64,000 nt of DNA from Synechococcaceae cyanobacterium SM2_3_2 (GTDB taxonomy: Bacteria > Cyanobacteriota > Cyanobacteriia > Thermostichales > Thermostichaceae), in the NCBI GenBank assembly GCA_012031565.1, contig JAAUUM010000001.1:6981-70980 (forward strand), given 5' to 3'. This document shows positions 1 through 64,000 of this stretch, piece by piece. The translations under genes were made by a program, and so were the position numbers. Positions within the stretch are counted from its first letter, which is position 1, and every line of letters starts with the position of its first letter. The notes beneath the pieces are model-generated. The model was not told the origin of the DNA, made no database searches, and worked only from the letters and a program-made list of their open reading frames with translations.

Positions 1-163
1 TTGGCTGATGGCAGTATATCGCAAGCGGATTCCAGTCTGAGTCTTCTTACTTAGTCTGTCTGGAATCCCTGAGCAAAGTCTAAAAACCTAAAGCAAACTG
101 ATCAGAATCACAGCAGGGATCCAGCAGGGTCGTTATGCTGAACGTGTCTATTCAATAGGGGTT

Positions 164-1870
164 GTGTTCATGGCTACTCTCACCTCCCGCTCGTCCGTGG
201 CAGTGTTGGCTACGCTGACCGGCACCGCATTCCTGGCTGGCTGTCAACGATTCGGGCAACAGGTCGGCGATCTCATCCCCGGCGGCGCGCCAGCTCCCGA
301 AGAACAAATTGCTGAACTAGCCCTGCTGCCAGCCGATGTGCCGATGTTCTTGAGCATCACCTCCAACCCCGAACAGTATGTGGAACGGGCTCCTGAGCTT
401 TTCCAAGCTGACTTGAGAGAAGCTTTGGATGAGACCTACGCCGAAATGATTGAGATGACCGGCATCAACTTTGAGGAAGATGTCGCCGCCTGGATGGGTG
501 AACAACTCACCTTTGCCATCTTTAGCCTCGATGTGGATCCCGACCCCGACTTGGAAACCCCAGGCTTCATTGTTGCCACCACCACCTCGGATCCCGCCTT
601 GTCTTCTGCCTTTGTTCAAGGGGCCTGGAGCGAAATGGAGGCTGATGGAGTTGTGTTTGAAAGCTCCACCACCGATGGCGTCACCCTAACTGTCCAGACC
701 GATGCCCCCACTGGCGAGGGTCTAATCACCGCTGAAATTGACGATCAGTTTGTGCTGTTTGCCAATGATATGGCTGCGGTAGAGCAGGCTCTAGCGGTCT
801 ATCAAGCAGGCAATGGCATCTCCACCCTCGACACCTTCCAGACCACCCTCGATCTGGCCAACCAAGGGGATCCCTTGCTGTGGGCCTATATCAACCCGTC
901 TTTTTATGCGGATGAAGAGTTCTTAGCCACCCTTGAAGAGTTGGAAGGGATGCCCAGCCCGGTGTTGCCCCCCGAGAGTCTGGCCACCCTAGAAGCGATG
1001 CGCTCTATCGTCGTGTCTATCGGCTGGGAAGATCAAGATGTGCGGATGCAGATGATGATCGATGTCGATCCTGAACAGTTGCCCCTTGATGATGTGCAAT
1101 TGGCAGCAGGGGAGCTGATCAAAGAACTGCCCTCCACCGCCCTCATGGTGATCACCTCCAGCGGCATTGGCTCCTCTTGGGAACAGTCTTTGGCCAGTGC
1201 CCAAGAGATGGATCCCGAATTTGAAGAGATCCTCAATGACATCCGGGCCGAGGTCTTGGCCGAAACAGGACTCGATCTCGACAAAGACATCCTGGGTTGG
1301 ATGGATGGCGAGATGGGTGTGGTGGTGCTGCCCGATGCTGAAGCCACCAATCCCTTTGCCTCCAACATGGGTGCTCTGATTGCCATTGAGACCAGCGATC
1401 GGCAAACCGCCGAAAATACCTTTGCGGTTTTGGATGAGTTGGCCACCGAGTATGGCATTCGGGTGAGCGAGAGTGGCGACCAGACAATCTGGGGGGATCC
1501 CTTCTTGGGTCAACCGATGGTGGTGCGGGCTTGGCAAGATGACACCGTACTCTTAACCAGCAGCCCCGCATTGCAGGCCGCATTTGGAGTGGATCCCAGC
1601 TTGGTGGAAGCAGGCCCATTACAGGCGGTCTACGAAGGTTTACCCGGCAACAATGCGGGCTACTTCATGATCAATCTAGCGGGCGTGATCGCTACCGCCG
1701 AGGAACTGGTGCCCCCGGCAATGTTGGCGACAGCCGATATCGATGAAGAGACTCTGGCCATGCTACGCAGCTTGGGTGGGTTGGGCATCTCTGCTTACGA
1801 GGCTGATGACACCCACATTGGTCTGGATATCCTGTTGACCACTCAGGCTCCTGCTGCCCCAGCAGAATAA
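164..1870 (+). CDS. Putative lipoprotein, DUF3352-like conserved cyanobacterial protein
   Basis: 568-codon ORF. The N-terminus MFMATLTSRSSVAVLATLTGTAFLAGC is a signal peptide ending in a lipobox (LAGC), followed by an acidic soluble body. The family name is recalled from similar cyanobacterial proteins, not searched. ATG at 170 is an alternative to the GTG start at 164. Confidence 0.55.
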   Translation: MFMATLTSRSSVAVLATLTGTAFLAGCQRFGQQVGDLIPGGAPAPEEQIAELALLPADVPMFLSITSNPEQYVERAPELFQADLREALDETYAEMIEMTGINFEEDVAAWMGEQLTFAIFSLDVDPDPDLETPGFIVATTTSDPALSSAFVQGAWSEMEADGVVFESSTTDGVTLTVQTDAPTGEGLITAEIDDQFVLFANDMAAVEQALAVYQAGNGISTLDTFQTTLDLANQGDPLLWAYINPSFYADEEFLATLEELEGMPSPVLPPESLATLEAMRSIVVSIGWEDQDVRMQMMIDVDPEQLPLDDVQLAAGELIKELPSTALMVITSSGIGSSWEQSLASAQEMDPEFEEILNDIRAEVLAETGLDLDKDILGWMDGEMGVVVLPDAEATNPFASNMGALIAIETSDRQTAENTFAVLDELATEYGIRVSESGDQTIWGDPFLGQPMVVRAWQDDTVLLTSSPALQAAFGVDPSLVEAGPLQAVYEGLPGNNAGYFMINLAGVIATAEELVPPAMLATADIDEETLAMLRSLGGLGISAYEADDTHIGLDILLTTQAPAAPAE

Positions 1871-1986
1871 CGGACTCAATCCCGACGGGATCCCGACTAA
1901 GCTCAGGGATCCTATTGGGGCGGGTACTGCCGCATCCAGTTGCCAAAATGCTAAGTTAGGACACCACTCAGGATCCCGAAGGTTTT

Positions 1987-2232
1987 ATGGCAGCACATCG
2001 AGGCAAATTCTTAGCGATTGACCATAATGAGCTGGCTCAGCGGGCCGAATCTTTGATCAGCGCCGCCAACAATCGCTATCGCATCACCGTTCAGGTGGCC
2101 AACCGGGCCAAGCGTCGCCGCTCTGAAGATATGGACGACATGGAAGAGGGCTGGATGAAACCCATTCGCCGTGCCGTCATTGAGATGTCGGATGAGCTGA
2201 CTGAACCCGAGATCATTGGGGATGATGAATAG
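1987..2232 (+). CDS. rpoZ: DNA-directed RNA polymerase subunit omega
   Basis: 81-aa ORF with the cyanobacterial RpoZ core [26 protein letters not shown] and [22 protein letters not shown]. Confidence 0.85.
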
Positions 2233-2280
2233 GGTTGTGACAATCGTTTGGGGCTAAAAGTCTTAGAACCAAATATCAAT

Positions 2281-2302
2281 ATCAAATACTAATCAAATAC
2301 TA
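2281..2302. repeat. Perfect tandem duplication, 2 x 11 nt (atcaaatacta)
   Basis: Read directly in the rpoZ/chlP spacer. Confidence 0.9.
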
Positions 2303-2340
2303 AAAGCGGATCCCGTTCACTGAGAGAAGGATCCGCTTTT
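2302..2340. terminator. Bidirectional intrinsic terminator hairpin between convergent rpoZ and chlP
   Basis: Perfect 12-bp stem, aaaagcggatcc (2302-2313) pairing with ggatccgctttt (2329-2340), 15-nt loop. A/T runs on both sides give a U-tract on either strand. Confidence 0.6.
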
Positions 2341-2370
2341 GCGTGATTAGGCTTGAGTATTCACCTGAGA

Positions 2371-3630
2371 CTAGGGCGCTAAGGCATTGCCCCGCAGCAG
2401 GCTACCGACGGTTTTGGCGGTGATCTTGAGTTGTACCCAAGGATTCATCGGCACCACGGTCTTGTAGAGATAGCTGTCAAAGGTCATCTTTTGGACATCT
2501 TTGTCGGCGCACATCTCCACAAAGGCTTCCCGCGCTGCATTGGAGCTATAAAACACCCGCTGCAAAATATCCAGCACTGTGTAGGTGATGCCATATTTGC
2601 GATCCCACCGCTTTAGGTAGATCTTGAGATCTTTTTCGGTTGGGATCCGAGCGCCATTCTTGGAGGTTTCCACGATCACTTCGGCACACATTCGGCCCGA
2701 TTTGGCGGCAAAATAGATGCCCTCACCACTGGATTTGGTCACATAGCCAGCAGCATCCCCCACCAGAGCGGCTCGACCCACCACCCGGCGGGGACGGGGA
2801 TGTTCGGGAATCGGGTGAGCTTCCACCTTGATCAGCTCGCCACCCCGAATCCGTTCGGCAGCCCGCGTCCGGATCCCATCTTGCAACTTTTGGATATCGG
2901 CTTGATGCACCTTCATGGTGCCAGTGCCCACCGCCACATGGTCAGACTTGGGGAACACCCAGGCATAAAAGTCGGTGGAGACATCATCCCCCACATACAT
3001 CTCGGCCCGATCTTGGTAGTAGGCCATTTTGTCTTCAGGGATACGGATGCGCTCCTGAAAGGCCATGGCGTAGTTGTAGTCTCCGGCGTCGATGGCCTCA
3101 GCCACCTTAGAGTGAAAGCCATCCGCTCCCACAATCAGATCCACTTCTAGAGCCTTGAGCTGGGATCCCTTGCCATGAGTTGATTCATGACCAGATCCAT
3201 TGCCATTAGCCTGAGCCTTGGCGGACTCGTGATAGTGCAGGACATAGGGATCCCTATCATTGGCGGGCAGGTCGATTTTCATCACCTTGCCATTGATCAG
3301 GTTGGCCCCTAGCTTATGGGCCCGATCCCGCAAAAAGCCATCCAGGATCTCACGCCGACACATGCCGATGTATTCATCCTCGTTGTCTAGTTGAATATCC
3401 ACCTCATAGTTGGAGGGGGAGATCATTTTCATCTTGCGCACCTTGCGGTCGATGATCTGGGGCGGCAGGTCAAACTCCGACACCATGCACAACGGAATCG
3501 CGCCACCACAGGGTTTGGCGTTATCCAGCTTGCGTTCAAAAAGATAGGTCTCGATCCCAGCTTTGGCCAGCACTTCGGCGGCGCATGATCCGGCAGGCCC
3601 CCCGCCCACCACTGCAACTCTCAAGCTCAA
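2371..3630 (-). CDS. chlP: Geranylgeranyl diphosphate/chlorophyll reductase
   Basis: FAD-binding N-terminus VAVVGGGPAGSCAAEVLAKAGIETYLFERKLDNAKPCGGAIPLCMV and overall ChlP-like sequence. The maximal ORF runs to 3744, but its first 38 codons are low-complexity. A TTG at 3630 is preceded by GGAGAGGA and gives MSLRVAVVGGG. Confidence 0.85.
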   Translation of the reverse strand: MSLRVAVVGGGPAGSCAAEVLAKAGIETYLFERKLDNAKPCGGAIPLCMVSEFDLPPQIIDRKVRKMKMISPSNYEVDIQLDNEDEYIGMCRREILDGFLRDRAHKLGANLINGKVMKIDLPANDRDPYVLHYHESAKAQANGNGSGHESTHGKGSQLKALEVDLIVGADGFHSKVAEAIDAGDYNYAMAFQERIRIPEDKMAYYQDRAEMYVGDDVSTDFYAWVFPKSDHVAVGTGTMKVHQADIQKLQDGIRTRAAERIRGGELIKVEAHPIPEHPRPRRVVGRAALVGDAAGYVTKSSGEGIYFAAKSGRMCAEVIVETSKNGARIPTEKDLKIYLKRWDRKYGITYTVLDILQRVFYSSNAAREAFVEMCADKDVQKMTFDSYLYKTVVPMNPWVQLKITAKTVGSLLRGNALAP

Positions 3631-3779
3631 GGTATCCTCTCCTGATCCACTAAAGGGTGATGAAAATAAAGATGATGATGAAAAATACCAGTACAGGGTG
3701 ATGCCCAGACTTGGTTCTGGCCCTTGACCGCCGCATCGTATCACGGTTTTTTGTGTGGGCTGGCGGGCTGTAAAGAAGT

Positions 3780-5141
3780 GTGATCAGATGTGGGTTATCC
3801 TTTCGCTTCTTCAACGGGGCTAGAGTTGGGTGTTACTCTCTACTAGCTCCCCTTGGGATCCTGGGAATGGCTTGGTTGTGGAGTCAATTTCAAAGTCAGG
3901 CTCAAAGTCAGATGCAGCAGTGGTGGCACCGTCTGGATCCCCACTCCCCAACACCTGGGGATCCGGGAGTGGCTGGAGCCGAACAACCACATGCGTTTCC
4001 CCCTGAGCACTTGACCCAACTCCGTAGCCAGATCCAGGCTCTCAGAGTCCCTCCTGTCCAAACCGAAGCGATCACCACTGCACTGGCCCAGGCTCTCGAC
4101 CGCTGGCAGCAGGATCCCACCCGATGCAATGGCTTGGTGGTTTTGGGTAGCCCCGTGGATCCAATCGAAGCAATGGTGAAGCAAGCGTTAGCACAAACCC
4201 ACCTCCCCCATCCGGCTAAAATTCTGACCTGGACTCAACGACCGGAACTAATGCTGAATCTGCCCCAGCAACTGCAAGCGGGGTTCCCGTTACCGCTAGA
4301 TCTGGAGTGCCGCAGCCCTGAGGTGGTGGCGCTCCCTCGGCTAGAGCTGGCCTTTCTGCGGGGGATGTCTGGGCTGGATGGCATCGAATGGATCCGAGAT
4401 CAGGTGTTTGCCCAGCGGTCGCGCTTTTGGCTGGTGGGCTGCCCTAGCTGGGCTTGGGCTTACCTTGATATCACCCTGCAAATCGGATCATATTTTGATG
4501 TAGTGGTGAAGATTCCTGAGCTTGATCGAAAGCAGATGTCGTCATGGCTTCAGCCAGCTTGGTCGGGGGTCAGCCCCCAAAAGGCCACCTTGAGTCAATT
4601 TCAAGCTCTGACTCAGGAGCTATCTCAAAGCCAAGATCCGGCTCCTGATGAAATTGTTGATACCTACTTCAAAATCTTGGCGGATATTAGCAAGGGGCGC
4701 AGTGCCATCGCCGCTCAACTATGGCTGGGATCCCTCAGTCAGAGCGAATCTGAGTCTGAGTCATCTGACTCTGGGCCATCTGAGTCTGAGTCATCTGACT
4801 CTGGGCCATCTGATCCTGAGTCAGCCGGGGCAGACACCCATTCAGCCATCCTCACCGATGCACACATCCTCTGGAAAAGCCCCACCCTCCCCACCCTGCC
4901 AGATCTAGCCAACCATGATAAATATCTGCTGTATGCTGTTTTGCTGCACAGATCCATCAGCCTGCCTCATCTAGCTGTCTCGCTGGGAGCCTCCGTCAGT
5001 GCCACTCAATCCCAAGTCCAAAGCCTATTGCGGGCCGGTCTGCTAGAACTCCATCAAGGGATCCTGTCGGTATCACCGATCCATTACCTCAAGCTCCGAG
5101 CCTTATTGGCGGGCGATAACTTTTTGGTGGGAGACACATGA
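3780..5141 (+). CDS. Hypothetical protein with Ser/Glu/Asp-rich tandem-repeat linker
   Basis: 453-codon ORF with no family recognised. ATG at 3867 (MAWLWSQF) is an alternative start. The stop overlaps the next gene start (ATGA at 5138). Confidence 0.5.
   Translation: MIRCGLSFRFFNGARVGCYSLLAPLGILGMAWLWSQFQSQAQSQMQQWWHRLDPHSPTPGDPGVAGAEQPHAFPPEHLTQLRSQIQALRVPPVQTEAITTALAQALDRWQQDPTRCNGLVVLGSPVDPIEAMVKQALAQTHLPHPAKILTWTQRPELMLNLPQQLQAGFPLPLDLECRSPEVVALPRLELAFLRGMSGLDGIEWIRDQVFAQRSRFWLVGCPSWAWAYLDITLQIGSYFDVVVKIPELDRKQMSSWLQPAWSGVSPQKATLSQFQALTQELSQSQDPAPDEIVDTYFKILADISKGRSAIAAQLWLGSLSQSESESESSDSGPSESESSDSGPSDPESAGADTHSAILTDAHILWKSPTLPTLPDLANHDKYLLYAVLLHRSISLPHLAVSLGASVSATQSQVQSLLRAGLLELHQGILSVSPIHYLKLRALLAGDNFLVGDT
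4749..4823 (+). repeat. In-frame tandem repeat, about 2.5 x 30 nt (tctgagtctgagtcatctgactctgggcca)
   Basis: Units at 4749-4778 and 4779-4808 are identical, with a partial third unit to 4823. Encodes SESESSDSGP repeats. Confidence 0.9.
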
Positions 5142-6004
5142 AAGCCATCCATCCATTTCTGCGCCTGACCCCATTCCGCCTGACCCCATTCCCGCTGGCT
5201 CAACTCAACGGCAACAGACTGCCGGACGACCTGCTGGATGAGTTCAATATTCAGAAACTGCTGGTGGCGTTACTAGCAATTGGGGTGGCAGCAGGTCTGT
5301 TGGCTGGTCTGGAATGGCTGATCAATTGGTCGGCAGAACGTACCCCCCGCCGGTTTCGCTTGATCATTAAGCAATCGCTGCCTTTTTGGAAGGCCCTGAT
5401 CCTGTTTAGCACCGGCGGCTATGTGCTGAATCTATTTCTGATTTTTTCCCCCAATAATATCTTTGCCCTGACTGGAACCGTGGCGGTGGCCCTGGGTTTT
5501 GCCTTCAAAGATTATGTCAGCTCCGTCATCGCCGGGATCCTGGCTCTGTTTGAAACCCCCTACCGGGTGGGGGATCGGGTCAACATTGGCGGGCACTATG
5601 GCGAAGTTACCCACTATGGCCTGCGGGGGATCAAACTACGAACCCCCAATGACGATACCGTCACGGTGCCCCACAATCTGCTCTGGACAGAAGCGGTGGT
5701 CAATACCAACGATGGTGCTCTTGAGGCCCAAGTATCAGTAGATTTCTTTTTTGGCCATACCGTCAATGCGGAAGCGGTGCGCCGGATCCTGATGCACGCC
5801 GCCTACACAAGTCCCTACACCCAGCTCAATCTACCTATCGCTGTAGTCATCACCACTAAGCTTTGGGGATTCGCCTTCAAGCTGCGCTGCTACCCCATAG
5901 ATGCTCGCGATGAGTTTACCTACCGCACTGACTTGATACTGCGGGTCAAAGCGGCCTTAGACCAGGATCCCCAGCCCTATCCCCACCTCCTTTCTCAGCG
6001 ATAG
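5138..6004 (+). CDS. Mechanosensitive ion channel family protein (MscS-like)
   Basis: TM helices followed by the MscS beta-domain signature YRVGDRVNIGGHYGEVTHYGLRGIKLRTPNDDTVTVPHNLL. The N-terminus contains an in-frame 2 x 15-nt duplication (5162-5191, LTPFR LTPF). Confidence 0.8.
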   Translation: MKAIHPFLRLTPFRLTPFPLAQLNGNRLPDDLLDEFNIQKLLVALLAIGVAAGLLAGLEWLINWSAERTPRRFRLIIKQSLPFWKALILFSTGGYVLNLFLIFSPNNIFALTGTVAVALGFAFKDYVSSVIAGILALFETPYRVGDRVNIGGHYGEVTHYGLRGIKLRTPNDDTVTVPHNLLWTEAVVNTNDGALEAQVSVDFFFGHTVNAEAVRRILMHAAYTSPYTQLNLPIAVVITTKLWGFAFKLRCYPIDARDEFTYRTDLILRVKAALDQDPQPYPHLLSQR

Positions 6005-6009
6005 TCGGG

Positions 6010-6846
6010 CTAGGGTTGAGGGCGACTGTACCCCCATGCCCCCAGCACAGCCGCTGTCAGCCCCAAAAACAGGATCCCCATCACCCCCGCCAGGGGATTG
6101 CCATCAATGCCTGTGATCCAGGCAGGAACTTGGCCCGTATAGCGGATCCAATCGGCATGGTTAATCCAGGTAATGCCCGCGATCCAGCCTGCGTGTAATC
6201 CCAAGGCTAGGCCCAATCGCCCCTGCCCCACCTGCCGCCCATAGGCCAGGATCCAACCCATCACCACCAACCCTAAAAACTGCGGCCAAGTTTGGATAAT
6301 CACCTCTAGCGGCTTGAGAAAATGAGCCACCGCAAAGAGCACCGCCGTGCCCCAGCCAGCACTGGCCATGCCCCACTCGATCTGCCACTCCTGCAATAAC
6401 CAACCCCGAAACAAAAGCTCCTCCACCAAGGCCACTGCTGGCCCCAGCAGCAGACCATTTAGCAGCCCAACCCAGATAGCGAGGCTCGCCACCGATTGCC
6501 AGCTCAGCCACCCCAGGATCCCTTCTAGACCAAACAACAGGAATAGTCCCCCCAGCCCCAGGCCAAAAGCCAGCCCCAGCTCTTGCCAGAACAACCGGGA
6601 TCCCGTTAGACCGTAGTAGCCCCAGGGATCCCTCTGTTGCCGAGTCTCGGAGGCCCAGCCGCCCATGCCCCACATCAGCACACCATAGAGGGGCACCCAA
6701 GCCAAAGCAAAGGATCCCGTCACCACCCTGACCAGGATCCCCAAGGGCAGCGTCACCAGCAGCAGTAGACCAAGGAACCATACCAGTCGTAGGGGCAAGG
6801 GCAACGAGCGTGGCCAATGCCAAGGGATCCCAGTCGGAGGAGTCAA
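6010..6846 (-). CDS. CPBP family intramembrane glutamic endopeptidase (CAAX protease-like)
   Basis: Polytopic membrane protein with the EELLFRGWLL motif and a downstream FAVAHF motif. The TTG start overlaps the clpS stop (cgTTGAct). Confidence 0.75.
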   Translation of the reverse strand: MTPPTGIPWHWPRSLPLPLRLVWFLGLLLLVTLPLGILVRVVTGSFALAWVPLYGVLMWGMGGWASETRQQRDPWGYYGLTGSRLFWQELGLAFGLGLGGLFLLFGLEGILGWLSWQSVASLAIWVGLLNGLLLGPAVALVEELLFRGWLLQEWQIEWGMASAGWGTAVLFAVAHFLKPLEVIIQTWPQFLGLVVMGWILAYGRQVGQGRLGLALGLHAGWIAGITWINHADWIRYTGQVPAWITGIDGNPLAGVMGILFLGLTAAVLGAWGYSRPQP

Positions 6847-7124
6847 CGCTCGGGCTCAATCGTGCTGGACAATCCGTACAACTTCAGTTGTTCTGAATAA
6901 AACTCGGCGTGCTCTAGCGGCACCACAATCACCACCGCCATGCCATTGACATGAGCCTCCATCATGATGTCGGCGGCTTGGGGGGGCTGCATACCCGGAA
7001 TCGTCCGAATCAACACCTCCACCACATGCTCCATGGTGTTGAAGTCGTCGTTATGGAGCAATACCCGATACATGGGCATGTATTTGGGAGAAACGGAAGG
7101 TTTGGCCAGCGTTTCAATAGCCAC
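6843..7124 (-). CDS. clpS: ATP-dependent Clp protease adaptor ClpS
   Basis: 93 aa with MYRVLLHNDDFNTMEHVVEVLIRTIP and AADIMMEAHVNGMAVVIVVPLEHAEFY, typical of ClpS. Confidence 0.9.
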   Translation of the reverse strand: MAIETLAKPSVSPKYMPMYRVLLHNDDFNTMEHVVEVLIRTIPGMQPPQAADIMMEAHVNGMAVVIVVPLEHAEFYSEQLKLYGLSSTIEPER

Positions 7125-7363
7125 GGCGACACAGTCCTCAAAATCACAGTAGGGGGAAGGGAAGAAGTCAACAGGAGCTGATCAAATCTTTGAAGTAGCT
7201 TAGTCCTCTGTCCGCTTATTATGTGCAATCACTTCCCTTGACGGCAACTAGCACTTATCGCTAAGTGGCTTCATGCTAGTCGCAGACTGATGTCTCGGTG
7301 ACCGCTAGCACCCAAAGATTGATCAGACTGTCCAGAAAGCCTATGCTTCCATATCCCATGTTT

Positions 7364-8301
7364 CTAGACCAAAGGGGTGAGGCTCTCGGAGGTGACTGGA
7401 TTTGAGCTATCAAAAGCATCCGCCTGGTTGACTACCCGCCGCAGCACCCCATTAATAAAAGTCGGGGATTGATCGGATCCATATTGCTTGGCTAATTCCA
7501 CCGCTTCATTGATGGCCACCTTGTCGGGCACTGACCGCAAAAAGGTGAGTTCCGCCACCGCAATCCGCAGAATATCCCGGTCGATGCGAGCCAGACGATT
7601 GAGTTGCCAGCCCACCAAGGTTTTCTCCAGTAGCTCATCGATCTGAGTTTTGTGCAGTTGCACAGTGGTCAATAGCTCCAGCGCATAGGCCCGAACGGGA
7701 TCCGTCTGGGCTGTTCGCAAAAACTCTGGCAAGCTGAGGCACTGCCCACCCGATTGATGGCACTCTCAGATAGGCTGACAGAATCAGTCAGGGTCTGCCG
7801 AGCCGTTTGCAACCTGTGCTCTAGCTGCTCAAACTGATCTTTGGCTTGGGATAACAGCGTCTTGACCTGACCGCTAAATCCCAACAGTTCCTGCTGCATG
7901 AGACGGGCATCGGTGGCGGTGCCGATGGCTCGGGTGATACGTTTCAACTGCTGCTGGAGTTGGCTGACTTTCTGAAGGGCAACCTGGGTTTCTGTGGAAC
8001 GATCTTCCCCGTCATCCTTGTGTTCTGGATTGCCGGAGAGATCTAAACCTTGGTTGGCTAGGTTGTGTGGCACTGGGCTTTGCGGCAGATTCATCAGGCT
8101 ACCTTGCAGAAGCCGATGGCTGCGTCTCACCTCATCTCCGGCTGTGGTCAATGTATCTTGAGCCTCTTCTGTCAGGGCGCGCACTGCCGCCAACACAATG
8201 TCCTCCAGTGACTTTTCTTGAAGTTTGCTGGGGGTGGCCGGAAGTTGATTGAGACCCAATAGGGCTAATTCGCGGGCAACGCGCCGGGGCTGCATGGTCA
8301 A
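7364..8301 (-). pseudogene. nusB: Transcription antitermination factor NusB, split by a frameshift into two overlapping ORFs
   Basis: ORF 7669-8301 carries the NusB N-terminal helix (RRVARELALLGLNQL) plus a long coiled insertion ending [15 protein letters not shown] 7364-7732, in another frame, carries the rest ([21 protein letters not shown] ... [14 protein letters not shown] ... [15 protein letters not shown] ... FINGVLRRV). The junction lies near 7727-7745. Confidence 0.7.
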
Positions 8302-8443
8302 TCCATCGGGTGAAGGGCTTAGACATCCTAACAGCCGGATCCCATCTTCTCTGGTTGGCTGTCTCTCGTTTGTTGTCTCTCAGATGACTGTTTTTTAGAT
8401 GACTATTTTTCACTAGCTGCACTGCACCCCATTCACCCCCCGC

Positions 8444-9121
8444 TCAATTCAAGTCATTAAGCCGCCCGATGTTGGTATTGGCCCCCAGCACCACCAGTAG
8501 ATCCTCTGCCGCCAACGTGTAGTCAGCCGGAGGAGAGACCACCAGCGATTGTTTATGCTTGACCACCAAGACTGTGATGCCAAAGCGTCGCCGCAGATCA
8601 GACTCAGAGAGGGTATGTCCCACCAGAGTGCTGGGCACTTTCAATTCTGTGATGCTATAGCCCGGTTCTAGCTCCAATTGATCCAAAACCCCCGGAGCTG
8701 TCAGCACTTGCGCCAACCGTCGGCCCGCGTCCTGCTCGGGCAACACCACCCGGTCGGCCCCCACCTTGAGCAAAATATCCCGTTGCCGCTCAGTGGAGGC
8801 TTTGCAGACCACATTCCTTGCCCCCAGACTTTTGAGAGCCACCGTTGTCATCAGATTACTCTCAAATTCGCTGCCAATAGCGACCACTACGGTATCAAAA
8901 GAGAGGATGTCCACCGCCCTCAGGGCATCTTCATCGCTGGAGTCCATTGCCACCACTTGAGTGATGTCGTCCGCAAACCGCTGGATCAGCTCCCGACTGC
9001 GGTCAATGCCCAACACATTGAAACCCCGCTCCACGAGAGTGAGGGCCAGACTGGATCCAAAACGTCCCAACCCGATGACCGCAAATTCCTGCCCTTTATG
9101 CCCTTTGCGTTGCCGTTCCAT
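8444..9121 (-). CDS. TrkA/KtrA-type potassium uptake regulatory protein (RCK N and C domains)
   Basis: Rossmann N-terminus FAVIGLGRFGSSLALTLVERGFNVLGIDRS, a C-terminal TrkA-C-like half, 225 aa. Confidence 0.8.
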   Translation of the reverse strand: MERQRKGHKGQEFAVIGLGRFGSSLALTLVERGFNVLGIDRSRELIQRFADDITQVVAMDSSDEDALRAVDILSFDTVVVAIGSEFESNLMTTVALKSLGARNVVCKASTERQRDILLKVGADRVVLPEQDAGRRLAQVLTAPGVLDQLELEPGYSITELKVPSTLVGHTLSESDLRRRFGITVLVVKHKQSLVVSPPADYTLAAEDLLVVLGANTNIGRLNDLN

Positions 9122-9272
9122 CCCTCAATCCACTTGATGCCCTACCCATTATGAACATCATCTGCCTTCAGCGGATAGAAGACTTTAGTACCCGGATCCC
9201 AGAGCCAATCAGGCCATGCCCTTGAGAATAACCAAGGGATGAGGATAACGAAGGGATCCCGAACAGTTTCAG

Positions 9273-10610
9273 CTAGGCAGATTCTGGCTTGGGTAAAGAA
9301 TGGGGATGAACGATCAGCTCATGGGTCGAGCGACGCTCCACCATCTCGGGGGTAATGGTGCAATGTTTGATGTCCTTGCGGGAGGGCACCTCATACATCA
9401 CATCCAGCATCAACTCCTCCACAATGGCCCGCAAAGCCCGCGCTCCAGTTTTGCGCTTTTGTGCCTCACGGGCGATGGCCTTGACCGCTGCTGGTTCAAA
9501 CTCCAGCTCCACACCGTCCATTTGCAGATATTTCTGGTACTGCTTGATGATGGCGTTTTTGGGCTGGGTCAAAATCAGCTCCAAGGTCTGCTCATCGAGC
9601 GGCTCCAACACCGCTGTCACCGGGATCCGACCCGTAAACTCGGGGATCATGCCGTATTTGACCAGATCTCCTGGCTCTAAACCCTTGAGGGCATCGGCAG
9701 CGCGTTGCTCACGGGGCAGAGTAGATTCCCCTGGCTTGATGAAGCCCATCGACTTTTTGCCAGTCCGTTGCTCCACCACTTTTTCGAGGCCCACAAAAGC
9801 CCCGCCACAGATAAACAGAATGTTGGAGGTATCGATCTGAATGCAATCTTGATAGGGGTGCTTGCGTCCTCCTTGCGGTGGCACATTGGCGATCGTGCCC
9901 TCCAGCATTTTCAGCAGGGCCTGCTGAACGCCTTCCCCCGAAACATCGCGGGTGATGGACGGGTTCTCGCTTTTGCGGGCCACCTTATCAATTTCGTCGA
10001 TATAGATGATGCCCCGCTGAGCCTCCTCCACATCCAGATCTGCCACCTGCAACAACCGCAAGAGAATGTTTTCCACATCCTCGCCCACATAGCCCGCCTC
10101 GGTCAGGGTGGTGGCATCCGCTACCGCAAAGGGCACCTTCAGCATTCGGGCCAACGTTTCTGCCAACAGAGTCTTGCCAGATCCTGTCGGGCCGATTAGC
10201 AGGATGTTGGATTTCTGGATCTCAGTCTCATCATCAGCTGATTTGTTGGCGATGGAGTTGAGACGCTTGTAATGGTTATAGACCGCCACCGATAGGACTT
10301 TCTTAGCCTGTTCTTGACCAATCACATATTGATCCAGGTATCCCAAGATTTCACGGGGCTTGGGCAGGTCACCCAGAGCCGGTAGCGCCCGCCCTGCTGA
10401 CTTCTTGGCTGCTGTTTCTTTCCGAGGAGGTGTGGCTGGAGTTGCTGCCGGACGGCCCCCGCCATCATAGAGTTCTTCGTCTAGAATTTCGTTGCACAGA
10501 TCCACACACTCATCGCAGATATAAACCCCTGGCCCAGCAATCAGTTTGCGGACTTGCTCTTGGGACTTGCCGCAAAATGAGCATTTGAGATGTGAATCGT
10601 ATTTGGCCAT
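9273..10610 (-). CDS. clpX: ATP-dependent Clp protease ATP-binding subunit ClpX
   Basis: Zinc-ribbon [27 protein letters not shown], Walker [12 protein letters not shown], and ClpX-typical IYIDEIDK and GG.FV.G regions. Confidence 0.95.
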
Positions 10611-10713
10611 TGGGATCCCCTCTTGGGCGGACTGGTCACAGTTTAATCATTCCTTACCACAATAGCTTTTTCCCAGATTGAAGCACCCTAGTCTGTGATG
10701 GAACCCCACCTTT

Positions 10714-10754
10714 AATCTACAGAGATAATCTGCAAAGACCAATCTGCATAGACA
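10714..10754. repeat. Three imperfect tandem 13-14 nt units (AATCTrCAnAGAyn) upstream of clpX
   Basis: aatctacagagat / aatctgcaaagacc / aatctgcatagaca, read directly. They lie about 100-140 nt upstream of the clpX ATG. Confidence 0.8.
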
Positions 10755-10938
10755 ATGTCCGCAGCAGGTGCTTGAGGCGGGGTTTCTAACGGCAACTTGC
10801 CACGTCAGACTTGATTTCTCAAAACGAGGGCAGAAATCGACAGGGTGTGCTCTCTACTAACAGGAACTTCGCTAAGCGGAAATCGTTTTATCTCTGGCAG
10901 GGAAAAGAACTGTGATGAAATATGATCAGAGATTCAAT

Positions 10939-10958
10939 TTAACACCACTTAACACCAC
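10939..10958. repeat. Perfect tandem duplication, 2 x 10 nt (ttaacaccac)
   Basis: Read directly in the clpX upstream spacer. Confidence 0.9.
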
Positions 10959-11053
10959 CCCTGAGACTGGAGGGAGGGATCCCTGGGCGGATATCTCCTC
11001 TCGCCTCAATTGATGGCCTGGTTGGCGACTGACAAAGACCCTAGCCCTAAGAC

Positions 11054-12433
11054 TTAACTAGCCTGAGTAGCAAAAGGGGTACGCATCTTGCCGGGATTGA
11101 GCAAGCCATAGGGATCCGTCTGGGCTTTGAAGGTGAGCTGGGCCGGATCCATGTGCTGGCGACCGCCATCTTCGATGATGAAGGTGTGGGGATTGGCGAT
11201 AAAAACGTTATTCTCCTGGTGATAGCAGATGATCTGATTGAGGCGGTCCTCGCTGCTAAACCTGACAATCTGGAGTCCAGCCGCCCGCACGATTCCTGCG
11301 ACCCGAATAAACTCCAGATGCAGCATCACCTCCTCTCCAAAGTGGTTCATCATGTGCTCTAGGGTTTTCAGCTCTCCGTCGGGGGGAAAGAGGGACTGAA
11401 GGTAGGTAAGGCTAGGATCCACGCTCCGGCAATGCAAAGTGGTGTGGTTCCAGGTAAATTCCCCCAGCATGATGCCTTTACTGGCCTCTTGAGCTGTTTT
11501 GTTGTATACAATATGCCCGCCCCACTGAGCCACCATCTCTTGCAGCGGCTCCAGACAGCTTTCGGCCACCATCACCAAGGCAATATGGGATCCCTCAGGC
11601 ACCACCGACCGCAACGGTGCAAAGTAGCTGGGGATCGGCCAAGCATGGAGGCTGATTAACTTTTTGACAATGCCATCAGCTTCCCCCAAGGTCTGACAAA
11701 ACCGAGCGGCAGGCATGAACGGCCCCGCAAAAGCCACCACCACCTCCGCCCAGGGGTAGGCAGGAGCCATCGGCATCTCCAACTCGGTGATAATGCCGGT
11801 CAAGCCCCAGGCATGGCTGACCTGATGCACGTCATCCCCCCGCAATTCGATAATCTGGGGATCCTCGGTGACGGTGACCACCCGCAGTGCCTGGATGTTG
11901 CCCCGATCCCGCAGTTGACCATAAGTAATGGAGCCAATGCCACCGCTACCCCCAGCCACAAAGCCCCCCATCGTGGCGGTGCGATAGGTGGAGGGGGCCA
12001 TCCGTACCTCCCAGCCCATCTCACGGGTTTGCTTGTCGATGGCCATCAATTTGGCTCCTGACTGCACCCGCACCATGCCTGGTTTGGCCCAGACCACCTG
12101 GTTCAGCTTGCTCATATCCAACACGATGCCCCCCTGCAAGGGAACACACTGGCCATAGTTGCCAGTACCCGCCCCCCTGACGGTAAGAGGGATCCGTCGT
12201 TTGGCACAGACCGCCGCCACCCGCATCACCTCCGCTTCGTTGGCAGGGCGCAGCACCAGATCCGCCCGCTTATCCCGCAGCTGCCGCTCCAGTACGGGAC
12301 TGTAGTGAAAATAGTCCAGCGATAGCTTGGCCACCTGAGCGGGATCCGTGACCGATTCGATCCCGGCCAGATCAGACTTTAGGCTCTCGGCGTCAAAGAC
12401 AGTGCTGAGATTGGCAACGGCAATAGTCATCAT
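11054..12433 (-). CDS. FAD-binding oxidoreductase (FAD-linked oxidase, GlcD/D-lactate dehydrogenase-like)
   Basis: 459 aa. PCMH-type FAD-binding region (LVLRPANEAEVMRVAAVCAKRRIPLTVRGAGTGNYGQCVPLQGGIVLDM) and a C-terminal oxidase-like domain. Confidence 0.75.
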   Translation of the reverse strand: MMTIAVANLSTVFDAESLKSDLAGIESVTDPAQVAKLSLDYFHYSPVLERQLRDKRADLVLRPANEAEVMRVAAVCAKRRIPLTVRGAGTGNYGQCVPLQGGIVLDMSKLNQVVWAKPGMVRVQSGAKLMAIDKQTREMGWEVRMAPSTYRTATMGGFVAGGSGGIGSITYGQLRDRGNIQALRVVTVTEDPQIIELRGDDVHQVSHAWGLTGIITELEMPMAPAYPWAEVVVAFAGPFMPAARFCQTLGEADGIVKKLISLHAWPIPSYFAPLRSVVPEGSHIALVMVAESCLEPLQEMVAQWGGHIVYNKTAQEASKGIMLGEFTWNHTTLHCRSVDPSLTYLQSLFPPDGELKTLEHMMNHFGEEVMLHLEFIRVAGIVRAAGLQIVRFSSEDRLNQIICYHQENNVFIANPHTFIIEDGGRQHMDPAQLTFKAQTDPYGLLNPGKMRTPFATQAS

Positions 12434-12584
12434 TCAATCAATCCTCAAATGGGCGGGTGACAAACCGGAAAAATCCAAAGCAAAGATTGGATCCCTCTTC
12501 CATTCTGACAAGAGGGACAGTGGTAAAAAGTTTATGGATAACTTTGGCCCTAGCTTTCCTCAATCCCAAAGCTCAATCCTGTTG

Positions 12585-12610
12585 TGAGATTACTTAATGA
12601 GATTACTTAA
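12585..12610. repeat. Perfect tandem duplication, 2 x 13 nt (tgagattacttaa)
   Basis: Read directly, just downstream of the pyrB stop. Confidence 0.9.
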
Positions 12611-12615
12611 AGGGA

Positions 12616-13578
12616 TCAGCTGGTATGGGATCCCATTAAATAGAGCAATGCCATTCGCACCGCCACCCCATGACTGACCTGCGGTTCAATCAGGCATAGT
12701 CCAGGGGTCTCCATCACCTCAGAGGCCAGCTCCACCCCCCGATTGACAGGGCCGGGATGCAGTACCCGCACCCCCGGATCGCATCGCTTGAGCCGCTCTA
12801 GGGTGATGCCATAGGAGCGGTGATAGTCTCGCAAACTGGGGATCAGATGATTCTGCATCCGTTCCTGTTGCAATCTTAGGGCCATGACAAAGTGGGATCC
12901 CTCTAGAGCTGGATCCAGCTGCCAGTGCACGGTAGCTCCCCAACTCTCAAACTGTTTGGGCAGCAGCGTCGGTGGCCCCGCCAGATGAATGTCCATGCCA
13001 GCGGCTTTGAGGGCAAATAGATTCGACCGCGCCACCCGCGAATGGAGGATGTCCCCCACAATGGCTATCTTCAACCCTTGCAGGGATCCCAGACGGGGTT
13101 GCTGGGGATCCAGGTGAGTGCAGAGGGTATAGAGATCCAGCAGCCCTTGGGTGGGATGTTCGTGTAGGCCATCGCCCGCATTGAGCACCGAAGCCTGGGA
13201 TCCCGCTCGGGCTAGATCAGCCACGATTGACTGGGGCACCCCAGCTTGGGCATGACGCACCACAAAAATATCGGTTCCCATCGCCAAAAAGGTGCGGGTG
13301 GTATCTAAGATGGTCTCCCCTTTGGAGAGGGACGACGTGCCCGGAGCAAAGTTGAGGACATCGGCGGACAGTCGCTTGGCGGCCAACTCAAAACTGCTGC
13401 GGGTGCGGGTGGAGGGCTCAAAAAACAGTGTGGTGATCAGCTTGCCTTGCAGGGCAGGTACTTTGGGCAATTGACGCGCCAACACATCCCCAAAGCTAGC
13501 GGTCGTCCTCAGCACGATGTGGTAGTCATCGACGCTAAAGTCCCTCAGCCCCAACACATGCCGGTGACGCCACTCCAT
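12616..13578 (-). CDS. pyrB: Aspartate carbamoyltransferase catalytic subunit
   Basis: Carbamoyl-phosphate binding motif [23 protein letters not shown] and the HPTQ and HPGP motifs; 320 aa. Confidence 0.9.
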
Positions 13579-13735
13579 AACCCCTCAGAGATCCACAAGC
13601 CTTCCTACTTTCTCCACAGTTTGGCCCCTCTGTCCAGCCATCGCCCCCTCGAATCAGGAGTCAACTTGCCAACCTAAGTCATACTCATTATGATTATGAA
13701 TATGCTTCTATAAAGTTTTGTATCGGTAAGGAGGT

Positions 13736-14413
13736 TTGCCCATGAGCACTTCTGGATTGAATTCTTCACTGAAATCTTCTTCACTGAAATCTTCTTCATT
13801 GAAATCGGTGATACGGCAACCCAAACTGGTGGCCATCGGGGGCAGTCTGCGACCAGAATCCCACACCTATCAAGCCCTGCAATCTCTGGCCCAGCGGATT
13901 CGCGCCCGAGGGGTGGAGCTAGAGATCTTAGATTTGCGCCAGATGACCCTGCCCTTTTGTGACGGGTCAGGAGACTACAACGATTTTCCTGATGTGGCCC
14001 GGTTACAAGAGGCGGTCAAACAGGCAGATGGGGTGATCTTGGCCACTCCTGAGTACCACGGCAGCCTCAGCGGTGTGCTCAAGAATGCCCTGGATCTGCT
14101 CAGTTTTGAGCAATTAGAAGGCAAGGTATTGGGGCTGATCAGCATCTTGGGAGGCACCGACAATAGCAATGCTCTCAACCATCTGCGCTTGATTGGTCGT
14201 TGGGTACGGGCCTGGGTGATCCCTGAGCAAATCGCCGTCAGTCGGGCTTGGGGAGCCTTTGATGGACAGGGGCAGATCAAAGATGAGCAATTGCAGGAAC
14301 GGTTTGACCGGTTTGCCGCAAGCATGATCGTCAATACCGCTAAACTGCGCGGGATCCCTCTGCCAGAGTCTTCTGCGGTCATGATCCAACAGCAGCACCC
14401 AACAGCCGTGTAA
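13736..14413 (+). CDS. NAD(P)H-dependent FMN reductase family oxidoreductase
   Basis: Flavodoxin-like fold motifs (KLVAIGGSLRPESHTY, ATPEYHGSLSGVLKNALD). The N-terminus carries a 3 x 15-nt in-frame tandem repeat (13762-13806, SSLKS x3). ATG at 13742 is an alternative start. Confidence 0.75.
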   Translation: MPMSTSGLNSSLKSSSLKSSSLKSVIRQPKLVAIGGSLRPESHTYQALQSLAQRIRARGVELEILDLRQMTLPFCDGSGDYNDFPDVARLQEAVKQADGVILATPEYHGSLSGVLKNALDLLSFEQLEGKVLGLISILGGTDNSNALNHLRLIGRWVRAWVIPEQIAVSRAWGAFDGQGQIKDEQLQERFDRFAASMIVNTAKLRGIPLPESSAVMIQQQHPTAV

Positions 14414-14559
14414 GGGATCCCAGCTACGGGCAAGCGGAAAGGCTTTCAGAGTCACCTCGATGTACTTTACAAATTGAGACAGGATCCGGGGGGCTATAAC
14501 CAGGGTTGCCTCGGATCCTTTATTCTTGAAAATGTCGATTCGTTTAAGATTTACCCGAT

Positions 14560-14676
14560 ATGACACCCTCCTTGATGAATTTCTTGCTCAGCCTCGTCGC
14601 TGGTGCTGCCGTGTTGGGAGCTATTTTTGGCGGTGTACTCTTCATCAGCCAGCAGGATAAAGTCAAGCGCCGCTAA
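14560..14676 (+). CDS. psbX: Photosystem II reaction centre protein X
   Basis: 38-codon ORF, too short for the supplied track: MTPSLMNFLLSLVAGAAVLGAIFGGVLFISQQDKVKRR. It has a single TM helix and the PsbX-typical MTPSL start and SQxDKVxR tail. Confidence 0.8.
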   Translation: MTPSLMNFLLSLVAGAAVLGAIFGGVLFISQQDKVKRR

Positions 14677-14964
14677 GATGTATGGTTGCTGCAAGACACA
14701 TTGGGATCCCTGTTGGAATGGGTCTAGTTTGACTCGATTCTAGATAGGTCTTTGGATATCACTCATGAGTTGGGCTTGGGTTGGTCAGAGTTGGTGCTGA
14801 TTAGCCCTTTTTTACTTGTTCTAAATCCAATCTAAATCAAGCTGTGATGCTCATCTCAAGCCAGAGGCAACAGTTCTCAACCCGTGCTGTTGAGAGGGCA
14901 TGGGCCTTCTCCCTCATGGATGTGCTAACCTAATCCCCAGTAAGTCGATTGAGATTGGCGGTTT

Positions 14965-16773
14965 ATGGGCAGAGGTAAGGTGGTGGATCCAGGTTCTAGC
15001 CCAACTGGGCCAGAGATCAAGCGCTCCAAGGTCGAACATATCAAAGAGGCGAGCCACCTGTTGCGGGAGCCTTTGGCTACAGAATTACAGCAGGATACCT
15101 CCCACTTTAGTGAAGCCGCCATCCAAATCCTCAAGTTTCATGGGGTCTATCAGCAGGACGACCGAGATGCACGGCAGCAGCGGCGGCAAGAGGGGCTAGA
15201 ACGGGCCTACTCGATGATGCTGCGAACCCGAGTGCCCGGTGGCATTGTGCCGCCTCAGATCTATCTGACTCTGGACAAGCTGGCGGATCAGTATGGCAAT
15301 GGCACCCTCCGCACCACAACTCGGCAAGCTTTTCAGATGCATGGGGTGCTCAAGCAGGATCTCAAAACAGTGTTGGCCTCCATCGTCATGCAGATGGGAT
15401 CCACGTTGTCCGCTTGTGGGGATGTCAACCGCAACGTCATGGCCCCCATGTCCCCCTACAAAAATCGCCCTGATTTTGTCTATGCCCAAGCCTATGCCAG
15501 CAAGCTAGCGGATGTGCTCACCCCTGAGGCAGATGCCTATTTTGATATCTGGGTGGATGGGGAACGGGTGGAGTTGCCCGAAGATCCTGATGTAGCGTTG
15601 GCCAGACAGTTTGTGGGTCAGGGGGTTCGGGATCCCCACAGTCCAGAGCCGTTGTATGGCACTCAGTTTTTGCCCCGCAAGTTCAAGTGCGCCATCGGGA
15701 TCCCCGCCGAAAACAGTGTCGATATCTACTCGCAGGATATTGGCCTGATCGTGATCACCGATCCGGGGACTGGCCAGCTCAAGGGGTTCAATATTTTAGT
15801 AGGGGGTGGTCTTGGTCGCGCCCACAACAAAGATGAGACCATGCCCCTGTTGGCTCAACCCTTGGGATTTGCCCCGCCCGCAGAAGTGCTGAAGGTGGTA
15901 CAGGCCATTCTGGCGGTGCAACGAGATAACGGTAATCGCCAGGATCGCAAACAAGCTCGGATGAAATATCTGGTTCAAAACTGGGGGATCCGCAAGTTTC
16001 GGCAGGCGGTGGAGCAGTATTATGGCCAAAAGCTAAAACGCTGGCGTCCGTTGCCAGAACTCAATCCTCCCGGCTTTTTGGGCTGGCGAGAGCAAGGGGA
16101 TGGAAAACTCTTTTTGGGTCTGTTTGTCGAAAATGGCCGCATCGCTGATACCCCAGAGCGGCAACTCAAAACCGCCCTCCGACAGATCACAGAGCGATTT
16201 GGCTTTGAGATTCGACTCACCCCGACTCAAGACTTGCTGTTGGTGGATATCGAGCCGGAGCAACGGTCTCAGGTGGATGCGATTTTGCAGGAGTATGGGG
16301 TGATGCCCTTTGAGCGGATCCCGGCTTTGGTGCGAGATGGCATGGCCTGTCCTGCCTTACCCACCTGTGGGCTAGCGATTGCCGAATCGGAGCGGGCTTT
16401 ACCCAGTTTATTGCGCCAACTGGATGCCCTTCTCCAAGACCTAGGATTGGGCCAAGAGAGCTTCGTGGTGCGAATGACCGGATGCCCGAATGGCTGTGCC
16501 CGCCCCTACTTGGCCGAATTGGGGTTTGTGGGCAATGCACCCGACCAGTATCAAGTCTGGTTGGGGGGAAGCCCCCGTGGAGATCGCCTCGCCACTGTCT
16601 TTGCCGAAAAAGTTCATGTCAACGGCATTCTAGATCTTCTACGACCCCTGCTCAAACATTACCAACAGCACAAATTTGCTACTGAGAGCTTTGGGGATTT
16701 TTGTCACCGGGTGGGCTTTGAGGTCTTGCGGGCACAGTTGGCCCCCGATCCCGTCTTAGCCGGGGTACGCTAA
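14965..16773 (+). CDS. sir: Assimilatory sulfite reductase (ferredoxin), sirohaem/4Fe-4S hemoprotein
   Basis: 602 aa. LKFHGVYQQDDRD, the nitrite/sulfite reductase repeats, and the cluster-binding cysteines CPALPTCGLA ... CPNGCARP. Confidence 0.9.
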   Translation: MGRGKVVDPGSSPTGPEIKRSKVEHIKEASHLLREPLATELQQDTSHFSEAAIQILKFHGVYQQDDRDARQQRRQEGLERAYSMMLRTRVPGGIVPPQIYLTLDKLADQYGNGTLRTTTRQAFQMHGVLKQDLKTVLASIVMQMGSTLSACGDVNRNVMAPMSPYKNRPDFVYAQAYASKLADVLTPEADAYFDIWVDGERVELPEDPDVALARQFVGQGVRDPHSPEPLYGTQFLPRKFKCAIGIPAENSVDIYSQDIGLIVITDPGTGQLKGFNILVGGGLGRAHNKDETMPLLAQPLGFAPPAEVLKVVQAILAVQRDNGNRQDRKQARMKYLVQNWGIRKFRQAVEQYYGQKLKRWRPLPELNPPGFLGWREQGDGKLFLGLFVENGRIADTPERQLKTALRQITERFGFEIRLTPTQDLLLVDIEPEQRSQVDAILQEYGVMPFERIPALVRDGMACPALPTCGLAIAESERALPSLLRQLDALLQDLGLGQESFVVRMTGCPNGCARPYLAELGFVGNAPDQYQVWLGGSPRGDRLATVFAEKVHVNGILDLLRPLLKHYQQHKFATESFGDFCHRVGFEVLRAQLAPDPVLAGVR

Positions 16774-16901
16774 CCCTCGCTGGGATCCCGCCTGAGTACG
16801 CTAGGATCGTCCCAACGCGGATGGATCTGCTGGCTGCTTTGCCACAGGTGGGATCCCTGTCTGACCCTATTCCTTATATCTCAAGAGCACCCCCGAATCC
16901 T

Positions 16902-18045
16902 ATGGAACTCGCTGACCTGAGAAATGCACATCAGCAGCTCACCTTACGCCTGGGCAATGCTCAGGACTATCTTTGACCTGCCCCAACTAGAACAACAAAT
17001 CGCCATCATGGAGCAGGAAGCCTCGGATCCCGAGTTTTGGAACGATGCCGATGCAGCCCGTGCCCAGATGCAAAAACTAACCAACATCAAGTCCACCTGG
17101 GATCAGATTCATCGCTGGCAAGCCCAACTTTCGGATGCGGAAGTTGCCCTTGAGATGTTGGGAGAAGAACCAGATTCCAGTCTGTTTAGCGAGACAGATA
17201 CTCAACTGCAAGAGGTTGACAAAGCCCTCAGTCGTTGGGAATTGCGCCAATTATTATCTGGCCCCCACGACGAAAAAGGGGCGGTTTTAACCATCACTGC
17301 GGGGGCGGGCGGCACCGATGCTCAGGATTGGGCAGAGATGTTGTTGAAGCTCTACACCCGTTGGGCCGAAAACCAGGGCTACAAAGTCACCCTATCGGAA
17401 TACTCAGAAGGGGCAGAAGCTGGGATCAAGTCCGCCACCCTGATGATTGAGGGATCCTATGCCTATGGCTATCTCTCCGCCGAGAAGGGCAACCATCGCA
17501 TGGAGCGGATCAGCCCCTTCAATGCCAACGGCAAACGACAGACCAGTTTTGCTGGCGTGGAGATCATGCCAATCTTGGCGGATGAAGGTGAATACCAAAT
17601 CAAAATGGATGAGCTGGAGTTTGAAACCTCTCGGTCTGGCGGAGCGGGGGGGCAGAACGTCAACAAGGTGGAAACTGCCGTCCGGGTGATCCACAAGCCC
17701 ACCGGATTAGCAGTGCGTTGTACGGAGGAACGATCCCAGCTGCAAAACAAAGAAAGAGCCATCCAGATCCTCAAGGCCAAACTGGTGGAGCTAGAAGAGG
17801 AGAAGCGGCGACAAAAAATTGCTGAAATCCGAGGGGGCATGGTCACTCAAGGGTTTGGCGGTCGCATCCGTACCTACACCTTCGATCCCTACAAAATGAT
17901 CAAAGATCATCGCACCAATGCCGAGACATACAACATCGATGGTTTTATGAACGGGGATCCCGATCAGTTGTTGGCCTTTATCCAAGCCTATCTCCAGCAG
18001 CAAAATGTGAAGGAGTCTGGACAGACTGTGGGTGGAGCCGCCTAA
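16902..18045 (+). CDS. prfB: Peptide chain release factor 2, expressed by programmed +1 frameshift
   Basis: Frame 0 ATG at 16902 encodes [24 protein letters not shown] and ends at the canonical slip site TAT CTT TGA C (16968-16977). The +1 frame continues DLPQLEQQ... through SPF and GGQ ([17 protein letters not shown]). Effective CDS is join(16902..16973,16975..18045). Confidence 0.9.
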
Positions 18046-18053
18046 CATACCTG

Positions 18054-18296
18054 ATGTCCCATCCTCACCCTCAAGATATTGCCAATCTGATTCTGCATTT
18101 GCAGACTGAATTGGCATTGCTTGAGCAGGCGTTGCATCAGGGGGAGTCTCCTCCTTCTCCTGAGGTTTTGGCTCATCTGCGTCGCTGTCAGGGATCCCTG
18201 CGTCAGGCGATTCAGTCGATGGATCTACAAGAGTGGTACCAAGAATTGACCCAGGGCATGAGAGATCAGTTGGGTCGATTGGAGGAATGGCTGTAG
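18054..18296 (+). CDS. Hypothetical small helical protein
   Basis: 80-aa ORF 8 nt after prfB, followed by a strong hairpin. No family recognised. Confidence 0.45.
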   Translation: MSHPHPQDIANLILHLQTELALLEQALHQGESPPSPEVLAHLRRCQGSLRQAIQSMDLQEWYQELTQGMRDQLGRLEEWL

Positions 18297-18326
18297 TACC
18301 GCTGCCATCATCTAAATCTAACGAAA

Positions 18327-18355
18327 AAAGGGATCCTCAACTGGGGGATCCCTTT
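18327..18355. terminator. Bidirectional intrinsic terminator between the small ORF and the porin gene
   Basis: aaagggatcc (18327-18336) pairs with ggatcccttt (18346-18355). There is an A-run upstream and T-rich sequence downstream, so a U-tract exists on both strands. Confidence 0.6.
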
Positions 18356-18389
18356 GCTTTATCAGCTTTAATCAAGCGATGAGGTTAGA

Positions 18390-19985
18390 TCAGAAGTTGA
18401 ACTCAGCCCGGACTGCACCCACACCGATGGTGGGATCGTTAGCGCCGTTCACACCACCACCATTGGGGTTGCTGACGAAGTAGGCGCTAGGGATGATATT
18501 CAAAAAGTCGTTGACGGGGATGGAGTAGTACACGTCAAAGATGAAGGGATTGCTTTCCACAACGTCGGTGTTGACCGGAGGCTGACCAAAGGAAACGCCA
18601 CCTTCACCACCTTCGAGGAACAAGTCAGGGAATAAGAAGCCCACCAAGAAAGAGGTGACATCTTCATCGCCCGGATCAAAGGTACCAGCTGGGATCGTTT
18701 CAGGCAGCTCATAACCTACATTTGCAGAAGCAAACCAACCAGAGAGGATCACACGAGGGGTGATTTCCCAGTCAGCAGCAATACCAAAGCCATTGATGCG
18801 GGCATAGGTGCCATCAACAGGGTCATTAGCGCCATTGACAGGCCCACGCAAGAAGTCGCCGCCCAAACCTGTGGCGTCCTCAATGTAGCCCGTGCCAAAG
18901 GAGAAATAAACGCCAACCGTCTCAGTCGGGGTAAAGGCTAATTCAACCGCGTGGAAAGAATCGCCACCCGTGATGCCGGTCTCTTCCCCAAAGGTACCAG
19001 GGGTTTGAGCATTGTCGGTACCATAGCCATAAGCAACCCGGAACAGGTCACCCACATTGGTATTGAAGGCAATACCAGCATCACCGGGAGCATCACCCGC
19101 AGGCCCGAAGATGTAAGGAGCATCGTCATTGAAGCTAGACAAGCTACTGAAAGGAGAACCGTAGGCGATCCGCTCATCAGTACCTTGGCCCACAGCGCCA
19201 ATCGACACGGTGGTGTTGTCAAAGATTCTGAAGCGGTAGGTCAAGGTGGTTAAGCGAACATTACCACCCTGGTTGCTGCCGCCAAAGGCCAAACCAGGAT
19301 CAGCAGCACCACCAAGTACGTCGGAGGGGGTGACTGCATCCCGGGCTTGCAGACGAATCCGCAGACGGTCAGAACCCACAAAGGAGGCATCAAAGTTCAA
19401 CCGTACCCGGTAAGGCAGGGTGAAGTTGGCAGCAGAGGCATCAGTGATCAAATTGCCGTTGCCATCAACCCGATCTTCGGTCAGGCCAGCGCCCACCAAA
19501 GCTGTGATCACCTGAGCGTTCAACTTGGTGACAGGGTTGAAAATTTTGCTCCGCAGGTCAGCCACGTCAGCTTCCAGGATGTCCACGCGACCGCGCAGAG
19601 CAGCCAGTTCGGCGGCGAACTCTTCTTGTAACCGTTGCAGGGTGGCCAAATCTTCACGAGAGACTTTGTCAGCCAAGCCAGCAGCAATCAATTCATTGAT
19701 GCGATCCAAGCAAGCATTCATACCAGCAGCAAACTCAAAGCGAGTCATCGCCCGGTTGCCACGGTAGGTGCGGTCAGGATATCCAGCGATGCAGCCGTAG
19801 CGTTCCACCAACGATTGCAGAGCTTGGAACGCCCAGTCGGTGGGCTGCACATCAGACAATTCAGAAATAGCGGTCACAGGGCCGGAGGCTTGAGCCATAG
19901 CCGGGGCCTGCATCACACCAGGTGTCAAAACTGCAGCTGCACCCAAAGTGCCAGCTAACAGAGATTTCCAGTAATTCGCGGGCAT
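18390..19985 (-). CDS. Outer-membrane porin with N-terminal SLH domain (cyanobacterial Som/OprB-type)
   Basis: Signal peptide, SLH motif (DVQPTDWAFQALQSLVERYGCIAGYPDRTYRGNRAMTRFEFAAGMNACL), a coiled segment, then a beta-barrel-like region ending in F. Confidence 0.85.
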   Translation of the reverse strand: MPANYWKSLLAGTLGAAAVLTPGVMQAPAMAQASGPVTAISELSDVQPTDWAFQALQSLVERYGCIAGYPDRTYRGNRAMTRFEFAAGMNACLDRINELIAAGLADKVSREDLATLQRLQEEFAAELAALRGRVDILEADVADLRSKIFNPVTKLNAQVITALVGAGLTEDRVDGNGNLITDASAANFTLPYRVRLNFDASFVGSDRLRIRLQARDAVTPSDVLGGAADPGLAFGGSNQGGNVRLTTLTYRFRIFDNTTVSIGAVGQGTDERIAYGSPFSSLSSFNDDAPYIFGPAGDAPGDAGIAFNTNVGDLFRVAYGYGTDNAQTPGTFGEETGITGGDSFHAVELAFTPTETVGVYFSFGTGYIEDATGLGGDFLRGPVNGANDPVDGTYARINGFGIAADWEITPRVILSGWFASANVGYELPETIPAGTFDPGDEDVTSFLVGFLFPDLFLEGGEGGVSFGQPPVNTDVVESNPFIFDVYYSIPVNDFLNIIPSAYFVSNPNGGGVNGANDPTIGVGAVRAEFNF

Positions 19986-20555
19986 GTTTCTCTCCTTGTT
20001 CTACGTCCTCACAATGGGCGTAACACCGTGCCCACCATCCTTAAACTATATCCGCAACTCCGAATTGAGGTAGAGGTTCAACAATTAAGGAACTCTACGG
20101 TGAGTGCAGTCATATAGATATTAAGTCAGGCAGGATAGGGCACTACCCCAATCAAACTGACTATCACTTTACACAGGATTGCGTCTGAGACTCAACATCT
20201 CCAACACAAAACGGTGGTAAGAGCCTTGGCCCCCATACTCATACAGATAACTGTACACCAGGGATCCAGCCCTGACTAGCTATTGGTATAAAACTCCCCA
20301 AGATCTGTGGATGACCACCGTCTGGTTTGATTTCAACAGCTCATGCCTTCTCCAGCCGGGATCCCAGCTCTCCTAAATCCTGCCTTTTGAGAGGGATCCC
20401 AGCCCCAGAATCGTCTTGTCATTATTTTTTCAATGACTTCGATCTTTAATCTCTGAACCTCATTTCCAGATTTGTTGAGGTAAGTTTTTGGCGACTGATT
20501 TCTAGAGGATGTACGAGAAGTAGTATTCTGAGAGAGATGAGACCTTCAAGGCTCC

Positions 20556-20840
20556 ATGCAGTCATACCCCAGTGACTTAATCGAGACTTAACCGATACAG
20601 AATGGTGTCTTCTGGAACCCTTGATTCCCCTTCCCAAAGCGGGGGGACGTCCCAGCCCCACCAACATGCGCCACATCTGTAATGCCATCTTCATATGCAC
20701 TGGCCATCCCTGGCGTTACCTGCCCCATGACTTTCCCGCTTGGTCAACGGTCTATCATTACTTTCGTCTGTGGTGAGATGCGGGGGTGATTGAGCAGATG
20801 AATCACACCCTGCGAGAACTCCTCAAAGACCTGATGGATC
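20556..20840 (+). pseudogene. IS5-family transposase N-terminal fragment (frameshifted, truncated)
   Basis: MQSYPSDL then an 11-nt insertion, then TDTEWCLLEPLIPLPKAGGRPSPTNMRHICNAIFICTGHPWRYLPHDFPAWSTVYHYFRLW, a stop, then DAGVIEQMNHTLRELL. This is the DUF4096-type N-terminus of IS5-like transposases. No DDE half follows. Confidence 0.65.
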
Positions 20841-20897
20841 CCAAAGTTGGGGATTGGATGTGCAGCACTAAGCCGCTAGTGAAAGTTAGGCGATACA

Positions 20898-21059
20898 TCA
20901 TGACTGTTTCACCTGGGCTTTCTTGATGCGGATGATGGCTTGCAGGAGTTCCTTGCGGTGGAGGGAATCGGGATTGGGGATCCCTAGTTCTGCTGCGGTC
21001 AGTCGAAGTTGGGCGAGAGTGGGCCAAAAGATTCTTGCCATTGGTGGGATAGAACTCAT
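20898..21059 (-). CDS. Small phage-like protein with HeH/SAP (Rho-N-like) motif
   Basis: 53-codon ORF not in the track: MSSIPPMARIFWPTLAQLRLTAAELGIPNPDSLHRKELLQAIIRIKKAQVKQS. It lies 20 nt downstream of the Gp157-like gene. Confidence 0.4.
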   Translation of the reverse strand: MSSIPPMARIFWPTLAQLRLTAAELGIPNPDSLHRKELLQAIIRIKKAQVKQS

Positions 21060-21079
21060 CGCCCTGAGCGGGAGCCTGA

Positions 21080-21580
21080 TTATTTGATGTGGATGGAGGA
21101 TCCCCCTTCTCCTAGATGGGCAAACGGTAGCCCTTGGCCTTGCTCTAATGCCTCGCGGATGGCTTCTTTGTCGGGCTTGACCAGTAGCTCTGTTTGGGTG
21201 TAGTTCTCTGGCAGATCGGCTGTGCCCGCAGTGATGATCAGGGGAGCTTTGCCGCCGTTCTTGGCCAGGGTGACTTTGTACCGGTCGGTTTCAAGGGTTT
21301 TGATGCCGTGGCTCTCGAAGTAGGTATGGAGTTTACCTTTCAGCCAGTCGGATTGATTTTGGTCGATGTCAGCTCGGCTTCTCAATCGTTGAGCTTCGTC
21401 TCGTCGCCATTGGGCACGGGCATTGAGTTTGTTGATGATGTGACAGTAGGCTTCGATTTTGCTTTCCCGCAGATAGGTGAAGCTGTCTAGGAGTTTTTCA
21501 GTTCAGTCATACTCTTCAGCTTCTAGCAGTTCCAGGATTTGGACTTTGAGATGATCCAGTTGTTCGAAGGTGAGACTCAT
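21080..21580 (-). pseudogene. Siphovirus Gp157-family protein with in-frame TGA
   Basis: ATG at 21580 gives MSLTFEQLDHLKVQILELLEAEEYD, then TGA, then TEKLLDSFTYLRESKIEAYCHIINKLNARAQWRRDEAQRLRSRADID... The C-terminus TDRYKVTLAKNGGKAPL...VKPDKEAIREALEQGQGLPFAHLGEGGSSIHIK matches the Gp157 family as I remember it. Confidence 0.6.
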
Positions 21581-21666
21581 GTGGGATCCTCTGGTGGATT
21601 GGTTTGTTGTAGTGGCATGAGGTGCATAAGAAAAGGATCCCCTGGTGAGAGGATCCCTGAGTGGAT

Positions 21667-21846
21667 TTAGGCTGCGGTGGCTTCCCGTTCTTGTCTGAGG
21701 CGTGTTGCCTCTGCTTTGCTGGTCAGAAGGCGGACATTTTCGGCCTTGATGTAGGTTTTCCAGCGCAGTTGTCCTTCGTACTCGTAGGACTCGATGTGGA
21801 CGGATCCCTGGGAAGCGACTTGGTGGCTTATGCGGATAAGAGCTGA
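21667..21846 (-). pseudogene. 3-prime fragment of a phage-like gene (possibly OB-fold/SSB-like), cut by the IS
   Basis: Open frame SALIRISHQVASQGSVHIESYEYEGQLRWKTYIKAENVRLLTSKAEATRLRQEREATAA begins abruptly at the IS boundary. The SSB-like call is weak. Confidence 0.3.
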
Positions 21847-22768
21847 CTTATAAAAAGAAGATCAATGTGCCAGTCGTTTCACCATCAAACGAATCAAAGA
21901 GCCGTAGATTATCGCTTCGTTCACCTCTGCATATAGCTCGTAATCCTTACTGAGCCGACGAAATCGATTCAGCCATCCGAAGGTTCGCTCCACTATCCAT
22001 CGCTTAGGCAAGCGTTCAAACCCTTTTGAGCTTCGCTCAATCACTTCTACTCTTACCTGCTCACCACACACTTGCTGAACAACATGAGCAAAGGTCTGGC
22101 CCGAATAGCCTTGGTCGACCCAAATCACCTCTAACTTCTTCAATTTCTCCACCGCCTCATCTAAGACAATAACGGCTCCTAAGCGTTCTGGAGCATTGGC
22201 TTCACTGACTAACACCCCAATCACCAATCCTTGGGAATCTACGACGATATGGCGTTTACGGCCTTTAACTTTCTTGCCACCGTCAAAGCCGTAGACCTCC
22301 CCCTTTTTTCCGTGGTCTTGACGGATTGAGAATCGGCAATGGCAACGGTGGAGTATTCATCTCGTGCTTGTCACTGACGCACCTGGGTTCGGGGTTGGTC
22401 ATGCATCTGCTGCCAAATCCCCCGTCATTGCCATTTCTGAAAGTAGTGATACACAGTTGAGTAAGGCGGTAGGTCATGGGGCAACATCTCCCACTGACAA
22501 CCACTGCGTTGAACGTAGAAGATGCCGTTGAGGATCTCTGTGAAATCCACCTCAATAGGATGTCCAAACCCTTTGGGTTCAGGCAGCAAGGGCTTTAGCC
22601 TGTCCCACTCCTGGTCACTTAAGTCGCTGGGATAGGGTTTGCGGTGGGGATGGGCAATAGCAGGTAGACGGCTCATAGGTTGACTTTGAACTGACCAAGA
22701 CTCAGCGTAGAACCGATGAAGGAATAGTGTTACCCTCCTTTAGATTATCTTCATAAATCAGCTCTAAG
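21837..22768 (-). mobile_element. IS5-family (IS427/IS1031-like) insertion sequence, transposase disrupted
   Basis: Imperfect terminal inverted repeats, TAAGAGCTGACTTAT at 21837-21851 versus the reverse complement TTAGAGCTGATTTAT ending at 22768. The N-terminal ORF 22425-22676 has YPSDLSDQEWDRLKPLLP...CQWEMLPHDLPPYSTVYHYFQKWQ. The DDE half 21862-22227 has RWIVERTFGWLNRFRRLSKDYE. The middle part has two in-frame TGA codons and a frame change at gaaaaaaggggg. Confidence 0.7.
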
Positions 22769-22769
22769 A

Positions 22770-22958
22770 CTAGCTGGGATTGACTTAATACCCATTAATG
22801 AGCAAATCGCTATCCAAGCTGTTGAGCTTTCTCCAATCCATAAAGACCCTTTTGATCGGCTGATTATTGCTACAGCTTTGTTTCATCAAGCCCGCCTTGC
22901 CAGTGTCGATGGTCTGTTTCAGCAATACCCTGAGCTGAGCACCCTTTTGATGCAGTGA
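22770..22958 (+). pseudogene. C-terminal fragment of a PIN-domain (VapC-type) toxin
   Basis: AGIDLIPINEQIAIQAVELSPIHKDPFDRLIIATALFHQARLASVDGLFQQYPELSTLLMQ; the HxDPFDR(L)I(I)A motif is typical of the VapC C-terminus. The N-terminus is missing at the IS boundary. Confidence 0.5.
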
Positions 22959-22983
22959 AGTGGATGGAATAATACTGCTGTAT

Positions 22984-23030
22984 AGAACAGGGATACCTAC
23001 TATCGTTGACAGGCTAGGTATCCCTGTTCT
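22984..23030. terminator. Perfect 16-bp inverted repeat hairpin between the PIN fragment and the integrase 3-prime end
   Basis: agaacagggataccta (22984-22999) pairs with taggtatccctgttct (23015-23030), 15-nt loop. It overlaps the integrase stop codon. It could equally be a recombination site. Confidence 0.45.
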
Positions 23031-24244
23031 CATGGGGCAATAGGCCGATGAGGATTGGCCATGATCAGCTTCATCATCTGCTTTTGGTGGTGCTCAGTGT
23101 ACCAGCGCCCATAAGACTGCTCGTGGATCTTGACACTGTGCCCCATCTGCTTGGCAGCAGATCCGACATCTAGCCCATAGGCTGAGGCCCTGCCAGCCCA
23201 AGCATGTCTGAGGTCATAGGGATGAAAGGGGATGCCATGCTCTTTGAACTTGCGGTTCAGGGGGGCACTGGGAACCTGGTTCCTTGTGGGCCTTGGTGTG
23301 GGGGCATCCTGCAAGCCCCATTGCTGGATCCACTCAGGATGCAAGGGCAGGATCCCAGTCCTAAATCCTGTCTTACCACCCAAAAGCCTCAACAGAGGGG
23401 GATCCGCTCTCAGGCTGTCCAGATCCACACTCCAGAACTCAGCGGTTCGCAAGCCATAGCAGGCCATGATTCCATAGACCGTGGCCCACTCGGGATCCCG
23501 CTCTTGCAGGATGTAGAACCATTGGGAGATCATCTCATCACTGGGCACATCTCGGGGGGCAGCTTTCTTATCTTTCCCTTTAGGCCGATAGACCGACAGA
23601 TTCACCTCCACCTCTGCGAACCGGGCCAGCAGCGCCAGGGCGTTGACAAACCGCTCTCGCACGCGGGATCCCGCCTTGGTCGTGATGGTCAGGGCAATCA
23701 TGGCCTCTGCACTGAGGGGATCCTGTTGGGGCAGGTCTCGATAAACCCTGAGATAGTCTCTACTCCATGTGCTGTGACTGGCTGGAGTGTCTGGGCGGGT
23801 GGATCGATAATGCTGCTCTAGCTTGGGGATCCACTCAGCGATGGTCTGTGGTGGTAGATCTGAGGGCTGAGGCTTGGCACGAATATGGTCATCCCAGCAA
23901 AAGGATTCATCGGCCACTTGAACCGAGATCTGCCTTGCCTTTTTCTCCACCGCTGGCAGATTGCCGATGTTGGCAGGGATCCCGGTGGATAGGGGCTGCT
24001 GCTTAGGGGGATGGTCTTTCCCTGGCTTGGCTGGCAGGATCCCACGTAGGTAGAAATTGCGGCGGCGGATCTCAATCTTCATCCTGATGTTGCCCGCCTT
24101 GAGACTACCGTTGGCTTGTCGTAATCGGGCATCAAGAGCAGCCGATGCAGCCTTGATGGGGATGACCTTAACAAGGGGGGGATCGGAGCGTTGGCTACTA
24201 TGTTGGCTATTTATTTGGCGTGATTTGGAGCTATTTGGAGACAT
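23030..24244 (-). CDS. Tyrosine-type site-specific recombinase/phage integrase
   Basis: 404 aa. C-terminal catalytic region with GLRTAEF (R), HPYDLRHAWAGRA (HxxR) and SVKIHEQSYGRWY (Y). It lies 73 nt from the tRNA-His 3-prime end. Confidence 0.85.
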   Translation of the reverse strand: MSPNSSKSRQINSQHSSQRSDPPLVKVIPIKAASAALDARLRQANGSLKAGNIRMKIEIRRRNFYLRGILPAKPGKDHPPKQQPLSTGIPANIGNLPAVEKKARQISVQVADESFCWDDHIRAKPQPSDLPPQTIAEWIPKLEQHYRSTRPDTPASHSTWSRDYLRVYRDLPQQDPLSAEAMIALTITTKAGSRVRERFVNALALLARFAEVEVNLSVYRPKGKDKKAAPRDVPSDEMISQWFYILQERDPEWATVYGIMACYGLRTAEFWSVDLDSLRADPPLLRLLGGKTGFRTGILPLHPEWIQQWGLQDAPTPRPTRNQVPSAPLNRKFKEHGIPFHPYDLRHAWAGRASAYGLDVGSAAKQMGHSVKIHEQSYGRWYTEHHQKQMMKLIMANPHRPIAP

Positions 24245-24317
24245 TTGGCGGGATCCAAAAGGGTGGATTGGCTCTGGAAGCCCGCTTGCTGTCAGGATTT
24301 AGCTTGATTTAACTGAG

Positions 24318-24391
24318 GGCGGACGATGGGGGTCGAACCCACGAATGGTGGAACCACAATCCACTGCCTTAACCACTTGGCTACGCCCGCC
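24318..24391 (-). tRNA. tRNA-His (anticodon GTG) with encoded G-1
   Basis: Reverse complement is G-GCGGGCG-TA-GCCAAGTGGTTAAGGCA-GTGGA-TTGTGGT-TCCAC-CATTC-GTGGGTTCGACCCCCAT-CGTCCGC-C. It folds as a cloverleaf with a GTG anticodon loop, a TTCGA T-loop, and an extra 5-prime G pairing with C73. CCA is not encoded. Confidence 0.9.
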
Positions 24392-24597
24392 ATGAGTTAT
24401 CCTAAGGTTCTTAATCCTACCTCAACATCTTCTTCTTTAGCTAGGGATCCCGATAAAAATCTTGTCTGAGCCGCAGTGAGAGATAGGATAACGGCTAAAG
24501 CACCCGAGCAGATAGTGGTAGCGTTCAAGAGCACAGCCAGGGTCAGCTTCTCCGCCAGCTCTTTACCCAACTGCTGATTTCCCGACCAGAGGTATCT

Positions 24598-27420
24598 ATG
24601 TATATTCCAGCATCAACTTATCGGATCCAATTCAACTCAGCCTTTCCCTTTGCATCAGCCCAAAGTATAGTCTCCTATTTGGCAGAGTTAGGTATTTCAG
24701 ATGTCTACGCATCCCCGATTTTTCAGTCTCGGGCCGGCAGCACACATGGTTACGATGTGGTGGATCCCGGCAGCATCAATCAAGAGCTGGGGGGAGAAGA
24801 AGGATTACGGCAGCTAGTGGATTCCTTACAAAAAAAATTAATGGGCTGGATCCAAGATATTGTTCCGAATCATATGGCTTACGATGGCCAAAACAAGATG
24901 TTGATGGATGTGCTAGAGAGTGGCCCAGACTCAGACTACTATGATTCATTTGATGTTAATTGGAATCATTCTTATCTCAACATTCAGGGTCGAATTTTAG
25001 CTCCTTTTCTGGGAGATTTTTATAATGTTTGTCTTGAACAAGGTCAAATTCAGCTCAAGTATGATGAATCTGGCCTCAGCATCAACTATTATAATCTCAA
25101 ATTACCTCTCAATATCAATACTTATTACCCTGTTTTTACCCATAACCTGAAAAAATTCAAGCAAAAGTTAAAGAAAGGGGATCCCGATTATATTCGCTTT
25201 TTAGCGGCACTCTATACCCTGCGCTCGATCCCCACCAAGGTTGATTTGCTGGAGCGCACTGACCAGATTGCTTTTGTCAAAGAGTTACTTTGGGAGCTGT
25301 ATAGTCACAGCACCGATATCCATCAGTTTGTGGATGAGACTATTGCCCAATTCAACGGGATCCCTGAGGATCCAGGGAGTTTTGATCTGTTAGACCGGCT
25401 GTTAACAGAACAGTATTTTAACCTGACTTTCTGGAAGGTGGGAGCTGAAGAAATTAACTATCGACGCTTCTTTACGATTAATGAGTTGATTTCTTTGCGA
25501 ATTGAAGATAGAGAGGTTTTTAAGAGAACTCACGAATTGATTTTTAGATTGATTGATCAAGGAATTTTTAGGGGGTTGAGAATCGATCATATAGATGGTC
25601 TCTATGATCCCGGTGAATATCTTGATCGACTCAGAGAAAAAGCCAAAGATGCTTATATCGTTGTGGAGAAGATCTTAGAAGCTGATGAGTCCTTGCGGCG
25701 TAACTGGCCTATCCAAGGGGCGACTGGCTATGAATCTCTGATTAAGATCAATGGCTTATTCTGTGATGGACGCCAAGAAGAAGAATTTACTTCCGTCTAC
25801 ACTAGCTTCTCGCGGCTGAGAGATGATTTTGAGAATGTGGCGGAAGCTAAAAAACGAGTCATCCTTGATCGCAACTTGGCTGGAGATGTAGATAATCTCT
25901 CTTATAATTTGAAGCAGATTGCCAGCCGCCATCGCTATGCCAATGACTTTACCCTCTATAGTCTGCGAAAAGCCCTGATTGAAGTGTTGGTGAGATTCCC
26001 TGTCTATCGAGTCTATGTCACGGGAAATGTTTTGAATGAACAGGAACAAGGATATGTCAATGTGGCCATTAGCCAATCTCTTGAAGCTATGCCCGACTTG
26101 GCCAATGAATTATACTTTATCCAAAAGTTATTGTTGTTAAATTATGATGAATCACTCAATGAAGACGAGCGCCAAGAATGGATTCATTTTGCTAGGCGGA
26201 CACAACAACTTTTTGGGCCACTGATGGCTAAAGGCGTTGAAGACACAGCTTTTTATGTCTATAATCGCCTAATGTCTCTCAACGAAGTGGGCGGGGATCC
26301 CGGTTGTTTTGGTACCTCGGTAGAGAGCTTTCATATCTTTAATCAGGATCGCGCTCTGCACTGGCCCCACACCCTGAATACCCTCGCCACTCATGATACC
26401 AAAAGAGGGGAGGATGCTCGGGCTCGCATTAGTATTTTGTCTGAAATACCTGAGGATTGGAAAGATTGTCTAGAGGAATGGCATGAGGCCAATCTCCATT
26501 TCAAAAAGAAAGTCCGACGGTGGGAATATCCTGCTCGCAATGATGAGTATTTGCTTTATCAAACTTTGATCGGCTCTATGCCATTCTTTAGTGGAGAAGA
26601 GCCTGACTATTATCATCGGGATTATCTCCAATTTATTCAGCGGGTGAAGGAATATCTGATCAAAGCCGTGAGGGAAGCAAAAGTCCACACAGCTTGGCTC
26701 AATAACAATATCGAGTACGAAGAGGCAGCCACTCAATTTGTAGAGCAAATTTTGTTGCCGAGCGATGACAATGACTTTTTGCCTTCTTTTGTGCCTTTCC
26801 AGAAACAGATTCAGCACCTCGGCATCTTTAATTCCCTTTCTCAAACCCTGTTGAAGTTGATGGTGCCAGGGATCCCCGATATTTACCAAGGCTCAGAATT
26901 TTGGGACTTGAGCATGGTGGATCCTGATAATCGTCGTCCGGTGGACTATGAGCAACGCAAGGTCTGTCTGCAAGTAATTCGAGCCGGATTAGAGCGGGAT
27001 CCCCAACCCCTGATCCAGCAACTGCTGGCCACCCGTCAGGATGGCCGCATCAAGCAGTTTGTGATTTATCTGGGCTTGCAAACCCGACGGCAGTACCCAG
27101 AGCTGTTTCAGTCTGGCGATTATCAACCTCTGCAAGTGGAAGGATCCCGGCAGGAGCATGTGGTGGCTTTCACCCGTACCTTCCAGGGACAAACGATCTT
27201 GGTGGCGGTGCCCCGACTGATCGCCACCTTGGTGGATGTTGGCAAGGATCCACTCGGGGCTGAGGTCTGGGGCGATACCCGACTGCGGTTGCCCCAAAAG
27301 ACCAAACGGACTTGGCGCAATCTCTTGACCCAAGCCACTCTGCCGAGCCAGGGATCCCTGTTGATGGCCGATCTGTTGGATCTGATGCCCTTGGGGCTAT
27401 TGATCTGTGACCACGACTGA
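24598..27420 (+). CDS. treY: Malto-oligosyltrehalose synthase
   Basis: 940 aa. N-terminus STYRIQFNSAFPFASAQSIVSYLAELGISDVYASPIFQSRAGSTHGYDVVDP, then LRIDHIDGL, and ATHDTKRGEDARARI, all typical of TreY. Confidence 0.9.
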   Translation: MYIPASTYRIQFNSAFPFASAQSIVSYLAELGISDVYASPIFQSRAGSTHGYDVVDPGSINQELGGEEGLRQLVDSLQKKLMGWIQDIVPNHMAYDGQNKMLMDVLESGPDSDYYDSFDVNWNHSYLNIQGRILAPFLGDFYNVCLEQGQIQLKYDESGLSINYYNLKLPLNINTYYPVFTHNLKKFKQKLKKGDPDYIRFLAALYTLRSIPTKVDLLERTDQIAFVKELLWELYSHSTDIHQFVDETIAQFNGIPEDPGSFDLLDRLLTEQYFNLTFWKVGAEEINYRRFFTINELISLRIEDREVFKRTHELIFRLIDQGIFRGLRIDHIDGLYDPGEYLDRLREKAKDAYIVVEKILEADESLRRNWPIQGATGYESLIKINGLFCDGRQEEEFTSVYTSFSRLRDDFENVAEAKKRVILDRNLAGDVDNLSYNLKQIASRHRYANDFTLYSLRKALIEVLVRFPVYRVYVTGNVLNEQEQGYVNVAISQSLEAMPDLANELYFIQKLLLLNYDESLNEDERQEWIHFARRTQQLFGPLMAKGVEDTAFYVYNRLMSLNEVGGDPGCFGTSVESFHIFNQDRALHWPHTLNTLATHDTKRGEDARARISILSEIPEDWKDCLEEWHEANLHFKKKVRRWEYPARNDEYLLYQTLIGSMPFFSGEEPDYYHRDYLQFIQRVKEYLIKAVREAKVHTAWLNNNIEYEEAATQFVEQILLPSDDNDFLPSFVPFQKQIQHLGIFNSLSQTLLKLMVPGIPDIYQGSEFWDLSMVDPDNRRPVDYEQRKVCLQVIRAGLERDPQPLIQQLLATRQDGRIKQFVIYLGLQTRRQYPELFQSGDYQPLQVEGSRQEHVVAFTRTFQGQTILVAVPRLIATLVDVGKDPLGAEVWGDTRLRLPQKTKRTWRNLLTQATLPSQGSLLMADLLDLMPLGLLICDHD

Positions 27421-27558
27421 GGGCTGCTGATTGTCTTGCTTTTGCTCCCTTGTCAGCTCTCTACCTTGGGGTTTTCAAGGGGGAATCTGGCTCTTGCTAT
27501 ATAGCTTGTGCATCCCTTGATAGCCTTTGTCTACCAACACTTCTATTTGCTCTTCAAG

Positions 27559-28081
27559 TCATGTCTTGCTTTCCTTGAAAACCCTAAAATCATGTCCTCT
27601 CCCTTTGCCAAAACTTGTGCCAATAATCTGCCCACTTCCCTGCTCAACTGTCACCTGTGCTTTTAGGGTGTGACACTTCTGGTAGTAATCCCGCTGTTTC
27701 TTTAGGCTGCTCAATCTCAACTTCAGTAACGTCGATAACAATCACCTCATATCCCGTTCCCCTCAGCCTCTTTTTGCCCGCTAGATGAAACTCTGGACAT
27801 CGAGCCAAAGGCTTTTCTACTTTGTGGACAATCCGGCAAACGGTTGATTCATGAACCCCTGCAACTTGGCCAATATGAAAGTAGGTACGGTACTCTCACC
27901 AATAACTCAGGCAGATCAGCAGCTGCTCAGCAACACTCAGCTTGTTTTGTCCCCCTCTGCGTCGTTGCCGGTGCAAGTGAGGGGTCAAGTAGGCAACCAT
28001 GTGCTCAAACGTTTCTCGCCGCACGCTTGTTAGACGCTTGAAGGCTGCTGGGGATAGTGATTGGACTTTGTCGTCGGTCAT
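27559..28081 (-). pseudogene. IS5-like (DDE_Tnp_4/Harbinger-type) transposase remnant, multiple stops, 3-prime truncated
   Basis: N-terminal HTH ORF 27896-28081 (LTSVRRETFEHMVAYL...GGQNKLSVAEQLLICLSYW). It continues out of frame (EYRTYFHIGQVAGVHESTVCRIV), then ORF 27559-27741 (KKQRDYYQKCHTLKAQVTVEQGSGQIIGTSFGKGRGHDFRVFKESK). The last third of the enzyme is absent. Confidence 0.65.
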
Positions 28082-28161
28082 AGCCTTATCCGCTAGGTTA
28101 CCTTGGTATCTCTCTTCTCTCTAATTCACGCAAGAGGTCTACTGTTAGAGTTAGACCGAGA

Positions 28162-28392
28162 CAAGCCGATCAGTGCAGTATCCCCAACCCTGGAAGTGAC
28201 CCGAGAATCGTCAGCAGTTGGGTACAACGATATCGCCAAGACGGATTGTAGATGCCGCACGATATACCCAGGTCGGGACGACGGATAGAAATTGACGGGC
28301 TGCACCATCCTGTGGTGAACTACCCAATGGTTAAAGCTGATTTTCCATTGTGGAGACTTGCGAGTTTAGGATGCAAAATCCTGAAAGGATAG
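28162..28392 (+). pseudogene. IS630-family transposase N-terminal (HTH) fragment with in-frame TAG
   Basis: The frame reads ...PRIVSSWVQRYRQDGL, TAG, MPHDIPRSGRRIEIDGLHHPVVNYPMVKADFPLWRLASLGCKILKG. The WVxRYRxxGL...PRSGR pattern is typical of IS630/Tc1 HTH regions. No DDE part follows. Confidence 0.5.
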
Positions 28393-28406
28393 TTCAAAAC
28401 TGAAGT

Positions 28407-30998
28407 ATGGATACTCGTACAAAATCACAACAGAAACCATTTATACTGAATTTAACAACGATGGTGCCCCTAATGTCTGTGCAACTCGTACCGCAGTGTA
28501 AAAATCTCAAAGATCAGGTTGAGGCGATTTTAAGCTTGTGGCAGCAGGATCCCGTCCTCCAAGGGAAGTTAGACCCGACACGGATCCAATCCTCGCTCAG
28601 CAAAGCCATTTCCCCCACCTTCGAGATTGTCTTTGCTGGGGCTTTCAGCGCAGGTAAATCCATGCTGATCAACGCCTTGCTGGAAAGGGAGCTACTCTAC
28701 AGTGCTGAGGGGCACGCCACCGGAACTGAATGCTATATTGCTTATGCAGAAGCTGATCAGGAGCGAGTCGTACTGACCTTCTTGAGCGAACAGCAAGTGC
28801 GTGAACAGGTGATCGCGTTCTGTAGCCGACTCAATCTTCTTTCTCCCAACAGTTTGGACGGCAACACTTTAAAATCTCTGCATGAACAAGCTGACGCCAT
28901 CATTCAGCAAGAAGGGGGAAAGAGCAAGTCAGAACGGGCTAAGCAAGCGGATGCTCTAAGTTTGCTGATTGATGGATTTCAGCAGAATCAAGCCAGCATC
29001 CATCCTACCGAAAATAAAGTATTTTCGATGGAACAATTTAATTTTAGCAATCTCAAGGAGGCAGCTGGTTTCGCCCGTCGGGGAGCCAATAGTGCGGTGC
29101 TCTGGAAAGTGGAATACTACTGCCATCACCCCTTGCTCAAGGATGGAAATGTTATTGTTGACACCCCTGGAATTGATGCTCCTGTCAAAGCAGATGCCGA
29201 TCGCACTTACAACAAAATTGCCGATCCTGATACGTCCGCAGTGATATGTGTATTAAAGTCCGCTGCCACTGGCGAACTGACCCAAGAAGAAACCGATTTA
29301 ATCGAGCGCATTCAGGCCAATGCAAGCATTCGAGATCGAGTTTTCTATGTATTTAATCGTATTGACGAAACATGGTATAATACTCAACTCAGGCAAAGGT
29401 TAGATAACATCATTAATCAGCAGTTTAAGCAACTAAGAATCTTCAAAACGAGTGGATTGTTGGGATTCTATGGATCCCAGATCAAGGCAGCTAAAGCAGA
29501 GGAAAGATTTGGACTTAATACTCTATTTGCTGAGAGCATCAAGGGTCTGGGTGGGATAGAAGAAGTTCCTCAATTTGTAAGTGAGTTCAACAAGTATTGT
29601 GGATCAGGTAAATTAGTCGGTAGCACATTTCGTACATCAATTTATACCTATGAGACACCCCTAGAAAACTATGTTCGGATCTTGACTGAGTGTGGCCAGC
29701 CTTTGATTCAACATATGATCAAAGATAGCGGGATCGAAGATTTCCGTTCAGGTATTACCCGCTATCTGACCGAAGAGAAACGTCCTCAACTCTTTGCTGC
29801 GCTAGCAGATGATTTGCAACCACTATGTATTGAACTGCGTAAGGCTTACCTAGCTCTCTATGGACATCTTGACAGCCAACCGCGAGAAGTAGAAGGGATG
29901 ATCGCTCATGAATTACTCCTAATCAATCAACAGTTATCTCAGATTGGCAGAGATTTCAGCGAACATATGGATAATATGGTTAACGATGTGATTGATGGCA
30001 CAGACAAAGAGTTTGAAGCAGATTTTAGGAAATTACAGTCTAAGATGGTACGCCGCTTAGATGAGTTATTAGACACCTTCTCTGTCGATGATGCTTACAG
30101 TCGAGCCATTCGTAATCACCCTCGAAATTCTACTGCTCCTCTGCTAGCAGTTTTGGTGGAAGCATTTTACTATCTATCAAATGAGCTGGAAGATATTTTA
30201 GTTGGCTCTGCTGAGATGATAGCTGAGGGATTTTTTCATCGCCTCAATAGTGAGGTCAGAAATTCTGATTATTATCGCCAACTCTTTCGATTGTTGGGAT
30301 CCGATAATGATCTAGAGAAAAAACTACTGCTTGTAGAAGAGGTTACCCGTAGCTCATTGATAAATGGTGCGCGCAAGGAATGTGATCGATATGTGCGAGA
30401 AAGTCCCCGGTTCTATGATGAAGGCACGTTTTCAATCTATCAGTTTCGAGAGGTATTGAAGCAAACTTCTCAATCTTATGATATTTTGGCAATTAAGGAC
30501 GCGGAGCCAGGGATCCGACAATTGCTCAAGCTCGATTTTGAACCTAAGATCGGTCAGACTGTTCGATCTCATTTCCGCCAAGAAACTAATAATACCCTCA
30601 AAACTCAACTTTTGCCAATCGGGAAACAGGTGTCAGATGAGATTTTGCAGAAATATCCTCAAGCTAAGCATTTCATGGAGCAAACTCTCAAAAAAGAGGC
30701 CGCAGAAAAAATAGAACTTAATCAGCATCATCTCAATAGTCTGAAAATCAATATACGCAACTATAATCAGGCCGTTAGTGGGATAAACCTTTGCTTACAG
30801 ACTTTGCATCTAGATCGTGAGATATTACCCTTAATTGACTACTCCGAGTTTCAAGGATTGAATCTTGATCTCAACAATGAAGATACTTCAGACAAATCGG
30901 CTATTCAGGACGCTCCAGAAGAACCAGAAATTAGAGATGTGATTGTTGATTCAGATATGGCTTCCGAGTCAGATAGTATTCTCGATGATTTAAGGTAA
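28407..30998 (+). CDS. Dynamin family GTPase (bacterial dynamin-like protein)
   Basis: 863 aa. G1 FEIVFAGAFSAGKSMLINALL, G3 VIVDTPGIDAP, G4-like YVFNRID, followed by about 500 aa of helical stalk-like sequence and an acidic tail ending SESDSILDDLR. Alternative start MVPLMSV at 28461. Confidence 0.85.
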   Translation: MDTRTKSQQKPFILNLTTMVPLMSVQLVPQCKNLKDQVEAILSLWQQDPVLQGKLDPTRIQSSLSKAISPTFEIVFAGAFSAGKSMLINALLERELLYSAEGHATGTECYIAYAEADQERVVLTFLSEQQVREQVIAFCSRLNLLSPNSLDGNTLKSLHEQADAIIQQEGGKSKSERAKQADALSLLIDGFQQNQASIHPTENKVFSMEQFNFSNLKEAAGFARRGANSAVLWKVEYYCHHPLLKDGNVIVDTPGIDAPVKADADRTYNKIADPDTSAVICVLKSAATGELTQEETDLIERIQANASIRDRVFYVFNRIDETWYNTQLRQRLDNIINQQFKQLRIFKTSGLLGFYGSQIKAAKAEERFGLNTLFAESIKGLGGIEEVPQFVSEFNKYCGSGKLVGSTFRTSIYTYETPLENYVRILTECGQPLIQHMIKDSGIEDFRSGITRYLTEEKRPQLFAALADDLQPLCIELRKAYLALYGHLDSQPREVEGMIAHELLLINQQLSQIGRDFSEHMDNMVNDVIDGTDKEFEADFRKLQSKMVRRLDELLDTFSVDDAYSRAIRNHPRNSTAPLLAVLVEAFYYLSNELEDILVGSAEMIAEGFFHRLNSEVRNSDYYRQLFRLLGSDNDLEKKLLLVEEVTRSSLINGARKECDRYVRESPRFYDEGTFSIYQFREVLKQTSQSYDILAIKDAEPGIRQLLKLDFEPKIGQTVRSHFRQETNNTLKTQLLPIGKQVSDEILQKYPQAKHFMEQTLKKEAAEKIELNQHHLNSLKINIRNYNQAVSGINLCLQTLHLDREILPLIDYSEFQGLNLDLNNEDTSDKSAIQDAPEEPEIRDVIVDSDMASESDSILDDLR

Positions 30999-31046
30999 GA
31001 ATTCATTTGATTTGTATACCCATCTTTTTTCAAGGTTAGTTAGATT

Positions 31047-31436
31047 ATGCCATTAGAACAGATTGATTTGAGTCAATACCCGGAAGGGATCCTTTCTGTC
31101 GGAGAAAAGAACTTTAAGATTTCCACCTTGCTCAAGGCAGCTCAGAATGATTTGGCAAAGAAAGAAGAGCTAAACCGTTTGTTTATCTCTGCTCTCCGAA
31201 CAACTGGGATCCTTGCACCTGATGACTTGATTAATATTGCTAGTAGCCTCCTTGCTCCAAAATCAGAAGAGAAGTCCTTGGAGGAAACTAAGTGGTTTGG
31301 AGATGGTTTGATCTGCCAGATACTGATTCCAAACCAGAAAGAGTGGGAGGTAGGTAAACTAAAACTTAGAATAACAGTTGATTTTGAAACTGATGCACCT
31401 AAAAGTGAATCTCCACTTAATGACTTTCGCAGTTAA
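31047..31436 (+). CDS. KGK-domain-like small protein, paralog 1
   Basis: 129 aa. The C-terminal core KWFGDGLICQILIPNQKEWEVGKLKLRITVDFETD aligns with the next ORF and with my memory of the cyanobacterial KGK domain (W..GK..I...EF.PD). Tail SESPLNDFRS. Confidence 0.55.
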   Translation: MPLEQIDLSQYPEGILSVGEKNFKISTLLKAAQNDLAKKEELNRLFISALRTTGILAPDDLINIASSLLAPKSEEKSLEETKWFGDGLICQILIPNQKEWEVGKLKLRITVDFETDAPKSESPLNDFRS

Positions 31437-31469
31437 TATCTTTGCTATAAATTAGAGAATGGAGACAGA

Positions 31470-31877
31470 GTGATGGAAGAGATATATTGCGATTTAGTTG
31501 AATTCAATGATGGCGTTATTGCTTTTGATGAGGGAACCTGTATGGTAGATAGATTTATTAATTTATCTGAGAAGTCTATATTACAATACCCTTCTCTTGG
31601 TTCTGGCCTTACCAATCATTTGAGAGGTCATGCTCAACTCAAGATCAGTCCACCTCAAAACAACCATGCAAATTGGTTTAATAATCAAGGGATTCCTTGT
31701 TCCATACTTTCGCCAGAAACAAACGGATGGCAAAAAGGTAGAGTCAAAATCAATGTACAGGTGACGGTCGAGTTTTATCCCGATGATCCTGAATCGTTTC
31801 TAACAAGTTGTAGTCCAAGTGGAGAATCCCCAGAATCTCTTTTGGATGATATTCGGAGTCTGGAAGATCAAGCATGA
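31470..31877 (+). CDS. KGK-domain-like small protein, paralog 2
   Basis: 135 aa (ATG at 31473). Core NWFNNQGIPCSILSPETNGWQKGRVKINVQVTVEFYPDDPE, tail GESPESLLDDIRSLEDQA. GGAGA lies upstream of the start. Confidence 0.55.
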   Translation: MMEEIYCDLVEFNDGVIAFDEGTCMVDRFINLSEKSILQYPSLGSGLTNHLRGHAQLKISPPQNNHANWFNNQGIPCSILSPETNGWQKGRVKINVQVTVEFYPDDPESFLTSCSPSGESPESLLDDIRSLEDQA

Positions 31878-32029
31878 GAGAGAAAAAGACCCCCCAACGG
31901 ATCCCTATCCCAACCTCTGTCCGTGGCTACATATTCACCAGAGACAAGCATCAATGTCAGGGGTGTGGAAAAAAGGGATCCCAAGCCCAACTCCAGTTTG
32001 AATTAGAGATTGAATCCGGTGAGATCTAG
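31874..32029 (+). pseudogene. HNH endonuclease N-terminal remnant
   Basis: 51-codon ORF whose ATG overlaps the KGK2 stop (ATGA): [51 protein letters not shown]. The IP..VR..(V/I)..RD...C..CG pattern is the start of an HNH domain. The catalytic D/H-H...N part is missing. Confidence 0.5.
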
Positions 32030-33972
32030 AGATTGTCGATCTCCACCGGCTCAATGGCATCCACCAGCTCAAAACCAAATACCTGACCATAAAAATAGAG
32101 TTCTGCTTCTAGGGTTCGCTTGATGGTGGCCGATTGACGGAAGCCATGCTGCTCCCCCTCAAAAGCTAGGTAGGCTACCGGCAAGCCTTTGGCCTTGAGC
32201 GCCTTTACCATCATCTCTGCCTGGTTGGGGGGAACGATTTTGTCCTCCAAGCCCTGAAAAAAGATCACCGGACAGGTCAGCCCTTCCGGATGAAAAATCG
32301 GGGAGCGGGCCTGATAAATCGCCTCTTGCTCAGGATAGGATCCCACCAATCCATCCAAGTAGCGGGACTCAAATTTGTGGGTATCTCGCACCAAAGCCGC
32401 TAAATCGCTGACACCGTAATAGCTAGCCCCCGCCTTGAATACATCCCGAAAGGTCAGAGCCGCCAAGGTGGTATACCCCCCAGCACTGCCGCCATCAATA
32501 CAAAGTCGCTCAGGATCCGCCTTACCCTGCTCTGTCAAATAGCGGGCCCCATTCACACAATCATCCACATCCACAATGCCCCAGTTGCCCTGTAGCCGCT
32601 GCCGATACTCCCGCCCATAGCCCGTGCTACCGCCATAATTGACATCCAGCACCGCAACACCACGACTGGTCCAATACTGGATCCCGAGGTTGAAAGAGGC
32701 GCTAGTGGAGGCTGTGGGGCCACCATGACTTTTGACCAAGAGGGGAGGTGTTTCCCCCTCTGGGGCTTGAAAATCAGCATTGGTGGGGGCATAAAAATAG
32801 CCATGTGCGGTCAGGCCATTTTCGGTGGGAAACTCAATCGCCTCCGGGATGGACAGATAGCCCGGATCAATCTCCAGCTCATTGGCCTTACGCAATACCG
32901 CCCAAGTCTCAGTCGCCAGATCCATCAACACGATGGCAGCAGGCTGGGTCGGGGATCCCCCTACAAACAAAGCCTTGCCGTCATCTACCCGCAAACTGCC
33001 GAGGCTGGTAAAGGGAATCGCAATTGGCCGCAGGGATCCTGTTTTCACCTCAAAGCGAGCCAGCTGAGTGCCTTCTGCCTCTGAATAGACACAGAGGATC
33101 TCGTCTGCACTGACAAAGCCATAGGTGGACATGCCAAACACCCATTGGGGCTGACCAAACTCTGCTGCCCGGGGACACACCGCTTCGATGGTAGTGCCTG
33201 TCCAGCGATGGAGATTCCACCAATTGCTCCGATCCGAGACGAAATACAGGATCCCGTCGGGACTCCATTGGGGCTGAAAGATCGACTCCTGGGATCCCCC
33301 GGCCACTGGCAGGGGTTCCCCCAAGCCTCCATCCGGCTGTATCTCCGCCACCCACAGGGTTGTGCCATCCCACGGCATCTGGGGGTGATCCCAGGTCAGC
33401 CAAGCCAGCCGGGAGCCATCGGGGCTGAGACAAGGGGAGGCAAAAAAGTCGTGTCCAGAGGCCAAGAGGGTGCCCTCATCAAGATGGCTGGGATCCACCT
33501 CTAGAGACACCAAAGCATTGACAGGTTCATGCCCCCCCGCTCGATGATCTTCTCGAATGGCAATCAACCGCTGCCGCCAGGGATCCCCGATCATGTCGGC
33601 ATAGCGGAGGGCTGACTCGGACTCCGGTGTGAGGGGTTGCGGATCTGTCTCACCAGCACCAAGGCGATAGAGCCGTTGGTCGGCAAAGTTGACGAAATAG
33701 ACCACCCCTGCGATGACTCGAAAGGATCCACCTCCATACTCATGCACACGAGTACGGACATTGAATGGTGCAGGGGTCAAGGCTTCACCTGGGATGCCTG
33801 CCACCAAAACATTGCGGCCTTTCTCTGTGGGACGACCTTCTGTCCAGTAGACTTGCCCTTGAGCTAAGCCCAATTCCCCCAGTCGAATCGAGTCAGCCAC
33901 GATCAGATCTGCGGTGATGGGGGACTTCCAGCTGCCATAGGGTTTGACAATGGCGGATTGAGGTGCAGTCAT
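32026..33972 (-). CDS. S9 family serine peptidase (prolyl oligopeptidase/acylaminoacyl-peptidase type)
   Basis: 648 aa. N-terminal beta-propeller-like half, and a C-terminal alpha/beta hydrolase with nucleophile motif [15 protein letters not shown] and a later GLEDKIVP / EGEQHGF. Confidence 0.85.
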
Positions 33973-34012
33973 GGTGTCTCAGGAGAAGGTGGGCGCAATG
34001 TCAAGACGATGA

Positions 34013-35374
34013 CTAGGACTGTAAATGTAAAGGCACTACATCCTGCCGCACCAAATCCGCATAAGTCTCCCGCTGCAAAATTAGCTCCGCCTGCCCATCT
34101 CGCACCAGCACCGCCGCCGGACGAGGGTAGCGGTTGTAATTGGAGGACATACTGGCGTTGTAGGCTCCCGTGGCCAACACCAGCAAAATGTCCCCTGGAT
34201 CCAAGGGTGGCAGCATCACATCCTTGAGCACAATATCGCCGGATTCGCAGTGTTTGCCCGCCACGGTTACCCGCTCGGGATCCCCGGTTTTTTCGGTGGC
34301 TAGCATGGCGGTGTACTTGGCCTGATAGGTGATGGGGCGCGGGTTGTCGGACATACCCCCATCCACCGTCACATAGGTGCGTCCATGGGGCAATTCAGGA
34401 GCCACCGGGATCTGCTTGCGGGATCCCACCGTGTAGGCGGTCACCGTCGAGGATCCCACCAGCGAACGGCCCGGTTCACATATCAACTTGGGCAACGGGA
34501 TCCCGGCAGCATTAAAAGCCTGTTGTACCCCATTGGCCACTGCCTCACACCACTCGGGAATAGAAGGGGGATCATCGGATTCCACATAGCGGATCCCCAG
34601 CCCACCGCCGATATTCAACTCCGACAGGGGCAGCCCCAGCTCCTGCGCCTGTTGCCACAGCTCCGCCATTACCCCAGCCAGATCGATATGGCCTTGCAGG
34701 TCAAAAATCTGGGATCCCACATGGGCATGGATCCCGGAGCAGTGGAGGCTGGTGGCTCCGGCCAGATAGGTCAAAATCTGGGGCAGATCATGTTTGCCCA
34801 ACCCAAACTTGCTGTCGATCTGTCCGGTGCGAATGTATTCGTGGGTATGGACATCAATGCCGGGATTGACCCGCACCATCACCCGAGCTGGATACTCAGG
34901 ATTGGCGATGTTGGCCAAGGTTTGCAATTCATACAGACTGTCCACCACCACGGTGCAGCCCGCTTCCCAAGCCATCCGCAGCTCATCTGCCGTCTTGCTG
35001 TTGCCATGTAAGTAGATCTCGGCACCGGTCGCCCCCGCTTGCAGCGCGGTATACAACTCGCCACCAGAAGCCACATCCAGCCCCAGGCCCTCTTGGCGCA
35101 CCAGCCGACACAAGGCCAGATTGCTCCAGGCTTTGCTGGCATAGATCACCTGACTGGATCCCTGGTAAACCTGCCGCAGGGTATCCCGATAAAGCTGACA
35201 ACAGAGTCGCAGCGAGGCTTCATCCACGATGTAGAGGGGAGAGGCAAACTGGGCCACCAGATCCACCACACTACAGCCGCCGATCTCCACTTGGCCTTGG
35301 GCATTGGTGCGGGTGGTGAGGGGAGCAAGGGACTGGTTGGGAGAGCTTTTGAGGGCGACTAGACTTGAGACCAT
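34013..35374 (-). CDS. lysA: Diaminopimelate decarboxylase
   Basis: 453 aa. Orn/DAP/Arg decarboxylase family with YASKAW (PLP lysine region), HVGSQI, EPGRSLVG, and CESGD near the C-terminus. Confidence 0.9.
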   Translation of the reverse strand: MVSSLVALKSSPNQSLAPLTTRTNAQGQVEIGGCSVVDLVAQFASPLYIVDEASLRLCCQLYRDTLRQVYQGSSQVIYASKAWSNLALCRLVRQEGLGLDVASGGELYTALQAGATGAEIYLHGNSKTADELRMAWEAGCTVVVDSLYELQTLANIANPEYPARVMVRVNPGIDVHTHEYIRTGQIDSKFGLGKHDLPQILTYLAGATSLHCSGIHAHVGSQIFDLQGHIDLAGVMAELWQQAQELGLPLSELNIGGGLGIRYVESDDPPSIPEWCEAVANGVQQAFNAAGIPLPKLICEPGRSLVGSSTVTAYTVGSRKQIPVAPELPHGRTYVTVDGGMSDNPRPITYQAKYTAMLATEKTGDPERVTVAGKHCESGDIVLKDVMLPPLDPGDILLVLATGAYNASMSSNYNRYPRPAAVLVRDGQAELILQRETYADLVRQDVVPLHLQS

Positions 35375-35515
35375 AGGGATCCAAACAGGGGCAAATAGTA
35401 AATGAAGGATCCCAGCGGATCCAGAGTCTTTTTAGTGTACTGCCTTCCTCTTGATCCAGAGGATCCTGGGATGGGCGGGGTTAAGACACCTCCAAACTGG
35501 GCCTATGGTCAAAAG

Positions 35516-35544
35516 AAAAAAAGGGGCCAGACAAGTCCAGCCCC
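35516..35544 (-). terminator. Candidate intrinsic terminator downstream of petH
   Basis: On the minus strand: ggggctgg-acttgt-ctggcccc (8 bp including 2 GU) followed by ttttttt. Confidence 0.4.
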
Positions 35545-35645
35545 AGACAGCATTTTTGAGCGAGATGACGGCTGGCAAAGAAAGCTACAGGGGATCCCTG
35601 CTGAGCCAATCTCAAAACCCATCAAAAGATTTAATAGGTCTAGAT

Positions 35646-36539
35646 TTAGTAGGTTTCCTCGTTCCAGCGGCCCAGCTTCTTGAGGCTCTTTTGGTAGGAC
35701 TTCCATTCCATACCATTGCGCTCTGCCATCGGCCCCATGAATTCGGCAATGCCATCTTCCATGCCTTTCAACCCACAGATATAGACATAGGAATGCTCGT
35801 TGGTCTGGAGCAAGCTCCAAAGTTCATCTTCGTACTGGGCCATCCGGTTTTGCACATACATCTTGCGGCCATCGTCGGTCTGTTGTTCGCGACTGATGGC
35901 ATAGTCCACCCGAAAGCGATCGCCATAAAGCTGACAATAGCGCTCCAGATCTTCGTGGTAGAGCAAGGTCGAAGTGGTGGGCACCCCAAAAAACAGCCAG
36001 ATGTTGCCCTTAAAAGTGGGATCCTCTTCAAACAGGTGCTTAATGAAGGCCCGAAAGGGTGCGATACCAGTGCCGGTAGCGATCAACACCAAGGTAGCCT
36101 CGGGATCCTCTGGCAGCAAGAAGGTCTTGCCGGAAGGGCCAGTGATCTGAACGTCATCCCCTGGCTTTAGATCGGTCAAAAAGCTGGAGCAAACCCCGAC
36201 GCCCGGTTCCCCCGTTTCCTTGTCAGTGTGCTCGGCGCGTTTGACGCTCAAAGAGACTGTTTTGCCTTCGCCATCATCTCCCCGCTGGGTGGAGGCGATG
36301 GAGTAAAGACGGGGTTTGTGAGGTTTACCCTTCTCATCTTGTCCGGGAGGAATGATGCCAACGCTCTGCCCCTCCAGATATTTGTAGGCAGGATCCGGCA
36401 GGCTGAGGACAATGTGATGGGTTCGTCCCGGCGCTCCCTCCTTGACGAGCAGATAATTCTCTACGCACTTGCCAATCAAGGGGGCATTGGGGCGATAGAC
36501 ATTGAGGACAAGTTCGCGCTTCTCTGCGGTTGCAACCAT
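35646..36539 (-). CDS. petH: Ferredoxin-NADP(+) reductase, two-domain form (no CpcD-like linker domain)
   Basis: RLYSIASTQ FAD motif, GTGIAPFRAF NADP motif, C-terminal ...GRWNEETY. The maximal ORF starts at 36596, but ATG at 36539 (MVATAEKRE) has an upstream AGGAG. Confidence 0.9.
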   Translation of the reverse strand: MVATAEKRELVLNVYRPNAPLIGKCVENYLLVKEGAPGRTHHIVLSLPDPAYKYLEGQSVGIIPPGQDEKGKPHKPRLYSIASTQRGDDGEGKTVSLSVKRAEHTDKETGEPGVGVCSSFLTDLKPGDDVQITGPSGKTFLLPEDPEATLVLIATGTGIAPFRAFIKHLFEEDPTFKGNIWLFFGVPTTSTLLYHEDLERYCQLYGDRFRVDYAISREQQTDDGRKMYVQNRMAQYEDELWSLLQTNEHSYVYICGLKGMEDGIAEFMGPMAERNGMEWKSYQKSLKKLGRWNEETY

Positions 36540-36867
36540 AGTTTTAGACCTTACTCCTAGCAACTGGACGTAACAAAACTTTCGATGTTTTGACAAAAAA
36601 GATTTTTAAGCAGGTGGCCCCACTTGAGTCATACGCCAACATAGCAGTCCATGTCAGGTACGGAAAGATCTGGCCTGTGTGGGCTTACCTTAATTCATGG
36701 TGCTCAAACCTACTCTGGGCATGCTTTTGAAGTGATTAAGCCGCCTGTAACCTTGCTTGATCCCGAAAGGGTGCCGATTGTCAATCTCACAACTTTTTTA
36801 GATGTCTGGAGATTTTGTTAATTTTGTCCTAAAGTGATAAGGCATTCAGGCTAGCTGAGGAGAGTCC

Positions 36868-37878
36868 ATGGCAAGTAGTCCCGACCGCGTTGTGATGATA
36901 GGTGTCGCAGGCGATTCAGGCTGTGGCAAGTCGACCTTTTTACGTCGCCTCGGCGATTTATTTGGCGATGACCTCATCACCACCATTTGCTTGGACGATT
37001 ATCACAGCCTTGATCGCTACCAGCGCAAGGACAAGGGCATCACCGCCCTGGATCCCCGTGCCAACAACTTTGACTTGATGTACGAACAGGCTAAGGCGCT
37101 CAAGTCTGGCCAAAGCATTATGAAGCCCATCTATAACCACGAGACGGGCCTGATCGATCCGCCAGAGCAGGTCAATCCAAACCGGATCATCGTCTTGGAG
37201 GGTCTACATCCCCTATATGACGAGCGGGTACGGGATCTCTTGGACTTCAAGGTTTACCTGGACTTGAGCTCTGAGATCAAGGTGGCCTGGAAAGTGCAGC
37301 GAGATATGGCTGAGCGGGGGCACTCTTATGAAGATGTCTTGCGTTCAATTGAGGCCCGCCGTCCCGACTTTGAAGCCTTCATTGATGTCCAGAAGCAGTA
37401 TGCGGATGTGGTGATGGAGATCCTCCCCACCAGTCTTCTGCCTGAAATTGATAAAGCACACAAGATTTTGCGGGTGCGGTTGATTCAGCGAGAAGGGGTG
37501 CAGTTCTTTGACCATGCCTTCCTGTTTGATGAGGGATCCACCATCGACTGGTTACCCTGTGGCAAAAAGCTGACCTGTAGTTATCCCGGCCTCAAACTTC
37601 ACTATGGCCCTGATGCCTACTATGACCATCCAGTCACTCTCCTAGAAATTGACGGTCAATTTGACAATATCGAAGAGATTCTCTATCTCGAAAATCATCT
37701 CAGTGGTCTTTCTACTCACCACTACGGCGAGATGACCGAACTGCTTCGCAAGAATCCTGACTACCCAGGCTCTAAAAATGGCTCTGGTTTGCTACAAGTG
37801 ATTGTGGGGCTGAAAATTCGAGCTGTCTATGAGCAGATTGTTCAGTCTCAGCAAAACTTGGTTGCAGTGGGCTCTTAA
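36868..37878 (+). CDS. prk: Phosphoribulokinase
   Basis: P-loop VMIGVAGDSGCGKSTFLRRL, and DDYHSLDRYQRK and NFDLMYEQAKALKSGQSIMKPIYNHETG are typical of Prk. Confidence 0.95.
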   Translation: MASSPDRVVMIGVAGDSGCGKSTFLRRLGDLFGDDLITTICLDDYHSLDRYQRKDKGITALDPRANNFDLMYEQAKALKSGQSIMKPIYNHETGLIDPPEQVNPNRIIVLEGLHPLYDERVRDLLDFKVYLDLSSEIKVAWKVQRDMAERGHSYEDVLRSIEARRPDFEAFIDVQKQYADVVMEILPTSLLPEIDKAHKILRVRLIQREGVQFFDHAFLFDEGSTIDWLPCGKKLTCSYPGLKLHYGPDAYYDHPVTLLEIDGQFDNIEEILYLENHLSGLSTHHYGEMTELLRKNPDYPGSKNGSGLLQVIVGLKIRAVYEQIVQSQQNLVAVGS

Positions 37879-38194
37879 CTATCTTTTGGATCCCTTACAT
37901 CTAATCTCAAGGATCCCTATTTAAGTTGATTCTGCTGAGCTATCTACCCTGGTCTAATCGGTGTTAATGACTGAGAGAGGACGAGATATTTGATTCTGAC
38001 CTCTTTTTAATTTGGTTTTGTATCCAGTCATCACAAATCCTGATCTATTTTGCTAATTTAGATCGACTATGATGAGGAATAAATTTTGAAATGATTCTGG
38101 CGAAAAACACGAAGTCGCCTTTCACTGAGCTATCTATCGCAAGATTGAGCTGAGATTAGATGGACTTTGGTGCTTTTGGCTTCATACCGCAATA

Positions 38195-38701
38195 ATGAGT
38201 AATTCCACTACTACCTCTCGACACAATGGGACGAGTTCACACACTGAAGCTCTTGTTCCTCCAACTCCTCAGCTGCGCGAACCTTTTCTGGAGGTATTGA
38301 GGGAACTGGCTGGAGGATATCAGGCTTTTACGGTTTATTCGGATACTCATGTTCGCAAAATGGGGTTGACTCCCCCTCAATTCGATGTGATAGCCACACT
38401 CGGCAATACAGCAGGCATGACCATGAATGTGCTAGCAGAAAAAACGCTGGTGACCAAGGGCACCTTGACTGGAATTGTTGATCGCTTACAGGATAAGGGC
38501 CTGGTGCGACGGGAGGTACCACCCGAAAATCGGCGCTGTTTTTTGATTGTGCTGACCCCTGAAGGCGAACAGGTTTTTCGGGAGACGTTCCCGGCCCAGA
38601 TTGCCCATCTCAAAGAACGCTTTGACCAATTGGATCCCGAAGATCTGGTCACTCTCAAAACCTCCCTGCGCAAACTACGGCTTCTGTTTCAACAAGGGTG
38701 A
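38195..38701 (+). CDS. MarR family transcriptional regulator
   Basis: 168 aa. Winged-helix core LTPPQFDVIATLGNTAGMTMNVLAEKTLVTKGTLTGIVDRLQDKGLVRRE. Confidence 0.8.
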   Translation: MSNSTTTSRHNGTSSHTEALVPPTPQLREPFLEVLRELAGGYQAFTVYSDTHVRKMGLTPPQFDVIATLGNTAGMTMNVLAEKTLVTKGTLTGIVDRLQDKGLVRREVPPENRRCFLIVLTPEGEQVFRETFPAQIAHLKERFDQLDPEDLVTLKTSLRKLRLLFQQG

Positions 38702-39054
38702 AACTTGACCTTTCATCTAGCTATCTATATCTCAATGTAAAGATATTTTTTTGCCACTAGAAAAATGTGCGAATGAATATGGGGAATGCCACTATTCTAA
38801 TGTTGTGCTAGCATCAAGCTTTAACTTTTACTTTATAGAGCCATAGTAATCCGTTCTAAATGCAATTTTCTAATATTGCGAAACATGGGGTAGCTGGCCT
38901 ATTAGATATCGTCTTCTGAGCGGCTGCCGGAACGAGAGTTGTTGCTCTGGTGAATCGTTCTAGCGGATCAGTCTGGATCCTTTCGTCCGGCCCGTCCTTT
39001 TTGCTGACAGAGGAGCTGACATTAAGCACTTCTCATTTTTTGCAACAGAATCTC

Positions 39055-39717
39055 CTACAGCAGACCCCGATAACGAATAAAGGTCAGCACCGCCGCCCAA
39101 GATCCCAGGGCAACTTTCAGGGCAACCAAGATATTGAGCACCGGGATCCATCCGCCACTCACCAACGTGCCCAGTTCTCCGGGGGGTAGCTCGATCCCGA
39201 TCAACATGAGGGCCGAGATGCTGATAAAGATCAACACCGAAACTTTTTCCCAGGTTGCGGCTCGCCACCTCTGATACAAAGCCTCCATCGATTTTGTGGA
39301 GGAGGTAATCGCCACCAACCCGATTGCTGTGCCCCCCGCTACCCCTGCTGCAAATCCACCCCCCGGACTCAAATGCCCACGGATCGCCAGTTCCACACTG
39401 ATCAGGGCAGCGATGGTTGCCCCCAGTCGAGCCAGCACAATAGAAGGATGATCATTAAACTGATGGATCGTACAGGAGGGCTGTTCGTTAGCCAACAGAA
39501 ACCTCACCCCCATGATGGCCACCGTAAAAACCACCACCTCAAAAATCGTGTCATACAAGCGGTTGCGAAAGATGATCCCTGAAACCGCATTGGGTACGCC
39601 GCTATCTCGGACAATCGATTGCAGCAGGGAGAGGCTCTCAAGATCCACCACCGGGTTGGCAAGTAAAATCATCTTGATGCCAAAGGCAATCCCCGCAGCC
39701 AAATAAATCCAGATCAC
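39055..39717 (-). CDS. mrpB: Mrp-type cation/proton antiporter subunit B (MnhB-like)
   Basis: 220-aa polytopic membrane protein. It is last in the operon, is MnhB-like (VVFTVAIMGV, GGGFAAG), and overlaps the upstream gene by 4 nt. Confidence 0.7.
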   Translation of the reverse strand: MIWIYLAAGIAFGIKMILLANPVVDLESLSLLQSIVRDSGVPNAVSGIIFRNRLYDTIFEVVVFTVAIMGVRFLLANEQPSCTIHQFNDHPSIVLARLGATIAALISVELAIRGHLSPGGGFAAGVAGGTAIGLVAITSSTKSMEALYQRWRAATWEKVSVLIFISISALMLIGIELPPGELGTLVSGGWIPVLNILVALKVALGSWAAVLTFIRYRGLL

Positions 39718-40385
39718 GCACCCACCTCCACTGACTCAGGGATCCCATCTCTCAATTCCAATGGATCCGGCTGAACCCAAGCGGCGGGATCAATATAGGT
39801 GACCTCAACCCCCAAAGAGAGAGGCTCAGTTAGATTGGCCCGAATCAGATCATAGAGACGATGAACTCGTGTTTGCAGCAGAAATGGAGCCTGACCGGGG
39901 GATAGAAGCACGTGGGTGTCCTGTAACGGGCTGTCAGGAAGTTTTATATTGTGGGGACTTGTATTGTGGGCAACACAAATGGCGTGAATATCCTTGGCCA
40001 TCAGGGCTGTTTGCAGAGCTTGGGGAGTGGGATAAGCAATGGGTTCTAGGCGGATGTGATGAGCCAGGAGGAGCTTACGCAGGCCAGCCAGCAGGGACTG
40101 ATAAGGATCCGATGGGGAAGACCCCTCCCCTTCGAGCACCCCCAAGCGCAAACTCATGGAGGATCGCACCGCCACCGCATAGAGCGTGACTGAGAGCATG
40201 GTTCCCACCAATGCCTCTGTCAAGGCCACATCAGCCGCCCCCAACAAGGCATAGATCAGGGAGGCAACGGCCCCCAAAATACCCCGGATCACGAGGGCTT
40301 GGTAGGGATTGGTCTGCACAACCAGGGCTGTGGCCATGACCGGCAACAGGGCCACCAAAACCACCATATAAAGATCTTCAGTCAT
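39714..40385 (-). CDS. DUF4040/MbhD-like membrane protein (MrpA C-terminal-type segment) with soluble C-terminal extension
   Basis: The start ATG at 40385 overlaps the mrpG stop (ATGACTGA). About 80 aa of TM helices (LVALLPVMATALVVQTNPYQALVIRGILGAVASLIYALLGAADVALTEALVGTMLSVTLY) are followed by about 140 aa that are non-membrane. Confidence 0.6.
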   Translation of the reverse strand: MTEDLYMVVLVALLPVMATALVVQTNPYQALVIRGILGAVASLIYALLGAADVALTEALVGTMLSVTLYAVAVRSSMSLRLGVLEGEGSSPSDPYQSLLAGLRKLLLAHHIRLEPIAYPTPQALQTALMAKDIHAICVAHNTSPHNIKLPDSPLQDTHVLLSPGQAPFLLQTRVHRLYDLIRANLTEPLSLGVEVTYIDPAAWVQPDPLELRDGIPESVEVGA

Positions 40386-40659
40386 GATCCAGCTCACCAG
40401 TGGTGGAACAATAGGCCAAAACATAGCCCAATACCGTATTCCAGATTGCCAGAGAAATCAGGGCCAGCAACAGCAGAGGCCATTCCTGAGGGATCCTGAG
40501 CAGCAACCCCACCACCAAACTCATCGAACCGAGAGTATCCGCCACCGATAAGGCATGGAGCTTAAACAAGACCGAGCGCTGACCCAACAGCGGCAGGGTT
40601 CCCCAAAACCAAAATCCAACGCCGATAGCGATCAGAATGTAACTCAAAACCTCAGTCAT
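40378..40659 (-). CDS. mrpG: Mrp-type antiporter subunit G
   Basis: Start ATG at 40659 (MTEVLSYILIAIGVGFWFWGTLPLLGQRSVLFKLHALSVADTLG) overlaps the mrpF stop. MnhG-like. Confidence 0.75.
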   Translation of the reverse strand: MTEVLSYILIAIGVGFWFWGTLPLLGQRSVLFKLHALSVADTLGSMSLVVGLLLRIPQEWPLLLLALISLAIWNTVLGYVLAYCSTTGELDHD

Positions 40660-40910
40660 AATTGATTCATCCGTCTCAGGACATGAGCCAATAGCATCAG
40701 TGCTGCATTTCCCACACTTAAGATCAACACCCCAACCACCCCAATCATCCAATCATTTCGCAGCACCGAGATCACTAAAATCATGACCGATGTTTTGGTA
40801 GCAATGCTAGCAAATGCTAACATTTTTTGCCAAATATCTTCGTCTTGACAAGCCTCATAGATCGGAATCAGTAGTGCCAGGATCATGGCCAACAAAACCA
40901 GTTTCATCAC
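40656..40910 (-). CDS. mrpF: Mrp-type antiporter subunit F
   Basis: 84-aa three-helix membrane protein positioned between the E and G subunits. Confidence 0.7.
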   Translation of the reverse strand: MMKLVLLAMILALLIPIYEACQDEDIWQKMLAFASIATKTSVMILVISVLRNDWMIGVVGVLILSVGNAALMLLAHVLRRMNQL

Positions 40911-41293
40911 AACCTCTCGCGTACCACTCGATGCACCTCATACCAGCCATTCTGGTGATATTTAAGGACAATTGTTTTCGGGGTAAACGTAATCAGGAAA
41001 ATATCCAAAAAGATCAGCCCAGGGGTTCGATTTGGCTTAACTCGTTCCATGGTAACTGCTTCTAGATTATGTGGGCAAAACATAATCTCTAAAGCCTCAA
41101 TATAGGCTTGAGGAATAGCGATCAAGATTTCCCACAACACATGGATCCAATCTCGCAAAACCGTTGCCTTGAGATAGCCTCGAGGTAAGATGAGTGCAAC
41201 ACTAACGCCGATCAAAACATTAGCCCAGCTTAGATCTGCCGTCAACAAAAACCAAATGGTCAGCCGCAACAATAAATCTAGATATCCAATCAT
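40907..41293 (-). CDS. mrpE: Mrp-type antiporter subunit E
   Basis: Start ATG at 41293 (MIGYLDLLLRLTIWFLLT) overlaps the mrpD stop (ATGA). MnhE-like. Confidence 0.7.
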   Translation of the reverse strand: MIGYLDLLLRLTIWFLLTADLSWANVLIGVSVALILPRGYLKATVLRDWIHVLWEILIAIPQAYIEALEIMFCPHNLEAVTMERVKPNRTPGLIFLDIFLITFTPKTIVLKYHQNGWYEVHRVVRERL

Positions 41294-42771
41294 GAAACCA
41301 CCATCCAAAACAAAAGAGTTAAGGCCAAGCTCATCACCCCAATCAGATGTTTGAATTGTTCCATCATTTTGGGCAGGTGGATCCGAAGTTGCCGAAGCCC
41401 CAGTATAGAGACAAGCCAACCCGCAAGGACTAAGCTCACCGCTTTTGAAATACTGGCCAACGTATAAACTTCTAGATGCAAAAAATTAGCTGCTATCAAC
41501 CCACTCAGTAGGAGTGTGATCGCCAATCCTAGACCTGTTTTTTTGGGCTGTGTCAGTTCCTGCTCAAGGTCTTGCTTTTGGTTTCGTTTGAGTGGGATCA
41601 ATAGAAATGTTGTCATAGCAATGGTTGTTCCCAGTGCCGCAGTATTCATGGCGATTGATTGCCAGGGGGCTAGATCCTTGAGCACTAAGATTTTGGATCC
41701 GAATCCAGCCAGGAGAGGAAAACCCGACATAGAAAGGCTGGCCATGACCAAAGCTATCCAAAGGGAGAGCGAGATTGAGGTCTGTTGTAAGGTATACCGA
41801 TCCCGGCTGGGCAGACTGCCAGACAATAAAAAAAGGGCTGCTTTTGCCAGTCCATGAGTTAAGGCATAAAAGCCAGCGGCAGGCGGGGCCATCAACACAA
41901 AGCCCATTTGTGAAACGGTACTAAAAGCCAATAATCTTTTGATGTCGGTCTCTGTGATGGCATAGGCAACCCCCAGCAGGGCACTGCCAGTTGCCAGGAT
42001 CCCCAATACCTGTCCCAGATCGGGCATGGCAAGAGCACATCGAATCAGGGGAAAAACGCCAGCATTAATCACAGATCCTGACAGCAGCGCAGAAACACCT
42101 GTCTCAGATTCGGCATGGGTCAGCGGTAGCCATAACCCTGAGAGAAAGATCCCCCCTTTGGTCAACAACCCCACCAGGATCAGCACCACGGCCTCAGTTG
42201 AAGCTTGGGCCAATCCTGAAAAGGCAAAGGATTGGTTGGTCTGGTAGACCAAAACGGCTCCAATCAGATAAAACAGCATAGCCGTATTGCTCACGAATAG
42301 ATACCGCAGACCTACCCAGATCGAGCGGTGAGTTCGAGGATAAGCAATCAGCAGAAATGTAGTGATGCTAATGACTTCTAGCGCCACATAGAGACTCATA
42401 AAGTCAGAACACACAAACACAGCATTCACACAACTGTGTAAAATGACAACTTGAGTATAGAAAAAAGCAGATTTTTTGCTTTGCCAATAATAGAGAATAA
42501 CTGATAGAGTAACGAGAGCATTCGTAACAACAAAAAATCCACTCAAAGAATCTAAGCTCAGGGTGACCCCCACTTGATCAATCAGGTGAATGGTCTGGGG
42601 GACAGACATCCAAAGCTTTGGCAACCCAAACAAAAAGGATGCTAAAGCTACTCCCAAAGCTAGAACTCGATCAAAACGAGGCCAGAGATAACAGATAAAG
42701 CCAATCACCAAAGGCAAAGCCAACCAGAGAATAGTGATTGCTTCATTGCTGTTTATCGAGATTGCATTCAT
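41290..42771 (-). CDS. mrpD: Mrp-type antiporter subunit D (NuoN/NuoM-like proton-conducting subunit)
   Basis: 493 aa, about 14 TM helices, proton-antiporter family motifs (WLPLTHAESETGVSALLSG, TVSQMGFVL). Confidence 0.85.
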   Translation of the reverse strand: MNAISINSNEAITILWLALPLVIGFICYLWPRFDRVLALGVALASFLFGLPKLWMSVPQTIHLIDQVGVTLSLDSLSGFFVVTNALVTLSVILYYWQSKKSAFFYTQVVILHSCVNAVFVCSDFMSLYVALEVISITTFLLIAYPRTHRSIWVGLRYLFVSNTAMLFYLIGAVLVYQTNQSFAFSGLAQASTEAVVLILVGLLTKGGIFLSGLWLPLTHAESETGVSALLSGSVINAGVFPLIRCALAMPDLGQVLGILATGSALLGVAYAITETDIKRLLAFSTVSQMGFVLMAPPAAGFYALTHGLAKAALFLLSGSLPSRDRYTLQQTSISLSLWIALVMASLSMSGFPLLAGFGSKILVLKDLAPWQSIAMNTAALGTTIAMTTFLLIPLKRNQKQDLEQELTQPKKTGLGLAITLLLSGLIAANFLHLEVYTLASISKAVSLVLAGWLVSILGLRQLRIHLPKMMEQFKHLIGVMSLALTLLFWMVVS

Positions 42772-43106
42772 GGTGTAGATGTGTAGTTATTCTCAATCTC
42801 TTGGGTTTCAAGTGTGGGGTGATCCTGAGCTAATTTCATCACCCCTACTAGCATGAGTGCTTGGATCGAAAGACCGATTACAATGGCCGTCAAGATCACT
42901 GCTTGGGGCACTGGATCCGCATAAGACTTGGGTTCAGTGCTGAGAAGGATAGGAGTTAGCAAGCCTTTTTGGGAAGCCACAAGAACGTAATAAGCAATGA
43001 CCCCTGTACTCATGACATCCATGGACAGAATTTTCATCATTAGATTCTTTTTCAAGAGTATCCCGAAAAATCCACAAAGAATGGTGGTAAAAACAAAGAT
43101 CTCCAT
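42768..43106 (-). CDS. mrpC: Mrp-type antiporter subunit C (NuoK-like)
   Basis: ATG at 43106 is preceded by AGGAGG. The 112-aa three-helix protein is MEIFVFTTILCGFFGILLKKNLMMKILSMDVM... Confidence 0.8.
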   Translation of the reverse strand: MEIFVFTTILCGFFGILLKKNLMMKILSMDVMSTGVIAYYVLVASQKGLLTPILLSTEPKSYADPVPQAVILTAIVIGLSIQALMLVGVMKLAQDHPTLETQEIENNYTSTP

Positions 43107-44530
43107 CTCAGTCAGCCTCCTAGACTTGCGACACAATACCGATAGCTAAATGATACAAAATTGATCTCTGGATGCTCCTCATAACCCCCAGCCCTAGACC
43201 GAGGTAACAAAGTTGAGAAGTACCCTCACCGCCCCCACTGCATGCAGTCGCCAGCCTGATCAGCTACCCCAAGGGTAGTTATGTTTTCATTTTCAGTCTC
43301 TGGGCCTGATCTCAACTGGCGGAGTGCCCCGTGCAAATGAGTTTTCCCACCATATCATTATGCAGAGTCTATTTTTTGGGCGTGGACATAGATTGTAGTC
43401 TATTTTTGGCCGACAATAAAAAACAAAGGCCGGGATTATTCTGAGCTTGGCTGTCAGATCAACACTCAGCTCTCCTGGAAACGTGGTGGAGTTTCTGCAT
43501 CGAGTTCACTGAGATCCTTGTCCAGAGAGAGGTTGACACTGCAAGCTTCTTGTGCGGTCACTATAAATCCAGGAGAGCCCAACACTCTAGGATGTTTGCC
43601 CCTAGTCCTGAGGGCTAATTCATAAAGCAAACCTTAGGGAGCTTGAATGCGCGACGGGGCAATGGTTCTCCGAGCTCTACCTTAACAAGACCATTTTTCC
43701 GAAAGCCTTGCCACACGAGAGATGCCGCGCGACTTGATGAATTAACTCTTAGAAGATTTTTCATAGACTAGAATCTATAACTCCTAGAGGGAAAATCATA
43801 TTTACTCTATTCAAAAATTGCCCTAAGGTTGGATGAACTTGAGCAAAAACTTGGGCAAAGGGTTTATCCATCTGTTCTGGATCCGGTGCTTATCAATCGG
43901 CTTGATACCTTTGGGTCTCAGGTTGTTAGGGGTATCAGCTCCTTGCTCGTTAAGCCTTCTAGTCACTCCTCTGTCGATCCCCCCGGCCCTTTCATGGAGT
44001 AGAGCGATGCCAAAACGGTTTCTCATCCAACTGAGACGAAGTTCTAATCGGATCAGGCCCGTACTGAGCCGAGTTGAGCATTCTCAGCATCGTTCTTCTG
44101 GGTATGGTTTGCCTACGGGCAGGCCATCCCTGAGGGGGCGAACTCTGCGAGGGCGTGGCTTTAGGAAGCAAGGGTTAGCTGGACTGTGGTGGCGAGCTGG
44201 AACTTGGCGAAGGTTATGCCTGGGGCTGCGATCTCTGTTATATGGGAGGGTACATCAGGAGGATCCTGTCTATTCTGCCCTCCGACAGATCCAGAAGGGG
44301 CCGATTCAAAAATGGGAGCAAGGTTGGTTCATGCCAGGGATTTTGGTTCTGTGGCTGCTGCTGCTCAGTCTCTTTCTTTTGCATCCCCTCAGCTCTTGGC
44401 TGTCAGTGCGCTCAGAGTTCGAGCATCAGGTTTGTCCTGGGCCATCTTGTTTTGTATTCCAGCTTGATTGAGTAACGGTGTTGCCCCCGCAGCCACCTAA
44501 AGTCTGGAGGCCATCAGTCTCTGGCGTCCT

Positions 44531-44552
44531 CCGTTATTTTGCTCGATAACGG
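44531..44552. promoter_or_regulatory. Perfect inverted repeat CCGTTAT-N8-ATAACGG upstream of sbtA (candidate operator)
   Basis: Read directly, 57-78 nt upstream of the sbtA ATG. A related half-site, TAACGGTGTTGCC, occurs at 44472. Confidence 0.3.
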
Positions 44553-44608
44553 TATCTTGCCCAATACCGATTTGCCAACACCTATCTAGATGGATGAGGA
44601 CTTTAAGC

Positions 44609-45733
44609 ATGGATTTTTTGTCTGATTTTTTAGCGCGATTTGCGGAGAAGTTGCAATCCCCCACCTTGGGCTTTTTGCTGGGGGGGTTGGTTCTGGCGGC
44701 TTTTGGGAGCCAGTTGGTGATTCCAGATGCGATTTACAAGTTCATCGTTTTTATGCTGCTGATGAGGGTGGGCCTCAGTGGCGGCATTGCGATCCGTGAG
44801 TCCAATCTAACGGAGATGTTGCTGCCTGCGATCTTTGCGATAGCAACCGGCATCTTGATCGTATTTATCGGTCGCCATACCCTGGGCAGGATGCCCTACA
44901 TCAAAACCGTGGATGCCATTGCAACGGCGGGCTTATTTGGGGCAGTCAGTGGCTCTACCCTTGCTGCTGCCCTCAACCTCATGGAAGCGGAAGGCATTCA
45001 GTACGAGGCTTGGGCCGGTGCCCTCTATCCCTTTATGGATATCCCTGCCTTGGTGACTGCTATTGTCTTGGCCACGATCTACTCCGATAAGCAGCGCGGT
45101 GCTGTGGAGGATCACTTTAGCAATCAGGAGTTTCTCAGCAAGCAGCCGGTTGCCGCCGGTGGATATGCCAGCAAGCAGTCGATTGTCGCTGTCGGGTATC
45201 CCAAAGAGCAGAGCGGCACCCCAGGCCGACGGGTTAAAATCTGGCCCATTGTTAAAGAAAGTCTTCAGGGCCCCGCCCTATCAGCTCTGCTGCTGGGCAT
45301 TGGCTTGGGGCTACTGACTCAGCCAGACAGCGTCTATGAGAGCTTCTTTAATCCTCTGTTTCGGGGACTGTTGTCTATCCTGATGTTGGTGATGGGGATG
45401 GAGGCTTGGGCAAGGATCGGCGAGCTGCGTAAGGTGGCCCAATGGTACGCCGTCTATGCCTTTGTGGCACCACTGTTGCATGGTCTGATTGCTTTTGGCC
45501 TCGGCATGATTGCCCACTATTTGACTGGATTCAGTCCTGGCGGGGTTGTGATTCTGGCGGTGATTGCCTGCTCCAGTTCAGATATTTCAGGCCCCCCCAC
45601 CCTCCGAGCTGGGATCCCCTCTGCCAACCCCTCCGCCTATGTGGGAGCATCCACAGCGGTTGGCACCCCGGTGGCGATTGCTATCGGGATCCCTTTCTTC
45701 ATCGGTCTGGCTCAGGCGTTAATGGGCAGCTAA
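44609..45733 (+). CDS. sbtA: Sodium-dependent bicarbonate transporter SbtA
   Basis: MDFLSDFLARFAEKLQSPTLGFLLGGLVLAAFGSQLVIPDAIYKFIVFMLLMRVGLSGGIAIRESNLTEMLLP is near-identical in pattern to Synechocystis SbtA as I recall it. The maximal ORF begins at 44594. Confidence 0.9.
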   Translation: MDFLSDFLARFAEKLQSPTLGFLLGGLVLAAFGSQLVIPDAIYKFIVFMLLMRVGLSGGIAIRESNLTEMLLPAIFAIATGILIVFIGRHTLGRMPYIKTVDAIATAGLFGAVSGSTLAAALNLMEAEGIQYEAWAGALYPFMDIPALVTAIVLATIYSDKQRGAVEDHFSNQEFLSKQPVAAGGYASKQSIVAVGYPKEQSGTPGRRVKIWPIVKESLQGPALSALLLGIGLGLLTQPDSVYESFFNPLFRGLLSILMLVMGMEAWARIGELRKVAQWYAVYAFVAPLLHGLIAFGLGMIAHYLTGFSPGGVVILAVIACSSSDISGPPTLRAGIPSANPSAYVGASTAVGTPVAIAIGIPFFIGLAQALMGS

Positions 45734-45767
45734 CTCATTAGAGTCACAGTATTTGAGCAAAGTCTGA

Positions 45768-46148
<381 letters not shown>

Positions 46149-46460
46149 TTCCATCCCCTTGATCAACCCGGATCCATCTAAGTCAATGTGTCTGAGTCAA
46201 TTGATCTGATCAAAGCTGAGACCTGATTCAGAGCTGGGGTTATGCCTAGCTCTTTTGTCTATGATTGAACTGTGGCAACCTGTGTTGAGTTAAGCAAAAT
46301 TCTCATCCCTGGATTAAGTATAATTTTCGAGTTTTTTTAGAGGAAGACAGACCTTCCCTGACGAGCCTTTCGAGCCACTGTCTAGGAGCATTATTTAATC
46401 GCTCAACTATGGCAACGTCAAAGCACACATTTATTTCAACAGCTCAAAAAGAGCCAATCA

Positions 46461-47210
46461 CTACAGTGAAATCAACCCATACGTGAGAGCAAATCTCACC
46501 AATTCTGTGCGGCTACTAGTACCCGTTTTATTCAGTAACCGAGTCACATATTTTTCGACATTGCGGACACTGGTTTGCAGCTGTTTGGCAATCTCTTTAT
46601 TCATCAGCCCTTCTGATACTTTTTCTAGAACTTCTTGCTCCCGTGGCGTCAGATTAACCTGGAGCGGCGGTCGTTGCGGAATCGGCATCGGGGCCGTCAT
46701 CAGCGATTCTGAAGCTGGAGCTGGATGAGGAGAATGCGGCTCGGTACGACTGGCCACCTCAGCAATCATGTCTCGAATTGCATCCAATTCACGCGCAAGG
46801 GCAGCAGAAGGGGCCGAAGATTTAGCCCGTTCCAGCAGATTTTCCACAATCGCCACCAGTTCTTCTGGATCAAAAGGCTTGGGTAAATAAACATCTGCCC
46901 CAGCTCGATAGCCTTGGATCCTGTCGGCAGTCATGCCCTTGGCTGTCAAAAAGACCACCGGGAGATGGCTGTAGGCATCCAGCTGACGCAATTGCGCCAA
47001 AAACTGATAGCCATCCATACCGGGCATCATAATATCTGAGATCACCAGATCGGGCTGGGCAGTGCTGAGCAGCTGAAACGCCTGTTGGCCATTGACAGCA
47101 GCCACCACCTCAAAGCCACTGTCCTCCAAATACGCTTGGACAGCCTCTCGCAACCCAGGCTCATCATCCACCAACAGGATCCGGCTAGGACGGTCTAAGT
47201 CTGAAGACAT
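46461..47210 (-). CDS. Response regulator transcription factor (REC + LuxR/NarL-type HTH)
   Basis: RILLVDDEPGLREAV...DLVISDIMMPGMDG...FLTAKG, and C-terminal LTPREQEVLEKVSEGLMNKEIAKQLQTSVRNVEKYVTRLLNK. Confidence 0.85.
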   Translation of the reverse strand: MSSDLDRPSRILLVDDEPGLREAVQAYLEDSGFEVVAAVNGQQAFQLLSTAQPDLVISDIMMPGMDGYQFLAQLRQLDAYSHLPVVFLTAKGMTADRIQGYRAGADVYLPKPFDPEELVAIVENLLERAKSSAPSAALARELDAIRDMIAEVASRTEPHSPHPAPASESLMTAPMPIPQRPPLQVNLTPREQEVLEKVSEGLMNKEIAKQLQTSVRNVEKYVTRLLNKTGTSSRTELVRFALTYGLISL

Positions 47211-47329
47211 CAGCAGTGTAGTAAAAAAGTGATTACAAGGGGATTACAAAATGAAGCAGGACTATCAACAGGCGAAAAGCGATTCAGTGCTATCAGAACT
47301 AACGCCACCTTGCAGCCCAGATAAACTTT

Positions 47330-48148
47330 CTAGCTAACTTTATTGTAAGACCCCAGACGAGGCAGACACACCCGAAACAGGGATCCCTCCCCCACCTGGC
47401 TCTCCACAGTCAGGGATCCCCCCATGTGTTGCACCAAGTTGCGGCTGATGGCCAAGCCCAAGCCTTGCCCTTGGGGATCCCGTTTCTCCTGGTCTGGGCG
47501 TTGCGACAGATCGACTCGATAAAACGGCTGAAAAACCTTCTCGATCTCAGCCGCCGGGATCCCTAGGCCAGAATCCTGGATCGTGAGAATCACCTCCTGC
47601 TCAGTGACCGTGACGGCCAGACAAACCCGACCCTGGGGTGATGTATATTTACAGGCATTATCAATCAGGTTATTCAACACCTGCCGCAGCATCAAGGGAT
47701 CCCCGTTGATCCAAACTTCTGAGGAAAGCAAAGGATTTGAGTCAGTCAAGATTTCCGGCTTCATCGTCTCCAGAAAGGTGGGCCAGAGCAAACTAAAATC
47801 TATGCCATAGGAAGCCGCTAAAGTTGAATAAATCGGCTGTAAGTCCGTCACAAAAGAAATGATCTCTAAGGGTTGCAAAGGCTGCTGAAGGCTGGTCAGA
47901 GAAGTTTGCTGTTGATGTTCAAACTGGTCTAACAAGTGGCGGAGATGCTGACATTCCCGTTCCACACTGGTTCCGATCCAGCCCTGCTCAGTCTCTGCCG
48001 GAAACCGATTTTGTAGAAGTTTGGCCAACGTGGTCAAGGTGGTCAGCGGGTTACGCAACTCATGAAAAAGGATGGCCAAGGCTTGCGGATCGATCCCCAC
48101 CTGGGATCCCAGCTCTGGGTTATCTGGCTGATCGGCAGGGCGAGACAT
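47330..48148 (-). CDS. Sensor histidine kinase (HisKA + HATPase_c, no obvious sensor domain)
   Basis: H-box FHELRNPLTTL, N-box LNNLIDNACKY, G-boxes QDSGLGIP and GQGLGLAI. 272 aa. Confidence 0.8.
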   Translation of the reverse strand: MSRPADQPDNPELGSQVGIDPQALAILFHELRNPLTTLTTLAKLLQNRFPAETEQGWIGTSVERECQHLRHLLDQFEHQQQTSLTSLQQPLQPLEIISFVTDLQPIYSTLAASYGIDFSLLWPTFLETMKPEILTDSNPLLSSEVWINGDPLMLRQVLNNLIDNACKYTSPQGRVCLAVTVTEQEVILTIQDSGLGIPAAEIEKVFQPFYRVDLSQRPDQEKRDPQGQGLGLAISRNLVQHMGGSLTVESQVGEGSLFRVCLPRLGSYNKVS

Positions 48149-48275
48149 AGGACGTGCAAAACCTGAAAGTCAGATGGTGAAAGGGCAAGATTTGGGTTAG
48201 AGATTCCGATCACAAGAGCAAAGCCCGCCAAGGATCCTGACTGATCCCCCCAGCGGGTCAAGTTGAGCGCTTTCT

Positions 48276-48599
48276 CTACTCTAGAGTCTCAGTCTGCTCA
48301 CTGTTACCACCCTCACTCTCTTGTTCTGGCTCATGCTCTGGCCGGACGCGGCGGATGGGCATATTGGCGATCAGAGCAGTGGTGCTGCCCTCACTGGCCA
48401 GATTAAATTGCAGCCCCTCCGAGTCGATCTCCACATAGCGAGAGACTACCGCCAAGATTTCTTGTCGCATCGACTCCATCGCCGCAGGAGTCAGGTCCGC
48501 CCGATCATGGGCCAAAATCAACTTCAATCGCTGCTTGGCTTGGCTGCGTGGCTCCCCGTCTGAACGAGAGAAAAAATGCTCGATAAAGTCTAGTAGCAT
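48276..48599 (-). CDS. minE: Cell division topological specificity factor MinE
   Basis: 107 aa; SQAKQRLKLILAHDRADLTPAAMESMRQEILAVVSRYVEID is typical of MinE. Confidence 0.9.
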   Translation of the reverse strand: MLLDFIEHFFSRSDGEPRSQAKQRLKLILAHDRADLTPAAMESMRQEILAVVSRYVEIDSEGLQFNLASEGSTTALIANMPIRRVRPEHEPEQESEGGNSEQTETLE

Positions 48600-48610
48600 T
48601 GGATCCCTCG

Positions 48611-49417
48611 CTAGATCACTTTATGGTTCAGAAACCGCTTGAGGCGGGTAAAAAAGGTATCGTTCAGCATATCCAAGTCCAAGAAGGGCACCGCTTCCCC
48701 CTGAATGCGGCGGGCGATATTGGAGATGGCAATGCCAGCGGCGGGCAATTGAGCGGACAAAACCAGTGGCTCGCCTTTATTGGTGGAGACGATCACCTCC
48801 CGATCTTCGGGCACCAGTCCCAACAGGGGGATGGCTAAAATCTCCACAACATCTTCCACCGACATCATCTGACCCGCTGCCACCATATCAGGTCGGACTC
48901 GATTGACGATCAGTCGGCTCGGGCTGATTTGGGCGGCCTCCAACAGTCCCACCACCCGATCGGCATCGCGGGCTGCGGAGAGTTCTGGAGTCGTGACCAC
49001 AATGGCTTCATGGGCACCAGCAATGGCATTGCGAAACCCCTGCTCGATCCCGGCGGGGCAATCGATCAGCACATAGTCATAGCTCTTGGATAAAGCTTCT
49101 GATAATTGCTTCATTTGCGCTGGGGTGACGGCAGTTTTATTGCGGGTCTGCGCGGCAGGCAACAAGGCTAGATTGGGGGTGCGTTTATCTTTGACCAGAG
49201 CCTGTTCGAGGCGACAGTCTCCACTCAGCACGTCCAAGGCGGTGTAGACGACCCGATTTTCTAGCCCTAACAGCAAATCTAAATTGCGTAGACCAAAATC
49301 AGCATCGATCACCGCCACAGAGTGATTTAGCCGCGCCAGAGCTGTGCCCAAGTTGGCAGTAATGGTGGTTTTGCCCACCCCTCCCTTGCCGGAGGTCATC
49401 ACGATTACACGGCTCAT
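48611..49417 (-). CDS. minD: Septum site-determining ATPase MinD
   Basis: The ATG at 49417 gives MSRVIVMTSGKGGVGKTT (deviant Walker A). The maximal ORF extends to 49474. The start overlaps the minC stop. Confidence 0.95.
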   Translation of the reverse strand: MSRVIVMTSGKGGVGKTTITANLGTALARLNHSVAVIDADFGLRNLDLLLGLENRVVYTALDVLSGDCRLEQALVKDKRTPNLALLPAAQTRNKTAVTPAQMKQLSEALSKSYDYVLIDCPAGIEQGFRNAIAGAHEAIVVTTPELSAARDADRVVGLLEAAQISPSRLIVNRVRPDMVAAGQMMSVEDVVEILAIPLLGLVPEDREVIVSTNKGEPLVLSAQLPAAGIAISNIARRIQGEAVPFLDLDMLNDTFFTRLKRFLNHKVI

Positions 49418-50163
49418 CAGCGTTCCTTTTGATCCCGATACATCGACAGATACTCTCCCACAGGCGTGATGCAAATCTCTCCGGCTTGCAGATAGGCTAC
49501 TTCAGGGGTGGTAGGGGATCCCTCTGGCAAGCGAGCCACCTGATCTGCGATCCGCAACTGGGCCGGTTGCAGATTCAGAGCCAGAATAACAGCTTGTGGA
49601 TCCCCCGCATGGGCATCCTGCTTTTGGAAAGGGCAGCCTGCGTGGGCCAAGCCTCTCAATCGCCCCAAAACTACAATATCGCCCGCTGCGCTGACTTCGG
49701 CACCCGGATTGATATCTCCCAGGATCACCACCGTGCCTTGGTGGCGAATCTCTACCCCAGAGCGCAGGGTGTTTTGGATATAGAGCGGCGGGGATGGGAT
49801 CACGGTCTGGGCCGGAATCGACGGGGATCCCTGCTCCACAGAATACCCCAGTTGAGCCGCTGCCACAGCCGTTGAACGACAGGTGGTTGCCACCCGCCAG
49901 AGGCTGAGATGATGATGGTGCAATAGGGTGGCCAATGCTTGCAGTTGATGCAGCTCCAGGCTGCGAACACCCGCCCACAAGGTCAACGGGATCCCGGGGG
50001 GTCTGCCTTTGCGGGGCCAGCGATGTCCTCCCAATAGCCCTTGCAAAGACTCCCAGACGTCTGCCCACTCGATCTCAACCGGGGGCAGATGCAGATGAAA
50101 CCCATCCGATCCCGCTCGCAGTTGAACGGCCTGGGCAAATTGAGAGGTGAGGGACGCGACCAT
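49417..50163 (-). CDS. minC: Septum site-determining protein MinC
   Basis: 248 aa. C-terminal beta-helix region LRSGVEIRHQGTVVILGDINPGAEVSAAGDIVVLGRLRGLAHAG. Confidence 0.85.
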   Translation of the reverse strand: MVASLTSQFAQAVQLRAGSDGFHLHLPPVEIEWADVWESLQGLLGGHRWPRKGRPPGIPLTLWAGVRSLELHQLQALATLLHHHHLSLWRVATTCRSTAVAAAQLGYSVEQGSPSIPAQTVIPSPPLYIQNTLRSGVEIRHQGTVVILGDINPGAEVSAAGDIVVLGRLRGLAHAGCPFQKQDAHAGDPQAVILALNLQPAQLRIADQVARLPEGSPTTPEVAYLQAGEICITPVGEYLSMYRDQKER

Positions 50164-50223
50164 AGTTCCTTGTGCTGGGAACCACAGCGGCTTCCCTCAG
50201 CCTAAGACTGACTTAATCCAGAC

Positions 50224-52071
50224 TCAACGAAAGACAATCTCGGCAATAGCCGCTAACCCAGCATCCAACAACTGATCTAATACTGCCTGAGCCGCCGAGC
50301 GACTGGAATAGAGGCCAGCATCTAGGACATTGGTGCCATTAAACACCGTCTCCCGAGCTTCAGGAGCAATTTGACGCACCCGATCAAGGTCGCCTGAAGC
50401 AGGAGACGTCACCAGGACACGAAACTGGGTGCCATCGGCTGCGGCCACCGGCTCAGTCTGGGGGCTGGGGGGAGCGGCAACGGGCGCGGGATCCACTGGG
50501 GCTGTTGGGGCTTGGGCAGGTCGTTGTCCAGGCGGGGGCAACAGGGTGGTGATATCGGTCAGAGTGGCACCATTAGTATCGCCTTGAGTGGCAGTGACTG
50601 AAGTGGGGCTGGCGGGACTGGATGGATTACCCCCCACAGCTGAAACCTCAGATCCACTGGGGGTAAAAGGCACCACCTGGAAGCTGTCAGGCCCACTGGC
50701 AGGCTGCTGAGCCACGGTCGGCACAGGGGTAGGAGTCTGGGGGACGGGAGTGGGAGATATAGCCACGGGGACTTGCTCCACAGGCGATTCGCTGGCCGGT
50801 ACCGCTACCGTGGGCAAGCCTTGGGCAGCGGTGGGCTGGGCTGCTGGTGGTGCTGGTGCGGCAACAGGGGTCTCTGCTGGAGGCTCGGCCACCGCAGGGG
50901 TAGTGGTGGGCAAAGTCAGGGATCCCTCGGCGACGGCCCCCGGAGCTTGGCTAGCAGCAGTGGGGACTGAGGCTTGTCCAGCGGTAGAAACTTCCCCTTT
51001 TAAGGCTCCGCCAAAGTTGTTGCCGAAAGCGGCCACCTGGATCCCACGGGTGGAGTTGTTGACATCAAACTCGCCGTTGCCCTCGAAGATATTGTTGCCA
51101 GGATCGGAGGCAGTGCCCAAGTCAGGTGCCCCCAATGTGATTGCCACCAAACCCGATTGCAGGTTACGGCTGATCAGGTTGCCCCGCAGTTTGGGGGTAG
51201 AGTTCCCTCCCACGATCACCCCAGCTCGGTTTTGCAGAATGCGATTGTCTTGAATTGTGGGGGATGAGCGCTGGTCAACCGTGATGCCAAAGCCGGTCTC
51301 TTGGAAGAGATTATTGACGATGGTGGGGGTTGAGGTGCCGAGGATGGAAATGCCGTTGGCCCCATTTTGATAAAAGCGGTTGCCTTCAATCCAGGGGGCA
51401 GACTGGCCCGCCACAAACACCCCATCATGGATGTTGCCGACAAAGCTGTTGTTGTAGATTTTGGGATTGGCAGACTCGACCCAAACGGCATAGCCGCGTC
51501 GCCCTTCGTTGCGAACCGTGACACCGCGAATCTCGGCCTCTCCCCGTGCCAAAATCGCCACACTCTGACGAGAAACAGTCGGGCTGACATAGGTGCCGCC
51601 CCCGGCGATCAAAAAGCCTTCACCCAGAGTGCTTTCATCCCCACGCAGGATCTGGCCCGATTGCAACTCGATGGGAAATTGCTCGCCACTGGCCTCAGAG
51701 TAGATGCCTGGGAACAGCTGAATCAGGGATCCAGCCGGAGCACGAGAGGAGGCAAACGTGATGGTCTGATAGGGGGCTGTCCGGGATCCATTGCCCTGGC
51801 TATCGCTGCCATTCTGGGCATCCACAAAGACGGCATTGAGGGTATCCGGCACAGGCGGTACGGAGGGAGATTGCTGCTGTCCCGACAAGTCCACATCCAA
51901 GCTGGCTTGAGCTTGGGCCGCATCGGGCACAGTCAGGACTATCATCAGCCCCAGAGAACTGCTGAAGGACAGAGCACTGAGCAAGACTGCAAGACCTGTT
52001 ACCAAGGCAGGCTGTGACCTGCGCTGGGTGGGATGTGAGTGGCGATCGCTTTGGGGAGCCAGAAGAGCCAT
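50224..52071 (-). CDS. Secreted DUF1565/right-handed parallel beta-helix protein with Pro-rich linker and SPOR-like C-terminal domain
   Basis: Signal sequence; GNGSRTAPYQTITFASSRAPAGSLIQLFPGIYS (DUF1565-type start); repeated NN/GN beta-helix rungs; about 180 aa of P/A/T-rich sequence; C-terminus FRVLVTSPASGDLDRVRQIAP...GLYSSRSAAQAVLDQLLDAGLAAIAEIV. Confidence 0.7.
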   Translation of the reverse strand: MALLAPQSDRHSHPTQRRSQPALVTGLAVLLSALSFSSSLGLMIVLTVPDAAQAQASLDVDLSGQQQSPSVPPVPDTLNAVFVDAQNGSDSQGNGSRTAPYQTITFASSRAPAGSLIQLFPGIYSEASGEQFPIELQSGQILRGDESTLGEGFLIAGGGTYVSPTVSRQSVAILARGEAEIRGVTVRNEGRRGYAVWVESANPKIYNNSFVGNIHDGVFVAGQSAPWIEGNRFYQNGANGISILGTSTPTIVNNLFQETGFGITVDQRSSPTIQDNRILQNRAGVIVGGNSTPKLRGNLISRNLQSGLVAITLGAPDLGTASDPGNNIFEGNGEFDVNNSTRGIQVAAFGNNFGGALKGEVSTAGQASVPTAASQAPGAVAEGSLTLPTTTPAVAEPPAETPVAAPAPPAAQPTAAQGLPTVAVPASESPVEQVPVAISPTPVPQTPTPVPTVAQQPASGPDSFQVVPFTPSGSEVSAVGGNPSSPASPTSVTATQGDTNGATLTDITTLLPPPGQRPAQAPTAPVDPAPVAAPPSPQTEPVAAADGTQFRVLVTSPASGDLDRVRQIAPEARETVFNGTNVLDAGLYSSRSAAQAVLDQLLDAGLAAIAEIVFR

Positions 52072-52588
52072 GAGACCTTATCCTCGCACCGAAGGTGCAG
52101 CTAACTAGTAACGAACGATGGACTAACAGAGCTGAGAACGTTGATCAAGTTGATCAAAAGTGAGAACAACCGCAGGAGAGGAGGGTAAGGCTAGGGAGCA
52201 AGGCAACGGTGTTGACGACAGCCCAGCTTCAACCTTTGCAGGATCCTGAATCAATCAGAAATCGCGGCTATTGTAGCAGGAAAATATCCAGCCCACAGAT
52301 ACGGTTTTGTACAGCCTCAGCAGGCCAATGGAACCAATGAGACTCACCTGATTGGGATCCAATCTTAAAGTGCCATGGAAGTGCCATGATAAACCTCAAG
52401 AATGACCCTACACCATCACCCATAGTTGGTGAAGTATCACTCGCAAGGTATTGTCCACTATATCCAGAGTTAAGGGCTTGAGCACGAGAGAAGACTCCAC
52501 TTCCAAAATCCGCAGGGTTCGGTATGCTAGAGCACTCGAAGGGGCAAAACGCTGAGCTATCATGAGTCTTAAATTCAGATGAGATCCG

Positions 52589-52783
52589 ATGACATCTCCA
52601 GTGACATCTCCAGCATCAACACACTCTGAAACAGCCGTGTGGGAATCCCTCCGGCAGGCCATTGTCGAAAGCTCAGGCTTCAAGAGATGGCTAAATGGCC
52701 GCTCTTGCCCCACCAGCCCAACCGAACTAGACCATGTGGTACACCAGTACCTCGAACAGACTCTCAGCACCCTGGCCTACTAG
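52589..52783 (+). CDS. Small hypothetical protein
   Basis: 64-aa ORF (…AVWESLRQAIVESSGFKRWL…QYLEQTLSTLAY) starting with an in-frame 2 x 12-nt duplication (52591-52614). It overlaps a 120-aa antisense ORF that I consider less likely. Confidence 0.4.
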   Translation: MTSPVTSPASTHSETAVWESLRQAIVESSGFKRWLNGRSCPTSPTELDHVVHQYLEQTLSTLAY

Positions 52784-52994
52784 TCTTGCACTGATGAGGC
52801 AGCCCACTTAGAGCCTTTAGTTAGTGTAGTTAGTGTTGGATTGCCAGCAGGTTTTGTCCTATCTTTGCCCGCCATTCTTTGCCAACCATAGGGATCCTTT
52901 CCTCTTCAAGCTTCAGCTAGGATTTCCAGGCATCATGATATGCATGATTGACTATCACGATATTGACCATCATCATGACATTGACAGAGCAACC

Positions 52995-54137
52995 CTATTC
53001 CAACAAGGCCAAGTTGTCGCGGTGAATGATGGTATCGACCCCGCGATAGCCGACGGTGGCAGCAATGTCAGTGGTTCGCTTGCCCCGCAACTGTTGGATC
53101 TCGTCTGAGCCGTAGTTGACCAAGCCACGCCCCACTTCCCTTCCGCCCGGATCCATCAGGCTGACCGCCGCTCCCTCCTCAAAGGATCCCGTCACCGTGA
53201 TGATGCCCGCCGGTAACAGCGACCGCCCCTGCTCACACACCGCCCGCACCGCCCCAGCATCCAAGACCAGGGATCCCTCAGGTAGCAGGCCATAGGCGAT
53301 CCACCGCTTGCGGGCGCGGGCGGGCTCCGGGTCAGGGTCAAAGCGCGTACCCACTGACTCGCCGGCCAAGATGGCTGCGATCTTGTCGGGATGGCGACTG
53401 CTGGTGATCACGGTGGTCACCCCCGCAGAGGTGGCGATCTGAGCTGCGGTTAGTTTGGTGGCCATGCCGCCGGTGCCCCAACCACTTTTGCCCTGGGATC
53501 CCGCCTCTACCAGCAAGGGCATCCCCCGCGTGACCCGCTCAATGGGCTCAGCCAAGGGATCCCGGGTGGGATCTGCCGAATAGAGCCGATCCACGTCCGT
53601 CAGCAAAATCAGCCAAGCCGCTTCCACCATGCTGGCCACCAGGGCTGAGAGAGAATCATTATCCCCAAAGCGCAATTCCTCAGTGGCGACCGTATCGTTC
53701 TCATTGACGATCGGGATCACCCCCATCTGAAGCAACTGTTCTAAGGTATGGCGGGCATTGAGATAGCGACCCCGATCCACCAAATCTGCCCGTGTTAACA
53801 ACACCTGTGCAATGGGCTGATCCAAAGACGAGAACAGATCGTCATAGATCCGCATCAGCCGCCCTTGGCCCACCGCCGCCACCGCTTGTTTTTCGGCGAT
53901 GGTGGCTGGACGCTGTTTGAGCCCCAACCGAGCACAGCCCACCCCCACAGCCCCCGAGGAGACCAATATGACGGGCCTTCCCTGCCGCCGCAGCCGCACA
54001 ATCTCTTCTACCAGGGCAGCCATGATCGAGAGTCGCAAGCCTCCCCCCACCGGCCCATTGGGATCCGTCAGGCTAGAGGTGCCAATCTTGAGCACAATGG
54101 CGGTACGCGGTGACGGCTGAGAATGGCTCTGCTCCAC
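52995..54137 (-). CDS. proB: Glutamate 5-kinase
   Basis: 380 aa. [23 protein letters not shown], a C-terminal PUA domain ([13 protein letters not shown]...GRSLLPAGI). Confidence 0.9.
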
Positions 54138-54290
54138 AACAAGGATCCCTTACGATATTTCCTCACTTTAGAAGAAAGGGATCCCTGCCGGAGAAGGAGG
54201 CTGAAGAGGAGGGGGAACGGCTATGAGAAGATAGGGGGCGAGGACTGATTTATTCAAACCTGATTTATTCGAACAAGGATCAATATCATC

Positions 54291-55577
54291 GTGGTTTATG
54301 GACTTGGGATCCTAGGGTTAGGAACAGTGGGAACTGGGGTGGCGCAGATCCTTCGCCACAGCGATCATCCGCTTTTACAGGCTGTGGCCATCCGGCGCGT
54401 GGGGGTGCGCTCAATCGACAAACCGCGAGATGTGGATTTAGCTCCTGAGCTGTTCACCACCGATCTGTCCAGCATCGTCACGGATCCCACGGTGGCGATT
54501 GTCATGGAGCTGATGGGGGGGCTAGAACCAGCCCGGTCGTTGATCCTGTCCGCCATCGCCCACAAAAAACATATCATTACGGCCAACAAAGCTGTCATTG
54601 CTAAGCATGGGGCCGAGATCTTTGCAGCAGCCCAAGCCGCTGGGGTCTATGTCTTGCTAGAGGCTGCTGTGGGGGGAGGGATCCCGATTTTGATGCCGCT
54701 GCGTCAGTCCCTTGCCGCCAATCGCCTCAGTGGCTTGTTGGGCATCATCAACGGCACCACCAATTTTATTCTCAGCCAGATGACCTTCAACAGCATGAGC
54801 TTTGAGGCAGCTTTGGCCCTAGCTCAAGACAAAGGCTATGCCGAAGCGGATCCCACTGCCGATGTGGATGGCCTGGATGCCGCCGATAAGTTGGCCATTT
54901 TGGCGGAGATTGCCTTTAACCTGCAAGTAGAGCGCGACCAAATTCCCTGCCAAGGGATCCGATCCATTACCGCCGCCGACATTCGCTATGCCGCCGAGTG
55001 GGGCTATGTGATCAAACTGTTGGCCATTGCCCATCGCCACAGCGATCACGTCCTGGATCTGCGGGTGCAGCCCACTTTGGTGCCTCGGGCTCATCCCCTA
55101 GCCAGCATTCACCAAGAAGCCAATGCGGTTTTGGTGCAAGGGGATCCCTTGGGGCAGGTGATGCTCTCGGGGCCGGGGGCGGGCCGAGGCCCTACCGCCA
55201 GTGCGGTGATGGGGGATCTACTGACGCTGATGGCCCAATTGGAGACGGGATCCCAGACTTCAGGGCTCAACCCGCTCTTGAGTGCCGCTCCGACTGTGAC
55301 GGCTGAGTTGGCCTTCACCGATGACCTCTGTTCTGAGTTTTATGTGCGGGTGATTGGCCTCGATCAGACGGGGGTGATTGGGGCGATTGGCACCTGTTTC
55401 GGCTCCTGTGGGGTCAGCTTGGAGGGCATTACCCAAAAAGCCTGTCATGGGGAACAGGCGGAGATCGTCATCCTCACCCATACTGTCCAAGAGAAGAATC
55501 TCCGTGCCGCCATTACTCAGTTACAGGTGATGCCCGGAATCGTCGGGATCCCAAGTGTCCTGCGGGTGCTGAGTTAA
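54291..55577 (+). CDS. hom: Homoserine dehydrogenase
   Basis: LGILGLGTVGTGVAQIL NAD motif, ITANKA, GIINGTTNFILS, DVDGLDAADKLAILA, and a C-terminal ACT-like domain. Confidence 0.9.
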   Translation: MVYGLGILGLGTVGTGVAQILRHSDHPLLQAVAIRRVGVRSIDKPRDVDLAPELFTTDLSSIVTDPTVAIVMELMGGLEPARSLILSAIAHKKHIITANKAVIAKHGAEIFAAAQAAGVYVLLEAAVGGGIPILMPLRQSLAANRLSGLLGIINGTTNFILSQMTFNSMSFEAALALAQDKGYAEADPTADVDGLDAADKLAILAEIAFNLQVERDQIPCQGIRSITAADIRYAAEWGYVIKLLAIAHRHSDHVLDLRVQPTLVPRAHPLASIHQEANAVLVQGDPLGQVMLSGPGAGRGPTASAVMGDLLTLMAQLETGSQTSGLNPLLSAAPTVTAELAFTDDLCSEFYVRVIGLDQTGVIGAIGTCFGSCGVSLEGITQKACHGEQAEIVILTHTVQEKNLRAAITQLQVMPGIVGIPSVLRVLS

Positions 55578-55606
55578 AAATAGGGGGGGATGCCATTTTG
55601 AGACTC

Positions 55607-55634
55607 TCGGTTCCAGTGATTCGGTTCCAGTGAT
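55607..55634. repeat. Perfect tandem duplication, 2 x 14 nt (tcggttccagtgat)
   Basis: Read directly in the hom/pstS-like spacer. Confidence 0.9.
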
Positions 55635-55703
55635 TCAGAAACTCAAAGCCGATATTATTAAAGAGTCTTGGACAAAGCCTGCCACTGAAAACGGAGTTAC
55701 TCG

Positions 55704-56771
55704 ATGTCTGGACGAAAAGGCCCGCCTCCCATTGTCTATATGTTGGCTGGGCTGCTGCTAGCCGGTGGGGGCTGGTATTTCTTTCGTAATTCGGATGGTT
55801 TCCGCGACTTGACCCGTCACATTCCAGGCATCGGCTCGGGCACAAGCGACAACAATCCTTCCCCCATCTCTACCCCCCTCGTGACCGAGACTGGGGATCC
55901 CAGTGCTGCTCCCACCGATTTGCCCACGGCCTCAGATCCTGCCACTAACCAGGCGGGCACTACCCCTGCTAACAATCTTGTGGCTGCTCTTGAGACCACT
56001 CTGCCCAATCCCGCAGTGATTCGGATGGATGGCAGCGTCACGATGGTGGGTCTGACGGTGGGCTTAAAGGCTATCTTTACTCAACAAAATCCAACCGTTG
56101 CCCTAACTTATGGCGTCCCGGATGGTCAACCCCGGGGATCCAATTCGGGTATGCAAGCCTTGCTAAATGGCGAGATCGAGCTGGCGGCTACCTCTCGTCC
56201 TCTCAATGCCACAGAAATCCAAGCTGGGATCCGAGCGATCCCGGTGGCCCGAGATGCCTTGGCGGTGGTGGTGGGTGCTGACAATCCCTATCAGGGCGGG
56301 CTCAGCATGGAACAACTGGCAGATATCTTTCGAGGTCGCATCACCAACTGGAACCAAGTCGGGGGGCCAGACCGCTCGATTCGAGTGCTCAATCGCTCAC
56401 TTGACAGTGGCACTCACTCCTTATTTCAAGATCTTGTTCTGTTGGGACAACCCTTTGCGCCCGATGGCCCCTCCTTCATCACCTTTGAACAGGATGTCAC
56501 CACCCCCATTCTGCGAGCCCTGCAAACCGATGGGATCAGCTACACCACAGTGGCTCAGGCTGATAACCAGCTGACAGTTCGCATCGTTCCTATTAATGAC
56601 ATCCGACCCACAGACGCTGCTGCGGTGGGAGAGGGGCGCTATCCTCTCAGTCGTTTCGTTTTCTTTGCAGTCCCCACCCCTACCAGTCCCGTTGTCCAAG
56701 ACCTCCTGGAACTTGTCTTATCGTCTCAAGGTCAGTCGGTGGTCGGGCGATCTGACTTTTTGCCGTTGTAA
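55704..56771 (+). CDS. PstS-family (PBP-like 2) substrate-binding protein with N-terminal membrane anchor and Pro/Thr-rich linker
   Basis: TM anchor PPIVYMLAGLLLAGGGWYFF, then IRMDGSVTMVGL..., ATSRPLNATEIQAG, ITNWNQVGG, NRSLDSGTHSLF. Confidence 0.75.
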   Translation: MSGRKGPPPIVYMLAGLLLAGGGWYFFRNSDGFRDLTRHIPGIGSGTSDNNPSPISTPLVTETGDPSAAPTDLPTASDPATNQAGTTPANNLVAALETTLPNPAVIRMDGSVTMVGLTVGLKAIFTQQNPTVALTYGVPDGQPRGSNSGMQALLNGEIELAATSRPLNATEIQAGIRAIPVARDALAVVVGADNPYQGGLSMEQLADIFRGRITNWNQVGGPDRSIRVLNRSLDSGTHSLFQDLVLLGQPFAPDGPSFITFEQDVTTPILRALQTDGISYTTVAQADNQLTVRIVPINDIRPTDAAAVGEGRYPLSRFVFFAVPTPTSPVVQDLLELVLSSQGQSVVGRSDFLPL

Positions 56772-56868
56772 CTTTTTGATGTTGTGGGCAGCATGAGGCA
56801 ATTGAGGCATATCAGGATAACAGAATGTTGAGTTAGCTTCCCGACTAGACCACTTTCGAGATTTAGCC

Positions 56869-56890
56869 AATCCGCATGAAATCCGCATGA
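56869..56890. repeat. Perfect tandem duplication, 2 x 11 nt (aatccgcatga)
   Basis: Read directly. Confidence 0.9.
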
Positions 56891-56972
56891 CAAGATAGGT
56901 TTTTTGTTGGGATCCCGGCTTGTTGATCAACGGTGAGTTAAGGTGCTGAGTGTCAAGGCGAGGTTGTAGCTA

Positions 56973-57512
56973 ATGCGAGATTACTCCACTCGATTCAACG
57001 GTCGCTTGGAAGTTTCTGGACATCCACGTTGGAGTTACGAAGGATTGTTTGCATACTTGGATCCCTCTGGACTATCCCTTCCACGCCTCGAATCCAGCGC
57101 GCCTCAGATCATGAACAGTGGCCCTCACATCACAATAGCCTGCCTGAGCCCGGTAGTCTTCATCAATGCAATCTACTACTCACGTACGAGTACACTAACT
57201 TTCTCTCAATCAGGCGACTATGTGGGATCCATTCAATCTTATGGTGGTCATGTGTGTGCGGATTTAGGGACAGGTACATACCCTCTTAGGGACGTTAAAG
57301 TTTGCTTCATGTTCCACTCACTGCGTACCGAAATCCTAATAACTGGATCCTGTGGAGCTGCCTTACCGTGGACGTTTCAGGGCGTAAGTCCTCCACAAGA
57401 TAAGCCTCAACTCGATGCTTTCTTTGTCGTTCCTGACTCAGACCTACAGACGTTCCTTGATAGTGAAGTTTCTGTTACAGCTTTCAAACGAAACCGTTCC
57501 TTATGTGTTTAA
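56973..57512 (+). CDS. Orphan hypothetical protein
   Basis: 179-aa ORF in an AT-richer patch next to IS debris. No family recognised and no obvious signal peptide. Confidence 0.35.
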   Translation: MRDYSTRFNGRLEVSGHPRWSYEGLFAYLDPSGLSLPRLESSAPQIMNSGPHITIACLSPVVFINAIYYSRTSTLTFSQSGDYVGSIQSYGGHVCADLGTGTYPLRDVKVCFMFHSLRTEILITGSCGAALPWTFQGVSPPQDKPQLDAFFVVPDSDLQTFLDSEVSVTAFKRNRSLCV

Positions 57513-57838
57513 TCAGTTGTCTCAGTTGCTGGTAGGACTTGATTCTGTCCTCTGGCTGCCGTTCTCTGTAGCTGAGAAGTTTTTTTGCGAGTGATTTTCA
57601 TCTCCTTGAGGGCGTACCAGATGGAGCTGACTTTCACCCCAAACTTGTTGGCTCTATCGATGAGTCTGGCGTCTGGGTGATCCAGCACATCTTGTCTGAG
57701 GGCTTCCCAGTCTAGTTTGCGTTGACGACGTTTAACTTTAATAGGCTCAAGGTTGGGTTGAGCGAGCCAGCGATAAATAGTGGCTCTGCCCATCTGATAA
57801 AGCTGGGCTGCATTTGAGATGCCGCCGCCTTGTTCCAC
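57509..57838 (-). pseudogene. IS630-family transposase N-terminal fragment
   Basis: VEQGGGISNAAQLYQMGRATIYRWLAQ...KFGVKVSSIWYALKEMKITRKK. The native MP..SVDLKIRVLQF start further upstream (to about 57880) is broken by a TAA. No DDE part follows. Confidence 0.65.
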
Positions 57839-57948
57839 AAACTGGAGGACTCTGATTTTAAGGTCTACACTTTAAGGCATGGGTGCTTCCTTCCTGTCCA
57901 GCTAACTGCGTCTCATATCTATGAGAAATTACTATAGTTCTAGGCAGA

Positions 57949-58221
57949 TTGAATTCAGCAGGATTTGAGCAGTGGCTGAAAGACTTTCTCATACCCACCT
58001 TAAACCAGGTAATGGTAGTAGTAATGGACAACTCACCGATTCATCGGAAGAGCGCCATCAAGAGAATAGTTGAAGCAGCGAGGCAGGAGGTCTTGTTTCT
58101 ACCGACCTACTCACCTGACTTGAATGCCATCGAGCATGACTTTGCTGTGCTGAAGAGAGCGAGGATGTATGCCAATAGCGAGAAGACGTTGGATGACATT
58201 GTAAGAGACTACTGTTCTTAA
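57949..58221 (+). pseudogene. IS630-family transposase C-terminal (DDE) fragment
   Basis: VVVMDNSPIHRKSAIKRIVEAARQEVLFLPTYSPDLNAIEHDFAVLKR is the last DDE_3 segment. It sits directly after a terminal-repeat-like sequence (57910-57937), which implies an internal deletion. Confidence 0.65.
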
Positions 58222-58304
58222 CCCTGTCTCATCTTTATCCTAAATTGCCATATGTCTGACAAACTGGTGAGGCCACAGTCCTGCTAAAAACATTCCAGGA
58301 TGAT

Positions 58305-58658
58305 TCAATAGCTGCCAAACCCCTTCTCCGCAAATAGCCGTTGCTTCAGTTTTGCCAGTACCTCCCCCCGAATCTGAGGCAACGCTCCAAGCGCTTTCTT
58401 TTCCTCTAGCAGCGCGGGTAAGCTTCCTTGACGATACAAAGACAACCAACGGCTAATGCTGGCGGGACTACGTCCCAAGCGCTCGCCAATTGCCTGCCAA
58501 TAGCGGATTTGGTTAGTCTTGATCCACCACAGCAACTGCAACCACTCTTTGCAGAATCCCGTTTTCGCCTGCTTCAAGCTTTTCTCCAGAAAGGTATCAC
58601 TTTCTGTAATCTCGATGAGGGAGGGGCGAACCAACCTATCTACCCTCTCGATCGCCAT
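58305..58658 (-). pseudogene. IS630-family transposase N-terminal fragment (second type)
   Basis: ...IGERLGRSPASISRWLSLYRQGSLPALLEEKKALGALPQIRGEV... It starts 4 nt inside a terminal-repeat-like sequence (58662-58690) and is truncated after about 117 codons. Confidence 0.6.
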
Positions 58659-58802
58659 TCCCTACTATAGTAATTTCAACTAAGAATGAGACAACTGGAT
58701 GCCGATCTCAATTCTCCGTTGATACCATTCTTCTCCTCAGCACAGAGGTGGGGAGCAATACAAGCTGTCTTAGTATTAATCGAAATTACTGTATGCTCAA
58801 CT

Positions 58803-59396
58803 TCATACTGGATTGGTATTAGCTGAAACCTGCGTCGGAGATGCAAACAAAGGATTTTTTCCTAGCCCGATGATGTGCAAGCGTTGGACGGGATCCATGT
58901 CGGCAAGGGTGGCAATGTGGCTGACAAAGCGATAGGCCGGATCTTGTCTGAGAGGGGCCGGTAGAGGAGTGACTTCCGCAAGGGCTAAGTCCACCAAGGC
59001 GGGCATGGTCTGAATCGTCAGAGCGCAGGTTTCGGCTTGCGCGGCTTGGATCAAGATCATGAAGGGATCCTGCACCGGATGAGGAGCCTGTGTTTGGGAA
59101 AATAGATGGGCCAAATCCATCACTACCATCGTCTGGCTTGCTGTGCTGGTGCTCAATTCCAACAGCCCCACACCTTCAGCATTGATCTGGATCCCGTCCG
59201 GGCAGCGCAACACCTTACTGACCATGCTCAGGGGCAGACCCAATAGGCGTTCCTGAACATAGAAAACCATTAGACGCAGGAGTTGGGAGGAGTCCTTACC
59301 CTGCTGACGAAAGAGCTGGCTTTTGCCGCGAAAAGAAGGGTGAAAGGAACCAGCCCGCCAAGGAGCAGTGGGGTGGGACAAAGAATGAGAGGTCAT
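58803..59396 (-). CDS. CheW-like domain protein
   Basis: 197 aa. LRLMVFYVQERLLGLPLSMVSKVLRCP...VGLLELSTSTASQTMVVMDLAHLF resembles a CheW domain. It lies 16 nt downstream of the CheA-like kinase. Confidence 0.65.
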   Translation of the reverse strand: MTSHSLSHPTAPWRAGSFHPSFRGKSQLFRQQGKDSSQLLRLMVFYVQERLLGLPLSMVSKVLRCPDGIQINAEGVGLLELSTSTASQTMVVMDLAHLFSQTQAPHPVQDPFMILIQAAQAETCALTIQTMPALVDLALAEVTPLPAPLRQDPAYRFVSHIATLADMDPVQRLHIIGLGKNPLFASPTQVSANTNPV

Positions 59397-59412
59397 GTTT
59401 TAGATCGGGGAT

Positions 59413-62400
59413 TTAGTTCAGTGGGGGTGAGGGGAGAAACTTGGCGATAACCTGCAATAACTCGGCTTCTTGAAACGGCTTGGTCAAATAGGCATCCGCC
59501 CCCAACGAGAGGGCATAGTCGCGGTGTTTCTGGGCGGCACGAGAGGTGATCATCACCACAGGGATCCTTTGGAGATCAGGATTTTGGCGGCGGGCTTGGA
59601 GAAAATCAAACCCATTCATGCGAGGCATTTCGATGTCGCAGAGGATCAGATCAATCTCGGGCTGTTGCTGGCAGTGGCTGAGGGCTTCGTAGCCATCCCC
59701 GGCTTGGAGCACCTGGAAGTGAGCTTTTTGCAGCGTCAGGGCAAGGCTAATCCGCTGGGTCATGGAGTCGTCAACCGCCAGTACCACCACTGGGGATTCT
59801 TTAGGGAGAGGGTGAGGCTGGGCTGGGGGCAGTTGTGGGCTGGGGCCCGCAGTTGGCAAAGCCGCTGTCGAGGACAAGGCAAGGGATCCCATCCACACCT
59901 GCGGATCCATCACGAGGCACAGTTGCCCTTCTGACAAGAGGCTGTAGCCCAGCACATAGGGAGGCGGAGTGGGTCGAGAACTGAGGGGCTTGACCACCAG
60001 ATCTTGTTCCGCCACAATTTCATCCACTTCTAGGGCCAAAATTGGCATCCGTTCTGCGTCGATATCAGGGGATCCCAGTAAGAGCAAGGGGGCTGGTTTG
60101 TTTGAAGCAGTGGATCCCTTGACGGGGGGGGGCTCAGTCATGCCTTTGCCCAAAGAACGAATGGGCAGCCACTGTGCCTGATCTCCGTCTCCCCAGCGCA
60201 AAGCTCGGTGTTCTCCGGCAAAGCCGCTGTAATGCTGGATCTGCTCGGGCAAGACCAGTTGGACAATCGCATTGGTGAGCAGAGCATAAGGGATCCCGCC
60301 ACATCGACAGACCAACAGCCGTTCCGTCGAAAGGGTGAGGGGCAAGTACAGGCTAAAGGTGGTGCCTTGCCCCGGCTGAGAGCGGATGGTGATGGATCCC
60401 TGGAGGGCGTGAATTTGGCTGCGTACTACATCCAACCCCACCCCGCGACCTGACAGTTGGGTTACCTGCGGGGCCGTAGAAAATCCCGACTCAAACAGCA
60501 GATCCTGCAAATGCTCTTGGCTAGGGTTCTCTTCTGGGTTGAGCCGCCCCTGTTGGATCCCTTTTTGCCGGATCCGTTCCCAATCCAGGCCCTTGCCATC
60601 ATCCCTCACCTCGATCACGGTGCGATTGCCCTGGCGAAAGGCAGCGATGGCGATCTGGCCGCTGGCGGGTTTGCCCTGTTGCAGCCGTTCCGCTTGGGGT
60701 TCGATGCCATGATCAAAAGCATTGCGAACCAGATGCAAGAGCGGGTCGTAGAGTTTCTCCACCAAGGATTTATCCACCAACAGTTCCTTGCCCCTGAGAC
60801 TGAGTTGCACGGGCTTCTGATGGGAGGATTGCAATTGCTCCAACACCTGCGAAAACCGTTGCAACACCGTACCCACCGGCACCATTCGCATCAACAGCAA
60901 TTCCTCTTGGGCTTGATCCAACAAGCGTTTGCGTCGTTTCAGCTCAAAATCCGTCTGGTGCCCCTGCAAACTGCGTAGTTGGTCTTCGATGGGGGCAAAG
61001 CTATCCGCCAAAGATTGCACCAAGACATGAAGTTCGCTGTAGGCGTCCAGTTCTAGGGTGTCAAAGGCTTGATGACTGGAACCGTTGTGCTTGGGCTGGG
61101 GGCGGTACAGTCGTTGCCGGGTGGGGTGGGCTTGGCTCATGGCCCAGTCTTGCAATTTTTCCAGGTGATCTTGCGTCTTTTGCCAGAGAAAGAGCGTTTC
61201 TTGCAGATCTTTTTGGGTTTTCTGCTGGGTTTGACTTTGTTGGTTGTGGTCGATCAGCAGCTCACCAATGGCATGGTTTAACTGCTCTAGGTGTTGCAAT
61301 TCCACCCGGATCATTCGGGCAGGGCGAGCTGAGGCCGATTCCTGGGATCCCGTGGCAGGGGTAGAGGCGATGGGCTGTGGCTGGGATGGGGGAGGAGCCG
61401 ATTCCAGATGAATGTCTAGCCAATCGTGGACAGACTCTTTGGGTTCAGCAGGAGCAGCGACCAGATCGGACGACTCCATAGGAGCAGCAGCTTTGGGATT
61501 GAGCCACAGGGGATCCCGTTGCAGTTCCGCCGCCATTTCTTCGAGCACGGCTGCGATATTGGACAAGGGGATGGATTCAGAGATAACGGAGGGCGTTGGG
61601 GCAGGGGCATCGGCACAAGATATCCCCTCGGATGCCGCAATAGGTTCAACCGGAGACTCAATCGCTTCTGCAACCATCTCTGAAACGGGCTCTGTCTCGC
61701 TGTCTGCTTCCAAGTTGGGGTCTGCTCCTAGCCCCGCCAACTCCAACAACAAGGGCGAGGGATCCCCCCCTTGGGCACGGTCGCCCGCCAGTACCGCCAA
61801 ACGAGACTGCTGATAGTCCTCAAGGGCCAGTTCCGCGATGATCAGGGTTTGTTCTGGGTGCGCTTGCAGAGCTGATATGGAAGCGGCGGCGATCGCTCCT
61901 AGCCCTGGCAAGTCATAAGACTCTGCTAAGCCCAGAAAGAACTCCCCTTGATTCAAAAAAGACTCACGGATTTGCTCAGGATCCCCTGTAGATAAAATAA
62001 AAGCCAGTTGGTTGAGATCTCCCAACACGCTTTCTTCAAACAGGGATCCCACCACGTCAAAGCCCAAATCGCTGGAGCTGAGAATAACCTCCTCCTGTCC
62101 GAAGGCATCGCCTAGCTGCTGTTGCAGTTGGGCAAAGGTGGCAGCGGCCCGGTTGAGGATGTCTTCATCGTCGATCGGGGCATGGGCCAGTTCCGCCTGG
62201 AGCGCAAAGCGCAGGTGATCAAACCCATCCATGAGCAGGGATCCCAGTTCTGGGTTCTGCATGTACTCAGGCTGGTAGAGAGCCTTAAACACATCCTCTA
62301 ATTGGTGGGCCAAGGTATGCAGGGTATGACGTTCTACGCTGGCAGCGGCCCCTTTGAGGGTGTGGGCATTACGCATCAGGTTATGCACCCGCTCGACGGA

Positions 62401-62514
62401 ATGGTGCTGCAACAGATCCAGCAAATCTTGCTCCATGCTCTGGATCAGCTCTGGGGCTTCCAGCAGAAAGTATTGGTAAACCTGCTGTTGGATATCGGCG
62501 GTATCGACAGACAT
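59413..62514 (-). CDS. Hybrid CheA-like histidine kinase/response regulator (Hpt - long linker - HATPase - CheW - REC; PilL/TaxAY-like)
   Basis: N-terminal Hpt (RNAHTLKGAAASV), HATPase (HLVRNAFDHGIE...DDGKGLD...GRGVGLDVV), a CheW-like segment, and a C-terminal REC (VVLAVDDS...ILCDIEMPRMNG...MITSRA). Confidence 0.9.
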   Translation of the reverse strand: MSVDTADIQQQVYQYFLLEAPELIQSMEQDLLDLLQHHSVERVHNLMRNAHTLKGAAASVERHTLHTLAHQLEDVFKALYQPEYMQNPELGSLLMDGFDHLRFALQAELAHAPIDDEDILNRAAATFAQLQQQLGDAFGQEEVILSSSDLGFDVVGSLFEESVLGDLNQLAFILSTGDPEQIRESFLNQGEFFLGLAESYDLPGLGAIAAASISALQAHPEQTLIIAELALEDYQQSRLAVLAGDRAQGGDPSPLLLELAGLGADPNLEADSETEPVSEMVAEAIESPVEPIAASEGISCADAPAPTPSVISESIPLSNIAAVLEEMAAELQRDPLWLNPKAAAPMESSDLVAAPAEPKESVHDWLDIHLESAPPPSQPQPIASTPATGSQESASARPARMIRVELQHLEQLNHAIGELLIDHNQQSQTQQKTQKDLQETLFLWQKTQDHLEKLQDWAMSQAHPTRQRLYRPQPKHNGSSHQAFDTLELDAYSELHVLVQSLADSFAPIEDQLRSLQGHQTDFELKRRKRLLDQAQEELLLMRMVPVGTVLQRFSQVLEQLQSSHQKPVQLSLRGKELLVDKSLVEKLYDPLLHLVRNAFDHGIEPQAERLQQGKPASGQIAIAAFRQGNRTVIEVRDDGKGLDWERIRQKGIQQGRLNPEENPSQEHLQDLLFESGFSTAPQVTQLSGRGVGLDVVRSQIHALQGSITIRSQPGQGTTFSLYLPLTLSTERLLVCRCGGIPYALLTNAIVQLVLPEQIQHYSGFAGEHRALRWGDGDQAQWLPIRSLGKGMTEPPPVKGSTASNKPAPLLLLGSPDIDAERMPILALEVDEIVAEQDLVVKPLSSRPTPPPYVLGYSLLSEGQLCLVMDPQVWMGSLALSSTAALPTAGPSPQLPPAQPHPLPKESPVVVLAVDDSMTQRISLALTLQKAHFQVLQAGDGYEALSHCQQQPEIDLILCDIEMPRMNGFDFLQARRQNPDLQRIPVVMITSRAAQKHRDYALSLGADAYLTKPFQEAELLQVIAKFLPSPPLN

Positions 62515-62702
62515 GAAATACTCCAGAAAATGAGCCGGGGCGGGGAAATGTCAAGAGTCCAAGTGTGGATCTGACGGGGTTTGGAGGGCAGACAAGACTT
62601 GCTCTAGGTGGATGTTCTGGGCATTCAAAGCCTCGATCTGGGTCAGAGCCGCCACCAATGTGGGATCCCCCAGTTGGGTCAAAATTTGCTACGAAATTTC
62701 TC

Positions 62703-62858
62703 TCAACTCCAGTGGCGAATCTCCTCGGACAAATGGGGCAGTTGGTCGGTGTGTTGGTTGAGCAGGGCATAAAGCGACTGCGGATCCTCCCTGATTTGGT
62801 AGGTGTGCTCCAAAAGGGTTTGCCCTAAGTTGGGTGGGGCGGCGGTGATGGTACTCAT
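62703..62858 (-). CDS. Possible small ORF between the MCP and CheA-like genes
   Basis: 51 codons (MSTITAAPPNLGQTLLEHTYQIREDPQSLYALLNQHTDQLPHLSEEIRHWS). The ATG lies 7 nt after GGAGG and 12 nt after the MCP stop. Downstream sequence continues as a plausible peptide only after a frame change and a TAG. Confidence 0.3.
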   Translation of the reverse strand: MSTITAAPPNLGQTLLEHTYQIREDPQSLYALLNQHTDQLPHLSEEIRHWS

Positions 62859-62870
62859 CGGGATCCCTCC

Positions 62871-64000
62871 TTAGTCCACCCGGAAACGGCTGATGTTGGC
62901 TTCCAGTTGGCCAGATGTCACCAGCAAGTCCTGGAAGGAGTGGGAGATTCGATCTGAGTCTTGGGCAGTTTGGCTGGCGATCACGGCCACCGCTTGCATA
63001 GCTTGGCTGAGGCTTTCTGACCGCTGGGTCTGGTTGGTGGTGGATTGACGGATCCCGCTCACCAGCTGGCTAATTTGTTGGGTGGCGGTGGCGATATCGG
63101 TCAGGCTTTGACGGGTTTCGTTGACCAAATTTGTCCCTTCTACCACCTGCGAGATACCGATTTCCATCGCCTCGATCACCTCCTGGGTTTCCGCCTGGAT
63201 CTCCAGCACCAACCGCTCGATCTCGCTGGTGGCATTGGCGGATTGGTAAGCCAAGGAACGCACCTCATCGGCCACCACCGCAAAGCCGCGCCCATACTCT
63301 CCAGCCCGTGTTGCCTCAATGGCGGCATTCAAGGCCAGCAGGTTGGTTTGGGTGGCAAAGTTCTCGATCAGACGCACCACTTTGGCGATCTTTTGAGAAG
63401 ATTCCCCGAGGCGTTTGATCTTTTTGGCCGTCTCAGAGACCGTCTCTCGAATATCGAGGATCCCGTTGACGGTGCGCCCCATCACCTCATCCCCAGCTTC
63501 CACCCGCTGGTTGGCCACCTGCACCGCTTGTTCCACCTGTTGGGCATCTTGGGCGACCTGTCCGATGGATCCCACCATGTTTTCCAGTTGGCCTAATGCT
63601 TGGTTCAATTCCTGCACCTGCTGGGCCGCTTGACCCGCCAGGGCATCGACGGCTTCGCTGCTGTCCTCGGAGGTTTTGGCAACTTTTCCTGCGGCTACTT
63701 TCACCTGCCGTACCAGTTCCCGCAGGCTCTGGATAGTGGTGTTGTAGCCGTCGGCGATGGTGCCAATCTCATCCTCGGTGAGGGGAGCACGTACCGTCAG
63801 ATCCCCCTGAAAAGACGGAGCCACAGCCTGGAGCAATCGCAAAGCCCCTTGTTGCAGGTTCTCTTTGGCGATCTTTTCCCGCTCAGCGGCAGCGGCAAGC
63901 TCGGTGTTTTTGTCTTGCAACTGGGCCAAAAACTCGATCTGCTGCAAAGCGATGCCAAACTGGCTGGCCACCTGCTGCACAAACTGGATCTCCTCCGGTT
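62871..64000 (-). CDS. Methyl-accepting chemotaxis protein (C-terminal part; gene continues beyond the window edge)
   Basis: Highly conserved MCP signalling hairpin [47 protein letters not shown]. The frame stays open to position 64000 (…[21 protein letters not shown]). Confidence 0.85.

Follow-up and report, generated by a model that had tools for sequence, protein, structure and literature searches.

A degraded copy of the KGK-clade dynamin-like protein locus in Synechococcaceae cyanobacterium SM2_3_2 and the composition of the corresponding operon in cyanobacteria

Four closely spaced genes in a 64,000-nucleotide stretch of the genome of Synechococcaceae cyanobacterium SM2_3_2 (the window) raise the question of whether they form a novel conflict system or a copy of a locus that is already known. 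The initial annotation, made from the sequence alone, located all four co-directional open reading frames and their domains correctly (Table 1), and regarded the pairing of a dynamin-like protein (DLP) with KGK proteins as undescribed. That pairing is, in fact, published: among cyanobacterial DLPs, the KGK clade is defined by a KGK gene downstream of the DLP gene (Jilly et al. 2018, PMC5827413), and SynDLP (Slr0869) of Synechocystis sp. PCC 6803 is a clade member of solved structure (Gewehr et al. 2023, PMC10104851; PDB: 7ZW6). The locus is a degraded member of this described type and the counterpart of SynDLP. It is likely, with the mechanism proposed below included, that it represents this genome's copy of the KGK-clade operon, i.e., a DLP, KGK accessory proteins, and an HNH nuclease gene cut by a rearrangement.

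Table 1. Features of the locus and its surroundings (positions counted from the first nucleotide of the window)
Feature	Position	Strand	Basis or remark
Integrase-like ORF	23030-24244		on 3' side of the tRNA, facing away from the module
tRNA-His	24317-24390	-	about 4 kb from the module
Frameshifted IS transposase remnant	27559-28081	-	directly upstream of the module; concatenated fragments DDE_Tnp_1 (E value 2.6e-4) and HTH_Tnp_4 (E value 0.011), both below gathering scores
Homology block with closest relative (L005)	28344-31996	+	84% nucleotide identity, blastn and junction alignment; extent of the conserved module
KGK-clade DLP, SynDLP/Slr0869 orthologue	28407-30998	+	longest ORF, 863 aa; PDB 7zw6 match, Dynamin_N
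G1/P-loop with cyanobacterial extension	28638-28682	+	GAFSAGKSMLINALL, includes GAFSAGKS at 28638-28661; motif scan
G3 motif DTPG	29160-29171	+	motif scan
G4-like motif NRID	29355-29366	+	motif scan
DLP extreme C-terminal tail SILDDLR	30975-30995	+	same short motif as KGK protein ends; comparison of DLP and KGK C-termini
KGK1, 129 aa	31047-31436	+	Pfam PF08872 (E value 6.8e-16; 59.2 bits, cut-off 25.6); tail SPLNDFR at 31410-31430
KGK2, 135 aa	31470-31877	+	Pfam PF08872 (E value 1.2e-20; 74.6 bits, cut-off 25.6); tail SLLDDIR at 31836-31856
HNH N-terminal 41 codons, homologous part	31874-31996	+	first CxxC pair kept; own HNH HMM (E value 7e-18)
Non-homologous read-through past the junction	31997-32029	+	catalytic DH...N...N half and second CxxC pair gone

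The DLP carries the identification. A phmmer search of the PDB aligned its residues 26-814 with residues 3-794 of the Slr0869 chain 7zw6_A (E value 4.9e-299), and Pfam recognized a Dynamin_N domain (E value 2e-15; 57.6 bits against a cut-off of 27). Translation probably begins at M24 (28476), which gives a protein of 840 residues, because SynDLP begins MSKIAPQC and the window sequence reads MSVQLVPQC at the same place. The G1, G3, and G4-like motifs were present as initially described. The extended P-loop motif of cyanobacterial DLPs is GxxxxGKS/TxL/INALL/I (PMC5827413), and the window DLP carries it as GAFSAGKSMLINALL, together with DTPG and NRID. Cysteines occur at the two positions of the SynDLP BSE disulfide, in PQC (28491-28499) and NLCLQ (30786-30800); C8 and C773 are invariant in alignment A1, and the pair is conserved clade-wide and forms a disulfide in SynDLP (PMC10104851). 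Orthologues are carried by at least 481 species, the proteins being about 60-70% identical; 1437 homologues at about 60% identity were found across the cyanobacteria, and the DLP tree follows taxonomy. The window DLP thus shares with SynDLP full-length orthology, the extended P-loop, the Cys pair, and KGK genes immediately downstream; it differs in having two KGK genes, an HNH remnant, and an extra C-terminal tail whose end, ILDDLR, corresponds to the motif of the KGK tails. Two other groups classed in the same survey, the BDLP of Nostoc punctiforme and the tandem A/B DLPs, are likewise bacterial dynamin-like GTPases of this phylum, but they belong to another clade, in which DLP genes come in pairs and lack KGK and HNH partners (PMC5827413). 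No BDLP structure was found at E≤0.001 in the PDB sequence search with the window DLP, in which only Slr0869 and mitofusin chains passed.

Both small proteins exceed the gathering score of PF08872, in agreement with their first description as KGK-domain-like. Both genes share the strand of the DLP, KGK1 starting 49 nt and KGK2 472 nt past its stop, and thus the downstream KGK gene that defines the clade is present. Orthologues of KGK1 were found in two close relatives (L004 and L005). The AF2 model of KGK2 (pLDDT 86.7) places the tail as a separate helix after a low-confidence linker, and for the confidently modelled core, structure searches of the PDB and BFVD found nothing similar. A conserved C-terminal motif of the ESPLDDLR type was present in 87 of 105 KGK proteins, and was kept in 10 of 11 from loci without HNH; the motif also occurs on the DLP tails of two lineages. 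The KGK proteins are otherwise divergent (mean pairwise identity 33-35%), and their copy number ranges from 0 to 5 per locus.

The fourth reading frame (31874-32029; 51 aa) begins with an ATG overlapping the KGK2 stop (ATGA), and had been read as the start of a truncated HNH nuclease. It has no Pfam match and lacks the HNH catalytic core (PF01844 / HNH_5). It does match intact HNH proteins of 80-86 aa up to '...AQLQ' (residue 41), diverging just before the catalytic DH, and is therefore a genuine truncated HNH. Homology with L005 likewise stops inside the HNH gene, at 31996, and the sequences flanking the homology block are unrelated to L005 on both sides in a blastn comparison. A rearrangement at 31996/31997 has removed the catalytic half of the protein and, judged from the missing DH...N...N half and second CxxC pair, the nuclease of the window is inactive. 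The end of an S9 peptidase gene, encoded on the other strand, lies at 32026. The GTPase motifs and both KGK genes are intact, and with the HNH gene cut the locus is now a DLP+KGK version of the operon. Intact four-gene versions, the existence of which the initial annotation had put forward as a question, are present in close relatives: L005 and L004 have the order DLP-KGK-KGK-HNH, and L001 has three KGK genes.

The intact orthologues contain the HNH/HNH_5 beta-beta-alpha-metal core and two CxxC pairs (e.g., P0126, 70.5 bits on HNH_5), features shared with small stand-alone HNH proteins such as Geobacter Gmet_0936 (PDB: 4H9D) and with the HNH domains of IscB and Cas9. The operon enzyme differs from these in being minimal (~81 aa), in bearing conserved segments of its own at the N-terminus (TPRIPIP) and the C-terminus (D.RFRR.F), and in being dedicated to DLP loci; the window copy additionally lacks the catalytic half. 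The catalytic motif and both CxxC pairs are kept in all 45 full-length HNH proteins, and mean pairwise identity is 70% for HNH and 71% for DLP. The gene is not discussed in the published descriptions of the KGK clade, and a supplementary table lists it solely as a 'downstream protein', in 4 of 19 entries.

Across the phylum, the common full form is a DLP gene followed by one to five KGK genes and then the ~81-aa HNH endonuclease. In a survey of 81 DLP-centred loci, every KGK (105/105) and every HNH (47/47) ORF lay downstream of the DLP and was co-directional with it, and none was found in about 528 kb of upstream sequence. Co-occurrence was counted where the downstream sequence extended for 3 kb or more, which held for 67 loci: KGK was present in 45, HNH in 43, and both in 37, while 16, mostly from Nostoc, had neither nearby. 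As the DLP stands alone in these 16, neither partner is obligatory. KGK occurred without HNH within 8 kb in about one locus in six; absence of HNH was scored at the locus, and such genomes may have a copy elsewhere. In a KGK-centred metagenome sample, a DLP lay upstream in 42 of 52 cases and an HNH downstream in 45 of 59, an association inflated by the choice of members for similarity to a DLP-linked KGK, and orphan KGK genes exist. The neighbourhood check that the initial annotation had proposed thus reveals a strong association of KGK, DLP, and HNH in both the DLP- and the KGK-centred surveys. The operon ends with HNH in 86 of 91 cases. In 47 of 81, the HNH start either overlaps the stop of the KGK gene or is at most 30 nt away from it, with the 4-bp overlap seen in the window occurring 20 times. 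In some loci (L008, L011, L032, and L040) HNH directly follows the DLP with no KGK gene, and so KGK cannot be an indispensable bridge between them.

Small HNH genes commonly travel as mobile passengers. It might therefore be supposed that this one is an unrelated, homing-endonuclease-like hitch-hiker that landed behind KGK, with DLP and KGK as the only functional unit, and its absence from about a third of the loci and its decay in both the window and L073 are in keeping with this. Against it, the gene belongs to a single subfamily whose identity, position, and strand are maintained phylum-wide and whose start is often coupled to the KGK stop. The nearest different HNH (P0138; 125 aa) lies in another context, and the ~80-aa members reached from the HNH side, P0132 and P0133, both proved to lie again within DLP-KGK-HNH loci. 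We regard a chance passenger as most improbable.

In the proposed mechanism, the DLP would act, by analogy with SynDLP in vitro, as an oligomerising, membrane-active GTPase. GTPase activity, nucleotide-independent oligomerisation, and binding of anionic thylakoid lipids are known for SynDLP itself only, which also fuses liposomes in vitro, and whose authors anticipate that 'accessory proteins' hold oligomerisation in check in vivo (PMC10104851). Co-regulation of the cluster fits a need for partners, as slr0868-0871 all go up 6-16-fold in a Synechocystis lexA mutant. The KGK proteins could be such fast-evolving adaptors or regulators of the DLP, each with a folded core of the alpha/beta type that a flexible, acidic linker joins to the conserved ESPLDD[LI]R helix at the C-terminus, a candidate docking peptide. 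The same motif is present on the DLP C-terminus in this lineage and is retained by KGK proteins of loci without HNH; therefore, the docking site is most likely on the DLP, where the DLP and KGK tails might compete for it. The HNH, being translationally coupled to the last KGK, is probably a KGK-bound nuclease that would be recruited to the DLP assembly. The cellular purpose could be the repair of membranes under stress, defence against phage, or the handling of DNA at membranes. We tentatively extend this to the phylum, as a possibility that we hold at well below even chances: DLP-KGK(n)-HNH might be an unrecognised three-component machine in which a dedicated minimal nuclease and a eukaryote-like dynamin scaffold are linked, with control running in one direction or the other, via fast-evolving KGK adaptors that have a new fold and share the ESPLDDLR docking helix.

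The genomic setting bears on whether the module is mobile. It is AT-rich, as first described (GC 0.42 versus 0.53 for the whole window), and its GC is consistently low in high-GC hosts, which simple vertical inheritance does not explain. Absence of the host palindrome had also been claimed. The relevant palindrome is GGGATCCC (82 copies; HIP1 has only 3), and the module contains one copy; the background rate predicts 4.8, but by our estimate the expectation falls to about 1.6 after allowing for the lower GC. Bordering by IS remnants holds, with weak support, for the upstream side and fails for the other. A tRNA/integrase-associated island is not borne out: the integrase-like gene and the module lie on opposite sides of the tRNA, a search of positions 18-34 kb found no att-like repeat, and treY, which separates the tRNA from the module, carries the palindrome at its native density. 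Among close relatives the module sits in differing genomic contexts. In Nostoc the locus lies in synteny with housekeeping genes. Housekeeping genes also make up most of the closest neighbours in 34 diverse loci, where defence matches are only scattered, and no copies were found in IMG/VR viral contigs. The initial annotation had itself named a DLP orthologue conserved across relatives as evidence against its proposal, and the breadth, identity, and tree of the orthologues together with the Nostoc synteny come close to that.

Two characterized dynamin systems were rejected as identities for the locus. LeoA/LeoBC ('Dynamins'/Eleos) and Bacillus DynA share with it a large dynamin-family GTPase with partner proteins and a possible stress or phage context, but the similarity is limited to the G domain or P-loop, and in place of LeoB/C-type partners or a two-headed fusion the window has KGK and HNH. 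PADLOC scores were 34.8 bits for LeoA (best stretch, residues 66-93) and 26.8 for LeoBC, the NCBIfam model DLP_LeoA_gen gave 12.1 bits versus 325, and the module contains a single DLP gene. For DynA, NF052648 reached 31.7 bits where 1600 are required, with only one G domain covered.

Defence, the hypothesis of the initial annotation, may nevertheless be the function of a distinct system of the abortive-infection type, in which the DLP would sense or respond to infection at the membrane, diversifying KGK proteins would be subunits for specificity or regulation, and the HNH would degrade DNA, the window copy being disarmed. An NTPase combined with small variable proteins and a nuclease is an architecture typical of defence systems, and DynA and LeoABC provide precedents for dynamin-like proteins in such a role. 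The varying copy number and fast evolution of KGK (about 34% identity), the frequent loss of components (the eroded HNH of the window and L073, and both partners in many Nostoc loci), the adjoining IS remnant, the shifting contexts, and the low GC all fit. Moreover, SynDLP is dispensable, and phage-related membrane repair is among the possibilities that its authors raise. In contrast, identity across the phylum is about 70% for both DLP and HNH, and taxonomy is mirrored in the DLP tree, unlike arms-race or horizontally spreading genes. PADLOC, which the initial annotation had proposed for this region, gave no system-level match, only P-loop-level matches to LeoA/LeoBC and generic HNH domain matches, with none for KGK; the NCBIfam scores fall far below cut-off, and the neighbours and viral contigs point the same way. 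The evidence for a mobile conflict or defence locus is weak, and we consider this explanation rather unlikely.

A further alternative, in concept like CrfC, is a dynamin machine associated with DNA, with the DLP acting on the nucleoid or on DNA located at membranes (in segregation, uptake, repair, or degradation), the HNH as enzymatic partner, and KGK as adaptors. The strict conservation of a catalytically intact nuclease as the terminal operon gene in orthologues is consistent with this, as is the location of the operon after dnaE and a UvrD-type helicase gene in Thermostichus-like genomes, although that neighbourhood is limited to one lineage. The Synechocystis slr0868-0871 genes are reported to be de-repressed together (6-16-fold) in a lexA mutant; the abstract of the same study states, however, that LexA of this organism is not thought to govern an SOS response. 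Many members are labelled 'replication fork clamp-binding protein CrfC' by JGI, a label that is automatic only. SynDLP binds negatively charged thylakoid lipids and fuses liposomes in vitro, and DNA binding is unreported for it. Taken together, a primarily DNA-directed machine appears improbable, and we retain the reading of the locus as a KGK-clade operon copy.

For the window, the outcome is a correction, in that a presumed undescribed system is a partly decayed copy of the published KGK-clade DLP locus. For the family, SynDLP is the best-characterised cyanobacterial dynamin, and the comparative data offer KGK and HNH as concrete candidates for its accessory proteins, with testable predictions. 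If the three-component machine is real, the in vivo role of SynDLP would include nucleic-acid cleavage, in phage defence or in DNA handling at membranes, beyond membrane remodelling. If the nuclease link is functional, work on this DLP family should move from membrane-only assays towards nucleic-acid or phage phenotypes.

The closest match among PDB sequences to the dynamin-like GTPase (DLP) of the module is Slr0869 of Synechocystis (SynDLP; PDB: 7ZW6; E value 4.9e-299), with query residues 26–814 aligned to residues 3–794 of the chain. Because of the comparison with SynDLP and with orthologues of ~840 residues, the true start of the protein is probably M24 (28476). A database search gave 1437 homologues. 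The best 120 share 59–92% identity along 86% or more of the length and carry almost exclusively cyanobacterial names. A pattern scan in which each species was represented by one genome yielded at least 481 matching stretches that were confirmed as DLP relatives. The columns of an alignment of 10 sequences average 75% identity, and both cysteines of the BSE disulfide of SynDLP, itself a published feature (PMC10104851), are invariant.

The four co-directional ORFs of the initial annotation were all found (see the table), as were the GTPase motifs G1 GAFSAGKS, G3 DTPG and G4-like NRID, the KGK domain of both small proteins, and the overlap of the HNH start with the KGK2 stop. The HNH stub has no Pfam match, but it aligns residue for residue with the intact 80–86-aa HNH endonucleases of relatives up to '...AQLQ', departing one residue before the catalytic DH; the description of this gene as an eroded HNH is therefore correct. 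Within the module, an Rfam search gave no match, and a promoter/terminator scan gave no terminator-like site on the plus strand from 28344 onward.

Features of the module and its surroundings in the window
Feature	Position	Strand	Remarks
IS-like element	20721-22483		45-bp inverted repeats 20721-20765 / 22439-22483, 80% complementary
DDE_Tnp_1_2 transposase ORF fragment	21862-22227	-	inside the IS-like element
Integrase-like ORF	23030-24244		404 aa; adjoins 3' end of tRNA-His; sub-threshold Phage_integrase match, E=6.6e-4
tRNA-His	24317-24390	-	
treY, malto-oligosyltrehalose synthase	24598-27420		TIGR02401, E=1e-280; GC 0.45
DLP ORF, dynamin family	28407-30998	+	863 aa; Pfam Dynamin_N
KGK1	31047-31436	+	Pfam KGK (PF08872), above gathering score
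KGK2	31470-31877	+	Pfam KGK (PF08872), above gathering score
HNH stub	31874-32029	+	51 aa; ATG overlaps KGK2 stop (ATGA)
S9 (prolyl-oligopeptidase family) peptidase gene	32026-33972		convergent with module

The pairing of a DLP with KGK proteins, which had been thought undescribed, is already published. On the basis of sequence and gene neighbourhood, Jilly et al. 2018 (PMC5827413) divided 121 cyanobacterial DLPs into clades, and Gewehr et al. 2023 (PMC10104851), who solved the structure of SynDLP, assigned it to the KGK clade, i.e., the DLPs with a downstream KGK gene. The central claim of novelty is therefore wrong. By every testable feature, the locus in the window belongs to this known type, the KGK-clade DLP (SynDLP) locus, of which it is a partly decayed example.

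The decay is confined to the last gene. Nucleotide homology to the closest relative (L005, whose DLP is 92% identical) covers only positions 28344–31996, at 84% identity, starting 63 bp upstream of the long DLP ORF and ending inside the HNH gene at codon 41, beyond which 10 non-homologous residues precede a stop (31997–32029). Judging from this alignment, a rearrangement junction at 31996/31997 has cost the HNH gene roughly half its length and every catalytic residue, while DLP, KGK1 and KGK2 are intact. The read-through stop of the stub overlaps the stop of the S9 peptidase gene by 4 bp, and the junction therefore lies ~30 bp from the 3' end of the latter. An HNH gene has decayed independently in Dolichospermum planctonicum NIES-80 (L073:12159-12380), where a 73-aa ORF is frameshifted after the first CxxC.

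Intact versions of the module, whose existence the initial annotation had left to be checked, are present in close relatives, with the order DLP-KGK-KGK-HNH in L005 and L004 and DLP-KGKx3-HNH in L001. Word-indexed homologue searches returned 5 proteins for KGK2 and 16 for HNH, too few for family statistics, and were replaced by our own HMMs on fetched loci together with an exhaustive representative search. The KGK and HNH HMMs were built iteratively and applied to every ORF in the six frames of 81 DLP-centred loci, flanks of 8 kb included. Every KGK (105/105) and HNH (47/47) match lies on the strand of the DLP and downstream of it, with none in the ~528 kb upstream or on the other strand of these loci. 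Where at least 3 kb of downstream sequence was available (67 loci), KGK was present in 45, HNH in 43, both in 37 and neither in 16; the number of KGK copies per DLP locus ranges from 0 to 5. All-against-all clustering of the neighbouring ORFs identified only the DLP, KGK and HNH families as conserved throughout the set, the next commonest being housekeeping families that are syntenic within Nostoc (LD-carboxypeptidase, FAD-dependent protein, polysaccharide deacetylase, GST and aspartoacylase). In KGK-centred metagenome loci, a sample drawn with a tighter KGK subset alignment (A3) instead of the diverse one (A2) and hence biased towards DLP-linked KGK genes, a DLP lies upstream in 42 of 52 informative loci and an HNH gene downstream in 45 of 59. 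Look-ups centred on HNH gave two ~80-aa proteins, both in DLP-KGK-HNH loci, and a more distant one of 125 aa that adjoins uvrB. The association of the three families is thus real in DLP-, KGK- and HNH-centred samples.

Some KGK genes have no adjacent DLP (L137:5947-6845, L147:5989-6312, L163:5920-6234, L157 and L159), and recur between pstB-like ABC ATPase and tilS-like genes or in other conserved contexts; some members of the KGK family therefore work independently of the DLP. On one metagenome contig (L091:204-3045), the sole such case seen, the KGK and DLP genes are convergent. Cyanobacterial-type sequences were also met in an assembly labelled as an Actinomycetota MAG (L062; DLP, KGK and HNH) and in one labelled Candidatus Gracilibacteria (P0042; DLP only), which probably reflect binning contamination rather than horizontal transfer.

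The HNH nuclease is a regular third component of the KGK-clade DLP locus that is not discussed in the literature searched. The HNH gene ends the array in 86 of 91 cases. In 47/81 it starts either in overlap with the KGK stop or no more than 30 nt away from it, and 20 of those 47 show the same 4-bp overlap as the window. DH...ND..N...LC..CN and both CxxC pairs are conserved in every full-length copy (45/45), and in the same set of loci the mean pairwise identity is 71% for the DLP, 70% for HNH and 33–35% for KGK. A literature search returned no paper combining dynamin, HNH, cyanobacteria and operon, and neither HNH nor nuclease is named in the text of PMC5827413 or PMC10104851. In the supplementary table of Jilly et al. 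(PMC5827413), the next downstream gene of the 19 KGK-clade DLPs is given as "HNH nuclease" in three cases and as "Restriction endonuclease" in one; the HNH association is visible in published data, where it is left uninterpreted.

The module had been read as a mobile conflict or defence locus; the evidence for a mobile island is weak, and defence is an unlikely though conceivable reading that nothing specific supports. It is indeed AT-rich (GC 0.42 against a window average of 0.53), its contexts are unrelated among the window, L005, L004 and L001, and within 8 kb of it are a further IS and an integrase-like gene. The IS remnants said to border it amount to a decayed transposase just upstream, whose matches are weak and sub-threshold. 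However, module GC is low (0.38–0.51) in every high-GC relative examined, between flanks mostly of 0.55–0.64 in L004 and L006–L008, with a less uniform contrast in L001 and L005, and is thus not specific to an insertion in the window. Nor is there a closer low-GC donor, the best DLP matches outside the clade, among those listed, being 67% identical. In a neighbour-joining tree the 81 DLPs group by taxonomy, with a cluster each for Nostocales, Anabaena/Dolichospermum, Okeania/Dapis and Coleofasciculus; the window belongs to a Thermostichales-like group, which is the deep sister branch. The 114 nearest neighbour genes of 34 diverse loci are mostly housekeeping, with defence or mobile matches merely scattered among them. 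A PADLOC search gave domain-level matches only, namely the P-loop and G domain of the DLP (LeoA 35–51 bits) and a generic HNH domain, with KGK unmatched, and the NCBIfam LeoA and DynA scores of the DLP are far under the cut-offs. A viral origin was rejected, IMG/VR containing no relatives of the DLP or KGK.

The palindrome iterated in this genome is GGGATCCC, with 82 copies in the window or ~1.3 per kb (e.g., at 23976, 24444, 26294 and 31975), while the canonical cyanobacterial HIP1 (GCGATCGC) occurs three times in all; we take this pattern to fit a Thermostichus / Yellowstone-Synechococcus-like genome. Depletion of HIP1 was discarded as a sign of foreign DNA, since it is nearly absent throughout. 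The reported lack of the host palindrome in the module holds as a count (one copy against 4.8 expected), but the expectation falls to an estimated ~1.6 after GC correction, and the shortage is mostly explained by lower GC. The adjacent treY, about as low in GC, has six copies of GGGATCCC, a normal density; the low-GC stretch is therefore not one island, and low GC alone is no marker of foreign DNA in this genome. An island bounded by tRNA-His and an integrase and containing the module is ruled out, since the integrase-like ORF, which has no NCBIfam match, lies on the side of the tRNA (3') that faces away from the module, and a search of 18–34 kb gave no att-like repeat; any island it defines would extend leftwards. 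A compositional anomaly at 6–7 kb proved to be merely a Gly/Leu/Trp-rich membrane protein. Of the initial interpretation as a whole, the gene association and the intact versions stand; the pairing had been described, and little argues for the mobile island.

An AlphaFold2 model of KGK from an 89-sequence alignment (mean pLDDT 86.7, core >90) predicts the order hairpin, two helices, hairpin, helix, after which come a linker of low confidence and a C-terminal helix set apart from the core; an earlier model from seven sequences had a pLDDT of 61, and its Foldseek output was noise. With the newer model, Foldseek returned no neighbour in PDB and BFVD (best E value >1, TM-score ≤0.21), and a KGK profile search of PDB sequences was empty. 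The predicted core thus appears unmatched in these two collections, to which the comparison was restricted, and is a candidate for a new fold. Domain fusions, sought for functional hints, comprised tandem KGK proteins only.

The C-terminal helix of the model corresponds to a motif, ESPLDD[LI]R, present in 87 of 105 KGK proteins after an acidic, proline-rich linker. The DLP of the window itself ends in ...SILDDLR, as do 7/8 of its Thermostichales-like relatives (ILDDLT in the remaining one, L008), and Okeania/Dapis DLPs have SPLDDLRR near their C-termini. The motif is kept in 10 of 11 KGK proteins from loci without HNH. Many Nostocales DLPs (L016, L025, L029, L034, L036, L052 and L058) end in a conserved ...SDGLLDG[IM]AQV instead of ILDDLR, which may be a lineage-specific alternative docking peptide. 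Given the motif shared by DLP and KGK and its retention without HNH, the simplest reading is that the tail docks on the DLP, where DLP and KGK tails would compete for one site. This proposal fits the expectation of the SynDLP authors that oligomerisation and futile GTP hydrolysis are kept in check in vivo by accessory proteins (PMC10104851). The coupling of the HNH start to the stop of the last KGK gene suggests, in turn, a putative KGK-HNH complex. In a Synechocystis lexA mutant, slr0868–slr0871 rise together 6–16-fold, which is consistent with a co-regulated unit.

It is conceivable, if rather doubtful, that the nuclease is integral to the function of the machine, in defence or DNA handling. 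What is new here is not specific to the window: the phylum-wide dedicated HNH nuclease, the tail motif common to KGK and DLP, and the apparently unmatched KGK fold. These three features are concrete handles on the question of what SynDLP does in vivo.

Follow-up and report, generated by a model that had tools for sequence, protein, structure and literature searches.

A conserved C-terminal box of the KGK family recurs on the tails of some cyanobacterial dynamin-like proteins

Eukaryotic dynamin carries a proline-rich domain that binds SH3-domain partners and serves as a recruitment handle, and FtsZ and SSB end in conserved hub-binding peptides that follow a disordered linker. For NTPase-centered conflict systems, effector-associated domains were reportedly described in 2020 by Kaur, Burroughs, Iyer and Aravind. 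Among the bacterial dynamins with eukaryote-like assembly, the SynDLP-type proteins are the best studied. The KGK clade of dynamin-like proteins (DLPs), which includes SynDLP, has an extended P-loop motif, and the location of KGK genes downstream of its DLP genes is a published regularity (PMC5827413). The cysteines of a disulfide in the bundle-signalling element (BSE) are conserved throughout the clade (PMC10104851), and the function of the KGK domain has been called enigmatic (Jilly et al. 2018, PMC5827413; Gewehr et al. 2023, PMC10104851). The literature that we found on KGK proteins and these DLPs makes no mention of a C-terminal box, of a linear-motif character, of copies on DLP tails, or of an HNH gene at the operon end.

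The locus considered here lies in a 64-kb window, by which we mean the whole stretch of DNA analyzed, and comprises the following features.

28407 to 30998, plus strand: ORF of 863 aa for a dynamin-like GTPase of the KGK clade, orthologue of SynDLP/Slr0869 (Pfam Dynamin_N, 2.1e-15)
30849 to 30995, plus strand: disordered acidic C-terminal tail of the DLP, residues 815 to 863, after BSE3 (the last bundle-signalling-element helix) and beside the GTPase domain
30966 to 30995, plus strand: DLP box ESDSILDDLR at the very C terminus, with the core S-I-L-D-D-L-R at 30975 to 30995
31047 to 31436, plus strand: KGK1, a KGK-domain protein of 129 aa (Pfam PF08872, 6.8e-16, 59.2 bits)
31407 to 31430, plus strand: KGK1 box ESPLNDFR, an Asn and Phe variant with one further residue after the box
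31470 to 31877, plus strand: KGK2, a KGK-domain protein of 135 aa (Pfam PF08872, 1.2e-20, 74.6 bits)
31833 to 31856, plus strand: KGK2 box ESLLDDIR, followed by SLEDQA
31874 to 32029, plus strand: remnant of a truncated HNH endonuclease, 51 aa (phmmer, 2.7e-11 to intact HNH proteins)

The Slr0869 structure (PDB code 7zw6) matches the DLP with E = 4.9e-299, residues 26 to 814 of the latter corresponding to residues 3 to 794 of the former, and DLP residues 78 to 92 (GAFSAGKSMLINALL) satisfy the extended P-loop GxxxxGKS/TxL/INALL/I. C31 and C796 of the DLP, which are invariant in two alignments, align with Cys8 and Cys777 of the SynDLP chain, which we take to be its disulfide residues. The true start of the DLP is probably Met23 at 28473, giving a product of ~841 aa; its closest homologues measure 839 to 844 aa and cover 97% of the query, and its N-terminal residues 1 to 24 have a pLDDT of <50 in the AlphaFold2 model. 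KGK1 and KGK2 are ordinary members of PF08872, both exceeding the gathering cutoff of 25.6 bits, with residues 14 to 128 of KGK1 matching profile positions 12 to 116 of 119 and residues 11 to 130 of KGK2 matching positions 7 to 117. The start codon of KGK2 is GTG, with an ATG one codon further on. In both proteins, the W-x-K-G-K strand is present as a variant (WEVGKLKL in KGK1 and WQKGRVKI in KGK2); its Trp and Gly are invariant or almost so in two alignments. The DLP and KGK1 genes are separated by 48 nt and the KGK1 and KGK2 genes by 33 nt, with no terminator-like sites found between the three, and the order DLP then KGK is the published hallmark of the clade (PMC5827413, PMC10104851).

A sequence-only reading of the window had claimed that these three products end in a common peptide. 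Their ORFs and C termini were re-read exactly as it described: the DLP ends in MASESDSILDDLR, KGK1 in APKSESPLNDFRS, and KGK2 in SGESPESLLDDIRSLEDQA, each followed by a stop codon (PESPLDDLRRMINE is an example of the box peptide). The peptide is thus real, but the formula offered for it, ES-x(0-3)-L-x-D-[DF]-[LIF]-R, has one position in excess; taken literally, it matches KGK2 alone in the window and a single one of 90 KGK ORFs. What all three share is the core S-x-L-[DN]-D-[LIF]-R, which Glu-Ser precedes by 1 to 3 residues; the pentapeptide of this core occupies 30981 to 30995 in the DLP, 31416 to 31430 in KGK1, and 31842 to 31856 in KGK2. The Leu, Ser, and Arg codons differ among the three copies; the conservation is at the protein level. 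We refer to the element, which closes a disordered, acidic, proline-rich linker and has the consensus E-S-P-L-D-D-[L/I]-R, as the KGK box. The KGK1 variant recurs in three close relatives (L217 to L219) as SSLNDFRS. The disordered acidic stretch said to precede the peptide is also borne out by low pLDDT values, by the pI of 4.05 of the DLP tail, and by the Asp- and Glu-rich KGK linkers (27% Asp plus Glu, 13% Pro, and 5.7% Lys plus Arg).

The match among the three proteins is far above chance expectation. A relaxed six-frame scan of the whole window gave six matches, of which only the three known ones are both preceded by S-x and located at an ORF end. L[DN]D[LIF]R was found within the last 30 residues of 78 of 90 KGK ORFs and 7 of 82 DLP ORFs, and in none of the 3127 other ORF tails that served as controls. 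Elsewhere in the long ORFs of 81 cyanobacterial loci, it occurred once in 195,782 residues. A metagenome sample yielded 124 matches to the DNA pattern, 29 of them inside KGK ORFs and none in any recurrent family besides KGK; the viral contigs searched for the box gave chance matches only, and PDB chains searched with the box peptide gave zero matches at E values up to 10.

This distribution bears on a reading that we consider very unlikely, namely, that the box is read by a factor outside the operon, such as a cellular hub, a protease or chaperone adaptor, or an export system. Binding to hubs usually proceeds via conserved C-terminal peptides after disordered linkers, as in FtsZ and SSB, stand-alone KGK genes exist, and a receptor within the operon could not be demonstrated. 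However, the lack of any other box-bearing family among the control tails and the recurrent metagenomic carriers argues against a general hub or degradation tag, for which one would predict a wider range of clients. Polar and acidic as they are, the tails contain neither a hydrophobic segment nor a signal peptide; the box lies at a variable distance of 0 to 15 residues from the C terminus, unlike degrons that depend on the extreme C terminus; and the S9 peptidase encoded next door is not conserved as a neighbor. The earlier suggestion of recognition by a protease or secretion factor is not supported. PEP-CTERM-type and ssrA-type signals were likewise rejected, as the tails show no basic end preceded by a hydrophobic or transmembrane stretch and no nonpolar C terminus at a fixed position.

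Of 150 diverse representatives of the KGK family (clusters at ≤50% identity), 142 have the core, which lies 1 to 15 residues (mode, 7) from the C terminus. The box falls inside the PF08872 model, its Arg being profile position 116 of 119. In an alignment of 24 KGK proteins with ~30% mutual identity, S123, L125, and R129 are invariant and D126 and D127 are at least 90% conserved, and the box residues are better conserved than the name-giving KGK residues. No other element of the KGK family is as well conserved as this hallmark C-terminal box of PF08872, and KGK1 and KGK2 therefore own it by common descent. Among DLPs, only ~15 of 177 distinct tails carry the box. Between the W-x-KGK strand and the box lie 12 to 59 residues rich in Glu, Pro, and Ser. 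The AlphaFold2 model of KGK2 (mean pLDDT, 68), which like that of the DLP is a single-chain prediction, has a pLDDT of <50 at residues 114 to 123 and places a low-confidence helix over the box at residues 125 to 132.

The DLP copy is the unexpected and new part of the finding, and it is lineage restricted. In a tree built without the tails, box-bearing DLPs fall into three separate clades; SynDLP and most other KGK-clade DLPs are without the box. The box-bearing DLPs own the longest tails (51 to 65 aa versus a median of 38). The last 19 residues of SynDLP, equivalent to this region, are unresolved by cryo-electron microscopy, and in the AlphaFold2 model of the window's DLP residues 819 to 863 have a pLDDT of <50, the motif itself being modeled as a short terminal helix. 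Across eight members of its clade, mean column identity is 0.73 in the preceding helix, 0.43 in the linker, which is freely variable over ~45 residues, and 0.93 in the last 10 columns, and all members of the clade keep D-[SGN]-[IF]-L-D-D-L-[RT]. This box is retained through ~27% protein divergence; in the four loci read at the DNA level (the window, L001, L002, and L003), seven of its eight codons vary synonymously and none nonsynonymously. On this codon and column evidence, the box is under purifying selection while the linkers drift.

How the DLPs came to own the box may have either of two answers, capture of a KGK 3′ end or convergence. Ser is encoded by AGY codons in the DLP box and by TCN codons in the KGK genes, indicating that the DLP copy is no recent copy of a KGK box. 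The KGK profile covers the DLP tails of Okeania and P0099 from the linker through the box to the residues behind it (profile positions about 97 to 131), the match being confined to the tail part, with no KGK fold there. These observations touch on the possibility that there is no docking at all, the box being a structural helix that packs in cis on the KGK fold and its likeness in the DLPs a by-product of recombination with KGK 3′ ends that entails no shared function. The location of the box inside the Pfam domain model, its predicted helicity, and the resemblance of the Okeania and P0099 tails to captured KGK 3′ ends would fit such an origin. We nevertheless give it little credence, given the predicted disordered connection of variable length between fold and box, the retention of the box in the window's DLP clade with synonymous change only, the differing Ser codons, and the absence from DLP tails of any KGK fold to pack upon.

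The box thus has the marks of a functional short linear motif: it is a conserved island in a disordered stretch whose length and sequence vary, and it is found on otherwise unrelated proteins, the KGK family and three DLP clades. An invariant island, a free linker, and predicted disorder with a terminal helix fit a docking peptide for one common receptor. To this extent, the docking motif originally proposed is supported; the peptide is under purifying selection and occurs on two unrelated protein types of one operon, the KGK copies being simply inherited. The architecture recalls that of FtsZ and SSB, with a folded core, a linker variable in length and sequence, and a short, near-invariant C-terminal peptide; the sequences are unrelated, however, and there one hub protein serves many partners, whereas here many KGK paralogues and some DLPs carry one peptide. 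Like the DLP tail, the proline-rich tail of dynamin is disordered, emerges next to the GTPase domain where the last BSE helix ends, and links small partners through short motifs. Dynamin uses PxxP, as opposed to the acidic, helical S-x-L-D-D-phi-R of the cyanobacterial box, and the fact that the KGK partners carry the GTPase's own motif points to competition or mimicry more than to a plain pairing of ligand and receptor.

We propose that the KGK box would act as a short linear motif, turning helical upon binding, and that all box-bearing tails of a cell would dock on a single receptor surface, preferably the GTPase/BSE side of the assembled DLP. Given a receptor on the DLP, the KGK proteins would be tail-anchored accessory subunits of its oligomer. 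In lineages whose DLP has its own box, that box would bind at this site too, either in cis or on a neighboring subunit, and its competition with KGK tails could modulate assembly or GTPase activity, much as the proline-rich tail of dynamin serves as a recruitment handle. As a whole, this explanation, a docking motif whose receptor is preferably the assembled DLP, is the best available, and we advance it tentatively. Any autoregulatory role would have to be lineage specific, since the majority of KGK-clade DLPs are without the box. Counting against it, the tail (pLDDT, 33 to 41) is not docked on the DLP body in the monomer model, an adjacent KGK gene was not seen at 30 of 81 DLP loci, and KGK genes with an intact box also exist apart from any DLP gene. 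The identity of the receptor is its weakest step, the candidates being the DLP itself, the KGK globular domain, and the HNH nuclease. The eight-residue box offers a peptide-testable handle on the binding partners of the KGK proteins and on their action on the dynamin.

The order DLP then KGK was seen at 47 of the 73 loci with enough downstream sequence. Loci of box-bearing DLPs with uninterrupted downstream sequence have two to four KGK genes each (L004, where a KGK gene is broken by an assembly gap, was left out of the count), compared with an overall mode of 0 to 1. Such arrays are in line with the proposal above and would also fit a globular KGK domain as the receptor, with KGK proteins forming head-to-tail chains and boxed DLPs recruiting them into a multivalent network around the DLP oligomer. 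Moreover, the tandem KGK-KGK protein P0151 has a box-like copy after each domain (ESLLDDIH, with His in place of the invariant Arg, after the first and DSPLDDIR after the second), KGK genes away from any DLP gene retain an intact box, and wherever the box occurs a KGK domain is always somewhere in the locus. This arrangement seems rather unlikely to us: KGK2's own tail is not docked with confidence in its single-chain model (pLDDT of ~50 for residues 121 to 135), no fold relative of the KGK domain hinting at a peptide-binding groove was found with this moderate-confidence model, and the link between the box-less DLP majority and their KGK neighbors would go unexplained.

The L/I position of the box is uniform in 17 of 20 multi-KGK loci against 9.3 expected. 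In Okeania, DLP and KGK boxes are of like flavor (EVSPLDDLR in two loci and EISPLDDLR in a third), L216 has LDDIR throughout its DLP and KGK proteins, and L002 has DSILDDLR in its DLP and one KGK protein. Gene conversion or shared ancestry could account for such uniformity instead of a common receptor, and no alignment column of the DLP or HNH proteins covarying with the L/I state survived multiple testing.

The third candidate receptor is encoded at the operon end. In the window, the start of the HNH remnant and the KGK2 stop overlap (ATGA), the remnant lacks the catalytic DHIIP...N part, and in tblastn searches it aligns with only residues 1 to 43 of the HNH protein of L001. Intact homologues of 80 to 95 aa, which match Pfam HNH_5 (1.1e-19) and HNH, occur at 41 other loci. 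Acidic tails might tether such a small basic nuclease or mask its DNA-binding face until release. It is the sole operon member never seen with the box (core motif on 0 of 42 HNH ORFs); it is strongly basic (pI 9.6 to 10.3), as opposed to the tails and KGK proteins (pI 4.0 to 4.8); and its gene lies 3′ of the KGK array on the same strand at 41 of the 73 loci whose downstream sequence sufficed, and at 8 of these 41 the last KGK stop and the HNH start overlap. We regard an HNH receptor as quite unlikely all the same. At 12 loci there is a KGK gene with no HNH gene within reach and at 6 an HNH gene without a KGK gene, the window retains three intact boxes beside a truncated HNH, charge complementarity is generic, and no HNH alignment column covaries with the box variant.

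With effector-associated domains, the locus shares the idea of one element linking a large NTPase with small proteins of adjacent genes and has a nuclease gene in the operon. Those domains are globular, whereas the shared element here is a peptide of seven to eight residues predicted to be disordered or a short helix, and the nuclease, the only candidate effector, has no copy of it; an effector-associated adaptor tag, as first suggested, is thus not supported. The Eleos (LeoA/LeoBC) defense system was also rejected: the PADLOC LeoA model matches only residues 66 to 93 of the DLP (the P-loop, 34.8 bits), the LeoBC models match it in no stretch that passes alone, and the KGK proteins match neither. 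Searches for known defense systems found nothing beyond generic P-loop and HNH matches. One might still imagine, as an improbable and speculative extension, that the DLP, one or more KGK proteins, and HNH constitute a three-component, nuclease-bearing cyanobacterial system with the KGK box as its assembly code, possibly acting in conflict or defense rather than, or besides, thylakoid remodeling; acidic KGK tails and some DLP tails would compete for one site and so couple the GTPase scaffold to HNH release or activation. As an observation in its own right, a small HNH nuclease gene completes the DLP-KGK operon at about half of the 81 related loci, and its conservation there raises the question of whether this DLP clade works only in membrane remodeling.

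The shared peptide lies at the ends of three consecutive genes, which are followed in the window by the remnant of a small endonuclease gene (HNH).

28407-30998, + strand: DLP, dynamin-like GTPase with a match to Pfam Dynamin_N
31047-31436, + strand: KGK1, KGK domain protein (PF08872, 59 bits against a cut-off of 25.6), 48 nt after DLP
31470-31877, + strand: KGK2, KGK domain protein (PF08872, 75 bits against a cut-off of 25.6), 33 nt after KGK1
31874-32029, + strand: truncated HNH remnant of 51 aa that keeps approximately the first 43 residues and has lost the catalytic core

No terminator-like sites were found in the gaps between DLP, KGK1, and KGK2. SynDLP (Slr0869 of Synechocystis; PDB code 7zw6) aligns with residues 26 to 814 of DLP (E = 4.9e-299), and the window protein contains the extended P-loop GAFSAGKSMLINALL, the defining mark of cyanobacterial DLPs (PMC5827413). 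Its C31 and C796 align with Cys8 and Cys777 of SynDLP, both cysteines being invariant in the clade, and the nearest DLP (P0001, from the related locus L001) is 92% identical. Codons 1 to 22 of the DLP ORF (28407-28472) are probably not translated, with the true start at Met23 (28473), because homologues are 839 to 844 aa long, alignments start at about residues 23 to 26, and the AF2 pLDDT is <50 for residues 1 to 24. A 404-aa ORF on the - strand (23033-24244) gives a sub-threshold match to Pfam Phage_integrase (19.9 bits; cut-off, 27.1). The remaining flanking genes are housekeeping-like and encode a 940-aa alpha-amylase-family protein, an S9 peptidase, an OprB porin, and diaminopimelate-decarboxylase-like and ferredoxin-NADP-reductase-like proteins, which places the DLP-KGK module outside any obvious defence island. 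PADLOC recovered no known defence system, only generic P-loop and HNH matches.

Re-reading confirmed the C-termini of the three proteins as the sequence-only reading had given them. The peptide that it saw in all three is indeed shared; its formula, ES-x(0-3)-L-x-D-[DF]-[LIF]-R, has one position in excess and literally matches KGK2 alone. The true common core is S-x-L-[DN]-D-[LIF]-R with a Glu-Ser slightly upstream, hereafter the KGK box (consensus PESPLDDLRRMINE). The match among the three tails is not due to chance. Across 81 related cyanobacterial loci, the five-residue core falls within the last 30 residues of 78 of the 90 KGK ORFs, 7 of the 82 DLP ORFs, and none of the 3127 other ORF tails, and it occurs once in the 195,782 residues of the long ORFs of these loci. 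Scanning all six frames of the window recovered no further copy that both has S-x before the core and lies at an ORF end. The Leu, Ser, and Arg codons differ among the three window copies, so that what is conserved is the protein sequence. These differences, which include Ser AGY in DLP as opposed to TCN in the KGK genes, also rule out recent gene conversion among the three tails.

Searches outside these loci point to a narrow distribution. A degenerate DNA pattern for ESPLDDLR gave at least 124 matches in a metagenome sample; among those listed, 29 lie in KGK ORFs (in 28 cases close to the C-terminus), the remaining ones are chance out-of-frame or internal matches, and no second family recurs. 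Viral contigs, scanned twice with degenerate patterns, yielded no phage-encoded box; their four matches, which lie in a tape-measure protein and in 37-codon ORFs, are due to chance. Thus, the box is not a general tag.

Within the KGK family, by comparison, it is a hallmark. An alignment of 24 KGK proteins of ~30% mutual identity has five invariant columns (G74, W87, S123, L125, and R129), with D126 and D127 conserved in ≥90%, so that conservation of the box exceeds that of the eponymous KGK residues. When 1.84 billion representatives were searched with a profile, 1554 KGK clusters were recovered; among the best 150 of these 1554, filtered to ≤50% mutual identity, L-[DNE]-[DE]-phi-R is present in 142, preceded by S-x in 136, with 1 to 15 residues (mode 7) between the box and the C-terminus. 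The expectation that KGK proteins generally end in this way is thereby borne out. The PF08872 model already extends to the box, the Arg being profile position 116 of 119, and hence the peptide is common to KGK1 and KGK2 by descent, and the KGK half of the finding is a family hallmark implicit in existing annotation. Literature searches, including those with the box sequence, recovered no paper that mentions it. KGK1 shares its final 40 residues exactly with the protein P0134 (Synechococcaceae cyanobacterium SM2_3_2).

The same expectation for the DLPs was not upheld. When DLP tails were scored with a box matrix, only ~14 to 15 of 177 distinct tails exceeded the 99th percentile of shuffles; the remaining ones end otherwise, which excludes a weak box in all DLPs of the KGK-associated clade. 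On a neighbour-joining tree from which the tails were left out, the box-bearing DLPs make up three separate groups.

Group 1, all members of the window clade, at the extreme C-terminus: D-[SGN]-[IF]-L-D-D-L-[RT]
Group 2, three Okeania genomes: E-[VI]-S-P-L-D-D-L-R-R-x-M-N-L-N-S
Group 3, the single lineage P0099 (locus L216): ESPLDDIRQQMV

In the window clade, the linker of ~45 residues after the last helix of the bundle-signalling element (BSE) has a mean column identity of 0.43, against 0.93 for the last ten columns; over four loci, seven of the eight DLP box codons show synonymous differences and none a nonsynonymous one. Box-bearing tails are the longest (51 to 65 residues versus a median of 38), and every box-bearing DLP locus with uninterrupted downstream sequence has two to four KGK genes, the exception being L004, which is interrupted by an assembly gap. 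There, the KGK gene after DLP (L004, 8578-8894) is broken by a run of Ns and perhaps also by a frameshift. The L004 DLP and its homologue P0007 end in LDDLT in place of LDDLR, a variant that cannot be ascribed to KGK loss since the KGK gene is present. SynDLP seems to be without a box; a box peptide matched no PDB chain, even with E values as high as 10 admitted. Box-less DLPs of the KGK-associated clade (loci L012 to L080; proteins P0008 to P0120) have recurrent ends of their own (...ISDGLLDGVAQV, ...VDAVEV, and ...LLPIIGEEEV) that may be other C-terminal motifs. That dynamin tails of three lineages bear the box appears to be a new finding, and it offers a direct experimental handle on KGK proteins, whose domain function has been termed enigmatic (PMC5827413, PMC10104851).

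The DLP copies differ in their apparent origin. The KGK profile aligns to the Okeania and P0099 tails over the linker, box, and post-box region (positions ~97 to 131, 13 to 19 bits), as might be expected of a captured KGK 3' end, whereas the window-clade tails align over the box alone. This box-only match, together with the AGY Ser codon of the window-clade DLP box (TCN in KGK genes), indicates that the window-clade copy is old or convergent. The idea that the DLP tail conceals a degenerate KGK domain is rejected, as the profile aligns to linker and box alone and no DLP tail has a remnant of the KGK fold. KGK copy number varies over the 81 loci (30, 27, 15, 5, 3, and 1 loci with 0, 1, 2, 3, 4, and 5 copies, respectively), and the bodies of paralogues from one locus share only ~30% identity; nevertheless, of the 20 loci that have at least two KGK genes, 17 have the same residue throughout at the L/I position of the box, where shuffling predicts 9.3, with the caveat that the genomes are related. 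DLP tails also resemble the KGKs of their own locus: Okeania has EVSPLDDLR at two loci and EISPLDDLR at a third, L216 has LDDIR in all four proteins, and L002 has DSILDDLR on DLP and one KGK. Such likeness within a locus fits a common receptor and also gene conversion. The L/I state showed no significant association with DLP or HNH alignment columns (best p ~1e-4 over 1648 tests, phylogeny-confounded).

The anatomy of the tails bears on how the box might work. It lies 12 to 59 residues from the W-x-KGK strand, across a linker with 21% Glu, 13% Pro, and 11% Ser (27% acidic versus 5.7% basic residues). In the AF2 models, DLP residues 819 to 863 are predicted to be disordered (pLDDT 33 to 41) with a short helix at 857 to 862, and KGK2 (mean pLDDT 68) has a moderately confident core, residues 114 to 123 with pLDDT <50, and a low-confidence helix at 125 to 132; these values agree with the disordered acidic stretch originally noted before the motif. 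The equivalent last 19 residues of SynDLP are absent from its cryo-EM map. A fold search of the PDB with the KGK2 model, whose confidence is moderate (pLDDT 68), gave no match at E ≤ 0.001. The Ser-Pro-x-Asp start of the box would resemble a helix N-cap, and the box as a whole, a conserved peptide on a variable linker, resembles a short linear docking motif of the kind first proposed. The docking reading is well supported in kind and unproven in detail, with a putative common partner. A protease or secretion signal, also proposed, is unlikely given the polar tails, the variable spacing between the box and the C-terminus, and an S9 peptidase that is not a conserved neighbour.

If the box is a docking peptide, every box-bearing tail of one cell would engage the same surface. 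We consider DLP to be the most likely receptor, because of the link between KGK genes and this DLP clade and because the DLP tail exits beside the GTPase/BSE region. The proline-rich recruitment tail of eukaryotic dynamin exits at the same place. If DLP is the receptor, KGK proteins would be accessory subunits anchored to it by their tails, and the tail of DLP itself might, in some lineages, act as a competing pseudo-ligand. The receptor might instead be the KGK globular domain, giving head-to-tail networks, or a factor outside the operon. Another candidate is the HNH nuclease, which is basic (pI ~10, versus ~4 to 5 for the tails and KGK proteins) and never carries the box. Of the 73 loci whose downstream sequence is long enough, 41 have the HNH gene (~81 aa) after the DLP/KGK array in the same orientation (e.g., L001, 4872-5114; L216, 10829-11071; L217, ~6828-7067), and in 8 loci its start overlaps the stop of the last KGK; intact copies match Pfam HNH_5 and HNH. 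In the close relatives L217 to L219, the intact gene has a GTG start and was missed by gene callers. These relatives share the LNDFR variant of KGK1, which excludes HNH loss as its cause. The DLP-KGK-HNH link is not mentioned in a 2018 review (PMC5827413) or in any dynamin paper found, and literature searches combining HNH with KGK or dynamin found nothing relevant. The suggested parallel to the adaptor logic of conflict systems fails in two defining features: there, the shared element is a domain and is borne by the effector, whereas here it is a peptide and the nuclease lacks it.

Variants of the KGK architecture also occur. Three proteins have two KGK domains (P0151, 235 aa; P0184, 263 aa; and P0243, 461 aa). 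P0151 has a box-like copy after each domain, ESLLDDIH (with His for the invariant Arg) and then DSPLDDIR; P0243 has instead about five acidic repeats (EEEELQLDDDFSSEPDLDFGAEA) and the C-terminal end DDLFDDVWQDMQ, and these repeats may make up a multivalent form of the tail. Two KGK proteins of 103 to 104 aa with the box variant NFLDDLRKD (P0148, L081 8001-8315; P0147, L085 3063-3374) have no DLP gene nearby. The L081 gene adjoins a phage-type integrase, an AcrVA2-like gene, a Phage_L5_gp82 gene, and an HNH_2 gene, a neighbourhood suggestive of a mobile element, and a complete DLP-KGK-HNH operon is found elsewhere in this organism, Symplocastrum torsivum (at L013).
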